DNA of 63,468 nt, the filler included, from Neolecta irregularis DAH-3 (Eukaryota), in the NCBI GenBank assembly GCA_001929475.1. It is 8 parts of 8 records of this genome, joined end to end, with 100 filler letters (N's around TTAATTAATTAA, not from the genome) between each part and the next. Parts side by side here need not be neighbours in the genome. Positions count along the whole stretch, not along the records: positions 12,582 to 29,845 come from LXFE01000835.1; 7 more parts are not named here. One strand, written 5' to 3'. Position numbers and translations under genes: made by a program. Shown piece by piece: positions 1 to 63,468 of this stretch. Below the pieces are notes generated by a model. It was given only the letters and a program-made list of their open reading frames with translations. It was not told where the DNA came from and did no database searches. How positions within the stretch are numbered: the first letter of the stretch is position 1; every line of letters begins with the position of its first letter.

Positions 1-209
1 GAATAGCGTACAAGTTGTTTGAGGACTATATTCGCGTCCAGCACCTCTGCTGTAAACTAGGTGTGCATGATATTACTTGGGAATCCTACAGCGAATAAAG
101 AGCCAAGTTAAAATGTTGTGTTCGATGTCGAAGGGGAAACTGGGTTTAGGGTCCGAGCCGAGAGAGGCGGTGCAGGTAAGCCGGGTACCGTCGTAACAAA
201 GAGGTAGCC

Positions 210-332
210 CAGCGTTCCTAACCGACTGGACCAAATAGACCAAGTAGACCAGACCAGACTGGCATTAATTTCGGTCCAGACGGACCAGACCAAGGGTCTT
301 GGCCGGTCTGGTCCAGTCGGTTAAGAACGCTG
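210..332. mobile_element. MITE-like element with 23-bp terminal inverted repeats
   Basis: CAGCGTTCCTAACCGACTGGACC at 210-232 and GGTCCAGTCGGTTAAGAACGCTG at 310-332 (1 mismatch); internal GACCA repeats; no clear TSD. Confidence 0.7.
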
Positions 333-1061
333 GTCGTACTCGTGGGCAACTTTCTGTTTTTGGCCTCAACACACCACGGCCACCCACATAACAAGACCTG
401 CATCATTGCCCCGACTCAGATATCACTATCCCAAACCACTATCGCCTACAGCCATTATATTTTGTCTTCCTCCGGCCCCCCGCCCCTTACAGGCCCTGAG
501 CTCATCAACAAATTGGAAAGGGTGAGAGCCTCATCCTTCGATAGTCGTTACCCTGGAGTATCCCCGGTTATCGGGAGTATGCGGACACCTCAGGAGTCAC
601 TAGGTAGCTTTCAGGGGGTTGATGATTTACTGTTTCTCTTATATTGCTTATTCATCTCTCTGCCGACGTGGAGTAAAGCCTACTCCGAGGTATATAGCTA
701 CGTACTTTTCTGCTCTTCCAGACAGAGGAATATAACTCGCCCCCGTTTCTTTTCTACGCATCATCAAAGGCAGACAGAATTCAGGCATTTCAGACAGTAG
801 CAACCCTGCTTGTGTCAGGCCTAAAGGACCATCAAAACTAGGTTTTATTCACTAGTCTAAGCGATATGAACTTCTATATGGATATACCGCTACTACCCCC
901 ACTACGACTTTCGAGATTTTCTTCACTACTAAAGCCAACTTCAATTTGCCTCGCCTCTACAAGATTACCTTAACCAAGTACCTTTTCTCGTCTACTGTTT
1001 CTTCTTAACTATTAGCTATGTATATGAATTATTCAGTCTATCAGACCGTCCAGACCAACTT

Positions 1062-1154
1062 GACCTTTGGTCTGGTCCGTCTGGACCGAAATTAATGCCA
1101 GTTTGGTCTGGTCTACTTGGGCGGTCTGTTCGGTCCAGTCGGTTAGGAACGCTG
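1062..1154 (-). repeat. Inverted partial copy of the 210-332 element
   Basis: Near-identical reverse complement of 210-298, ending GGTCCAGTCGGTTAGGAACGCTG. Confidence 0.75.
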
Positions 1155-1816
1155 GATAGGAGCCATCAGGATAAAAGTTTAGTTTTGGGGGAGAGAAAGA
1201 CGGGTTTCAAGAGAGCATCTAAATGGAAAAGATAAAAAGAATATGTTTCTTTTTTAAGACTGGTATCGTCCCTTTTATACCACATGCTTTTCTAGGGTAC
1301 CAGGACTAACAGGTCCCACAGAGCAGGATTCTTGGCGAACACCTTCCAAGTTACTCCTATAATACTTGTATCTCAACAGATTTCAGGGTTTCCTCCATTT
1401 GTGATTTGCATTAGAATTCACTTCATCATTCAGACTTGTCATATGAGCTTTTCCAGAAAATGAAGGGCATTGTCTCGGTGAGAAATTGACTATTATTCTA
1501 GAGCATTGATATGTGAACCGTTACCAATTCTCGTAGTATCTTCTACCCGCCATATTGAGGCCAACCCTTGGTTTTACAAACATGGTTCAACATTGCCAAA
1601 GTCTTGTTATTTGTAGGCCAAATGCTGAATTCTGCTTTGATGATAAGGAAAAATGGTGCCGAACGGTTGGACTTGTGCAAATGTGTTGTTTCGGAAAGCT
1701 AATTTGTCGAAAAGCCAAATGAGGGAAGTTCTAATGTAATCAATGTCGACCTTTTAGAGATTCGATTCGGGCAAAAAGTAAATCTATCATTCGAATAACT
1801 AAGGATCAAGAAATAT

Positions 1817-3053
1817 CTATATCTCTCGTCTTTCAACTTCATACGCGAAATCAAAGTAAGATTTGTCGAATTGGTGAACTCTCACGTAGCCTAAGCGCAA
1901 TCAACCCATTCTTCTCATAAAAAGGTGACATACCATCTTCGCCACCGGAAGCGTAACCAATACCGTCAGGATGGACAGCAATCGTGTTCAATGGGCCAAA
2001 ATGTCCTTTAATTCTTCCAATCTCGTCTGAAAATATCTTATGATAAAAGCGGGCTTCGAATTTGCCTTGGCGGGCAAGTGTTGTTGTAACATCCCGGGCC
2101 TCCTGACCTCCCCCAACCACAATCTATATCTTAAGAAAATGAAGAGTAAAGAAAGGTACAAAGTCTTTGATAGGTGTAATTGCGGCTGTGTTAAGAGGAG
2201 TATCTGATAAATAAGTTTTAAGAACCTCGAGGGTGTCAGAATCGTAAATCTAGTTTATTAATGCAATGGGAAATGAAAAGTATGTACCATGGCAGTCTTA
2301 TCTTTGGAGGCGGTGATAAAGTAGGTTCTATCAGGAGAAAATTGGAGATCGGTGATTTCTTTTTCATGGCCCTGTACGTTGGATATTCGTTTACCGGCCT
2401 TCCAGTCCCATTTAGAGACACTGCCATCTTCGTGACCGGTAATTATAAAATCATCATCGTAGGACCAACCGGCCACAGTAGCTTTGGAGTCAACCGTATT
2501 CATCTCTATCAGAGGTTCTGACGCTTCTGTGCTTGTTAGTATGAATAAAATCTTCGAGACCGAACGTATAGCTTTGAGATCATTGACAATAGGTAGAATA
2601 ATGACACTTCCCGGGTATCCCATTCTTTGTTCAGTAATTCCCAGAAGCATTGAATCATCTGGCCTAAATTCAACTCGTTTAATGGCAGTTGGAAACTCCC
2701 ATTTGTCGATTTGTCGTCCTGTCTGAACTTCCCATAATCGAAGCGAATTGTCCGCTGAACCTGTTGCTGCGATAGTGGACGTAGAATTCACATGGATACT
2801 CCATATGGCCCCATTATGTCCACTATATGTACCCAGCCTCTCGCCATCTACAATGTTTGTGCGCCCTAATTTTGAAGGTGCGTACTGTGGTAAAACCAGA
2901 CATTGGCTACTGTATCTTTGGAAACAGAAAACAGAAGATCGCCATCTTTGTTGAATATAATTTGCGTCAGCGAACGTTCATGGCCTTGAAGCAGGATTGG
3001 TTTCTGGCAGACTATCAACGCAGTTCTGATTGAACGAATATGTTTTTTACCAT
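1817..3053 (-). CDS. TIF34: Translation initiation factor eIF3 subunit i (WD40), multi-exon
   Basis: Spliced: [31 protein letters not shown]...GHNGAIW...[12 protein letters not shown]...GHFGPLNT...[13 protein letters not shown]; short GT-AG introns. Confidence 0.95.
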
Positions 3054-3317
3054 TATATCACCCAGGTGAGAAGGTAACTTTTTGGTTTCAGATCACCAAC
3101 GAAGTGAACCATATTGCTGATAGATTATACATTAAATACCCATCCCTATACTGTTTTGGCACAAGGTTCCATAATATTTGCTACTCCAGTTGGTATATGT
3201 ATTTCCTGGGGTTTATCTGCTCAACCTTCAGTATCGAACGATACCCTGATAAATCCTGTTTCACGTGGATTTGTTCTAATCAGTGGCTACCTCTTTGTTA
3301 TCCACTCCCCTAAACCT

Positions 3318-5784
3318 ATGACCGAGGGGGATCCAACGGGTTTTCTAGTAGAGAGCCTGCCGGATTTCCATACAGACTTTGTAGACTCAGAGGGTGTTGT
3401 TGCTTCCATACAATGTAGTTAATGCATCATCAGGAATCGAGGCTTATCGGCGCGCAATTAGCGCACCCGAACACGAGGATGTCGAATTGATTAAGGCTCA
3501 TAACGACTGGAAACCTCTCAGAGAATCGATTACTCTCCGTCGCAAGAGATCCAGACGGTTCAAAGCAAAATCCAAAGCAAAAGATGAGATCAGAGAGGGC
3601 TGGACATATCATATTCTCCGATGGCCTGTACTAGTACGTTATTTTGAATAAGCGTGTTCTGATATCTGGTAGATTTTGGTATTCGGATGGATCTGGATTC
3701 TGGGGTAAAATCTCGCCACTAGACTCTATGCTTATCTGGGAGGCTGTTGTACTTTTTGGTTCGGTTCTACGTTAATATGGCTGAGTATTATTGGATATGG
3801 TGGGCGGATCTCTCTAAATGATAATCTTGATATCTAGGACGGGCATTCGGTATAGAATGAGAGAACGTCTTCGCGCAGCACGGACGTATCAAGAATGGAA
3901 AGATGCTGCTATGGAGCTTGATACTTATCTGGGCCACGATGAATGGAAAAAAACGCCTGGATTCGCATATTATGACCATTCTTTAATCAGAAAAGTGCTA
4001 AAGACATTGCAAAGTGCAAGGCAAAATCAAGATATTGATCTCCTGAAAAGTACCCTTCAAGCTTGCGTGAAAGCCAATTTTGGTGTGCTTGACTCTTCAA
4101 CTGTATTTTGATCCATAGGTGGTATTGAAAGTGCTCGTCTGTACAGTCAAACATATTATGGAACAAAGGATTTGGTAGCGAAATACATCGACGAAGGTAG
4201 TATCCTATTAGCAATCACATCACTTCTAACCTCTAGTTGAGCACTGCCTTCGGATTTTGATCGATACTCGCAATATTTCAAAAGAAGAGAAACGCGGAAT
4301 TTTTCGGGCTTTTGCTCATAATTATGGGCGAACCGCACTTTGTCTATCTGGTGGTGCAAGTTATTCATTCTATCATCTCGGACTAGTCAAGGCTCTTCTC
4401 GATGCAAAACTCCTCCCAAATGTATTCACCCCTAATTTCTTTACCTAAATATTCAGGTCATTACAGGGACTTCTGGCGGGAGCCTCATCGCCGCATTGAT
4501 TTGCATTTGGCCCGACAAAGAACAAGAATCTCTCTTGATCCCTGCGCTCGCACAAAAGTTAACCGCTTTCGAAGAATCTTTCAAAGTTTATATTCCTCGC
4601 TGGTACAAGACAGGTGCTCGTTTCGATCCAGTCAACTGGGCAAAGAAATGTTCTTGGTTTACACAAGGAAATACTACCTTCAAAGAGGCCTATGAACGAA
4701 CAGGACGAATATTGAATGTCAGCATCGTTCCCAATGAAACCCATTCTCCAAGCAAGCTGGTTAATTACATCACTGCCCCTGATTGTGTTATTTGGAGTAG
4801 TCTTATAGCAAGCGCTGCTGTACCCGGAATCATTCCTCCCGTGACCCTCATGATGAAACGGAAGGACGGGTCTTTGACACCGTATAACTTCGGCAATAAA
4901 TGGAAAGATGGGAGCTTGAGAACAGACATTCCAATCCAGAGTTTAAATATGGTAATCTCTCGTTTAGATTCAACGTTGACGACTCTAGCATTTCAATGTC
5001 AATTTTACAATTGTCAGTCAGGTCAATCCTCATGTTTCGTTGTTCTTCTTTTCTTCCAGAGGGTATGTTCATGGTAATCGGGTGTCACTTTAATCGCACA
5101 GCGCTGTCGGTAGACCAGTAAGCCATAGAAGAGGAAAAGGATGGCGAGGTGGTTTTCTTGGTATTTCAAATCGAGAACCCGGTGCTTATGTTCTTCAGGT
5201 TCCGCACTCGAGCAGTACATTAAACTTGATCTAAATAAATGGCTTCGTGTTTTACGAGATTTGGAGTTACTACCAAAGCCCGCTGGAAGTGATTATAGCA
5301 ACATCTGGCTCCAAAAGTTCGAGGGAAATGTCACGATCTGGCCAAGGACGAGACTCTCAGATCTCTGGTATCATCACTTTCTAAATGTCGGCTAATAACA
5401 AGGCATATCCTAGATGACCCCTCGCCCGAACGCCTCGCTCACATGCTTTGGGGAGGGCAGCGAGTCACCTTTCCGAAACTCCTCTTTATATCTCATCGTC
5501 TCCGTATTGAACGTCTCATTGAAAAAGGACGAGCATTATCTCGTCAAAAGCAACCTGGACACGAATTGCCTCAAGGGACGGTTCTTTCCGGAGATGAAGT
5601 TGAACAATCTCTTGCAAATCGAATACCTAAACGGCCCAAAAAATCAGTATTTAGTAGACCGAATCTACGAGAGAGTAAGAGTGGAGACAATATGGATTTG
5701 GCATGGAGTTCGGAGGAGCAGAGTAGTGAAAACGAGGCTGATGAATTCACCGATGCCACTGATGGATCTGATTATGGATCATGA
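3318..5784 (+). CDS. Patatin-like triacylglycerol lipase (TGL3/4-like), multi-exon
   Basis: GRTALCLSGGA, GTSGG nucleophile motif, SAAVPG, WKDGSLRTDIP, HFNVNFTIVSQVNPH. Confidence 0.9.
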
Positions 5785-5820
5785 TATGTATGCGTGCAGC
5801 CGGGCCCATTAGAAAATGGA

Positions 5821-6342
5821 TCAGGAGGAGGCAACATTTTGATTAGCATTCTTCTCTTTAAACTTGACAATTAAATTTTTCGCTTCTTCCCAGTATCGCT
5901 GCTGGATTTTGACATATGGGTCAATGGGTATTTTAGTTATTGGTCTGGGCTGGATTTTCGACTTCTGAAGGTTTATGATTTGTTGTGATAGGCCAACTGA
6001 GATATCCTGTGTCTTAGTTGGCTAAAAGAGAGAACAGACTTCGAGGAGATTCATATAACTTTCTGAATGTTGTTCAAATTTGGATTTTCTTAACTCGGTT
6101 GTTTCGTTTGCCAATTGTTTCGACTGTAGCATTTGAATTGCTAGACTTGCGTAATTCAGCAGTTCCGGTATTTTCTCAAGTTCATTAGCTCGTTCATTTT
6201 TGCATTTCGAAGGTACTTTTTCGATTTCCATTACTAATTTGATTTGCTCAATGTTATCAGGTTTCGGAAAATCTATTTCAATTTCATCATTCTCAGCTTC
6301 TTCAGACGTTGATATTTCGATTAATGGCTCGTCATGGTCCAT
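5821..6342 (-). CDS. Hypothetical protein with acidic N-terminus, 2 exons
   Basis: ORF 6342-6040, 33-nt GT-AG intron with CTAA branch motif, second exon open to TGA at 5821-5823. Confidence 0.55.
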
Positions 6343-6411
6343 ATCGCTTGCTTCAGGCTGTTGATCGGAGGTCGAGTTCCACTTTCAAAATTTCAACGTC
6401 ATGTCTGATCT

Positions 6412-7043
6412 ATGCCCCTGTTTTCCACAGAGCGATTGTCGAATGAAGTATTCTCGACAACAGGCAATTTTGTCATAGAATATTCGGATGATGTTCCATC
6501 GTTATGGGTGAATCAAGGAAGTGCCAGAAAGATACCGAAAGTGGTCGAAATGGAAAATCGATATCATCTTAGTCCGAGCAAAAGATACGCTAGCTGTAAT
6601 TCGAATTTGTTCAGTTGTCGACCTAGAGAGTTCGAAAAGGTCTGTGGGCAAACGATATTTCGCTTAATGGTCATGGAGCGGCATCCGTTTTCTACGCAGA
6701 CATTCATACCCCTAGGAAGATCCAAAAATATTGATGCTATGATTGTTATTGTAGCCAATGATAAAGGTATCCCCCATTGAAGCTCAAAATTTGAATCATT
6801 TGATGGGAAACCAGATGTTGAGAGTATACGAGTATTCGTTGGTAAAGGAGATCAAGGGGTTATGTATGGAGTGAATCAATGGCATGCTCCAATGATAGCT
6901 TTGGACGAGGTATTGGTGCCTCCAGGTTCTGAACTGATGCAAAGACTACAACTTTCTCTGTTGTTAATTGGGAGAATGGAGTGGCGGCAGAAGATTGTGT
7001 TGAACACTGGTTCGACGAAGATTTACGAATTTGCATCAGTTAA
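6412..7043 (+). CDS. DAL3: Ureidoglycolate lyase (allantoin catabolism)
   Basis: VNQGSA, MERHPFSTQTFIPLG, GDQGVMYGVNQWHAPMI, WENGVAAEDC; two introns. Confidence 0.9.
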
Positions 7044-7836
7044 TTCCAGACTATTGATGCCGCAACAACTAGATTTATGAGATTTCTATTTTTTCGGCAC
7101 GAAGTCTATGTAGTCTTGCCAAGCCATTCAGGTTTAGTCTTCGCCCTGTGATATGCGAGGATGCATTACGGGGCACGAAGCCCTGTTTATCTTGTTCCAG
7201 GCTGTAGGTTTGAGATTGATAGATTGAAACAGTAGATGAGCTCGAATCGAAAGGTCAACAAATTGCCACTCGAAATCCAACAACTTATTTGGGATTTTAA
7301 ATAATATAATAAGAGTATGGTTGCAACAAAATGTGGTTAAAATGAGTGGCGCTATATGCATGAAAGGTACTCGAGGCCTAAAAAGGGTCAGGCTTATGAT
7401 GTTGCCCCAGATTTTCTCACCCGCGATACAAAGTAAATCGCTTCAACCATTTACAGGAGAGGCGCCAAGCAATAGTTAAGTAACTAGTTCATATAAATCT
7501 ACTATCGGCTCTGGTTGTAATAGCAAGCAAAGACTGCATAAGGAGGTCATTTTCGCTAGAACTTTTAACCAGAGCGGATCAGGGAAGGACTACGGACAAA
7601 CGACATTCACCAATGCGGATCAGACAGGACAACGCTCATCGTTCCTCCCTGGGCCCATTATTTAATAGTTTTGTCGATATATCGGACTCTCCGTCAAGAT
7701 AGATGTATAGAATAGTGGTCCAAGTAGAGTTGTCGTCATCCACTCTGAAACGTTCTCAGGATCAACACATCTAATTTTCCCCCGAAATCAGTGGTACCTG
7801 CTAAACGTCGAGCCTGACGGATAAGAGGCAGGCATA

Positions 7837-9279
7837 ATGGACGGTCTGTCGAAAAAAATGAAGCCTAAAGTCACCGTCACAAGTCCCACGAATCTTGATC
7901 TTGAGCAGTACATTCAGAATTATACGGGTATGGTGTCCTTCTCCTTCTCGTGGAATTGTGACTGATAAATCCCCTCAGGAAGGACGCGAATCACTCGCTT
8001 GCTGTTCATTGAAGAAGCTTGCCCATCACTGAGGCCAGAAGCGCTAACGTTGGTCGTTGAATTGATCAAAGCCGATACATACGACGTCATCCTCTACAAA
8101 TCATGTATCGCAAAACTCCAATCACTCGATCCATCTGTCCAGTGCGATCATAAGTGGGTGGATGAAACATCTCGTTATGTCAGAAACCAGACTGAAAAAT
8201 TGGAAGCAGAGCTGAAGCAATACAAAACCAACCTCATTAAAGAAAGCATTCGGGTAAGATTCATTGTTCTTGTAATTTAAACAATAGATTGCGAATCTCG
8301 AACTCGGTGACTTTTACTACAAATGCGGAGATTTAGATGCTTCAATTCGCTCTTATAATCGGTCGAGGGATTACTGTTCGTCAACGCAGCAACAGGTCGA
8401 TCTCGCAATGAAACTTATTGTTGCGTACGCAGAACTTCACAATATGACATCAATATCAACGAGTTCAGGCAAAGTCATTGCATCAATTGAAGAGGAGCAG
8501 AAATCTATATTAGAACCTAAAATGAAAGCCGCTGTTGCTATTGTCTATCTGGATGGAGGGAGATATAAGGACGCTGCAGATTCGTTTTTAAGTTTACCGC
8601 CGGATTTGAAATATGATGAAGCATACTCTAGTAGGAAATCTGAATTGACTATATAGATCATTTCCTCTAACGACGTTGCCATTTATGGTACACTTTGCGC
8701 TCTCGCTACATTCGATAGAAAAGAACTCAAAGACAGAGTCATCAATAATACAGACGTTCGGACCTTTCTCGAATTAGAACCATATACCAAAGAATTGATT
8801 CAATCTTTCTATAATGCAAAGTATAGCGTTTGTTTCGATATCCTGAGAAGATATAAACCCGACTTTCTTCTCGATATCTACCTATCTGAACATGTCGAAA
8901 AATTATACAATGAAATCAAAGAAAGGGCAGTCACACAGTATTTCCAGCCATTTACAAGTGTAAGCATGGAGAAAATGGCTGAAGCCTTTGGATGGACTTA
9001 TAGCGAGATTTTTGCGTTAGTAAAAAAATTGGTTCAAGATGGCAAAATGGAAGCAAGAATTGACACAGTGAACAAAGCATGTCATCACGTCGCTTTATGC
9101 TAATATTATAGATACTGGTTTCGAAAATCAAAGATGATCGAACAAAATTGTACGAACAGACCAATGCACTAAAAGAACGGTTCGAGGAGGATTCGAGGGT
9201 TATCTTGATGAATGTCAATATTGTGAGGGCAGGACTGGAAGTGAAAGCACCGCAAACACCGCAAGCTGCTCAGAATTGA
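7837..9279 (+). CDS. CSN1: COP9 signalosome subunit 1 (PCI domain), multi-exon
   Basis: LDLEQYIQNYTG, KLEAELKQYKTNLIKESIR, SRDYC, NDVAIYGTLCALATFDRKELK, FLELEP, LLDIYL, ARID. Confidence 0.92.
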
Positions 9280-9925
9280 CATTTCGATTAATACAATTGG
9301 AAAAATATATGGTATACGTGCTTGCGGTATTAGTTCGTATATTCACCAATTGATCGATCATTCAGCACTTGATGTTTTCCATATGTCCGATTAGTCCGGC
9401 GTCCTTTTTCGACGTCAGGTCTCGGAAACAAGTTTGTAATGAAAATATTGTTGTTGTCTGACAACCCGTCTAAATCATTGGGAATAACAGCATATTCAGA
9501 GGTGCATTATCTAGGTTAGAACATTAAAAAATGGACCGTTCAGTTCCACTCTTTGTCCATTTCTTGGCAAAATTGAGATGTCTGTTAGGGTTTCGCGTTA
9601 ACAAAGCCGCAAGTCAGCACTCATCTCCAACTCTTTCTCTTTGCAATCATTGACATGCAGAGAAGAAAAATTATATTTTTCTTCTGAGCTTTGTGGCGAG
9701 TAAAGCAGCAACTGGTTCGTTTTATATGACCGTCATTTTTTCCATGATTTTGAGGCCAACAAATTAATTGTACCCAATGCGATATTTGCATGTTCGAACG
9801 TGAAAACTAGTTACAATATGAGTTCAGGAAACTACTTGCACAAATAGAAGGGAATCGGTGAGATAACCGCCAAAACAAATCGTGATCACAAAACAGAAAC
9901 ATCAACAACCACCATTTACCTACAA

Positions 9926-12477
9926 ATGGACGAGACGACTCGATATCTCGAAAATACGCTTACCCTCAGAGAATTGGCAACCCCCTATTTCGCTGTTCTT
10001 AAACGCAAGGATGTGGAGGAATCAGATCAACCAAAGGCAAAACGCCAGCGCACAGAGCTGTCGATACCGACAAACGGCCTCAAAAGCAGGCCTAAGCGGG
10101 TACAGAGACAGCCAGGAAAAGAAAATCGGGGCGTGAAAATAGTTAAGGAGACATGTATGGCCATTAGTGTTTTGAGCTATCTGTTGAATCCAAGTCTCTG
10201 GTATCCGAATGTCCAAAATTCGGTCAAATACTCCTGTTCGACAACCTCCTCGACAACCGCTATTAGCAAAACCTGGATTTCAATCAATTCGTGCACCCAT
10301 ACTTGTGAAACCACGTTTGCATCCTATTGTCCCCCCAACACATCCCTATGTTGATCAACAACTTGCAACAATTCGAGCCTTGCTACCTAAGCCGCCGCCC
10401 CCGCCGACGAAAAAATATGAAGAGAACCCGGTATTGCCATATGTTACCCGTCCGGACTTGTACGATTCTTCATGGCTATCACAACAAGAAATAGTCTTTA
10501 CACAACTCATAAATAGCACATTCGAAAAGGCAAACCTAAACGTCTCGACTCAAGTCCACACAAAAGACGATGCAAATCTTCTTCGAAAACTGACATTCGC
10601 AATCTTTCAAAGTGAATGTGTAGATATATCACAAAAGATTGCAGCGGTATCCCACTCCGCCGCCGAAATTTAAGGTTAACGAGAACAGACTTTGGAGAAT
10701 TCGACATTGAGAGCAAAGAGGGATGTCGATTTACGTTTGGACATCGGCCTATTTCGGAAATTTGCCGACTTGTGTTTATGTTATCGGACAGAATGGTTAG
10801 CGTTGGGTTTAGAAGTTGTCACCGGCCGTCAAACGACACAATTATTAAACGCTCAACCCTCACAGTTGGAATCATTCATCTTTCAGGTATCCTTTCTTTT
10901 CACAGTTTGTGGAGCTTTTAGACTGACAGATCAAGTTTGTTGTGAATAGTCCTAGTTTTATCAAAGATTCTGATTCACCGGAACTTGTCACCCGCTTTAC
11001 TATTTCGCGGTTTGTTTTACTTGTCCTTGTACTTGACATCGCAAAGCGTCGAAACATCATCAAAGGATGCCTGTTCACTATTGTAATAACTTATCTTCAT
11101 CTACGATTACTAATCACCTAGTCATCGCCATGTAAAACCTCAATCAACATCCTTGAACGGTTCTCCAACATTTTTCTCTGCGGCGAGAGAGAAATCGGGA
11201 GACGGTTGGCTCATATGGATTATCACGTCGACTACATACAGACCCCTCTGGACGAATACGAATACCGCGTACGTAACTTGGCAGTTGATCTCCGCGATGG
11301 TGTCCGTATAGCGAAACTTATTGAGCTTCTAAAAGGGGAAAAATCACTTTTTCCCGTATGTTAAAACATATCACTGTGTAGGACTGAATTTTTCAAGGAA
11401 CTACAATACCCGGCAAATTCCAAAGCCCAGAAATTACACAATGTTGCAATGGTACTGTCCTACCTCCGCCATCGTTCAATTCCCCTTCTCACAAAAGACA
11501 AACAGGCTGTTCTTCCCGAAGATATCGTGCTAGGTCATCGTGAGAAATCTATGACGGTGTTATGGAAAATTATTTCAACCTGGAATTTACACAGCCTCCT
11601 GCATACTGTTCCCATTAACAATGAGATTCAACGTCTTGAGAAACAGATTGTTCAGGATGGAGTGGAGATTCCCCAAGATTATATGGACGGGTTAGATGAA
11701 GCAGAGGTTTTATTGTTCAAGTGGGCTTTTGCGATTTGCACCATCAATGCAATTCCCATGGAAAATCTTACCACTTCACTAACAGATGGGAGAGTCTTCA
11801 CTGCCATATTACAGTATTACATCTCTCCAACTACTGGTCTCTACAAATCGGCTCTCTCTGCTCTTCCTCGCTCATCGCCCTCTGAATCGCTGAAATCATT
11901 GTCAGAAAAACTAGGCCTTTCGTCATTGCTATCCAATCTGGGCTTTTTCAAAGATCATTCATTACAGTTCCTCGATAAAAATTGTGCAGTAGTGTGTTTG
12001 GCAATCCTCGCTTCGTCTCTCCTCCTGTTCTCAAAGTCATCACAGGCTGCTTTTACAATCCAACGAGCCTGGAACTGCCATCTTTTCCAGAAGAAGATAA
12101 AGGCCGCATGTGACGGGTACCCCGGATTTTGGCTTGCAAAAAAAGAGCGAGAAGAAAGAGAGATCCGCGAGTATAACGCAGAGATAAGGACACGTAAAGC
12201 GGTGAATATACAGCGAGTATGGAGAGGCTTTGTTGCTCGTCGACATTTTTCTAGCTTGAAACAAGTGGTATCTAAGATTTCGCGGCGTTATCGAGTCCAT
12301 CCAGATCGCGTGCACTTCTTAAACCTAAAACGTGCGGTTGGTGTGATTGAACAGCAATGGCGAGCCAAGTCGAACGAACGCAGGAAACAGAGGGGGTTTC
12401 TGGACATGAGAAAATGGGTTATGGCATTTCAAGCGCGGGCTTTAGGATATCTGGCAAGGCGGCGTACTCACATTTAG
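9926..12477 (+). CDS. ASPM/abnormal-spindle-like protein (CH domains plus IQ motifs); ends next to a gap
   Basis: WLALGLEVVTG, YIQTPLDEYEYRVRNLAVDLRDGVRIAKLIELL, QKLHNV, EDIVLGHREKS..LWKI, NLTTSLTDGRV, IQRAW, IQRVWRG, FQARALGYLARR. Confidence 0.85.
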
Positions 12478-12481
12478 ATTA

Positions 12482-12581
12482 NNNNNNNNNNNNNNNNNNN
12501 NNNNNNNNNNNNNNNNNNNNNNNNNTTAATTAATTAANNNNNNNNNNNNNNNNNNNNNNNNNNNNNNNNNNNNNNNNNNNN
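12482..12581. other. Scaffold gap with artificial all-frame-stop linker (also 29846-29945, 33345-33444, 35595-35694, 38197-38296, 39965-40064, 60400-60499)
   Basis: The same N-run, TTAATTAATTAA, N-run 100-nt block occurs seven times. Confidence 0.97.
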
Positions 12582-13164
12582 GTCGATGCCACTTGCTGTA
12601 CGATGACAGTCGTTCTTGCCAGAATACACACGAAAAAAGAGAAGGGAAAGAGCAGACTAGTCTGTGGTAAAAGATTGATTTCTTTCAATTCGAGGGTCAA
12701 TTTTGTTTACTAGCAATGCCAACGATATTCTGACCATTGCAACGAATCAACGATGCCACAGCGGCCAGATTTGTTCAACGACTGGCCCAATCTGGCCACG
12801 CCAGAGTTCATAGCCCTGGACGTGGCTCACATCGCTCTAGTATGCAAATAATAGAAATTAGACGAAGAAATATTATTGGAGACTGCTCTATTTCCTTGAG
12901 CTGGGAGGTGTGCAGATCCTTGGTCAAACACAGGACTTCGTGCAGACCAAATTCCATAATTCAGTGCAGTTGTCACCCGATACCGTCGGATCAGTTATTT
13001 TTTGGGCCGTATGTCATCTATAACAAAATGACATTGCAAATTTTGAGATAATCTGGAAAAGTTTAGCATTTCCAATTTCTATTTAATGCTATAAAATCTG
13101 CCAAGACTTGTAATATTTCACAAATCCGAGCTCATATGGTTTTATCTGGTTCGGTTGACTGATA

Positions 13165-13750
13165 TCAATGACACGCCATACCTTTCGAATCCGTTGAGGG
13201 CATGAATATGTAGTAACCGAGAGTCGCACCAGTCATTACAGCAAGCATAACAAATCCCTAGATAGGTCAGCTGTGATCAAGGACCTATTACAATGCATTA
13301 CATTATAGGTCATAAAGATGAGCATGATTGAAAAACTCAAAAGAATTTGAATGCCGTAAAATATTGCTTTGATAACTTTTCGCCTTCTATTGACGTCAGA
13401 CTCGGTTTTGAGAACAATTTATACCGTCTAGAGTCCCCGGAAATTTCGGGGTCCATCAAAACTCGACCTTCATCGTCCGCATCACTACTATTATTACTTG
13501 ACCGCCGATTTGCCTTCATCCGATAAGTCTTCAACTCGAATTTCCGGCTATAGTAACGCAATCCTTCGTAGAACACACAGATCATAACGATTGCAAAAAG
13601 TGAAAGTATGAAGTTTGGAGTTCCAGAAATGTGCCATTGAGGAAACACGATACAGAGATTTTCGTAGGACCAAGTAAATAGCATGTTCATACTGCACATC
13701 GGCTTTGAGTGATCCATCCCTTCATGATGCCCATTGTGTTCATGGTCCAT
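13165..13750 (-). CDS. Ctr-family copper transporter (Ctr2/Ctr6-like)
   Basis: His/Met-rich N-terminus, CSMNMLFTW, YEGLR, MLIFMTYNG (MxxxM), C-terminal ACH; two introns. Confidence 0.92.
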
Positions 13751-13860
13751 ATCGTCGCGAACTATTCGACTACAAGAGGATTGTGGAGCCGCTCAGATTA
13801 TCTGGAGCCTATTTGGTGGGGGTGTTGAACCCTAACCACCTGCAAAACTTGAATTCACCA

Positions 13861-14190
13861 TACCACCACACCTATTTTCACTTCAATATATTACATATTT
13901 CTCAACCTTTCACTTCAAAAAGGTCTTGATATGGCACATAGTCATGATTCTGCGAGATCTCTGGGGACATCCTAATGCTAGGTGTTTTGCCTTTTCCTTC
14001 AATTAATACCTGTTGTATGTNNNNNNNNNNTTACCACCACACCTATTTTCACTTCAATATATTACATATTTCTCAACCTTTCACTTCAAAAGGTCTTGAT
14101 ATGGCACATAGTCATGATTCTGCAAGATCTCTGGGGACATCCTAATGCTAGGTGTTTTGCCTTTTCCTTCAATTAATACCTGTTGTATGT
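13861..14190. repeat. About 160-bp direct duplication flanking a 10-N gap (probable unmerged contig overlap)
   Basis: 13861-14020 is nearly identical to 14032-14190. Confidence 0.85.
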
Positions 14191-14814
14191 CGAACATTGA
14201 CTTTTTATCGATTGTCGAACTAGGGACAATGGGCTGCAGGGGTCTTAACTTACAAAGCGCACCTTGATAGGGATCAAAATAGACATACTCTTCATGCTAT
14301 GACCCTTTTCCATAGGCTTCAAACCTAGAATGCGTTTCAACCTTTTTTAAAGAAGCTACAAGCGAATCAATTGCTGCCCCCTTTTGAACACGGAGCTTTG
14401 TTCGGGCCGACCAAGAGCCGCAGATACTTTGATTAGAAGGAGTCAGAACAGATTCTCTTCCATCTAGAGCTCTAGCCAAGGCAAGAGAAAGCTCGCTAGG
14501 CCGTTTGGGTAGGCTGGATGAAAGCTACGACGATATAGTTTATAGCACAAGCCTTGCAAGCTCAACACTTGCACTCCAAATTGACCCGTAATCTGACATT
14601 TCTCCATCGGACTGACATCGAAAGTTGAAACGTCTATATAGGCCTTTCCTTTAGTCTAGACCTAACAAACTACTATATTAGCAAAAATACAGCGATATCT
14701 CGAAATGATAAATAGCGAACGATTCCGCCTTGCAAAACATTAACTCTCGACCCTCGTCCTGTCTTGAGTTTATTATTCGCTCGCTGATCAAATTATTCAC
14801 TAGCCTTTTCTACA

Positions 14815-15590
14815 ATGAAGCTCGCTAATATTTTCGCAATTGGCAGTCTCTGCCTTACAGGTATCATCGTTTCTGTTGAGATCTGACCGGTAAGCTTATG
14901 TCTCTGCGACACCAAGCAGCTACCAGCAGCAGCCGGCAATCACCCCATATATTCCAAATGTCCCTCTAGCGCTTCACAGTATGTGCGGAGAGATTTCTTC
15001 TGTTTGTGGCGCAATTCGTACCTTTTCGGATATTGAAGGTTTTCTCATGCTCCAGAGTCCTTGAGTGCACAAAACGTGCATCGAATTGAAGAGTTTTCGG
15101 TCCAGATTGTTGCAGTACTTTCCCACTACAAAACGGTTTTCTGGAGTTGTCAAGGGTTTGTCAAGGAAACCATCGTCTATGAATTCGCTATTACTCTCGT
15201 CGAAATAGCAAAAGCTTATGCCTTCTGCGAGACGCTCGCAGCAGGCTATCTGGATGAGTATGAAACCTCAGTCGGCGAGGGCCTTCTGAATCTTATCTTG
15301 CTCTTTGAATTTAAAGCGAGTGGGTTCATCGCTCTGCTTCGACAACAGTATGCTCTAAATATGCAAAACTGATCAAAAGGCTGCTTCAGATCGTTCAGCA
15401 AGGTTCCTCTGAAGTTGAGGTCAGTTCTTCCGCTAGCGCTGCCGCGTCCAGTACTGGCATAGTATCGTCAAGCACAGCGTCGGCCCAAGCTGAGGCCTCT
15501 TCCAGCGCTCAGAGCTTCGGACCCAACGGGGGGTCTTATGCTCTATTGATCCTACTTGATAAAATGTGCTATGGTTCCTTTAAATTTTAG
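14815..15590 (+). CDS. Secreted orphan protein with Ser/Ala-rich C-terminus
   Basis: Signal peptide MKLANIFAIGSLCLTAYVSA; three short GT-AG introns join the open frames; 3' end uncertain. Confidence 0.65.
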
Positions 15591-15856
15591 GAGCACAAAG
15601 TATCCTCGTTAAAGATCAGTCGGATTCCTCGGTCTGCCAGTTATTCGTGCGTTAAATACTGTAGCTGCATACATACCACTTCTGCGATTTTTTAATTCAA
15701 ACTCTTTTCTTATCGAACATAGTGTGCTTCGTCTACTGCCTATTCTGATTCCACAAGAATAGTCACGTTTCATATATGTACTGAAGTACTACTATTGGGG
15801 TTTCCTGGGTTTCTGGTACAAGCAACCCAGTCGGTCAAGGCATTATAGAAGAAGGG

Positions 15857-15977
15857 TAAGCTCGGCGCCGGTCTAACCGACACCCTCCTAAACCAGACAC
15901 AGTCTAAATATATAATAAGAATTCCATATATTGTGTCGGGTTCGGGGGGGTTGTCGGTTAAATCAGCGCTGAGCTTA
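15857..15977. mobile_element. Palindromic MITE-like element
   Basis: About 45-bp imperfect inverted arms (TAAGCTCGGCGCCGGTCTAACCGACACC / GGTTGTCGGTTAAATCAGCGCTGAGCTTA) around an AT-rich spacer; shares the TAACCGAC core with the 210-332 element. Confidence 0.65.
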
Positions 15978-16356
15978 GTGAATGTACCGCCAGCACCTGC
16001 CTTATAAATAGAGGAGGCGAAGCTGTGTTGATACGGACTATACAATAGCAAATAATAATTCCTTGGCGCAAAGGATTTTGTTCTACAAAGCAGGCTGGGT
16101 AGGGAAATTTTAAAGGAAACTGAGAGATCCTTTGGACCGCCAGATCAACTGTGGTAAAATCTCCTAGTCATCATGCCTTCCTTGAATTCTTTAAAATCCG
16201 CAATCTCTCTTATAACAAACATGAGGTATCCTTTGCCCACTGCGTAGAATGTGAAAAACAGGAATTCTCGATTCATGTCTGGTTTTTTGGAACTCAAACG
16301 AACAGCTACATCAGAGGTATGTTACCAAAATATTTATTTGCAAAACTTCAAGATCG

Positions 16357-16903
16357 TTACAAATGAAATCCTATGCAATCTGTAATCTCCCTCATGCCAT
16401 TTAAAAATCCCAACGCAACGATCATAGATCTCATGGTGCTTCTCCTCACCCATGTCTTCAACATTCTCCGAGTCTCGACCAATCCTGCTTCAGATTCACT
16501 TCCTCGACGTTTAACTTCCTTCAAATGGCGGATCATTGGAGCCATAAAAATCACAGTGAACGGAATTGCACTGGCAGTGATCAACGCGTTGAATATCATA
16601 TGTCGTCGAATAATTTGCGAGGGCGCGAAATAGGCAGCAATCCCGAATCCTATGCCGGAAAAAACCGAAAGAGGGCCAAATAACCTTTTGGCCATGTCAT
16701 ATTGAGTTGCCCATTGCTGGAGTTGACTCTGAGGCGTTCCATAGGCTAGAATTGAGGGTGTTGAAATGAACGAAATGACAAGATTTCCCCCTATTTTGTG
16801 TTACATTCACTTGAGACTTGACAAATATACCGGTGAAAAGGCTGGAGGCCAAAACGCCTGTGACTAGACCTGTAGTGTAGAAAGAAGTCTTTGATATGTG
16901 CAT
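16357..16903 (-). CDS. DUF1772 (anthrone oxygenase-like) membrane protein
   Basis: After one intron: LQQWATQYDMAK...SAIPFTVIFMAPMIRHL...LKTWVRRSTMR; four hydrophobic segments. Confidence 0.7.
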
Positions 16904-19246
16904 TCTGGAGGTGAGGAGTAATATTCTCTACTTTGATGATGACGTGATCTGCTTATAAATATAACAATACATTCACCGGCCACCAGAAAAAGATATCATG
17001 TTATTCTAAAATATGAAATTTTGATATTGTTTTTTTATGTTATTTTGCACAACACAATCAGTATAACAACCTATCCTGGAGGAAGCAACTAATGATAATA
17101 CCTATAAATTCTATAAGTAGATAGCTGGATCCTCACGTATACTCATCTTGTACCACACTGAGTATAGGTGAGATCCAATCTTGTACTATGTTGAGTATAG
17201 ATTTGGTTCAGTCTTTACTCCCTCCATTTAGAACCCTAGTATCCTACTACCCCCTAATGTAATAGGTTTAGAGAAGTTGTCTTGACTCAGTCTAAATTAA
17301 TCAAACATGTTCTTCAAGGAGATCAGGTGGTCCGTTTAGTCCGAAAGTTTATTGTGGTCAAGGGCATTCGTTCAGCTTATCTGATGAGCCGTCTTCTGGT
17401 ATTGATACTAGTAATAACGCTGTTCAATCCACGCTAACTGATTTCAAAAATTTCGAATTTGGAATTTGGTACTTCACAAGCGTGGGAAAAAAGAGGCTAT
17501 TAGAGCGTCTGAAGTGAACTAGTTTCCCATTGTTCAGAGTTCCCATATCTAGTAAAATAGATCTGCGTTGTCCGACTGAATGCTATCAGTAGTCATTTTC
17601 AATGAATAGCGCGAAACAGGTATCGATTGATTTCACGTCGATTACATCATCCTCGTCATCCCGAAATTAAATCCCTAAACTCCCTTTCACAAAACTTCTT
17701 GGCGAAGAACTGGCATTCTAGTTTTGACAAAGTTAGTCTGTGAGTTTTCTTGATGGAATTCCATTTCCACGAGTGAAGAAAATCTGAATGGAAAGCCAAA
17801 GGGGCGAGCAGACCTTGAAAGTATGATAGAACCGCAGGTTATTCTATTAAAGATACTTTTTCTTAGCCCTATATGTTTTAGCTTCCCACGCGATTTACGT
17901 TTCCCATGGATACAATAACAAACCTCTGTTTTAGTGACTTGTTTCTCACTGGTCTCGAATGACCAAAGTCCCTTTGAAATGGAAAACAAAACAGAACACC
18001 ATTCGCAAATAAATTTAAGTAGTTCAGAAAGCAATGGTACGAAACTTTGATCTCGCAAATCAAAAGAAGATTGATAAAATGCAGTGTTCTTCTCATCGAG
18101 CTAATTTGACTACTTGAGACTTTGGGAGAGCCATTTCTCGGATGCGGGGCTATTTTTCTCTCCCGGCTAGGTAATGTTCAATGCTAGTAGGATACTCAAG
18201 TTTGGCGTGTTTTATTGTTATTAGCACTGGTGAAATATTTAAAACATGACGTCAATATTGTGGGACGTTCACGTTGGGATCATCAATGTCGCACTTGATG
18301 TTTGGCTGGTTAATTCATCACTGAGACGTTTGAGCGACATTTGGAGGCGGTCGGGGAATTAGTGTAGTTTAGGGGATTTAATGACTTAATGGTCCCACGG
18401 TTGCACAATCTTTCTTTGTCTTGTAATATATTTGGCTGAAAAAGAATGGTTCTGTCAAGAGTAGCTTCTGCCGGAGGAAGTCTTGGAGAAAGGGGGATTT
18501 GACCGCATATGATGATCGAATGACGAGCATGGTGTTATAATGCCGATCAAATATCGATCTTACTGGTGGTGTTTCTCGAGTTGAGAATGGCAGTTTTACT
18601 GGTAGTCACACAGAAGAGGGGATTCCTGTTGTTCGGATAGTCCGTTGACAAGCGTCAGGCTCGCTTGAATCAGAGTGTCAGGTTCCGGTAGTTTGGCAAA
18701 GTGGCTGTTCGAGACCAGTTTCAAGTGTGATGTTTCGTTAGGAATGCACTAGGGGCGGGGATCGCATTTCGCTCAAGGGCGATTACCAGGCGATTATGGC
18801 CTGCGCACAAGAGGTTCATAGCCGAGAACTGGAGCTCAAGGAATCCAGAACGGTGTTATCACAAAGCTTGTCTTCCTGAGGAGGAGCAGTAGCGCGATCT
18901 GCTGTACTGAACGAGGAGCTACGCTAGTCTTTCGATGTTCCGGGAGAGAACGAGTGACAGGGCCAGGCCTGCGCCTGTGGACACGGGGAGATTTGCTCAG
19001 AACGCGGGGCGCGTATTTTCTGGGCCGGAGAATTAGGTTATTTTCCGAGACGGGAGGGATGCTGGGTAGACGGGGGCGGTATTCAGGGCGGGACGACGCG
19101 GGATGCGTGCGGAGAATATAGCAGCAGCAGCAGCGTTTTCACAGATCAAGAGATGCAATAGAGGAGTACAGAGGCGGAAACGTGGTGGAGTGGTTCAGCA
19201 GCAAGCGCAGCTCAGAAAAACGCACTATCCTGGATCAGGCGCTGTT

Positions 19247-19256
19247 CTATAAATAG
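19247..19256. promoter_or_regulatory. MEF2/Rlm1 consensus site CTA(W)4TAG overlapping a TATAAA box
   Basis: CTATAAATAG about 150 nt upstream of the MADS-box ATG in an otherwise GC-rich promoter. Confidence 0.6.
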
Positions 19257-19405
19257 CACCCGCCTGGCCAACGCCCGCCCGCCGTTTCTACAAAAGCTGA
19301 CTGTCGCGGCGCCTTTGCTTTTGCTGCAGCCGGACAAAGCTTGTTTGTTTCTTGTGCCGCAAACTTTGCTGCGCGCCGCCGTCCCGTCCCGCGCCGCCGC
19401 ACACC

Positions 19406-20722
19406 ATGGGCCGTAGAAAGATCGCCATCAAGCCTATCGTCGATGACAGAAATAGGTATTTAGCCTATAGCCGTTTCTTTGCCTGATCCGCTTATAGATC
19501 CGTCACCTTCCATAAGCGCAAGAACGGCCTGTTCAAGAAGGCCTACGAACTCGCCGTGCTGTGCCAGGCAGACGTCGCGCTGATCGTGTTCGGCCAGAAG
19601 GGAAAGCTGTACGAGTTCTCGAGTTGCGAGATCCACGAAATCCTCCACCGCTATGCTGAGGTGCGCGTTCTGTCACGGGCAAGACACTGACAAGCTCAGT
19701 CCGAAGGCGAGCCGAGGGAGGTGAAGCGGCTGCAAGACGTATCTCTGTACTTTGCATATACTGAGTCCTAGTATCGGGAAAAGCTCGGGGACCAGGACGA
19801 AGACGACGACTTTGACGATCCAGAAAATATATATGGCACTCCTCCGCTAGTCCACAAGGCAGTGGATTCGTCAATGTCCACTCTTCCCATGGCTATGAAC
19901 GGCTCCTCGAACGAAGGCGGCTCCCACATGTCGACGCCCAGCCTGCACAATATCACTCCTCCAATTCCAAGAATAGACCAGTCTCCGCGCATCCAGTCGC
20001 AAGTGTATGGCCAGAATATCGGATACTCTGCGCCCGGATACAATCAGATACATGCTGCTGCCGGCTTCCCGCCGGGGCTAAACCATCCGGGATCGTATTA
20101 CCAGCAGTCACAGCAGTACTATTCTCACATACCCGTATCTGCCTAGAGGTAACAAAAAGACTGATAGTAGGAGCCTCGGCGACACCAATCAGTCTCGTTT
20201 CCGCAGCCAAACATCCCGCAGCAGCACATTTATACACGAAACTCTATCGATCCCATTATCACGAATCGCGACGATTGCCCTCCTAACAAAAACCGGACTC
20301 GAGAAACCTCATATTTGCATCCTCAGCAGCAACAGCCGTTGTATTCCCGCGACCATTTCCCGCCACGATCCCAATCAGTTGATCTAACCGCCCTCTCTCG
20401 CCCCCGGTTGAGTGTCCAGATCCCCCTCGAATCGCGGCAGCAGCGCCACAAGTCCGAAGAAGCCTCTGATGACAGGACAATGACAAAGTCCGCGTATTTG
20501 CCACATCCAAGTCCTACAACAGCCGTCTACCACCCACCCGCACCCCCAGATCCCACTCCTTTATCCAGCATCCCACCAAGTCGTTATGCAGGGCCTTTCA
20601 GTCCCGCAGGCGATATTTATCAAGGTCTATTTGGGAAATCAGATACCCAGTACAAACGTCAGAGAGACGACGACGAAGACGGTGCAAGTGAAGGCAAACG
20701 GTCGAGAGTCGAAGGCGATTGA
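19406..20722 (+). CDS. MEF2-type (Rlm1-like) MADS-box transcription factor
   Basis: [61 protein letters not shown] docking-like RPRLSVQIP; four introns. Confidence 0.93.
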
Positions 20723-21327
20723 CGGGGAAACGGGACTCTGTGCATATTCGTGTTGAATATTTTCTCTCTCGATTTTGTGGTATTTCGGGCTTGCTTTTTT
20801 GTCCCCCTCTGTTCTGCTGCTCTTCATTGATATAGGAAGGGCTTTATATTTGTAGTTTTGCATCTTGTTTCTTACAAACGGTTGAAAAACTTTTTGTGAG
20901 TTGTTTGTTTGAGGCGGTGTGGAAAGGAGCCGGCCGCACTGGTATTTACGTCATCTATGACGCTATATATGTTTGGGATATTGATTGATGGGTAGCGAAC
21001 TAGTTGTGTGAGTTTAAGGGAATGTTTTGCCCTTTGGGCCTAGACTCAAATTTGGAGCATTCGGGTCCTTCCCACGTTTGTCGAAACGAGTGTAAAATTA
21101 TCTTATCTTGTCTCAAGATACCTTGGTTGAACAAAACAGAAATGGAAGCAATGTTTATCACTTTCAAAGAGAATCGAGTATTCATTGGCTTTTAAATAAC
21201 TCGAAAGATTTTCAGTAGGGTATGTATGCGGATCTGAATTCGCTATTCAAACTGCACTGGTCACTTATAACGTATGAATAAAAACAACCGTCCCCTAAAG
21301 AAACTTGAAAAAAAACATTTATTATTC

Positions 21328-22420
21328 TTAGCGTGATTCCAAGTCTTCCAACATCACTGGATGGGAATTCATCTCCCTATCCTCCTGAGAATTTAATCTC
21401 TCTTCTTCAGCCTTCGGTTTGTGCAAAGGTAGGAACGAGCCTTCTGTTCGCTCAAACTCATCCTCCAAGAATCGATATGCACGACCAGCATAGTGAGTGT
21501 GCACGAGACTGGGATAGTACTGTCGATACGATAACCAAGCCATCAGCGCACCAATAGCAGAACCAACGATAACGTCAAACGCGTGGTGGCGGTAGTCCAT
21601 TGATCGAGAGATCGCACACAGGGAAGCAGCCATCAATGGGCTGGATGGTAGTCAGAATAGTAAGACAAACAAAGGGTACACTAGTAATATGAACGTCTTG
21701 TACACGTACCCTCGTTGGTCCAAGAGACGGATCTTGCCGGCCAGGAAAAAAAACAAGAACCCTTCGCCAGCCCAAGACGCTTCCACATTAGCTCGTTTGA
21801 TTATAGCAAAAGGCGCGTACAAGAACTATGGCCACTTGGAAATGAGCGAAACCCATCTTTTAAAATAGCATGATTGGTTTGCGTACATATATCGCTCGTC
21901 GCAAGTCCGAATGATATGGGGTTTGTTAGCTGGTTGGGTAAACAACGAGCAATGAAATCTTGCAATTTAGCAAAACTATCTCTTCCTGGCAAAATGAATA
22001 CCTGGTCTAGGTCTTCCCACGGTATTCTTAAAGATTGCAGTGATAGTAATTGCCGCACCAAGAGCCAATAAACACCCTAAAAGAGCAAAATGGCCTTCCC
22101 ACAAGCGCTCCCTAAAGCTTGTATTTCGTCCCGTAATACTAGGTTCAACAAGAGACCAGATTAGCATGATCAGAGCTGGACCCAAAAATGAAATTATGAA
22201 GAGCAACCATAAAGGAATTCGTTCAGGATCAGCCATTGGATATTGTATCGATGTGTCAGTTAGTGAGAAGTGCCGGTGATATGGTTCTGTTCGGTCCAAA
22301 CTTATAAAAGCAAAGATGAAGATTAAAACCAAGACGTAATCGACAAGGTACGTGAATGCTGATCAATGAGCTACTGTTTACGGAAATAGAGGTACGCTTT
22401 CGATGATGTCGTTTGGCCAT
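21328..22420 (-). CDS. PAP2-family lipid phosphate phosphatase (DPP1/LPP1-like)
   Basis: KNTVGRPRPDFIARC, SFPSGHSS, SRSMDYRHH catalytic motifs. Confidence 0.92.
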
Positions 22421-22959
22421 TGGAGTTGTCCAATAAGGGGGAGATTGACAAGCCTTAAACCCGAGTCGCATTATTGTCTGCAGCGCCACTCTAATTGTAA
22501 GATCCTGAGCTGCGCTCAGAAGTCGTTTTAGATTGTCAAAAAGATGTGAGATTTCGGTAGGGGAATTATCAATTCAATTTTCAATGACCATAAAACATAT
22601 CCAGCCTTAATGGTCCCTTTGAGAGTAACAAGTGTGCGGACTCTACACTCAAGGTAGACTTGGTTGAATACGCAATTATGGGGTGGTTACTTGTGGTACA
22701 GGTAACTACTATTCGTATACTCGGTATAAGCCTGGTCCGCTAGCGGGGCGGCCGGGCCTGACTCTACTTGTATGTTTGCTTCTCTGTAAGTGTTGAAGCC
22801 TGTCACAGGAAAACGGTACACGTAGTATTTTCTGGTTGTCTGATTGGGTTTTCTATTATTATACGCTCCCTTGGTTTACTACAATGCGTGGCTCATACTT
22901 GTAAAACTATAAGTAGTCATGTAGCTGCCTCTTTGTACGTCGTTGGATAATGTTTGTCA

Positions 22960-23200
22960 GCAGACAGGTTGTAGCTGTAGAGTCTTTGAGGTTTTAGGAT
23001 TCTGGAAACATAGAGGAAAAAGAGGAAAAAGATTCTTTGATTCTTAGCGGGATGGATAGAGCATTATCCAACCATCCTACAAATGTGCAGATACAGGACT
23101 ACTTATAGATTTACAAGAATGAGCCATGTCATTGTAATAAAATCAAGGAAGAGAAAACCCATCAGATAACCAGAAAACACCATGTGTACGAGTTTCTTGC
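22960..23200. repeat. Diverged dispersed repeat, second copy at about 44470-44720
   Basis: Shared blocks TGTAGAGT.TTTGAGG, GATTCTT.GC..GGATGGATAGAGCA.TATCCA and TACAGGACTA in the same order. Confidence 0.6.
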
Positions 23201-23620
23201 GACATGCTCTATCCATCTACACAACTAAAGATCGAGCGGCGCCGAAGAAGACAGGGCCAGTCGAGGTGGAGACTGGGGATAAGGCGAGCGGGGGTTGAGG
23301 ATAGGAGAACCCCTAGCCCTAAGGTCTTGTGGATGGCATCGACGCGACGACAGAGGGGCTGGCGGAGTGTGATGGAAGTGCTGCTCCAGTTGTCGCAGTG
23401 GGAGAGGGGCTGCACCAGTCAGGGTTGATCTAAGTCCATGGACTGAAAGCCCATGGACCCTAATGGGCTAGGCTAAGTCCATGGTCAATCCACTGGTGGT
23501 AGATGTTATCGGAGTGGCAGGTATATCAACGAGTGGGCTTACGGTTCCGTACAATTACTTAGGTTAGAACATACCGGGTCTTATTCGTACTTCGGGCGTT
23601 GACTTACAATTCGTTACGAT

Positions 23621-24653
23621 ATGTGGATCATTTGTTTGATTCTCGTTATACGCCTGTCATCGAATATGCATGCGACTGCAGACGATTTGGCTCCTGTATA
23701 AGACTTTTCCATAATAAATGTTTCAGATTACTAGACCAAAATTCATTCGCATAACGATTATTTAAAACCTCGTCCTCTTTTCGATGCATTGATTTGGAAG
23801 TGCGGGAGCCTTGAAGCGGATGTATGGTTGAGAGATGGGGCGCTATACGTAAGTGATCAGATGAATCCTGATTGACTGTGCAGGTTGCGCATGAGGAAGA
23901 AGACATCAATACTAATCAGACTCTATCTTCATTATATCTCGAGCCTTTGAAATCGATATTGACGCAGAACATGGATCATGATGGCAAGAGGTAAGCAATG
24001 ACACTGAAGTCTCTCATCTCAATTCAAATAGCTCTATTTATCCAGATTACCCAGAAGTTTCGCTCCAGTTTCTTATTGAATCAAAGTACCCAACTAAACT
24101 CGAAGATCCCGGAGAGATTGAGAAAATTGGGATAGCCACTGTCAAAGCTATCGAAGAAGCTTTAAAGCCACTTAATAACTGGTTGACATCTTACTCGAAG
24201 CCAACCGGTGTGTCGAAAGGTCCAATAACAGCGGTATTGACAGTATTTCAATACCATTGAGAATATTCTGACTTTTAGGGGAATTCCCCAGTTACATATA
24301 TTTCACAACTATCGTCTCGTAGTTACTTCTGCGACGCCCCGTTGGACCACCTCACAAACGTCTATTCCCTTGATATTTCCCCCTTAGCCTCAGCAAGTTG
24401 GTTAGGTACGGTCAAACGGGATGGATACCTAGCTCCCTCGGAGTGTGAAATCGAGCACATCTGCGAGCTGATTTCGGCCGCCCACAAAAGTAACCTTACA
24501 ACCCGATTCTTTGGAACTCCGGACATTCCGATAATACAGGAAAATATCTGGCAGATCCTGTTGGAGCAAGGAAGTGATTGGTTGAATGCGGATGATCTGC
24601 CCAATGCTACAAGTTTCTATAGAGAGTTTATCAAACAGAAGTCGGTTCATTAA
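23621..24653 (+). CDS. AIM6-like PLC-like phosphodiesterase with signal peptide
   Basis: IHSHNDY..PRPLFDAL, SLEADVWL, LYVAHE, TLSSLYLEPL, GPITAVLTG, RFFGTP, WLNADDL. Confidence 0.85.
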
Positions 24654-24664
24654 CTTTAAATTTA

Positions 24665-24938
24665 GTAAGCAAGCAAATCTAAAGGACAAAAATTGGCAAG
24701 TAGGCGAGTACAAAAACGTAGACTTTACTTTTAATATATCTTTTCTTTTACAGTTAGCCTATACGCTGCAATGCTTACAATATGGTGAGACGCCCTAGAA
24801 ATCTATCAAGCAAGCCCATAAAAGCAAGTCCAAGGAGGCAAGTAAAATACCAAGTCCAAGCAAGAATGTCCAAAGGCCTGAAATATGCAGGCAAGTCCAA
24901 AGCCCAGACTTGGACTTGCTTACTTGTTAGCAACTCTG
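24665..24938. repeat. GCAAGT-rich transposon-end relic; related copy at about 29236-29400
   Basis: GACAAAAATTGGCAAGTA.GC.AGTACAAAAACGTAGACTT at about 24684 and 29321; many CAAGT/ACTTG motifs. Confidence 0.65.
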
Positions 24939-25622
24939 CCTTTAGGTCACAAGCTTTTATCGTGATATTTCAGAGGCGCTTACTTTCTACAAATAGCGAG
25001 ACCTGCCTGGCCAGTTTCCTTTGTACATGAAGTCAAATGATTATTTCTCTAGTTCGTTTGTGGATTGCCTAACACTTAAGCATACTTTCATTTTCCTGAA
25101 ATGATATAAAGATCACCATTCTGAAATCAGAGTGCAGGCGAGAATGGATTTGATTTCAGGTGAAGGACAGCTACCGAAGCCAATACAAGTAAAAATTCCT
25201 CGATCCTTACACCGGCCGATAAATATCAGACGAATACAGCCATCGATTTGGTTATACAGACCCTGTCCAAATATTCCAGATCCTCTAGAAATCTAAAATT
25301 TAATCCGTTTCTATTCTTGGAAATTAATGTCCTAATCTACGCAGTTCTCATCTATAACAGATGAAGCCTGTCAAAGTCTAAAGAACGTCTTTCCAATCAT
25401 ATTTTTCAAATATCATCCACTTGAGTAATGCACTGTATTTACCGAGTGACTTCTTGGCAACATAATCGAGACGAGTACAGATGATTGATTACGTTAGGCA
25501 CTCACTTTGTCGTAAACGTCAACCAAGTAAAAATTCTGGTGTTGAATTTTTTGCGGGTTTGTTTACTTAAGCAACCACTACGAAACCAACCATCGTGAAG
25601 CAACCACGAACCAACCCTATGA

Positions 25623-28168
25623 ATGACATCTCCATATTCAGACAAACGCGGGTGGCGCAGATCCAGACTACCAGACTATCCAACAGCCATTCAGGTGAGT
25701 TTTGGAAAAGAAAATTCGTGATGGATTTTAGGATTACGATCTTTGCAAATCAGTTGGAAAAGGCGCGTTCGGTGAAGTATTTAAAGCTCAATTATCCCAC
25801 GGCGAGAGAAGGGGCCAGAAGGTCGCAGTCAAAATTGTATTTTAGCTAGCAGTTGAGACGTCTGTTGACATATGCTAGATCGATAAAGGACTTCTCAATA
25901 CACCTCTCCGAAGACGTAGAATCGCAAATGAAGTCTCTATCCTCTCGAAACTTTCACATCCCTCAATCCTCCAACATTTGACCTCATTTGAAGATGAGCG
26001 ATGCGTTTATCTCGTCAGCGAACTGTGTTCCATGGGCAGTTTGTATCGATATCTTGCCGATTTCCCGGATGGACTAGAAGAAGATGAAGCAAGAGGCGTA
26101 ATGAAGAGTCTAGCCCAGGGTGTTGAATATCTTCATTCAAAACGAATTATGCATAGGGATTTAAAATTGAGTAATGTGCTTCTGAATTCGGATATGACTG
26201 TGGTATGCAATCATTCTCTTTCCGTCTTATTTCTCCTTCGAAGCGAAAGCTAATAAATTAATTCAGAAAATTGCGGACTTTGGTTTAGCTACTCGTATTG
26301 ATCTTCGAGAAGATGATGAGCTCACATTATGCGGAACTCCAAATTATATCTCACCGTAAATTCTTACTTGAAACATTTTAGTGCCTGATCGATTGTAGTG
26401 AGGTTATTGCTCGACAACCATATGGTTTAGAAACGGATATTTGGAGTCTAGGATGTATGTTTGTCTGTCTTCTTACCGGTCGCCCGCCATTCCAATCTGA
26501 TCAAGTTCAAGAAACGTTATCTCTTGTTTCCCATGGTTCTTATACGTTACCGAAACATTTATCGCACGAGACGAAAGATTTAATAAAAAGACTGTTGCAG
26601 TTGGTATGTCCAGCTATTTCTTGCAGGGTCATCAATTTGAAATTGACGAATTAGGATCCAAAGAAACGGCTACCGGCATCTCAAATACTTCAACATCACT
26701 TCTTTTCGCCGTCATTATCAATTCTCCCTCTTCCTGAGCTTAAAGAATCTCCGAAACAATACTCGTGGTATTCGAAGAAAATTCTCCCTGAGAAAGCAGA
26801 AGAGACCTTTGCGAAATATGTTCATCCGGACCGACGGAAAGGTCTTAATACCGTCATTGAAGAGATCCTCGATTCACGGAAACTCTCGGAGCATTCTATT
26901 AAATCACTCCCGATCCCTGAACAGACTAGTCCGATATCGAAACTACGGAAACCGCAAAATCGATTTGCAAAAAGTCCCAGCGAGAGGATATTTGTTACTC
27001 CAGCTCCCCCACCTCCTCCACGAGCGTTTCAGGGCGTCGAAACGATGTTGGAAGAGTTTGAATGGCAAAGAGATGCGCCTCCTGTATTAGAGAGAGCACT
27101 CTCGCGTCGAAGAGGGAGGGAAAATGAAGGTCTGAGCACAGTACTGTCCGAATTAGAGGGTCTTCAAGGCCGAAAGGAGAAGTCTACAGAGCGCGTGGAG
27201 CGAAGGACTAGTTTTGATGTGAAATCTTCCCGACATGATCGTACAGTTTCTTTGTCACGACAACTGATCTTCAATAGATAATCCGCCAAATATTCTGTCA
27301 AATTTGCTGGCCCGGTCTCCTCAAAAGCTCCCCGCCCCTCATTCACCGGTATTCAAATACCGTTTCACAACAACCGATATCAAACCATTAACGCAGCGCA
27401 CGAAAGCTGGGCTAATTATTGTCGACGAAAACGGCATTGTTCTCGATTTGGATGATTTGAATTGTTCCGTTTCAATTACAGGCGATGGTGAAAATGTTTC
27501 AGTCGGACGTAGACGATTTCCCCTTGACCAACTTCCCGCGAAATATCTGTACGCTTACCGATATGCGAGCAAATTCATAAGTGTAATCCGCGCAAAAACC
27601 CCTAAAGTCTATTTCCCCCTTCACAGAACTTTGATTTTGACGATTCTAGGTAACTGTTGATTTGCCTGGCGGACGTGTCCGTGTTATGCTCGATGGGACG
27701 TTTGAGTCGCGAATCCAGGTCAAGTCGCACACAATACTTGTCCGGTTATCTGCAGATTCCAAATTTTTAAAAATCCTTGTCTCAGATTCACTTGTTTGGT
27801 CCGGAGATCCGGCGTTTTTACCGCGCAAATTTCTGAAAATATGGAGTAAGACGAGGAACTGGAGGAAACAGGTTCTCTCTCTTATCAATGCATCTTCGGA
27901 AGACGAAGACAATGAAGACAATGAGAAGGATATTGCGAATGAAACAACCGCTCGGTATATGGAAAATATTGGTTGGTGTACACTTGACTCTTGCAATCGG
28001 TGGGGACTGTTGTTTGCCGACGGCGTGAGATGTAAGATTGACGAGAAACGGGAGAAAGTTGTGTGGGTAGATTCTTCAGGTCGAAAATCGGTTTATGAAA
28101 TGAACGGGATGCCTCGATGGGTCAAGGAACGGGTTGGTTTGTTGGGCGAAATGAAACCGCTTTTTTGA
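25623..28168 (+). CDS. PLK4: Polo-like kinase 4 (PLK4/SAK)-type Ser/Thr kinase with cryptic polo box and PB3
   Basis: [57 protein letters not shown]1-like IKPLTQRTK...[31 protein letters not shown]3-like YMENIGW...FADG...MPRWVKERV. Confidence 0.85.
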
Positions 28169-28849
28169 TACTTGTAAATGATATGCGCGGCTGCGATATT
28201 GGGCTGAATTAATCTCTCGATTGACTGTATTTTCTAATGAGCTTTCATGAGTAAAGCGAAGATATGAGGGAGTAAGGTTCCTTGATGAATATGAAAGTTT
28301 TGCTGGAGGGATCTACCAAGAACTACTTGTTAGGTTCGAAGCAAGTTCGAAGACAGGGTCTCTTATAGTCCTGTTTAGAGATGCATATGTGTGAAAATGT
28401 CCCTGCCAGCTAGCTGAGGGAAGAATGATCAACTTTAACAGGTCACAGAAATATCTCTTCAGCAAATGGTTGTGCTCGGTAAAGAATCAAGGTGACCACA
28501 AAACAAAAAGACGTCGAAATTTAATGAATAAATAAATAATTATTTGGGTACTGAGTGGTACGACAGATAAAATGCCTCTGCGGTACCGTTTATCTCTGGT
28601 TAATTAGCATCCCAACTAAATTAAATTATCATGACTGAATGTTTCAAATTGTTTCACATCCAAGAAAAATTGCAATAGTGTGCCGAACTTGAAAATTCTG
28701 CCAAGCCAAAGCCTCTAAGCTAAGCTTGTATTAACTATATAGACATTGGTAAACTGCTTCAGCTCCTAAACTTCCTCAGAGTCTCTGGAAGTGGTTCGTC
28801 TTACCTTTGCATCTGAACTTCTGCAATGTCTGCATCTTCCCCTGCTTTA

Positions 28850-28935
28850 ATCTCAATGAATTATTTTGGACCGTTGGAAAGCCCTCATCAAGGCGCATCC
28901 GCTGGTGGTAATTAAATTTTCATGTGATGTGTTTT
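28850..28935. repeat. Dispersed repeat fragment (copy at about 35300-35385); 29751-29845 also matches about 35047-35090 and 35420-35451
   Basis: TCTCAATGA...ACCGTTGGAAA.CCCTCATC.AGGC.CATCCGC; CAGGCTGTTA.GTTGTATGGCGGTTTGGC; CTTTGACTTTCTTGTATTGAATTTGTTGGCA. Confidence 0.7.
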
Positions 28936-29945
28936 TTGCAGTAAGGAAACACTTCTGTAGGATTCTCTGAGTGACTCGTGTTCAATACTATGTCCATCAT
29001 GATTGGAGCCCATACGCGACGCCCATGGAAATTCCTATTTCAAGTAACCCTAACCTATATCATTAGATTATTAAAGCACTCTGAAACCACACAGCAGTAT
29101 TCTCAGGCTTTGGAACATATGTGCAAATGATTTCATTATGGAGATAAAATGGCATATATCTCTTCAATCGCAATCTATAATATCTTGCCTGTTTTGATGT
29201 GTCATTTGAGTCATATCAAAATCCTTATTCCATGAACAAGCAGACTTGCTAATAAGTAAACCTTTCATGTCAAATTTGCTTGCTTACTTGCTTTGTAAGC
29301 AAGTAAGCAAGCAAGTCTGGCAGACAAAAATTGGCAAGTAAGCAAGTACAAAAACGTAGACTTGCTTGAATGGACTTGATAGACTTGATAGTTTAAGACT
29401 TTTAATGACATTGAATATTTTCTTAATACTTCTACCAAATATCATCTGCATTGTCCCAGGATATATTATCATATTGAAATGTAAATTCCAATCATCAATA
29501 TGGATTCCAGCATACCTCAGGATCTTACCACAGCAAATATTTCAACTTTTCAAGACCAGACACCTTCAATATCACCCAGTGAGATTGAGATTGGTATCAT
29601 TGGTATATCCACCCCTGGTCCTGAACTTGAAAATGATGATGGCAACTATGATGGCATTGATTGGAACTGACTACCAGATTACTAAAGACCCTATAAGGAG
29701 CTCCAATGAACTCCAAGCTTTATTTGGAAGTATGGCTATTGTATTCAGACCAGGCTGTTATGTTGTATGGCGGTTTGGCAGTTTCCTCCATGTGATACTT
29801 CTTCAAAGGTCCCCCTTTGACTTTCTTGTATTGAATTTGTTGGCANNNNNNNNNNNNNNNNNNNNNNNNNNNNNNNNNNNNNNNNNNNNTTAATTAATTA
29901 ANNNNNNNNNNNNNNNNNNNNNNNNNNNNNNNNNNNNNNNNNNNN

Positions 29946-31262
29946 AGAATGTCCTCAGTTTTGGCAAAGTTGGAAAGTATTTCGTTGGAAAGTTTATCCC
30001 AAACATTCTTGTATTTGAGGAGGTAATACATGACCCCAGTTAAGGCGGTACTATGGGTAAGAAAAATTCGCTCGAGACAAGAGGAAAACCTTGAAGTATC
30101 AGAGCCAGCAATCATCAATAACGCGGCTTCGGCGCGCAGTTCATTATTATCAAACTTGGTCCCAGCTAGATATCAGCGACGATGGCAATGAGATTGAGAA
30201 CTCTCCGGATCAACAGCTCGCACGAGAAAACTAAGAAAGTCCTTCTTCCCTTCGATTTCTCGTGTTAATCGTTCTTCCAAGTTCTTTAGTGAGAACTGCA
30301 AAGTCAACCGACGTCCTCCATAATGGAGTAACCATCACAAAATTATATCGATCAACAATATACTTTTTAGGCTCCAGCCAGTCTCGGAACCTAAGCCAAG
30401 TTTAAAAACGTGAAGTATAGTATGTTCTTACTTTAATGCAAAGGGATAGGATCCAAAGATCAGCCCGGATCTACCAACGGCATGAATTGCATCGAGAACT
30501 GGTACTTCACAAGCCCCGTCATTCTCAATCATCTGAAAACTCTTCCCGAAACTACCTGTCAGCGAAGGCTTGAACAAACTGGGTACCAGAGAACACCCAT
30601 GATATCAAAAGTCAAGAAATCGAGATAACTACTGATATCATATATCTTGCTTCCTCCTTCGGCCTTGATTTCGCGCCTCATTTTCTCACACAATAGATCG
30701 GTTTTCTCAATCATAACCCATTCCATTTGTACCATATTCTTAGCAGCCATGACAGAAGAGATGATTCGACGTTTCCGAGAATTCTTTGCGATATTACGCT
30801 CAGAGAATATATTGTATTGATGTGCTGGTGTGTTCATTGCATCATAGAAAGCGGGTTTGAGCAACCGTTTCCCATGGCCATATATCTCTTTGATGGCAGA
30901 GGCATCAGCTATGGATAACTCATTTGGACCCATGCGAAAAATATCTCCTGTTCTAATGAATTGGAGAATATAACGGTGTAAATACCATATTTCTTATGAT
31001 ACTTTTCCAAAACGAGGTGCCGATCACCGCGAATTGTCAAGTACGTATGATACAGCGGCGTGATTTTTGAAAGAAAAGGTCCAGGGAATTTTGCCAATGG
31101 ATGAAAGAATATTCTGTAAACGCATAAAGTAACGAACTGCAAGGATTAGGCCATAAATGAATTGATGCTCACATAAAAGAGGATCGGTCCAAATACAAGA
31201 TGAGCCAGACTCCATTCCTCGAACAAATGAAGGGCTGTAGTGAAGTCGAAAGGATGGCTCAT
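29946..31262 (-). CDS. Cytochrome P450, N-terminal part running into a gap
   Basis: YRIFFHPLAKFPGP, GPNELSI, FDIMGVLCFGKSF, I-helix AGSDTS. Confidence 0.92.
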
Positions 31263-32803
31263 GCCTGTTTGAGCGCTCAACGGGATGCATCTTGTCGTAT
31301 TTTATACAGTTTCCAGAGGGTGTGGTATAACAATGGTCAAGCTCTCCTGAGAAAAAGCGCTGCGATCAGCAAATTTTACTAGAGAAAGAGTTCTCCAAAC
31401 TCTACTTTGTGACACTATACTGCTAATTGAATGAACTTGTCGAAAGCCATGCGAGATTTAGTCTTACGATCGACAAACTATCGCGCAACACAGTGAATCA
31501 ATGAACACAAAGGTTAGACAACCTTAGAGACGAGAGCTTCTCTTGTCTAATTCAAGCGAACAAAGAGCTCGTCTTGTTGATCAGTCACAATTGGAAAATT
31601 TAAAAGTATTGTCGAGGTTTGTCCATGCACATGACTAGTAGGTGATTGAACGAAGGTCAGCAAATATATACCCAGCACACTCCATTCTTTCTTCCTTCTG
31701 ATTTCCGCCTTTTTTGTCAGGTTCATCTTCTCAATTATGTTTCTTCGTAAACAGTGCCAACTAGGTTTATGTATTATCTCTAGGTATCGTCCTGCGTTGC
31801 GCCATTATTATTGGACAGGCTGTAAAACGGTTTTTTTTATCTTTTCGCAGTTACCTCTGTCTAGTCCCCAACGCTCTGTCGCTTCGTTGCTATCACTATC
31901 CCTGACCATTCTATTTTCTCCCTGCATCCACCTCTACCCCTGTCTCGATGATCATCAACACTTATGCTTACCCTAATATAAAACCCATGTGTGAGCGCTG
32001 GGTGTCCGAACTTGCCGCTCAGGAGGCTTCGCTGGGAATATAAGATCGCGATTCAGGAAATAAAGCCAACTACGTATATTCTTGCTCCGGTTTGGTCTGG
32101 CTTGCTAATCAAGCCAGGCCCTACTTATAGAAGAACTGGCACATGCGCTTCCTCATCTCTGTTTGCCTCCCCGCATACCTCTCGGGTGGCAAAGCTTGTG
32201 ACCGTCCTGACTTGGCTCGGTGGTACTGCTTGCCACAGTCAGGCTGCATTGATTAGCGTCGATGTCAGTGAGTCTTGAACCGTTGGGGGAGTCATTGTGG
32301 CTTGCGACGAGGGCTGCCGGTGCTCTCTGATCGTGGGGCATGATTAAGTCCCCACACCATGCGGTCTCAATCCCGGCTTTGTCGAAACCAGAACTGATCA
32401 GACTCGTCTCACCCTGGCGTTCTCGAACTAGGAACCCTGCTAGTTCACCCCTGTAGTTTTTACCTTGCCTTTTTTTCTTGATTTTCTCCTTCTTTCTGAC
32501 ATCTGATCTGCGGATAGTCTATATAAAACTACCTAGTTCCTCCTTTTATGCAAAATTGCGGAGTCAGGTTGCAGCCTTTAATTTTCAATATTCAGCAAGC
32601 TAAATCCTCTACCAAACCACAGTAGTCCATGTGCTCCAAGATATATTTCATATTCTGTAATGCAACATATATATGACGACATTTTTGGTATTTAAGGACG
32701 AGTAGAATGCAGTATTCAAGAGGTCAGACAGCAGTCTCTTATTTATATACCTATATATCTGTGTGAGGATAACAAGAACGCCATGCAATAATCTACGTAT
32801 TGT

Positions 32804-33344
32804 TCAATGCTGCCGGATCGTAAGTCTGATCGGTAGAGGTGGCCTTTTCGTGATGAATAAGTCTATCATTCCGTATTGCTCGGCCTTGTTCACCAAATCA
32901 CCATCAAAATGAAAAATAAATTTCGCCAGGATCATTCGCATCTCGATATATGCCATGTTTCGACCAATGCAAGCCCGTGGACCATACGAGAAAGGGTTCA
33001 GTGGATCTCGTTGGATGTCTTCTTCAAGCCATCGTTCCGGTCTGAACGTGTGCGCCTCAGGATAGTATCGATCGTCATAGTGAATTGTCCAGGTGTGAGT
33101 ACTGATCTGGGTGTCTGGAGGAATAACGTGATTCCCAATGATGATTCCATTTGATCCCACGGTTCGTGGAAGACCGCCTTGTAAAGTCAGAATAATCTCT
33201 CATTGTTGAGCACCTGGGACCGGAGGAAACATTCGCAGGCCTTCATCTATGCATGCGTTGAGATAAGGTAGGTCTGTCAATTTTGCGGAGAGAATGTCCT
33301 CAGTTTTGGCAAAGTTGGAAAGTATTTCGTTGGAAAGTTTATCC
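32804..33344 (-). CDS. Cytochrome P450, C-terminal part
   Basis: LPYLNACIDEGLR (ExxR), FRPERW, PFSYGPRACIG heme motif; overlaps the N-terminal part by 54 identical nt. Confidence 0.93.
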
Positions 33345-33444
33345 NNNNNNNNNNNNNNNNNNNNNNNNNNNNNNNNNNNNNNNNNNNNTTAATTAATTAA
33401 NNNNNNNNNNNNNNNNNNNNNNNNNNNNNNNNNNNNNNNNNNNN

Positions 33445-34763
33445 TAAGCCTTCATCTGCCATTGAATCGATGGTAGTCTTCCGGTCAATAGTTTCAAAAA
33501 TCTTCTTCCCGGCTCCTGCAGCAGTTGTAAATGATGTAATATTTGGCCCAATTTGGCCTAGTGCAAAGGACCCTATGGCAACGGCAAAGAAGACGTTGAT
33601 AATGGTACCAGGTTTAAGTTCTCCTCGAAGAAGCATTCGAGCTCCTTCCCAAAATGCAAGTGCCTGCTCCTATAAGTAATCGAGAAAGGTAAGAAATACT
33701 TACGTATGCTGAGAACATAACAAACCAAAGAGAAGCAAACATTACCCCAACAGCAACAGCCTTCTTTCTACCCACTTTGTATGCAAGCGTAAGATGATCA
33801 TAGTATATTGCCGAAACCTTATCTTGAGTTCCAAAAGCCTGAACGCTACGAATACTGCTAAAAACTTCCTCGGCTAAAGTCCCTCCGACGGAATAAACAT
33901 TTAGTGACTCTTTAGAGTATTTACTGAGCAATATGGAGATCGAGCCCACTATGCCGGCGAGGAGTGGCACAATACAGGACATGATTAATGTGAGTCTCCA
34001 GCTCTTGATAAAAGCAATAGTGAAAGCACTGATGAACGATGAAAGAGATGAGACGACAATAACGACCTTCTCCGAAATACCGTCCTGGATAAGAGCAGTA
34101 TCGCTAAATTTTAGCTGAGTCGTTGGAAGAACTGAACTACCTTGTAATACGAGTAGTGACTGCTCCAGCACCGAGTTTATCAAAGTATGCAATGTTTTGT
34201 CGTAAAACTGCCCGCAAATAGCGCTCCCGTATTTGCCTAGTTATTCGGTCTCCAGTATATAGCCACGAGAACGTGGCAATAAAGGTAGAACAGAAAATAG
34301 CAATGGTCTTAACTTGAGTACAACAGTCAAGCAAAGGAGAATACAATATAGATGAAATACAGAGTATTATAATCAATGTCCTTCTGGAACTGATCGCCGC
34401 TGATAGATCCGGTTCCACTGGTGAACTTTGATCAGTCAACGAGACAGCAAAAGAATGTTCATACAGCTGCAAACGAATTAGTAAGTCGACCAATCACAAC
34501 AGCAGGGAGGGGAGCTGCGGCGCCAACTATTCGCAAGAGTCAATATCCTTCAGCTCATTCGGAGAGATACAAACAGCTGCCATGACCAGTCCAAGAAGCA
34601 TCAGAGCCTTATCTAATGGAGTTGAATATCGATATAATGAAAAATAGTCGACATTGTGTACATGAGTATTCGACTGCTGCCAAATAATATCGCGTTCCTC
34701 GGGGGACAGCTGCGATAATGGGTACTCATGAATCTTTTCTTGATTGATACTACCAGAGTCCAT
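33445..34763 (-). CDS. ABCB/MDR1-type ABC transporter, 5' part (TMD1), truncated by gap
   Basis: RERYLRAVLRQNIAYFDKLGAG, IQDGISEK, SWRLTL, AEEVFSSIRSVQAFG, IFETIDRK..ID. Confidence 0.92.
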
Positions 34764-34946
34764 AGAGGACGGTTTCTGGTCGGTTGCGATATACTAAGAA
34801 GAAAGGAAAGAGCAACAAGCACGCTTATAGGATAATATGGATGGAGATCTGACGAAAAGAGAAATTTACTCACTTTGGATGGAGGCTCGGAGATATGCCG
34901 GCTTTAGCATCGTGAGCGGATCAGGAAGACGCCTTTCACGCCAGTG

Positions 34947-35295
34947 TCCACCCGCCCGCCGGAGAAATCTGAACGTCGGCGGATGGATTTTTATGCCATC
35001 CGCCTTCACCAAGAGATCCAAACCACCCATCTGGAGAGTGCTCTGGCAGGCTGTTAGGTTGTATGGCGGTTTGGCGGTTTGGCAGGTTTGATAAAAGGAC
35101 GATATTGATTAAATATAGCATATGGAATGTTTCACATCAAAGAAATAGTCTGCCGAACTAGAAAATTCTGCCCAGCGCGTCCACCGGCCCGCCGGAGAAA
35201 TCTGAGCCGCCTGCCCGCCAGGGAGGCTCTGGCGGGCGGGTGGGCGGATGGATTTTTATGCCACCCACCTCAAGAGATCCCACCTGGAGAGTGCT
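34947..35295. repeat. Two direct copies of a GC-rich transposon-end motif
   Basis: GTCCACC.GCCCGCCGGAGAAATCTGA...GGATGGATTTTTATGCCA...CAAGAGATCC...CTGGAGAGTGCT at about 34947-35043 and 35179-35295. Confidence 0.75.
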
Positions 35296-35694
35296 GCAAT
35301 CTCAATGACTTTAGTACCGTTGGAAAACCCTCATCGAGGCACATCCGCCCATGATAATTACAGTTTCCTGTGATGTGTTTTGAATACAGCGCTTACATGT
35401 GATGGTTCCTATGCAGCCCGCTTTGACTTTCTTGTATTGAATTTGTTGGCAGACCATTAGTTTCGCCTTTAAATTCTGATACCAATAGTCCTTGTTTCGT
35501 TTGAATCCGTTGGTTGGTTGTTCAACTGTGAATTGATTGCCCTTTGCTCTAAGTTATGCTCGCAAGATTTGTCGCTGATCAGGTGACACGGTTCNNNNNN
35601 NNNNNNNNNNNNNNNNNNNNNNNNNNNNNNNNNNNNNNTTAATTAATTAANNNNNNNNNNNNNNNNNNNNNNNNNNNNNNNNNNNNNNNNNNNN

Positions 35695-36695
35695 TGATGC
35701 AGCAAGATGATAAACATCAAAAGGACCACCTCCGATACCTGTCCCCGCTGATGATCTATCGCTGTAAAGATTCTCTGGTAAGGGATTGAAGTTGCTTGGT
35801 AAGTGACCCTGCCCAGGAGTGGAAGATGGTTCTATGAAGTGATTCCCATCCTCGTCAATTGTAGGACGGCCTCCTACCTCTGTATCAGTGAAATGATCAA
35901 CCGGGAATAGATCATTGAGTAAGAAACTGGAGGTGCCAGATGGCTGTCCTGACCCTTTTCCATAGCCATTAAGGATCTTTGGCACTTTATGAGATACAAC
36001 TTCGGTTTGCACTTCAAAAACCTTCCGTTTGGTTGCTTTACGGTTGTGGCTTTGAGTGACTTTCGTTGCGAGGCCTGATGCTTCATTCCTTGGTGCTGAC
36101 CAATGTTTGATCCCAGGCGATTCAAGTATTCCTCCGTTCTCAGGAACTGGACGCGCAAGGTTTACAAGCTCTATGCGTGCCCAAAGTTCTTGTTCTTTTA
36201 AATCGTTCTTTCCTGAAATTTGGGCAATGATATCCTTGGCCTTGTCTAGATAATGTGAACGATCTTCTCTGCGGTACTAGTATATTAGTGCAATCAAGAG
36301 TGCAGGTATTCACCAATGCCGCCACAGAGTCTTTCAACGCTGTACGACGTGATCCGCAAGCATCGAATGAGAAAACAAGCTTTGTTTCTGGCTGTAAACG
36401 AGGATCACATCCATCTAAAACGAGTGCAACGATCAGGAAGGGAGTTCCGTACAGCTTTTTGATAGCATTGTAAGCTGATGGTGTACAAATCGGAAGTCCT
36501 AATTTAGGTTTATTTTCGAGCAAGAGTTTCCACTCGTCTACTATTTGCTGTACTGGTTTTTCGATCACGAGCGAAGTTTCTTCAGCCTGATGTGATGCAG
36601 CAAGATGAAAAACCGCAGAGGCAACAAACCATACAGACCTGGGAGAATAAGCACAAGTTTTAAGCGACACAATACCATGCAAACAACATGTTCAT
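35695..36695 (-). CDS. Secreted orphan protein, probably internally repeated; truncated by gap
   Basis: TATATAAAG upstream; MNMLFAWSVWFVASAVFHLAAS after one intron; last exon open to the gap, where HLAAS recurs. Confidence 0.55.
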
Positions 36696-37934
36696 ATAAC
36701 GGTCGTCGTGTAAGGAGAGGCTGTACTAGAAGTACGAGTTGAGACACTTGGGCTTTATATATTGCTCCTTTCGGACTCTTAAATATCTGTCTCAATATCT
36801 GTAATGACTACTTTTCAGGAAACCTTTGTGTCTCACTCGGTGACGCAGAAGGCCACACTCTGCTGTGGTCTAATGTGTTGAGACCCGAGGCTGGAGTTGT
36901 GAGTGTGTGAGCGTTCAGGTGTTCCTTTTTGTCGCTCGTGGACTTGGGTTGGTATGTTGATCGTAAGGCGGCTACAAGGTAACTACGTTTATAATCAATC
37001 TACACGGTTAAAGTCCCTCTGCTAGTCAGACGTGGACCTACTTGTATAGTAATTCCTTGAGGCGCGCCTCGCCGCTGCCTATTGGCTCCTTCCTCTACGG
37101 AGCCTCATCCGTTCCGTACATCTCCTCATTGAGCTCACTCGCTCTTCTTGCGGGGTATTTGCTCGATCGTGCCGTGAGGATATTGCCGCTCTGGGTGTCA
37201 AGGACGAGATTGGCTTCTCCTTTGAGCTGCCGCGCTCCTCTTGCGGGTATCGCGTTCGATCGCCGGTCAATGGGATGGTTACTCCCATTGATAGGGAAGC
37301 GGCCAACATCCCTATTGAGCTTCCTAGCTCTACTTGCGGATGGAGAGGTCGATTGCACTTTGAGGACGTCATTGGTTCGTTTGCCGGTGGCGGTGGCGGT
37401 GGTTATCCGTCTCTGGCTGTGGGGGTTCTGGGAATCCCCACAGAGTGTGCTGGTGCGGGAATGTGATCAATTGTTTCATTTCCTTTTGTGAAATTGTGGG
37501 GATTACCAAGCCCCCCAAGGCAGCCCAGGCCCGCCTCGCTCCCCTTGTCCGCCTCTCTCACCCGCCTGACTAGTTTGCCTTCCCCGCCCCGCGCCCATCT
37601 CTCCTACCTCACACTCCCATCTCGCCTCGCGCATCTCTCTCCTACCTCGCGCGTCCCCCTCACGCTCCTGTCTTGCGCGCCCCTTTGGCCTGCTTGACCC
37701 ACCCATCTTTAGAGCTCATCAAGCTGGTATTTATTGAGGGCAATATTTCTTATTCTATTCAACTCATGGTACTTCTTTGCCCCTAAACCCTTCTTATCAC
37801 CTACCTGAAATGCCTGGATTGAAGACTGTAAATATCTCTACTGGGCTGTGGCTGCAAAGGATCATAGTCCTCTGTAACAGACATAACGGAGGATGCAATT
37901 AAGAAGGTTGGTAGATTTATAAGTGTGGGTCTGA

Positions 37935-37989
37935 TGAGGCTGGTGGATTTGGTGGTGAGGCCCGACGATTCCACAGGTGGGACAGAACA
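37935..37989. mobile_element. Isolated TIR end of a TGTTCT-terminated (Ginger-like) element; related end at 39900-39964
   Basis: Reverse complement TGTTCTGTCCCACCTGTGGAATCG...CCTCACCACCAAATCCAC matches 39900-39964. Confidence 0.65.
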
Positions 37990-38729
37990 TTTTGATGGCG
38001 TCCAAACACATCCACCATGAGACAGGGAAAGACAAACAGTTTAGAGTGCCTGGAATGGGTATAAAGCGTGTGGCACCGCTGACGAGATATTGACTGCCAT
38101 ACCAAAATTCAACTCAAAGTCCGTCAACCTACTCACCTGTCCATTTTCCTCTTTGACCGGATCCAGGATGATGATGGCGGGTATTTCCTTTTCTTANNNN
38201 NNNNNNNNNNNNNNNNNNNNNNNNNNNNNNNNNNNNNNNNTTAATTAATTAANNNNNNNNNNNNNNNNNNNNNNNNNNNNNNNNNNNNNNNNNNNNTATA
38301 AGGGACATTAGATAGAAATGTATATAAAGGCTGCGCTCACATATCTTAGTCTAAGCTCACACCCCTACAAGCTTAGATTAAGGAAATATAACCTGATCTT
38401 ATTGTACTCGAGCTCCAACACTTACAGACACCATATTTTAACAATGTATTGCAGCAGGGATATGTATATGCAATACGTAAGAGAATTGAATTCATGGTCC
38501 AGTCTAATCCATTCTCGTACTTGTCGGAGGAAATGCTAGTGAACAACACTACTCCCTGAAACCTTTCAGCTTGTAAATCATTGGTGCGACAAAGAGAATG
38601 ATGCCAGGTGGAATTAAGCCATTTATATCTGCTCATGTCGATCTCACGCTATTAGTACAGATAAATCTCGCACATTGTCGCATGGAGAAACCATTGCCAG
38701 CATAGCACCTTTCCGCATCTTCTATCAAA

Positions 38730-39651
38730 ATGCATCCTGTCAAATTGCAGGAGAATGTGAACAAGGACAAAATCATTCCAACTATGATTTTTGGATATAC
38801 ACTAGGATTCGTCTACTTTGTGATATGGTCAATTTTCTTTTGGTCGTCTGCATGTTCTAATCCTATGCAGGAACACCTTTCGGCAATATCGACGAAGCAA
38901 CCGGATGAGTGTGTACATCTGGATGTGCACCGGTGAAATTATCTCATCCTTAGCTGCTGCCACTTTCTCCTGGCTTCGATTGTTAAGAGGCATTCCATTG
39001 AACCTTGGGCTTCTCATCGCGACCGCCATCATCTGGACCATCCAAACGCAGTTGCTGTTCCTCATCATGATAAACAGACTCAATCTCCTCTTATCCTTTA
39101 CAAATCCATCCCGCTATCAGCAAATTAAATATTCGACGTTGATCGTCTGCGGAATCATCAATTTATTAACATTTGGTCTTTGGGCGCCTACATATTATCG
39201 ATTAGTCCCGCAGCTTGTCTACGAAGTCTGGCAGCGCCTTTTTAAAGTCCTTATTGGCTTGCTCGACGCAGCATTGAATATTTATTTTATCCGTACGGTC
39301 AATCAGGAGCTTGTGGACTACGGGTTATCTCAGTACATTCCTCTAGCAAAATTCAACTTTCGAATCATGATTCTTTCTCTGAGCTTCGACGTCATTGTTG
39401 TAGCACTAACCTGGTTACCAAATCAATTTACATACAGCATGTGCAGACAATTTGTATTTCTAGCAAAATTGAATATCGAGCTTAGTATGAGCGATTTCAT
39501 CGTCAAAATTATGAAGAATGGCAGGCAGCGAATGGATTATACGTCGAACAGTAGACGCCATGCGATCACCGACTCTAGAGATGATGATGGGATTTCTGTA
39601 CTGATGGGGAGGGCTCCAGATTCCGACGTTGTAAGTTTTGGAACTTCTTAA
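38730..39651 (+). CDS. Multi-pass (about 7 TM) fungal integral membrane protein, GPCR-like topology
   Basis: One intron joins 38730-38828 to the 248-aa ORF; alternating hydrophobic helices and a hydrophilic C-terminal tail. Confidence 0.75.
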
Positions 39652-40766
39652 TGCTATTTTCTTTTCTTTATTTATTGTTTTTAGGATCCCGAATAATGCC
39701 TCTGTTATTTATTTGTCAATATTTTTGGGTATAATTTCAAGAACTGAGTTCTCTTCTCTTGACCCAACTATAATTATTATGGCGAAATAATTCTACTGAT
39801 CCTCTTGCAGAATCAACAATTACAAGAGGGAAGAATGTCAATAGGAGGATGACTATGAGTACTCGTGGGAAAGTTAATGAGCACATGTTTGTAAGCATTT
39901 GTTCTGTCCCACCTGTGGAATCGTCCCACCTGTGGAATCGCCCAGCCTCACCACCAAATCCACTNNNNNNNNNNNNNNNNNNNNNNNNNNNNNNNNNNNN
40001 NNNNNNNNTTAATTAATTAANNNNNNNNNNNNNNNNNNNNNNNNNNNNNNNNNNNNNNNNNNNNCAAAGGCGACGGGACACCCAACGCTTCCAATATTAT
40101 CCAAGGTTTTTGGAGGCGAAAAAGAATATCATAGTGGTTAGCGGAAATGCTCGAAATGATTAATTGCAAAGGAGGAGCTCTAAATAGTTAATAAATGTAT
40201 GAAGAAAATCTTTCGCGAAGCATATGACTGAGACAGTTCACTTTCATTCCTCGCCTCTTGAATCATGCCTCTGGTGCGTGGTGCGGTCTAATAAAGGCGC
40301 GTGTACCTTGGAAATTGTGTGAACCTTGGAAATAGTGTACTGATTACCGTAGGGTAGCTATGAATGTCGTACAAGAAGCTCTGAAGCTCTACAATGCGAC
40401 CTTTGTTGTTTACAATACAAACTATCGGAAAGAGATTTCAGATGTTTGGCAAAAGTCGGTAATTATCCCATTCTCAACCCAGGGTTAACAAATGGGACAG
40501 AAATGTTTTTAAGCACTTAAATAGCATTGCCATCTTCCATCAGGGTTCAAGCTGACTTGCGATTTCACCCTTGATTCTCAGTTCGTGTGAACCCTTTCCT
40601 CACGGATTCCCAATACACATTGTCAACTAGAGACACAAAATAAACTCAACCCCTATTAAAACTAGTCATAGATAGATGCCAAACTAGGACTATGTAAATG
40701 TAAAACCTCCCAATATCACTATGAATAAAGAATGCTAAATGCCAAGCGTAATACCCTTACAACTCC

Positions 40767-43455
40767 CTAGGCTAACCCAAAACCATCAACATTTTCCATC
40801 GCTAACGCAAGATATTTTTCTAATTTTTCATTAGAATCGTATTCAGGTAGGAGCAATCGGCTGAAACAAGTGTAACTGGTCGGCAAACGATCCTGACTGG
40901 TTCCATTTCTTTGAATAATGATACTCATTCCATCGAGCCCGTTGACTGGTAAACGATTGGATGCTGTGATGAATCTAAGCAGCCTTTGTTTCTCCTCAAA
41001 GTCGTATCGCATTACGATAGACCAGAAATGTCTGTTTAAATAAGCCATCAATGATGCAATGATAATCACTTACTGAATTAGAGGATGGTCAAGGGAAAAG
41101 CCATCTTCATACTTCACAATCTTTTGCAGTTCCATAATATCAATTTCATCGGTACCTTCCGCGACAACCAACATTTCGTCTGGCGTGAACAGAGAAATCG
41201 ATTTCTTATCCATGATCGTGAAAAATCCTTCCTCAAAAGCTTCGATTTGCTCTCGAACGGCGGTATACGAGACCCAACGTACATAATCCTGCACATATGA
41301 ATGACGATTCGCATTGGTAACCGCCATGTTGGGGTTTTTTCCAAGGGACGTAGATACAACCTTTCCCGCAAATTCATAGCTGAATTCGTATGTCCTTAGA
41401 AAGACGTCTTCCACATCGCCGTCATCCCATTGCAAGAGCATTTGTAAACCGGCCGCCAAAGTCTACTAGTTAATATTACAGAAATCATAAGCAAACACAC
41501 TGGATGTAATTCCACCAAGTCCTCGAATTCGACATTCAGACCGAGTAGTCGTTTCCAGATCATTTTGGGAAACTGTAGCGAAACCACAATGCCCTGATAC
41601 ATGGCCAGCCCTATGATAAGTCCGGCTAGAACGTAATATTTTCGTTCAACTCCTGAGCCCATTCGAAACCAGACTCGATGACTTTCATCGTCTTCTTCAA
41701 ACATGCCCCATTCGGGTCTTAAAAGCCCCTTCATCACATTGCCAAAAAAATCCTTGATAACTCCACCTTGATCAACAGCCATTTCTTCGTGATATTTCAC
41801 CCTCATTGGTGAAAGGAGCTCTGAGCGGTGACGAAATGCAAGCTGGGAGAATGCATCTTCAAGGAGATGATCGTGACGAATTGACAACCAGATATATGCC
41901 TGCATCTGTTTGCCCAAAATAGTGGTCAAGCGTGTACCGAGTTTATGGTTCATTCTGAAGGATTGTGTAATGGTAGCAGACACAGTGCAACTTTGCTCAT
42001 ATGCATCCATCATCAAAAAGAAATTTCGTTCGTGCAAAAGTGCATTTTTCGTGGGCATATTGAATATAAATGGAAAGTCGAGGATGTGAACCGTATTCGC
42101 ACGCGGGGTATGCCATGATTCCCAAAATTCGCGTGGAGCGGAAAGAACGCGAAAAGAGAGTATCGGACTTCGGAAAACATCAACGTCCACAGGGGTTTTC
42201 GATTCTTGGTTCGCAATATCTATTGGTTAAATTCGAACGGTCAAGAAAGACAAACATAGCAGTTTGAGCCAACGCAATGCTCCTGCAGAAACCTCAAAGA
42301 GACTAAAACGACCGGTTTCCATACCTGTTGTCTCATCGATCAGGCGGCGGCACAATCGAATTATTCCTCTTCTCCTCTCCATTGACAGGTTCAACAAGTC
42401 GTCCCCTAACACTTCCAACAATCGTTCGAGGCCCTGGGAAGGACTCAACGCAAGTGTTATTTCCTTTATAACGTTCTTGCCGATCGCTCGTTCCACTTTT
42501 CCACCAATAAAGATGGACAGACTGTTGATTAACAGTCTAGCGAACTGACTCGACGTGCACTGAATATCGCATTTGGCTTCACGAATGGAATGTTCAATGG
42601 ATCGCATGATCTCAGCTCCATGATATTGACATAGCCATCGCCAAAACCAATTCCATCGTGTGATATCTTCGCCAATGAATAACATGGACAATTCTTTATA
42701 TCGACTGAAGACCGAAATCATTGTATTGCTTATTAAAGTGACGTCAGACGAAAGCGTTATCGCGCACAAAACTTCGAGAATTTCATTGTTTAATGTCGAT
42801 ACAACGTAATGGGCATCTTGCTTTGCTCGTACGGCAGCTGTGAATGGTCTTGTTAATATTGACATACTCTTCATCGAACCCTTTAGATCCATTTTTGACG
42901 AAAACGAGTCACAATACGAATTGTGTACATTCATACCACTGAACAAGCTGAGGGCATCTGAACCAAGAAACCCTGTCGATTTTGCTGCGTTGAGGAAAGC
43001 GACCTTAGAAGCCAACGGATCCTGCGGTGATAAAATCAGGGATGAACAGGGCTGTTTGGATGTGTGGATTCGATCATATACCGGAGTCCTCGTAGAAAGT
43101 TCGGGGATATAGCATAGCTGCGCGTTTTCGATAGCAAGAACGCTGGCAAAAGGACGAGCTGCACTTGATTTCATCTGTTTTCGAAGTCCTCCTGTACTTT
43201 GTAAGAAACGAACATGATATGCTAGAGCACCTGAAGCACAGTAAGGATTATCACACTCGACATCGTCACAGCCAATAGTAAGCTGGTGGATATATCTGCG
43301 ATATCAGCGGCTAAGCTGTGGATACCACACCTGGTGGTTCTGGCTTCATAACTTGCCTTCCATTCTCCAAAGGACACAGCCGTATGTTCTACCAGAATCT
43401 GTCTGAGCAGCGGATGTTTACGCGCAAGCGCGATGGACGAACGATCAGACTGCAT
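40767..43455 (-). CDS. HECT E3 ubiquitin ligase with N-terminal AZUL zinc finger (UBE3A/HUL4-like)
   Basis: Spliced RYIHQLTIGCDDVECDNPYCAS; HECT motifs EMAVDQGGV.KDFF, LLRFITAS.RLP, RLPTSYTCFSRLLLPEY, GFGLA. Confidence 0.9.
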
Positions 43456-43751
43456 CAGCGCAGTGCTGGCCACAATAGCCGCGGGTGAAGTATCGGGTAG
43501 AACCGGGTGTCTATTTTTTAGTCGGCTTCAGTGCTCGGGCTACGTAATGTCTCTCAAAATCCACCTTATGCGATTGAAATTCACCGGATCTATCCGAATG
43601 AACATTTGGCGTATTTTCGGATATTATAGTCTAAACATCTGTACTATCTGCGTCGCATTCAAAGGATTGATATCTCCGGAATCCATGTTTATGTTCGTAT
43701 CCGCATTAATCTCACCTAGGGCACAAAATTGAGCACATTCCTCAATCCTAT

Positions 43752-44283
43752 TGATCTGATACACCTGGAAAACCGCGACACCTGGAAAATCTACCAGCCT
43801 CACACTAAACCCACCAGCCACACCACGCCCACCCCATAAGTTTTTTCAAATCCCCCCATCATGCCTGTTGCTGAGAATCATGATCCTTTGCTGCCACGCA
43901 ACCCAGTGGAGATATTTACCCAATCTTCTATCCAGGCATTCCAGTACTATCTTGAGAACCAATCAAAAAATGGGAAGATTCTTGATGAGATACGGATAAC
44001 CCAGTACTGCAACCTTCTCAAGTGGCCAAAGCAGCAAGTTGGTGATAAGAAGGTTCTAGGAGAAAAGAAGTACCACGAGCTGTATGGAATAAGAAATACC
44101 GCGCTTAAGAAATATTGTCTTATGAGAATTCAAATCTATTCCACAAAGCTCTTACATTTTGTTGATGGCTCAGTGGGGTAGTGGTGAAATGTATAATGGG
44201 CTCTTTTACAGGTGGCCAACTCTGGGTGCTGGTATGGCTGGTGGATTTTCCAGGTGTCGCGGTTTCCCAGGTGTATTAGAACA
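43752..44283. mobile_element. Non-autonomous Ginger-like DNA transposon with about 48-bp TIRs and 4-bp TSD (CTAT)
   Basis: CTAT|TGATCTGATACACCTGGAAAACCGCGACACCTGGAAAATC ... GATTTTCCAGGTGTCGCGGTTTCCCAGGTGTATTAGAACA|CTAT; internal 106-aa ORF 43861-44181. Confidence 0.8.
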
Positions 44284-45471
44284 CTATCATTGATGCAGAG
44301 GTATTCAGCAGGGTCTCCATTTAGATCCCAGATTGAACTTGAGCGGTTTGATGGGAACAACTAACATGTATGATCATTTATCTATAGGCGAAAGAATCTC
44401 GCAAAGTGCATGGAGTACTGATACAATGTCTAGCAAGGGGTGCAAAAATAAACCAAGGATAGAGCATGTCAAGCAGGCTGCAGTTGTAGAGTTTTTGAGG
44501 ATTCTGATGCGCCTTAGATAAAATGAAAAAGCAATTTTTAGATTCTTGGCTTGGATGGATAGAGCACTATCCAGAGTCTTACAAACGGGAGGCTACAGGA
44601 CTAATTGGAAAACAGAAACAGCTACGTCAATTATGAGAAACAGACAGGGACCAAAGAAAAGTAAAAGGAAAGACACCCTGTAAATATGCTCCAAAATATT
44701 ATGTGAATTTTCCTTCGTGCGGCGAGTTCATTTCTTTTTTCTGGCGATCAGCATGTGTAGCATCACTAGTTGGAGCTGGCGTTAGTCTTTTTGAACATCC
44801 CACTGTATTGAGGCAAATGAATTAAGGAGTAGGTCTGGGGAATGGTGTTTTCTTGTCTGATCTATGTTTTTTCTGCCATCAAACTGGGCAAAAAGTAAAA
44901 AGGGTAATAGAGACAGAAAAATTATGTGATCGACATCAAAATACAAGGTCTAAACCTTGTAAACCTGGCTTTCTTTGGAGCGGCTACCTAAAGGCTAACC
45001 CACGAGTTTAGATCTTGCTTCCATGTCGAAATTTCCAAGAAATGAAAGGGAAAGTGGATTAAGAAAAGAGATGCTTTGTATGGATTGTTTCAGATATATC
45101 GCCCTCCATTCATCCTCCCCACCCTCTAATACCTATGGTACGAAAGAATAAGGACAGAAGAAGCGGAAGCGACAAAAATATACGAGAAAACACGAATATT
45201 TTGCTGGCGTAGAAGCCGAAAGTAGCGTTTGAGCGCATACCAGCCCGCTCGGATAGAAGTCGCACCAAACCCCTGTTGCAGTTGATCAAACTCATCGCTC
45301 GACCCCTTCTTCGGTGCCGTCACCACACTCTTTTTTCATTGTCTAGCCCAGTCCTGCAGCGCTCTCTTTATAATCATCATCCGGTTTCAATATAACTCTT
45401 CCTGTTGTGGCCCGATATAATCATTACCTTCGGAGTATCAATTGGAGCGATTTCGGCAGGACCGATTCGTG

Positions 45472-47056
45472 ATGGCTCCTAAATGGAAAAAGGAAATTCG
45501 GACAGATCACAAGTTTGATTGTACGTATACCCCTGGTCAATAATTTGCATCTAACATTTCCAGATGTCGAGCTGAGCGATTTCAGAAAAAACTCGCTATT
45601 CGCTTATGCTGGCTATGCATGGGTCCATATTCAAATACTCAAGTCCTGCGCGATATATTGTTCAGAGCTTTGGACGGCTATCTCACTTCTTGCATTCAAC
45701 AAATGGAACTCGAGCGTTCAGCCCAAGATTCCCTTTGCGATATCAAAATGGATCTTCTCCGGATGTATCATATTTTCATATCTCTTGTTGATAAGGGATC
45801 TGTGGATTTGCAGAAAGATTCTAAAGTCGCGAGACATTGCGACTGCATATTTCAACATCAATGGTACTACTCCCCGGTTTCATCAATTCAATATTGACCA
45901 ATAATCAGTCCAACGGACATACTGTGTTCGGGACTACAATTACTATTGTCTATTCGAAAAACTTACTGAATCAAAAAAGAAAAAAGACGACTTTGCATTC
46001 TTTGTCCTTTTCACATTCAAAGGATGGAAGCGATTGATTTTGGCTGAAGGGCCTCGTCAATTGATAAATGGATTTACCATCTATTCGATCCTCAAAGTCA
46101 AGAATTTTAGTTACGATATCCAAGACTATGCCGGAGGAACGTTGCAAAATATGATACTACTGTCAATAGTATTTTCGGCTACTATGTGGTTTTTCTCTGC
46201 AATACAATTGGTTTTGGCTGCGTTCCTTTACGTCCCACTGATCACCTTTATTCGAGGCAACTTGAAAGAGTACTGCTGTGTTAAGGTCGACAAACGGTTG
46301 GCTCTAGTCTTCATCATTCGCTGATTATCAAGACTGTCCAAGCTAATGGCTCATTATCGTCAGAAGAGACTTATCAAGGACGCAAAAAAGAAAGGGTCAA
46401 AGGCACCAAAACCTACACTACCGAATATTAGGGATATTGAGCTCGATTCTACATCAATTTTTCACTATGGGATCAGTGATACTGCTAGTATTTCTTCTCG
46501 GCAAGGACTAGTACCCGAGCAAGACAACTTTTCTCAATCAAATGTTAGCATTAATCGAATACGAGGACCAAGTCATCCTCATGTCCAAAGGAGTATGACA
46601 AACACGTCGTCATCATCCTCAGTATTTCAAGTGTCTCCACTTCTTCCAGGTTCACCACCCCGCGCCTATACAGTCCAGGAACAATATCGACCTTCTCCAG
46701 CTCCACAAAGACATTTCAGCGAGAATCGAAATCCAAGTGCAACTCAGCAGTCATACCCAGTTGCAGGCTATAGGCCGGGACCGCCCTCAAGAGCTCAAAC
46801 TTTCAATCAAAGTTCTCAGTTGCCGATGCTAGCACCGCGCCAAATGGGCCCGCAAAACGGATATTTCTATCAACCTCAACATTCAACCTACAATAAACCC
46901 CCACCAGTTCCCATGACTATTCCTGTGAGAATGCAACCACCGTATCGCTCACGAACGGCACCTCCACACTTAGATTGTGTTACGCGGCCTCAACCGCGGA
47001 GAAACATACATGAGCCTATACGACCATATGGGTACAATCAATCGCAATACCGGTAA
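45472..47056 (+). CDS. KCH-family (Kch1/Prm6-like) low-affinity K+ transporter
   Basis: HKFDYVELSDF, WTAISLLAFNKW, ISKWIFSGCIIFS, FTFKGWKRLILAEGPRQLING, LKEYCC.KVDKR; P/Q-rich tail. Confidence 0.88.
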
Positions 47057-47590
47057 AATTTGCTACTTTCCCATGCTTCTCGTTTTTTGTACACATTCGT
47101 TTCTGCTATCAAATTGGGGGTGTTATTGGTATCGGTTTTGTTTCCGGAGGCTCTTTTGTAAATATAGATCCCGTATGTTTTTTTATAATTTTTCAAAGCT
47201 CCCCGTGAACAGATTATATCTAGAGACTATGTTCTCCAAGATAGGCTTCAGCAAATGTGTCTGAAAGCGAGTATTAGTGAGAGATGTTTTCCCTCAACCA
47301 TCATGATGTCAACTGTTTGAGGCCGATATTCCACTTACCATGATCGGGGACAGTAATCAACGGATGGCCTTCAGTGTGGCAGTCACATCTCCGAGATCTC
47401 CTGCAAGATGTAGATGCCGCTGATAACAATATAACTGCAACGCTAATATAGCTTGATGCATCCTAGCTTGGGATTTGGGTTGAATGTCCCTTCAGGAGTT
47501 TACCTAATTTTAAATTTGTAGCAAAGGACATAGAACAAACATTGGGTGCCTAGTTTGTGTAAACCAAAGAAGTCTCCTTGACTCATTGGA

Positions 47591-47674
47591 GGGGCTATGG
47601 CGCAACGGTAGCGCTTTCGACTCCAGTATCGTCCGGACATCGAAGGGTTGTTGGTTCAAATCCTGCTGGCCTCA
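47591..47674 (+). tRNA. tRNA-Trp(CCA) with 12-nt intron (47627-47638)
   Basis: Acceptor GGGGCTA/TGGCCTC, D-arm GCGC/GCGC, anticodon stem TTCGA/TCGAA with CCA at 47623-47625, TTCAAAT loop, T6 terminator directly after. Confidence 0.93.
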
Positions 47675-47898
47675 TTTTTTCATGGATGTTGGGATAGAAT
47701 TTTGAAACCCGACAATCGTTTCATAACTTTTGCAATTTTAAAAAATATCCTTGCAGATCAAGGTAGAAAGAAGATAGTCCTCCAATAATTTGATAACTCA
47801 TTAATTTACCTTTCAACAATAGGGAAGTGGGTTAGCTAACCTTCTAAAATGAGGCCAACAGGGCATATCAAACCGTATCAGTGCTTACAGCTATATCA

Positions 47899-48371
47899 AT
47901 GTCATCACCAGCAGCATCTACTCCCTCTAAGAAATCTCGGAAATGTACAAATTGCCGCACTGAAGGTCATACACGGAATTACTGTCCTCGAGCAACACTA
48001 GCTTCTACGAAGGTAATTCCACCCCTTGCCTGTCTACACAAACATCGAGAACGAGGCAACTGAATCAAAAATCGAACCTGCAAAGGATTTATCATTGCTT
48101 TCTACGCAAGAGAGGTTCCACGCACCAGTAATTGAAGGAGGAAAAGCTGTATGGAATAGGGATAGTTGTATATGCTTATTTCAAACAGGATATTATGGCT
48201 GATCATGCTTTGTATATGGCATCGCTTCATTCAAACGTTATTCTAACATCAGCGCTCGAATTCTATCTCTCCGATGCCGTCTCTCAGTCTCAGAGAAGAA
48301 AATATCGAAATTGGTATTGCCTTTCTTCTTGCTACCAATTCGGACCTATTCTCGGCTTGGGAATTCGCTAG
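47899..48371 (+). pseudogene. Degenerate zinc-knuckle (CX2CX4HX4C) coding relic
   Basis: RKCTNCRTEGHTRNYCP followed by stops and fragmentary ORFs. Confidence 0.45.
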
Positions 48372-48813
48372 AAGTATAGGCTCAAAAGAGATACAAATCC
48401 AGTGTGAATATCGTGAATGCGTGCTCTAATTAGAAGATGCCAGCGAGAAATTCGAAACAACTTGGTACTTATTGAACGATTTGGATATTTTCAGTGTATT
48501 CAGGCGGGACCTTCAGTGAATGGAGTACCACATCAACAACGGTGATTTGACTGGGTATTCACGGATTATGTTTCGATGGTATGGGGCTCGGGCGTTTCAT
48601 CGGGTTACTACTTGCTTTTATAACAGCGCTATACTCTATTTCAGTATATTCAAAAGATATTTTATAAAGATATAGAGAAAATTGCGATTAGATTAAGCAT
48701 ATATGCTACTGGTAATAATTGAGATCTAACTGTCACAGAGGGATTTCGACGAATCAGTGCAAGTGAGAAAATATGTGTGACTCGTAATTACCCGGATTCC
48801 CACCGACTCCATT

Positions 48814-50843
48814 ATGGCCGATTCCGCTGAGATAACCGAGATCACTCAGCCAAGACAAGTCAATGTTTCTGATCAAGTGGTCGAGGGAGTTGCAAAGCTT
48901 TATCTGGATGAACCATCTGGGGAAATGGTCTCCAAGAGGTATAAATTGCGATTTCATACCTCAAGAGCTCAACGTCGCTAGCGAATTGAAGAAACGAGAA
49001 AAGAAGAGAGCTTCTGATGCCAAAAAGGTCACGTTCTATAGCTGACACAAATGCTAATCCAATGTAGAAAGAAAAATCAATAAATGCCCTAGCGAAACCG
49101 ACATCTCAGAACTCTGTGCTTGATGAAGAGGGTCTCACACCATCGGTAGATGCCATGACAAGCCTTCAGAAACTAATCAACTTTAGCAATATTTTGAATA
49201 TCGTTCAAAAATCATTTCCAAGCTCCGGGAAACCAAAAATCCGGATCCATATCCCCATAAATTTCACACAAACACGACAATCTCCAAATTTAACAGAGAG
49301 TATGAATCCATCACTACAGGAGAAAAAAAAGAAGATATTGAGATCAGAGTTGCGGGGCGTGTCCATAATATCCGATCGGCAGGAGCCAAACTTCGGTTTT
49401 TGGATTTACATGGTGAAGGAACATTTGTTCAAGTCATGAGTCAAGCACAGTATATCCCTCTTTTTGTCCTCAGAATTCACCCATCTAGGGACTATACAGG
49501 GAATTATGCCGCTATGCACGAAATTATCGCCCGTGGAGATATTATCGCAGTGGTTGGCTACCCAGGTCGAACTGCGCCGAAAGGCCGGACAACAGGTGAG
49601 CTTTCAATCTTTGCACGACAAATCATTCTGCTTTCGCCAAATCTCCACTTATTACCGAAATCAAATCCTGGCTTTAAAGATCAAGAGTCTCGATATCGAC
49701 AGCGATATCTAGATCTGATAATGAACAACTCTACCAGAAATAAATTTCTGGTCAGAAGTCAGATCGTTCGATTTATGAGGAATTATTTTGACTCACTGGG
49801 TTTTATTGAAGTTGAGACACCAATGATGAACATGATCGCTGGAGGAGCGACAGCAAAACCGTTCGTCACTCATCACAATGACCTCAACATGGATTTATTC
49901 ATGAGAGTTGCACCCGAGTTATACTTGAAGATGCTCGTCGTCGGGGGACTAGAGAAAGTGTATGAAATCGGTCGACAGTTCAGGAACGAGGGAATTGATA
50001 TGACTCATAATCCCGAATTCACGACGTGCGAGTTTTATTGGGCCTATGCAGATGTTTACGATGTAATGGATCTCACTGAAGATCTGATTACAAAAATGGT
50101 GCATCAGATCACCGGGAGAACTCGAGTGAAATATGGAGACCTGGAAATTGATTTTGCGAGACCTTGGAGACGAATTGACATGATTGAGGAACTTGAAAAG
50201 GCAACGGGAAATAAATTTCCACCCGGGGATCAACTTCACACAGCTGAAACCAATGAATTCCTCCGAAAAATTTGCAAAGAAAACAGCATCGAATGTACAC
50301 CGCCGCTCACAAATCCTCGACTCTTCGATAAAGTAAGGTGTTCCTTCGAATAGAAGACTAACTGGTGAAGCTCGTTGGTCATTACCTCGAATCTCAATGC
50401 TTAAACCCAACTTTCATCGTCGGCCATCCTCAGATGATGTCCCCACTAGCCAAATACCACCGCTCTAAATGTGGTCTGTGTGAACGATTCGAGACTTTTG
50501 TTGCTTTCAAGGAAATCTGCAATGCATACACGGAACTTAATGATCCATTTGATCAACGATTGCGCTTCGAAGAACAGGCTAGACAAAAGGATCAGGGTGA
50601 CGACGAAGCACAAATGGTCGATGAGACTTTCTGTACGGCTTTGGAATATGGCCTTCCTCCTACGGGTAGAATTCTACTTTGATCGAAAGGCTAACTAAAG
50701 GTGGTTGGGGAATGGGGATCGATCGAATGTGTATGTTTTTGACGGATAGCGCCAATATCAAAGAAGTTCTTTTATTCCCCGCCATGAAACCTTTCCAAGA
50801 ACTTGAAAAGCTAGCGGCGGAAGTTGTTCCGCAGATCTTATGA
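48814..50843 (+). CDS. KRS1: Cytosolic lysyl-tRNA synthetase
   Basis: [83 protein letters not shown]. Confidence 0.97.
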
Positions 50844-50967
50844 AGAGTGAACAAGCTGGAGGATTGCAAAAGTACCTGCCGGCCTTGACTTTGTAATTGA
50901 ACTCGCGAATACAAATTGTCGCCCATTGATCGTAGATATCGTATGAAATGACATTGCATTATTTGCT

Positions 50968-52351
50968 CTACATGATAACTTCGCAACTGACATCCCTTCT
51001 AATTTCTTTATGAGGAAGGACTAAAACATTTTGACAACGAATTTCATCTCCTACAACGACATCCTTTGCCAAAATGGTGATACTTTGGACTTTTGTACCT
51101 TGTTTAATGACTGTCGTGTCATGCTGACTTGCTAAAGTTGGGGTCCCCTCAATTCGTGACCACGCTCCAATCTTGCAACATTCAGAAAGAATGGAATGGA
51201 GAATACATGAATCATGCTTTCGGGTTAGCATTATATCAATATAGGAGATTGCCTTTATTTCTGTTCCATCGAGAATGATAGCATCCTTGATTCGAACTCC
51301 AGCGCCAACCTTTACATCTTGACCTATAGAGACATTTGGTCCAATTTTTGCACTCGGATCAACCGTAGCGCTTGGATGTATATAGACCGGCTCAACGATT
51401 TCCGGACCTCCTTCCTTTGGTTTTGTAAGCAGGCAGTCGTTACTTGGGCTTTGCAAAGATCGTTGGAGATATAATGCATTTGCTGGGACTGCAGAACTAT
51501 ATCATAAGGGCGGTGTGAGGCGCTAGTATACCTGGCGGATTTGATCTGTCTCCAGAAATCTTTGGTTTCGTAGACAAATAGCCGCTTACCTTCTGCCAAA
51601 GGAGCCAAAATATCCTGCTCCAGTCTCAATTTATCATCTACGTTGTCGTCCAACGGGTTCTTGGTCTCTTCCTTTTTGTCCATTGCCTTCTTGATTTCGG
51701 CAAAAATAGAGGAGTCAAACACGTAAACACCACAATTGATCATGCTGGAAATGTAACTTTCTGGTTTCTCGACGTAGTGGAGTATCTCGTGTGTTATAGG
51801 GTCAGAGACGATACAGCCAAAGGAGGCAGCAGATTCTGGCGAGACTTTTGTGCCAAGAACAGTACCGACCGCTTTTCGTTCCTGGTGGAGTTTGATCATG
51901 GACTTGAGGGGGAAAGAACAGCACACATCAGCATGAAGTACGAATATGTGTTTTGGAGATGATTTGAGGATAGCGTCTCGGAAGAGATACAAACCTCCCG
52001 CAGTTCCGAGAGCCTGGTATTCGCGAAGGTATCTCGAGGAGTCAGAAAGGAGGCGGGAGCGGGAATACCTGATAGTCATAGCTGTGAATTCTGCGGACGC
52101 AGCGCGAATGAAGTCGCGAAAGACAGCTTCCTCATAGAAGCCGATCAACAAAACATCGACTACGCTTGGAAGCTTGGACAGTGCGCGTAAATGGTGCCAG
52201 ATCATGCAATGGCCGGCGACAGGAAACAGGGGCTGCGTCGTCAATACGCGCGTCAAGCAGGTGCACGCACCTTGGGAATATCCATTGACAGCGGCCGGAA
52301 GCGCGTACCTCTGCTGGGCCCGCCAACAAGAAGAATTGCAGTGCTAGTCAT
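50968..52351 (-). CDS. Mannose-1-phosphate guanylyltransferase, GMPPA/Mpg2-type subunit
   Basis: [66 protein letters not shown]. Confidence 0.93.
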
Positions 52352-52473
52352 GGTGGAGTGCGGAGGGAGAAGGAGAGCAGTGTTGGATTGGGTGTGGTGG
52401 TTGTCTTTTTTGACTCGTAGCACACTTCCAGCCAGAAGTCCCTTATTATCTCAAGCAGTGTATTACTCACCAA

Positions 52474-52921
52474 TCAGTCCTGCACAACATTACGAGCCAT
52501 CAAGAGCTCCTTGACGTAGCTAATATACTCCTTCTGAGCATCCTCCTTGGATTTCCCCTTTTGCTGGTTCCATTGCTCCCATTTGTACCTGCCCTGCAAA
52601 CAATAAGCCGGAATCCTCAAAGAACGGTCAACCTTTAAGTCGAACATTGTAGGTTTGCTAGTATTGTTGTCGCCGACAGTCGCTTGCTTAAATCTAGTTG
52701 TGAGTCCCAGGAAATTGAAGAAATAAATGCAATGCATAAAGCTGCACATGTCGGTTGATCGAATAATCAAATGATACGTACCTTGAGCAATTCATCATTA
52801 CTCAGGGGAGAACTTTCTGGAATTTTTCTAATCTTCTGTCAGGTTGCCCAGTAGTAGCACCATATACATCCTCAGAGGCCTTTATAAACTCTTGGTTGCC
52901 GGTAGAAGCAGCGTCAGACAT
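52474..52921 (-). CDS. ACB1: Acyl-CoA-binding protein, 5 exons including an 11-nt microexon
   Basis: [48 protein letters not shown]. Confidence 0.93.
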
Positions 52922-53099
52922 GATGGTACGGGCTGGTGGTGAGGCAACGCAGCCGAGATATTTAAGCACATCATTACGTCACGAGGCTAAACAAGATGAA
53001 CCAGGATATTTGCGTATAAAACATGATCAACTATGTAGCGTGGGGATGGTTAACAATGCCGAAAAGAAAGACCTTGCTCAGTTCCACTCATGCGTCCGT

Positions 53100-54243
53100 C
53101 TAAAATGTTGGTATGGCAATAAAACTAGAGACATTCCTCTTCTCCACTGAAGTAAGGATGGTTGATTGACTGCTTAGCGCTGATTCTTTCGGCAGGATCA
53201 TAAGCAAGCATCATCTAAGTTTAGCGGTCTTTAGAGAATAGGAAATGTAGACCTCCAAAAGCTCGACCCCAGCAGGCTCCAGACCAGGAACGCTATTTGC
53301 AATGTCTTTCCGACTCCATTTTGGAAATGAGGTCTTGTAGTCGGGAAGACTCGTCACTCCAGGCCAAATCTCTTCATCAGGAGTTCCAAGAAGTCTACCT
53401 CGTTAACAGAACGACTGAAAGATGACATGAACCTGAAGATTTTGAATATCTCGTCAATTTCCGAGTCTCCAGGGAATAAAGGTTTCCTCGTAACCATCTC
53501 CGCAAAGATAGTCCCAACACTCCACATATCAACGCCTGTAGAATACTGTCGGCCGCCCAATAAGATCTCAGGTGCTCGATACCAAAGTGTAACAACCTTC
53601 ACAGTAAATGACATTTTTCCTTTTGAATGCAAACCTCATGAGTATAAGTCCTCAAAGGAACTCCAAAAGCTCTAGCTAACCCAAAATCTGCCAGCTTCAG
53701 ATTTCCTTCCCGATCGATCAATAAGTTTTGGGGCTTTAAATCTCGATGTAAAATCCTGTGAGAATGACAATATCGAACACCTTCCACCAATTGACTCATA
53801 AACCGTTTAATCATATCTGGTCCAAGGCCTAAATGACTCGGTATAGTCTCCATATACTTCTTCAAATCAAGGTCGAGGAATTCAAAAACAAGGTAGAGAC
53901 GAGTGTCTTGATGGACGATATCTAGCAACCTAGACAAATTTAGGTTTAAGACAAGTAGAATAGTATACTGAACAATGTTATTGTCTCGCATTTCTTTCAA
54001 GAGGGATATTTCTCGAATAGCTGTTGACGGGACGCCTTCATCCTCCGCTTCCAATCTAATTTTCTTCAATGCGACAATCTTATTGTTGTTTTTGAGATCC
54101 TTTGCTTTGTAGACGACTCCATAGGTTCCTGGGAGTTAGTACAGTTTTTCAAATTGGCTGGAAAACAGGTTTCGATTGTTTTGTGGATTAAATCGAAGAG
54201 ACATACCTTCTCCAATCTTTTCAATCTTCTGGTATCTGTCCAT
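53100..54243 (-). CDS. cdc2: Cyclin-dependent kinase 1 (Cdc2/Cdc28)
   Basis: [75 protein letters not shown]. Confidence 0.97.
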
Positions 54244-54866
54244 TTTTCGAGGCTCCGAGACAGTTCAATTAGCCGTATAAATCTGTTTCGGAAATGTTGG
54301 GCGACACGGAGACAGCTGTTGTTATGACAAGGCCTCAACATCTAAGAAGCACCACAAACAAGAAATATTATTCCGATAAATCACATATTGAGACTCACCT
54401 TGACCCTTCTATTTTCTTGTTTCTACATAGTACTTACGAATAAGTCGGATCGCTTGTCAGGAGGCCTACTCCTACAATTATTACGAGATTCCAAAGTTGA
54501 CCCACTTCTCCAAACTTTACCCTTCCTTACCAATATACCCTTGTATAATCCCTCCTCATTGTTTAGTAGTATTTCATTTCGTTTCGTTTGTAATTGTATG
54601 AGATATAGTCCGTGACCCTAAACTTTACTTATAAAGGCAAAGCTGAGGATGACAATATGTAATCGGCCTATCTCTCTATGGAGCTATTGAACTTGAAAAC
54701 AATCACATACTACTACTCCGCAGGATTCCCCCCTCATACCTCCAGTGAAACAGTTGTAGTAAACATTTAAGTCTTTGTGATAGAACCTAGTACACCATGA
54801 ACACCATTTATAAGACAAAAGCGCGCTCACTAGCTAATAGGGTATTTAGTATAGATAAACCGATAT

Positions 54867-57723
54867 CTAAAACAGCTCGGTGCCAAATCTTTCAAATACC
54901 TTCTTCAAAATTTCCTTCCCTTTCTGCAGATTAACTATCCGGAGCCTCTCATTCCTCAAATGAGCTTGATCACTCGACTGACCCATAGGAAATTGTACAG
55001 CCGCAGCATTGAATTCTTTTTCAAGCCATCTAACAACAGGAATGCTACCACCTTCTCGGATGTAAAGCGGTTTATCAATCTCCCATTCCTCGCAAATGGC
55101 AGACTCAAAAAGTTTAAATGCGTGATTCGTTGGATCTCCGAGCCACCAATCGGCTTTATGATTGACATTAATTTCCATCGTATTATCACTTTTAAGTTTT
55201 AGGAATTCGGAATGAAGATAAGATTCCAAGGTTGCGATTATTTCTTCGAGGACCTGGTTGGGGACGATTCGAATGCTGATTGCAGCCTCGCATTCATGAG
55301 GAATTATGGTTCGGTTGCCAGAACCGCTAACTTTCATCCTGTGTATTGTAAGAGATGGATGACGCCATCGCGCCATAAGTGTTTTAATATCATTAGCTCT
55401 AGCAGAGCAAGAGCTATCAGTCAGTAGAAGGCAGAAGAAAATGAATTACAGGTTTGATGTGATAGCAGCATACAACTCCTTTTCTTCTGCTGTGACTTTC
55501 CTTACGGGGCCGTAAAAACCTGATCAAATTAAATAGGTTTTGGGGTTTCATGTCAAACCCGGTAGTTTAATTCCACCATATTCGTTGGTAAGCGATGACA
55601 TTAAATGAATTAGATCAATCATAGGTTCCCTATAAGCGCCCCCTTCCATACCTGAATGTGCATCCGCAAGATTATTATAGACCTGAATAGTCAATACGAT
55701 AGCATTAATCTCGTCAAACCTTGACAGTAGCATGGATAACGCCTCGCAGTCCATAAGTTAAACATGGCGTAGAGTCATCAAACCAATAGGAATTGCTCAA
55801 AAATATCCAATCAACTTCCCCAATCAAATCCTTGCACATATAAGCCAGTTAGCACGCACAGAGCATAATACTTTGTTCGCAGAGACTGTATCGAAAAACC
55901 CAGTAGATCCCTTCTCTTCTTCCCCTTCGATCAAAAAAGAAACATCAACATTCAATTTCCCGTGTTGAACGAGCTCCGCAACTGCATAGATGGCCGCAAG
56001 GCAAGGTCCTTTGTTATCACTAACACCTTGATTATCAAATTTTCATTCTCTTTCATTGGATTCAAATGTACCCCGGCCATAGAGATATCCATCCTGCCCA
56101 CTGACCTCCCAAGGAGACCAACTTTCCTCTGCACTGATAACATCATAGTGTCCGTAGAACAATATATGTTTTCGTTTAGGACCATGGATTGTTTTAAACT
56201 GACCGAGCACTACTGGGTTTGAATTGTCTGTTAGTAGGAAAGTCGCGTTTGTAGCGCCGAGATCTTTGAGCAGATGTTTGAGAAATGTGGAACCTCGACG
56301 ACATTCTTCCAGATTTGCTGAACATCCCGAGACAGTCTTGAACGAAACAAATCGCGACAGTGTGGAGATTAAAAGATCTATTATCAATTAACACTACAAG
56401 GGGAGCAATAGATTACCGTTTGAATAAGGTTCTCTATCTCGAAACGAGCCATCTGCGATGCAGGACATATTCCAGATACTAACCATATGATCGTTTCCAC
56501 CGGTAACCATTATTTGCTTTGTTTGTCGCACGATGATCTGTGACGAGAGCACAAGTCCATCGTGTGCTTTCCAGGAATGAACATTACGAAAGCTATTATC
56601 CCATTGCTAGCCACATTACGATATTTTTACAAAATTAGTAATTCATACCTTGATAACTCCATTGGCAGCGGCGCTGAATATGCATTCATTCCAATTACTC
56701 AAACTTAAAACGTCATAACCATCATAAGCTCTGACCTGTCTAACGAGTTGAAAAGTCTCCAAATCCCAAATCAATATCTGGCCTCCCAACAATCCAGAGT
56801 ACAAAAAGGCACCCAAAACGATCAAGCTGACGATTCCGAAATCACCAGTATGGAGCGTTTTCAAATTCTTCATACCTGAACGATTAATGGTCCATATTCG
56901 AATTTGACCGTCCCCGCCACCAGAAAGCAATCTCTGTTCTCCAAGGACGTGGGCCAAGAGAAGAGTATACACATATCCATAGTGTGCATACTGTATACTA
57001 TTTGCTGGGGGAATTTCGAGGAACTTGTCGTTTAGGTATTCAGACTTATCTTTCACTCTGGCGTATTCAGGAGCAACTGAAACTTTTGTTTGTGATACTT
57101 GACAAAATTTGTCATATCGAGTCGTTGGAAAGTGTTCTGCTTGCGAAAACCGACGTGGCTTGGCGGAATGGAGATTGTACCACTAAAAATCAATATAAAG
57201 TAGAGGGAAGATGAAATACCTGGATAGACGTATTTTGGGCTCCCATGTAAATTGTCCGAAGACCCGGAGAATAAACAACACTGAAAATATCACCAACGTC
57301 GTACGTCGAATACAAAACATAAAGCTGTTCGAGCTTCCTTGAGTCCCAAACCTGCTTGGTCAAACTGAATTGGCCTAAAGAGAGGATACCCGGACAGTTG
57401 CATCCGCTGCACTCGAAAAAAGGAGATTTTCTTCTTCGCATATAGATAGGCACATAATACTTCCATCGTGACCAGTAAGGGTAGGCTTTTGGTCGAAGTT
57501 ATCCACATCCCATACCTTCTATTAACTGATACCCCGGATGAGGATTATACTGAGATCATCTCATCCTCTGTTCCTGCAAAGATATAGTATTGACTCACAG
57601 CCAAGCACAAAACACTTCCTGAATGCCGGATTTTATGCAATAAGGAAGGCTTCTTGATATCTATTATGTTGTCAGTCAGATTCAAGGATGATGATTACTG
57701 GCTGAAAGCAAATCTAAAGACAT
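54867..57723 (-). CDS. DUG2: WD40 plus M20 peptidase, glutathione degradation complex subunit
   Basis: DVGDIFSVVY, GAQNTSIQW, AHYGYVY, FYGHYDV, YGRG.SDNKGP, EGEEE, YGLRG, REGGSIP, AHLRNER; start codon tentative. Confidence 0.9.
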
Positions 57724-58221
57724 ATGAGCTCCTTTTGCCGCTGATAGGCTTTTAAATATGATACGATTGTTGATATCAACTTTCTAGTGGTATCGAAGAG
57801 GCAAATAGCACCATTTTTAGGTGCGATTGCGTGGTCATGTTTTCTTCAACTCAGTTTGATAATTCATATCTATAATTGAGATTTCCAATAGGATAAGGAA
57901 CAATACTTCTTCCTCTAATGTGACTCCAGTAGACAAAGCATCTTGTTGATTCTAGACTCTAGTCTGCCAAACATAAAATTCGCTACTTTATACACGTGAT
58001 GAGAATTATTATGATCTACGCCCCCTAGATTCCTGGTTTTCTCGGGTCGGTTCAAGCTATCATTCATGTAATACGAGTTACATATTAATTTCCAAACTTC
58101 GATCTACTACCTGTGTATAACGCATATATCCTTGGAAAGAATTTTGGCAGATGCTATTGCTGATCCTTTACGCTGGTCTAGCGTTTCTGATAATTGCCAA
58201 TGTTGGTCGAGATACAGGTCC

Positions 58222-59493
58222 ATGCCGGGTCTCCCTGCTCTTTTACTTGCGAGAACATATCATGCCCGATTCTTTCCGGTGAAGAATGCCTTTGTTTATC
58301 CAGTTCTCTACATTGTTTTATATGACATCGAGACTTCTCCAAAGTCGCTTCTTTTTGGTCTGGATGCTTAGGGAATACTTTCGCTGTGGAGTTCGGATTA
58401 CTTGAACAAGTACACTGGAAACTTGAGGGAAAAATTGCATAAATGCCTAAAGGATCGTGTATGGATGATTAGCTGAACGATATTAACCCCAGAGTAAGTC
58501 AATACAAAGGAGTCGACAAAATAGAGCTTCCCGAGTTTTTGGATACGGGTTTAACCCGGTGTCGTTTTACTACCTTTATGCTGTCAGAAAGCTTCGGTAC
58601 ATTTGCTCGGAAGTAAATAATACGTTTGGTGAGAAGTATATCTATATTTTCGAGACTGTGCAAGGTCTAGAACCTCAAGATGGGTTTGGGTCGATATGGA
58701 CATGTCTGAGATGTAGATATGCATACTGTCACATAATCTCTTGGCAGTTTCATGTGTCCCCATTCAACGATAGGAGAGGATACTACATACTCAATGCGCT
58801 CCCGCTTTCCACAAAGCTCGACATCCACCTTGTGCTCTATATTCTTCAAGATGAAAAGAAACTATTCGCCCGAGTTTATTCGAATGTAAAACCCATTGTT
58901 ATAACCTTCAACTCAGTGACAACGATATTATTACGTTTCTCAGTGGCTGTGTTCATGACATTTCCCAGAATCTCATATCAAGCGGCAATTCTTCATTATT
59001 TTTTGAAACTGTCTATGCGCGGCCTGAGCCTGTTCTTGATCAAAATACGTTGAAAAGACAAGAGACTTCCAAGGATGAGTTGTATGGAATGATTCATAGT
59101 GCAAAGGTTGACTCCATAGATGGCTTTTGGAGCTGCTAAGTATCTCTCGACGGGTCAGATGGACCTTTAGTAAAATTAGACATTTACCTTTTGGTTCGTT
59201 CAAATTGTTTCATGGAAGCGATATGCAACTGAGAATTACTGTCATTTCGAGCGCTTTATTCCTATTTATGCTGCCTTTCCATGTGAACTTTTATCACGAT
59301 AATTCCGGACTCACTGGCGTTATTCCATACTTCGGATCAGACTGTTTTTGAATCTGTACTTGACGGCTATCTTGCCTACATTCAGTCACAAGGCTTTTTC
59401 AGTCGGAGCAAAGTTTGAAAGATTCACATCGTAAACAAGCTCGGGCAAGCAATCTTTGAACGACTCGCAACATTTGTCAAAGACGAAGACTAA
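58222..59493 (+). pseudogene. DUF1365-family gene with in-frame TAG and frameshift
   Basis: HARFFPVKNAFVYP, FGYGFNPVSFYY, EVNNTFGE, FHVSPFN, FPRISYQA; TAG at 58369-58371; VYARPEP out of frame from 59011; 3' end uncertain. Confidence 0.75.
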
Positions 59494-59789
59494 AGATTTC
59501 GGGATGCTCGGTTATCCGAGAACTCACTTCCAAGGTTCTTGGCAGATCTGCTTGGATGTCTTTGTAGGAAGCTTAGACCATTAGTGGGACATTGTACTTT
59601 TGTATTCGAAATGTTGAAATTGATCAATATAATAAACAGGTCGTGCGTGATATTTGGCATGGTAGACCTGCCTCTCATTAAGGTCAAGGATGAATGTTCT
59701 CTTATTCATGGGCATCTTAATAGTGCTCAGATAAGGATATTAAAAGTATATTTCTCTGTAATGTGCTCTATCTTGTACATCAGGTGAAT

Positions 59790-60203
59790 TTACATTACAA
59801 ATGCTCCAAGTGCAGCGGCCAACGCAACCCCACCATATACAGCAGATTTTCCAGCAGCACCTGAAGCGGTAGCGGTAGCAGAAGAGCCAGTTTTGGTGGC
59901 CGTTGCGGTAGCATTTGTGCTTACTTTCGAATCGGGCTTAACGAGATGCACTATGTGATCATGATCATCAGAGCCAACATGTGGTATTTTTGCGTCATCA
60001 CTGGTAACCGCAGCAGCGTGAGCATGATCGCCAGTACCGATTTCGACTTTCTTTGTCGAGGCTTCCTTTTCGCAGGATTCACAAGCGTGCTGCATGAAAT
60101 CGTTCACTTCAAGTTAGTAGCGAAGCGAGGTGAATATACAAGGAACGATCTGTAGAGCCAGAGTCGATGCGACGAGGAGAGAGATGAGAGTCTTGGCAAG
60201 CAT
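59790..60203 (-). CDS. Small GPI-anchored cell-surface protein
   Basis: Signal peptide MLAKTLISLLVASTLA, 33-nt intron, T/A/S-rich stalk, hydrophobic tail SGAAGKSAVYGGVALAAALGAFVM. Confidence 0.85.
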
Positions 60204-60722
60204 GTTGATTAAGGAAGAAGAAAAGGAAGAAAGATTTAAAGGAAATCCTCCCTTGTTATATGTGCCGCGCGATTTTGCAAGACATAAATGTACACACTTG
60301 TTACATTTTCTGAAACATACGCCTCATGATAATACCAAAAATAAGCAATCCAATTTCAGTGACAGTATGAATCAAGAATGAGTGCTATGAATAGGATCAN
60401 NNNNNNNNNNNNNNNNNNNNNNNNNNNNNNNNNNNNNNNNNNNTTAATTAATTAANNNNNNNNNNNNNNNNNNNNNNNNNNNNNNNNNNNNNNNNNNNNG
60501 GGGAGCCAGTGCCGGCGGGGCGGGTACGTTTCTTGGGCGGCGGCCTGAGGGTGTCTGTCTTGGGCAGCACGTCTGGGGCGGCTGCAGGCGGGAGAACACG
60601 GGCAGTGGCCATCTGCCGCGGTGGCGATGCGGGAAAGGAGCGATGTTGGAGTTGGTGGAGAGTGCTCCGGGTGCGGCCGCTGCTCTAAACACCAACACCG
60701 ACAGCGGCAGCCTAGTATATAG

Positions 60723-60778
60723 GGAGTGTATGCAGCGTAGTATTGGAGTGTATGCAGCGTAGTATTCAGCGTAGTATT
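60723..60778. repeat. 22-bp tandem repeat (2.5 copies)
   Basis: GGAGTGTATGCAGCGTAGTATT twice, plus CAGCGTAGTATT. Confidence 0.85.
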
Positions 60779-60973
60779 CAATACGAGCACGCTCAGCCAA
60801 GTTGCTCCACATTCCATATACCTACCCCTCAGTAACACGCACAAGCGACGCTGACCCTCTGTCCATTCCTGGATATGCGTAATCCTAATACTACTGCTTC
60901 CGCCACCCCGCTGGCGACTTTGTTCAGGTCCCAGCAACTCGCAATATCCCAATCTTAACCTCCAATTCGGAAA

Positions 60974-60991
60974 GGTTAGGGTTAGGGTTAG
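60974..60991 (+). repeat. Short interstitial TTAGGG tract
   Basis: GGTTAGGGTTAGGGTTAG. Confidence 0.6.
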
Positions 60992-61994
60992 AGAATTATA
61001 TAAATCTGGATTCTGGATTCAAGTCTTTGTTGGCCCCAGTCCAGATGGTTTTCTTACCTTGATCGCATTGGCCACAGGAGGTAATTACCCACCACCCTTG
61101 TGTTACATTAAACGTGCATAGCTTCATTCTTTATAGGAACCTCCTCTCATTTAGTCTCCAATTAGCCCTCAAATTTTTGGTTTCTCAAGTTCACACCTCG
61201 ATCAAATGTTTTCCTCCCTGGGTTATACCGGTATTTCAGAGGAAGAAACCAAGGTTCCAAGGCAAATATGTGTCAAATTTCAAGGTATTTCGGAAAAAGT
61301 TTGCAGCAGGCTAGAAAATCTGGATAACGATTGCAAGGTTATTATTAAAACTTTATGGGAGAGTACGCAAGAGATTTTTATCGTATATATCATGTGTTAA
61401 TTTATCCTGAACACCCGTTAATGATATGCTTCATACAATTCATATATTGTATGATCGCTTGACAAAGTCACACTAGCGTCTCCTATCCCTGAAACGGTAA
61501 GATTTGGCTGATAATCAATACATTTACGCTCTTGTATAATTATTATACTTGCGGCAGCGCTAGCCCATTACCGGTAACCTCTTGAGCAGAAATCTTTTCC
61601 CAGCAGTGCAGCATTGCTTGGAGTACTCCACCCTTGGTCCTTCCATTTTCTCAGCAGTCTATTGTCCTTTGAACCTTGGCAAGGTTATCAAAAGAATGGA
61701 CAATGGAGATGGAGTATTCGGCAAACAACGACCATTGTCAGGCTAACGCTATCGGGATACTCCATCAATGACAACCGGCCACGCTTTCCTTTCCCTCTTT
61801 CATCCTTTCATCTTTCTCCTCCTGCGGCTGCCAGCCCCGGAAGTGATTGTGGCTCTGCTCTTAAAATCACTCAGGGCTCGTCACGGTTGCTGCCAAAAAG
61901 TCTAGATTCTTTATACTCCTTTTTCAAAAACCTTGGATCACGACGAATACACGTTCATCCTTCCTATTCACGACTCTACGATCTGCTTCACGTT

Positions 61995-63320
61995 ATGACC
62001 ACTGTTTCTGGTTCCGATCGACAGGTTCCCATTGGGTCCCTGAATCAGCTTCAATTGCAACAACAACCAAACCCGCATAGTTTGACCGGTTTGATGAATC
62101 AGGAGGATTCGCCGACACATCAAAATTGGCCCACCCCCAATCAAACTACAAATGCACCACAGTATCCTATCGGCGAAACTAAATTCTTAAACGAATGGAT
62201 GAGTGGACTCGAGAACGATGCACACTCTTCTGCGTCTTCGCCAAGCGAAGTCATGTACACTCCACCAACAGATATAATGCATCCGCCGCAACAAGCACGT
62301 TCTTCCACCCATTCACAAAGCTCTTACAGCCATTATCCATCGGAAAACACCTACTTTATGAGTCAACCTACAAGAACGCCCAGTCAGCCGTATCATGGGA
62401 CTGGGTCTCATGCATCATCCCCAGTATCTGCGATGTTTTATTCATATACCCCCATCACCCCGTCTACTCCTGTTCCTTCTCAACGTAGGCCCGGTCAGGC
62501 GGGTCCATCTCGCCCACTAACACCCAGTACGATGCAACAAGCCGGAAATTTCACACAGTATACGGCATCTCCCACAACTTTTGAACGGCCTGATCTTCGT
62601 CATCGATCTGTATCATCTGCTGGAATGACTTCTCTTTCTGCTATCTCCGCTGCGCGTCGAGGTGGAGGATCTCCAACATCTGCGATCGCCCCGTACGATA
62701 AGAATCGACGAGCCCGTTCATCTAGTTTACTTTCTGCAAGTGCTCCTGCAAGCCTCAAATCAGAGGAAGAACTCTCTGCAGAAGAATTGGCTGCAATGAA
62801 AAGGTTTATATATTTTAATCTAGGCTAATCTTGCCAGTGAGGATTTAAACAATAAGCGAGCCCGGGCCGCTACCGAACATCGCAGACGCGTAGAATTGAA
62901 AGAAAGCTTTGAGAAATTAAGGCTTGTTTTGGGTATTCCGCAACCGCGAGTTGGCAAGAGGGATATGGTAGAACAAGGTGATTTACCCTTCAACGTATAA
63001 TTCTGAACGTACAGCTGTTGTTACACTTGAGTCGTACCGCGAGCGAGAGCGAGACTTGTTGAAACGCCTTGCTGATGCACAACGCGAACTACAAGAATTC
63101 AGAAAGTATGGATAATTATTAATATTAGTCTTACTCTAGTCGCCCAGCACAGTGGGCTCTTCAAACCCCTCCTGGGTCTATGATTGCGGAAGAATACCGA
63201 AGAAGCCCTCAATCTGATGAAAGATTACGGCAAGGAAAGTCAGAAGGTCATAATGGCTGGCTCGCTGACCCGATGACTGATGATGTCGTCCCTCGTCATT
63301 CACAATCGCCAATGCGATAG
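61995..63320 (+). CDS. bHLH transcription factor with long S/P/Q-rich N-terminus
   Basis: KRARAATEHRRRVELKESFEKLRLVLG..PRVGKRDMVEQAV..LE followed by a coiled coil; three introns. Confidence 0.85.
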
Positions 63321-63468
63321 TTTCCAAAACTCTTGCATCTCCTATCACAAAAGAATCTACACGGTATTTATCTCGATTATGGCTGATTTGTTTTTGGCAT
63401 GAAAGTATTGGTAGATAGAAATCAAGAGTTGACTGAGGGATGATGAAAATATCTTTATGATCTTTTTT

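What the first reader, a model, noticed from the sequence alone, without database searches (positions are those of the whole stretch)
25623..28168. PLK4/SAK-type centriole-duplication kinase in an apparently centriole-less ascomycete
Seen: the kinase motifs [28 protein letters not shown], a C-terminal segment IKPLTQRTK...[29 protein letters not shown] (about 27360-27610) and a terminal [20 protein letters not shown] (about 27945-28160). Knowledge: these resemble the PLK4 cryptic polo box (recalled human [29 protein letters not shown]) and PB3, not the Plk1/Cdc5/Plo1 polo-box domain. PLK4 licenses centriole duplication in animals, while model yeasts have only a Plk1-type kinase and spindle pole bodies. 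Inference: an intact PLK4 with host-style short introns was vertically retained and may act in SPB duplication or another acentriolar role.
Basis: partly seen in the sequence, partly recalled or inferred. Interest (0 to 1): 0.9.

Follow-up and report, generated by a model that had tools for sequence, protein, structure and literature searches.

The report
PLK4 kinase in a centriole-less ascomycete
The fungus Neolecta irregularis, which like all ascomycetes is described as having no centrioles, still carries an intact gene for PLK4, the kinase that starts centriole duplication in animals, and so do the Pneumocystis lung fungi.

Summary
Window 25623-28168 (+) is an eight-exon gene. Its spliced product is letter for letter the 742-aa NCBI protein [quoted passage not shown].

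The kinase domain is intact and scores best against human PLK4 (247.5 bits, against 201.7 for PLK1). The C-terminus models confidently (pLDDT 89.9) as three polo boxes. Boxes 1-2 superpose on the human PLK4 cryptic polo box (Z 16.4, rmsd 2.9 Å). Box 3 superposes on PLK4 PB3 (Z 12.2, rmsd 1.5 Å). They do not match the PLK1 polo-box arrangement (rmsd about 13 Å, and the control in 70, 72).

In a tree the protein forms a fully supported clade with six Pneumocystis species and eight unnamed clusters, inside the fungal PLK4s. Vertical descent is not rejected.

Reviews state that PLK4 was lost from yeasts and kept only in chytrids. My searches found no paper on an ascomycete PLK4.

Its function is untested. 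No whole genome was available, so I could not look for partner genes (SAS-6, STIL) or for a separate Plo1. This is a new, unexpected member of a known family.

The parts
25623..28168 (+). PLK4-type kinase gene, ATG to TGA, 8 exons, 742 codons
   Evidence: Read. The spliced translation is identical to P0001.
25623..25694 (+). exon 1 (24 codons)
   Evidence: followed by a 37-nt intron GTGAGT..TTTTAG
25732..25836 (+). exon 2 (Gly-rich loop, VAVK lysine)
25879..26202 (+). exon 3 (kinase core, HRDLKLSN)
   Evidence: Pkinase E 2.8e-25 on this exon alone
26267..26355 (+). exon 4 (DFG, activation loop [11 protein letters not shown])
26399..26603 (+). exon 5 (kinase C-lobe)
   Evidence: Pkinase E 7.3e-13
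26655..27240 (+). exon 6 (end of kinase domain and linker with no Pfam family)
   Evidence: 0 families
27278..27606 (+). exon 7 (end of linker and polo box 1)
   Evidence: Plk4_PB1 31.6 bits; PLK4 CPB E 2.4e-5
27650..28168 (+). exon 8 (polo box 2, short acidic spacer, polo box 3, stop)
25738..26705 (+). kinase domain, residues 27-282 (introns included in the span)
   Evidence: Pkinase 234.8 bits; best PDB match human PLK4, 247.5 bits; coordinates
26706..27342 (+). linker, residues 283-482; no DSGxxT degron
   Evidence: Only its last 21 residues (462-482) were modelled, and residues 462-479 have pLDDT under 50.
27343..27603 (+). polo box 1 (PB1) of the cryptic polo box, residues about 483-569
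27604..27922 (+). polo box 2 (PB2) of the cryptic polo box, residues about 570-661 (the span includes the 43-nt intron)
   Evidence: Predicted fold only. No sequence-level match.
27941..28165 (+). polo box 3 (PB3), residues about 668-742
   Evidence: weak; profile E 1.8e-4 at Z = 1.84e9; Z 12.2, rmsd 1.5 Å, 75 of 76 residues of human PB3

Best explanation
SHOWN. Window 25623-28168 (+) is an intact eight-exon nuclear gene of the ascomycete Neolecta irregularis. It encodes a 742-aa orthologue of PLK4/SAK. The protein has a polo-family Ser/Thr kinase domain with every catalytic motif. This is followed by a linker of about 200 residues with no known family. Next comes a cryptic polo box of two tandem polo boxes (PB1-PB2) in the PLK4 arrangement, and then a single third polo box (PB3) at the C-terminus. 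It belongs to an ascomycete clade with the PLK4-like proteins of six Pneumocystis species and eight unnamed clusters. That clade sits among fungal PLK4s, as expected for vertical inheritance followed by many independent losses elsewhere in terrestrial fungi. INFERRED (my odds in brackets). The protein is an active kinase (0.8). It is brought to its substrates by its polo boxes rather than by phosphopeptide binding of the Plk1 kind (0.7). In these centriole-less cells it acts at the nucleus-associated microtubule-organising centre, the spindle pole body. There it would license duplication or control microtubule-nucleating capacity once per cycle (0.4). Another acentriolar role, for instance in ascospore or ascus development, takes most of the remaining odds. 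Like every fungal PLK4 examined, it lacks the DSGxxT degron of animal PLK4, so its level must be limited in some other way. The stated confidence refers to identity, architecture and vertical retention.
For: Gene model: 8 exons, 7 GT..AG introns of 37-64 nt, CDS 2229 nt, one terminal stop, translation identical to P0001. P0001 is named PLK4 of Neolecta irregularis DAH-3 by NCBI. Kinase: [23 protein letters not shown] and [12 protein letters not shown] are all present. PDB sequence scores: PLK4 247.5 bits, best PLK1 201.7, PLK2 and PLK3 190.3, MARK3 176.2, best Aurora A 159.0. PB1: Pfam 31.6 bits against a cut-off of 26.4 on exon 7; PLK4 CPB chains E 2.4e-5. Profiles built only from ascomycete-clade C-termini (14 of the 15 clade members; P0022 lacked the anchor motif), scored with Z = 1.84e9, find animal PLK4. 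PB1 scores E 6.6e-11 (mollusc), 5.2e-10 (frog) and 3.3e-9 (mammal). PB3 scores E 1.8e-4 on residues 881-951 of a 959-aa mammalian PLK4. Structure: the AlphaFold2 model of residues 462-742 has pLDDT 89.9, with three units of six strands plus a helix. In Foldseek, ranks 1-11 are all PLK4 CPB (TM by target 0.60-0.71, rmsd 3.1-5.6 Å). PLK1 and Cdc5 PBDs start at rank 12 with TM about 0.3 and rmsd 14-16 Å. VIA-align over 966 chains gives human CPB Z 16.4, rmsd 2.9 Å, 174 residues; fly CPB Z 14.9; ZYG-1 CPB Z 12.3; human PB3 Z 12.2, rmsd 1.5 Å, 75 of 76 residues; fly PB3 Z 11.9. Control: a model from an alignment of the 15 ascomycete-clade rows only (no animal or chytrid rows) has pLDDT 84.7 and gives the same matches (CPB Z 17.1, PB3 Z 12.4). 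Relatives: the best named hits are Basidiobolus (351 bits), six Pneumocystis species (325-348), many chytrids, and animal PLK4 (at most 279). 16 of 17 relatives scanned carry Plk4_PB1 above the cut-off. Of 31 further representatives scanned from the exhaustive search, 21 carry Plk4 PB1 and/or PB2, 7 are multi-kinase proteins, 3 show a kinase domain only, and none is Plk1-type. Tree (51 rows, 762 columns): animals and fungi are split with SH-aLRT 100. Neolecta, 6 Pneumocystis and 8 unnamed rows form a clade with support 100. Holding that clade together with Basidiobolus and Endogone is not rejected (delta lnL 1.68, p-AU 0.427). Context: the neighbours are ordinary eukaryotic housekeeping genes, and GC is alike (CDS 0.446, window 0.427).
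Against: The whole-protein Pfam score for Plk4_PB1 is 22.3 bits, below the 26.4 cut-off. PB2 has no sequence-level support in Neolecta: there is no Pfam hit, and the clade's PB2 profile finds no animal PLK4 (all under 11 bits). The profile built without Neolecta scores Neolecta PB2 at only 16 bits. PB2 therefore rests on predicted structure, and AlphaFold2 may reproduce PLK4 CPB structures it was trained on. PB3 is weak by single sequence (E 0.16). No Plk1-type sequence was available, so the tree has no Plk1 outgroup. Neolecta's end branch is long (1.47 against a median of 0.42). The group tested was named after the tree had been seen. There is no evidence of expression. Partner genes and a separate Plo1 could not be sought because no genome is held. 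Against a conserved docking site on the spindle pole body: Drosophila GFP-Plk4 expressed in S. pombe did not go to the SPB (passage in PMC6559791). The absence of centrioles in Neolecta is taken from a general statement about Ascomycota, not from work on Neolecta that I saw.
Confidence: 0.85

Rival explanations
1. PLK4 is kept because Neolecta and Pneumocystis still run a reduced centriole-type assembly module at their nucleus-associated organelle. In this reading PLK4 works with remnants such as STIL/Ana2 or SAS-6, so the kinase still does its ancestral job on a structure that is no longer recognised as a centriole.
For: All three partner-binding polo boxes are conserved between Neolecta, Pneumocystis and the unnamed clade (alignment printed). 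In animals PB3 is the STIL-binding box; the best PB3 match is the entry 'PB3 domain of human PLK4 in complex with coiled-coil domain of STIL'. Basidiobolus also keeps PLK4 with strong PB1 and PB2. [quoted passage not shown]
Against: Published surveys found no centriole-biogenesis proteins in fungal genomes other than chytrids (passages in PMC6070874 and PMC6559791). I did not see whether those surveys included Neolecta or Pneumocystis. [quoted passage not shown] Partner genes could not be searched here.
Confidence: 0.1
2. The gene is a decaying or functionless relic that merely survived in a few slowly reducing lineages.
For: The Neolecta branch is long (1.47). PB2 has diverged beyond sequence recognition. 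No RNA evidence was obtained.
Against: The reading frame is uninterrupted over eight exons with canonical splice sites. All catalytic motifs are intact. The PB1 helix motif [14 protein letters not shown] is shared with Pneumocystis. The gene persists in six Pneumocystis species, in Neolecta and in eight unnamed clusters that are under 50% identical to each other. The fold is predicted with high confidence.
Confidence: 0.04
3. The contig is contamination from a flagellated fungus or an animal in the sequenced material, so the gene is not Neolecta's own.
For: I recall, but did not check, that the Neolecta genome came from field-collected fruiting bodies. Many of the best hits are chytrid proteins.
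Against: The protein groups with Pneumocystis, the other Taphrinomycotina lineage, with support 100. It does not fall inside any chytrid or animal group. GC content and very short introns match the surrounding 63 kb, which carries ordinary housekeeping genes. The NCBI record assigns the identical protein to Neolecta irregularis.
Confidence: 0.03
4. It is the ordinary mitotic polo kinase (Plk1/Cdc5/Plo1 type) of this fungus, with a diverged polo-box domain.
For: Polo boxes of all polo kinases share one fold, so PLK1 PBD chains reach Z about 12. Protein-atlas feature hits name 'POLO box' clusters at scores of 0.86-0.87 (leads only).
Against: The kinase scores 46 bits higher against PLK4 than against PLK1. 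Pfam POLO_box gives no hit even at E up to 10. PLK1 PBD superpositions have rmsd of 13 Å or more, against 2.9 Å for the PLK4 CPB. There are three polo boxes, not two. None of the 31 representatives scanned is Plk1-type.
Confidence: 0.02

Closest known systems
Animal PLK4 / SAK (human PLK4, Drosophila Sak)
   Same: The order of parts is the same: kinase, linker, PB1-PB2 cryptic polo box, PB3. The kinase is the closest in the PDB. The CPB superposes at Z 16.4, rmsd 2.9 Å, and PB3 at Z 12.2, rmsd 1.5 Å. The PB1 helix motif LP.KY...Y.YAS.F..L.R.K.PK is shared.
   Different: The host has no reported centrioles. There is no DSGxxT phosphodegron about 20 residues after the kinase domain; 7 of 7 animal rows have it, and 0 of 16 fungal rows have it at that place. 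The protein is shorter (742 aa against roughly 760-1090 for the animal sequences used). PB1 lacks the long loop insertions of the animal sequences. PB2 is not recognisable by sequence. Identity over the CPB is only about 20%.
Chytrid, Blastocladiomycota and Basidiobolus PLK4-like kinases
   Same: They belong to the same fungal side of the tree and also lack the animal degron. They have the same three-box layout.
   Different: Those proteins have clear Pfam PB1 and PB2 (for example Basidiobolus 63.7 and 89.5 bits, Powellomyces 54.3 and 77.6). Apart from Basidiobolus, they come from flagellated fungi with centrioles. The ascomycete clade sits on a long stem (0.97) and has a compact PB1 and PB2.
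Pneumocystis 'hypothetical protein' / 'Polo kinase' (P. carinii T552_01101, P. murina PNEG_01384 and four others)
   Same: These are the closest named relatives in architecture and in the tree. They share the KY.F.T...Q.TK and [16 protein letters not shown] motifs and a terminal PB3.
   Different: They are 785-847 aa long, with a longer and low-complexity linker. Whole-length identity to Neolecta is only 32-33%. PB2 is weakly visible to Pfam (18.0-19.7 bits in 5 of 6), and not at all in Neolecta.
Plk1 / Cdc5 / Plo1 polo kinases
   Same: They belong to the same kinase family and share the polo-box fold.
   Different: Plk1-type proteins have two polo boxes that clamp a phosphopeptide. Here the boxes are arranged end to end as in PLK4 and a third box follows (rmsd about 13 Å to the PLK1 PBD).
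C. elegans ZYG-1
   Same: Its cryptic polo box also matches the model (Z 12.3, rmsd 2.8 Å, 156 residues).
   Different: The match is weaker than to PLK4 proper. By recall and not tested here, ZYG-1 is a functional analogue with a divergent kinase.

Membership tests
PLK4/SAK | Polo-family Ser/Thr kinase domain closer to PLK4 than to Plk1-3 or other kinases | tested here: met
   PLK4 247.5 bits, best PLK1 201.7, PLK2 and PLK3 190.3; of 31 top representatives scanned, 21 carry PLK4 polo boxes and none is Plk1-type.
PLK4/SAK | Catalytic motifs intact (Gly loop, VAIK Lys, HRD, DFG, activation-loop Thr, APE) | tested here: met
   GKGAFGEV at 33, VAVK at 55, HRDLKLSN at 151, DFG at 171, [12 protein letters not shown] at 187.
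PLK4/SAK | Polo box 1 (Pfam PF18190) | tested here: met
   31.6 bits on exon 7, above the 26.4 cut-off. The whole-protein score is 22.3 bits, below the cut-off. PLK4 CPB E 2.4e-5; the clade-only PB1 profile finds animal PLK4 at E down to 6.6e-11 with Z = 1.84e9.
PLK4/SAK | Polo box 2 recognisable by sequence (Pfam PF18409) | tested here: inconclusive
   No hit in Neolecta. Pneumocystis scores 18.0-19.7 bits, below the 26.9 cut-off. The clade PB2 profile finds no animal PLK4.
PLK4/SAK | Cryptic polo box: PB1 and PB2 in the PLK4 end-to-end arrangement, not the Plk1 clamp | tested here: met
   Predicted structure only; human CPB Z 16.4, rmsd 2.9 Å, 174 residues, against rmsd 13 Å or more for the PLK1 PBD. 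The control with an ascomycete-only alignment gives the same result.
PLK4/SAK | Single third polo box (PB3) at the C-terminus | tested here: met
   the top four PDB matches are PLK4 PB3, but at E 0.16-0.52; profile E 1.8e-4 on the last 70 residues of mammalian PLK4; human PB3 Z 12.2, rmsd 1.5 Å, 75 of 76 residues; fly PB3 Z 11.9.
PLK4/SAK | DSGxxT/S phosphodegron just after the kinase domain (SCF-betaTrCP/Slimb control; role recalled) | tested here: not met
   present in 7 of 7 animal rows and in 0 of 16 fungal rows at that place, chytrids with centrioles included. It therefore looks like a trait of animal PLK4, not of the family as a whole.
PLK4/SAK | Homodimerisation through the cryptic polo box | not testable with these tools
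   No usable result was obtained; see Tried and rejected.
PLK4/SAK | Partners in the same genome (STIL/Ana2, SAS-6, CEP152/Asl, CEP192/SPD-2) | not testable with these tools
PLK4/SAK | Required for centriole duplication | not testable with these tools
   This is an experimental question. The host is described as lacking centrioles.
PLK4/SAK | Groups with PLK4 orthologues in a phylogeny | tested here: met
   it lies on the fungal side of a 100-supported split between animals and fungi, in a 100-supported clade with Pneumocystis; p-AU 0.427 for monophyly with Basidiobolus and Endogone.
Plk1/Cdc5/Plo1 | C-terminal polo-box domain of two boxes forming a phosphopeptide clamp (Pfam PF00659 twice) | tested here: not met
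   no POLO_box hit at E up to 10. PLK1 and Cdc5 PBD have TM by target about 0.3 and rmsd 13-16 Å.

The most novel reading that the evidence does not exclude
Neolecta and Pneumocystis may be living intermediates of the transition from centriole to spindle pole body. In this reading their nucleus-associated organelle is still duplicated under the control of PLK4, possibly with remnants of the STIL/SAS-6 module. PLK4 would then have been the ancestral licensing kinase of the fungal MTOC well after the flagellum was lost. It would have been discarded independently in fission yeasts, budding yeasts, filamentous ascomycetes, basidiomycetes and most zygomycetes.
Probability: 0.2. Interest if true: 0.85.

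Novelty: new member of a known kind. Interest (0 to 1): 0.6.

Why it matters
Among opisthokonts PLK4 is treated as a marker of centrioles. Two papers from the field state that it was lost from yeasts and kept only in chytrids, and that centriole-biogenesis proteins are absent from other fungal genomes (passages in PMC6070874 and PMC6559791).

An intact, conserved PLK4 in two ascomycete classes, and also in Basidiobolus and Endogone, breaks that one-to-one link. It implies many late and independent losses. It also offers a natural system for asking what PLK4 does without centrioles, and how the spindle pole body replaced the centriolar centrosome.

Pneumocystis is a human pathogen that cannot be grown in routine culture. 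A kinase of a family for which selective inhibitors exist (recalled, not checked here) is also a candidate drug target worth testing.

Tried and rejected
- **Whole genome:** none is held for this window. A separate Plo1/Cdc5, SAS-6, STIL, CEP152, CEP192 and other centriole genes could not be sought.
- **Cluster members:** the look-up for the unnamed representatives was switched off.
- **Word-indexed search with the C-terminus alone:** it found only the protein itself, because the region is too divergent for shared 5-residue words.
- **RNA runs:** no RNA holder was listed.
- **CPB homodimer:** Complex prediction on two copies of residues 483-661 gave 'no answer' (score 0.16, mark 0.32). Controls were not run and the alignment was not used. 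This is no evidence either way.
- **Protein atlas:** feature scores were 0.83-0.87, below the level to trust. The first row of the structure search was a PLK4 cluster at TM 0.47. I used these as leads only.
- **Literature:** 'Neolecta'+'PLK4' gave 0 papers. 'PLK4'+'Pneumocystis' gave 2, unrelated by title. 'PLK4'+'Ascomycota' gave 3, unrelated by title. 'PLK4'+'Chytridiomycota' gave 0. 'Pneumocystis'+'polo-like kinase' gave 17, of which 15 were listed and none by title concerns a Pneumocystis kinase. 'Neolecta'+'polo' gave 11, of which 9 were listed and none is relevant by title. 'Neolecta'+'centriole' gave 5 taxonomic papers. A six-term search was badly designed, because PLK4 was not required, and it says nothing.
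- **Papers not seen:** Carvalho-Santos et al. 2010 is not held. Subscription journals and bioRxiv supplements are not covered, so 'not reported' means not found in these searches.
- **Supplementary data not opened:** I did not open the source-data table of PMC6559791 that lists the species surveyed.
- **Tree outgroup:** a tree with a Plk1 outgroup was not possible, because no Plk1-type sequence was among the 245 proteins fetched.
Full report
**What is in the sequence**

On the + strand between 25623 and 28168 the stop-to-stop frames break into pieces that carry kinase motifs. Reading the DNA gives eight exons:
- 25623-25694
- 25732-25836
- 25879-26202
- 26267-26355
- 26399-26603
- 26655-27240
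- 27278-27606
- 27650-28168

They are separated by seven introns of 37, 42, 64, 43, 51, 37 and 43 nt, all GT..AG. The joined CDS is 2229 nt with a single terminal stop. Its translation is identical to database protein P0001 (742 aa). NCBI names that protein [quoted passage not shown]. Neolecta is an ascomycete of the subphylum Taphrinomycotina.

CDS GC (0.446) is close to the window's (0.427). The surrounding 63 kb carries ordinary eukaryotic genes:
- eIF3i
- a patatin-like lipase
- an IQ-motif protein
- an ABC transporter
- a HECT ligase
- a class II aminoacyl-tRNA synthetase
- a nucleotidyl transferase with a GMPPB-like C-terminus
- a CDK1-like kinase

**The kinase**

Pfam Pkinase covers residues 27-282 (E 1.5e-69). 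The Gly-rich loop, VAVK lysine, [11 protein letters not shown] and the activation segment [12 protein letters not shown] are all intact.

| PDB sequence | bits |
|---|---|
| human PLK4 | 247.5 |
| best PLK1 | 201.7 |
| PLK2, PLK3 | 190.3 |
| MARK3 | 176.2 |
| best Aurora A | 159.0 |

An exhaustive HMMER scan of 1.84 billion representatives listed 150 proteins. I ran 31 of the 125 new ones through Pfam:
- 21 carry Plk4_PB1 and/or Plk4_PB2.
- 7 are proteins with several kinase domains.
- 3 show only a kinase domain.
- None has a Plk1-type polo-box domain.

The other 94 were not scanned.

**The C-terminus by sequence**

- **PB1.** Exon 7 alone hits Pfam Plk4_PB1 at 31.6 bits (cut-off 26.4). On the whole protein the same match scores 22.3 bits, below the cut-off. 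Against PDB sequences, exon 7 matches seven distinct PLK4 cryptic-polo-box sequences (E 2.4e-5 to 3.2e-3) and nothing else below E 0.1.
- **PB3, single sequence.** The four best matches of exon 8 are the PB3 domains of mouse Sak and human PLK4. They align over 67 residues, but only at E 0.16-0.52.
- **Clade-only profiles.** I built profiles from the C-termini of ascomycete-clade members only (14 of the 15; one lacked the anchor motif). They contain no animal or chytrid sequence. I scored them with the library size set to 1.84e9.
  - The PB1 profile finds animal PLK4 at E 6.6e-11 (mollusc), 5.2e-10 (frog), 3.3e-9 (mammal) and 9.4e-6 (fly).
  - The PB3 profile finds residues 881-951 of a 959-aa mammalian PLK4 at E 1.8e-4, and Basidiobolus at 2.8e-5.
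  - The PB2 profile finds no animal PLK4 (all under 11 bits).
  - A profile built without Neolecta scores Neolecta PB2 at only 16 bits.

PB1 and PB3 are therefore supported by sequence. PB2 is not.

**The C-terminus by predicted structure**

An AlphaFold2 model of residues 462-742, made with a 59-row alignment, has mean pLDDT 89.9. It shows three units of six strands followed by a helix. In P0001 numbering these are about 498-567, 569-657 and 670-741.

Foldseek against the PDB:
- Ranks 1-11 are all PLK4 cryptic polo boxes, human and Drosophila (E 1.1e-7 to 4.9e-6, TM by target 0.60-0.71, rmsd 3.1-5.6 Å).
- PLK1 and Cdc5 polo-box domains begin at rank 12, with TM about 0.3 and rmsd 14-16 Å.

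VIA-align on 966 chains:

| Target | Z | rmsd (Å) | aligned residues |
|---|---|---|---|
| human PLK4 CPB | 16.4 | 2.9 | 174 |
| Drosophila PLK4 CPB | 14.9 | 3.2 | 173 |
| ZYG-1 CPB | 12.3 | 2.8 | 156 |
| human PLK4 PB3 | 12.2 | 1.5 | 75 of 76 |
| Drosophila PLK4 PB3 | 11.9 | 1.7 | 76 |
| PLK1 PBD | about 12 | 13 or more | about 153 |

The PLK1 figures mean that the individual boxes fit but their arrangement does not.

The first alignment contained animal PLK4. I therefore repeated the prediction with the 15 ascomycete-clade rows only. That model has pLDDT 84.7, with CPB Z 17.1 and PB3 Z 12.4. The network may still remember solved PLK4 structures, so this is strong but not independent evidence.

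**Relatives and descent**

In the named database the best hits are as follows (120 rows listed of 3247 with E at or below 1e-30 among 8000 candidates scored):

| Group | bits |
|---|---|
| Basidiobolus ranarum | 351 |
| six Pneumocystis species (carinii, wakefieldiae, murina, macacae, oryctolagi, canis) | 325-348 |
| many chytrids and Blastocladiomycota | about 286-340 |
| partial Endogone protein | 278 |
| animal PLK4 | at most 279 |

No other ascomycete and no basidiomycete is named among the 120 rows.

I scanned 17 relatives with Pfam:
- 16 carry Plk4_PB1 above the cut-off. The exception is the partial Endogone protein.
- PB2 is above the cut-off in Basidiobolus and in two chytrids.
- PB2 is sub-threshold (18.0-19.7 bits) in 5 of 6 Pneumocystis proteins.

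I built a maximum-likelihood tree of 51 rows chosen from the 245 proteins fetched (762 columns, LG+C20):
- Animals and the fungal side are separated with SH-aLRT 100.
- Neolecta, the six Pneumocystis proteins and eight unnamed clusters form a clade with support 100, on a stem of 0.97.
- Neolecta is sister to the rest of that clade (support 81).
- Neolecta's own branch is long (1.47; median 0.42).

Forcing this clade together with Basidiobolus and Endogone, the other non-flagellated fungi, costs 1.68 log-likelihood units (p-AU 0.427). Vertical descent is therefore not rejected. That group was named after the tree had been seen.

**Differences from animal PLK4**

The DSGxxT/S degron that follows the kinase domain is present in 7 of 7 animal rows. 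It is present at that position in 0 of 16 fungal rows, chytrids included. The protein is compact, and its PB1 lacks the long loops of animal PB1.

**What is known**

- Loss of the flagellum is said to coincide with loss of centrioles (passage in PMC1599754).
- Ito et al. (2019) write that centriole-biogenesis proteins were not identified in fungal genomes except chytrids. They also report that Drosophila GFP-Plk4 expressed in S. pombe formed cytoplasmic foci and did not reach the spindle pole body (passages in PMC6559791).
- My searches found no paper that links PLK4 with Neolecta, Pneumocystis or Ascomycota in a relevant way. The library does not cover most subscription journals.

**Interpretation**

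- **Shown:** this is a PLK4 orthologue with a complete and apparently functional architecture. It was retained in at least two classes of early-diverging ascomycetes.
- **Inferred:** it is active, is targeted by its polo boxes, and most plausibly acts at the acentriolar nuclear MTOC. My odds for that are about 0.4.
- **Bolder reading:** a remnant centriole-type module persists in these fungi. My odds are 0.1-0.2.
- **Poorly supported rivals:** contamination, a decaying relic, or a mis-called Plk1-type kinase.
- **Left open for lack of a genome or of data:** partner genes, a separate Plo1, expression and dimerisation.

**Verdict**

This is a new and unexpected member of a known family. It is already labelled PLK4 by automatic annotation but, as far as I could search, it has not been discussed. 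Interest: 0.6.

Noticed in passing
P0003-P0005, P0015-P0017 (proteins): Six Pneumocystis species encode the same PLK4-type kinase (785-847 aa; Plk4_PB1 31.8-38.5 bits). In NCBI they are labelled only 'hypothetical protein'. Pneumocystis is a human and animal pathogen without centrioles.
   Followed up: partly
P0014, P0022, P0024, P0026, P0032, P0033, P0128, P0135 (proteins): Eight unnamed clusters form a well-supported group next to Pneumocystis. They are under 50% identical to one another, come from read assemblies only, and all lack the N-terminus. An unsampled and diverse fungal lineage therefore also keeps PLK4. Their origin was not traced.
   Followed up: partly
alignment A1: None of the 16 fungal PLK4-like rows, chytrids with centrioles included, has the DSGxxT/S degron that all 7 animal rows carry about 20 residues after the kinase domain. 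The degron looks like an animal innovation.
   Followed up: partly
window 53602-54135 (-): An exon of a CDK1/Cdc2-type kinase (196.8 bits to human CDK1), about 25 kb downstream of the PLK4 gene.
   Followed up: partly
window 41399-43303 (-): A HECT ubiquitin ligase whose N-terminal part hits the AZUL zinc-binding domain of E3A/UBE3A (E 9.5e-10). I know that domain mainly from animals.
   Followed up: no
window 47591-47674 (+): ARAGORN calls a tRNA of undetermined type with a four-base anticodon 'ccag'. It may be an intron-containing tRNA that was misread.
   Followed up: no
window 18001-20000 and 36001-38000: Two stretches are richer in G+C than the rest (0.509 and 0.491, against about 0.42). 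The second has a strong AT skew (-0.168).
   Followed up: no
window 27646-28092 (-): A 148-codon open frame lies antisense to exon 8 of the PLK4 gene. It is most likely a chance frame inside a coding exon.
   Followed up: no
window 58487-59050 (+): An exon matches DUF1365 (E 6.8e-30). I know this family mainly from bacteria.
   Followed up: no
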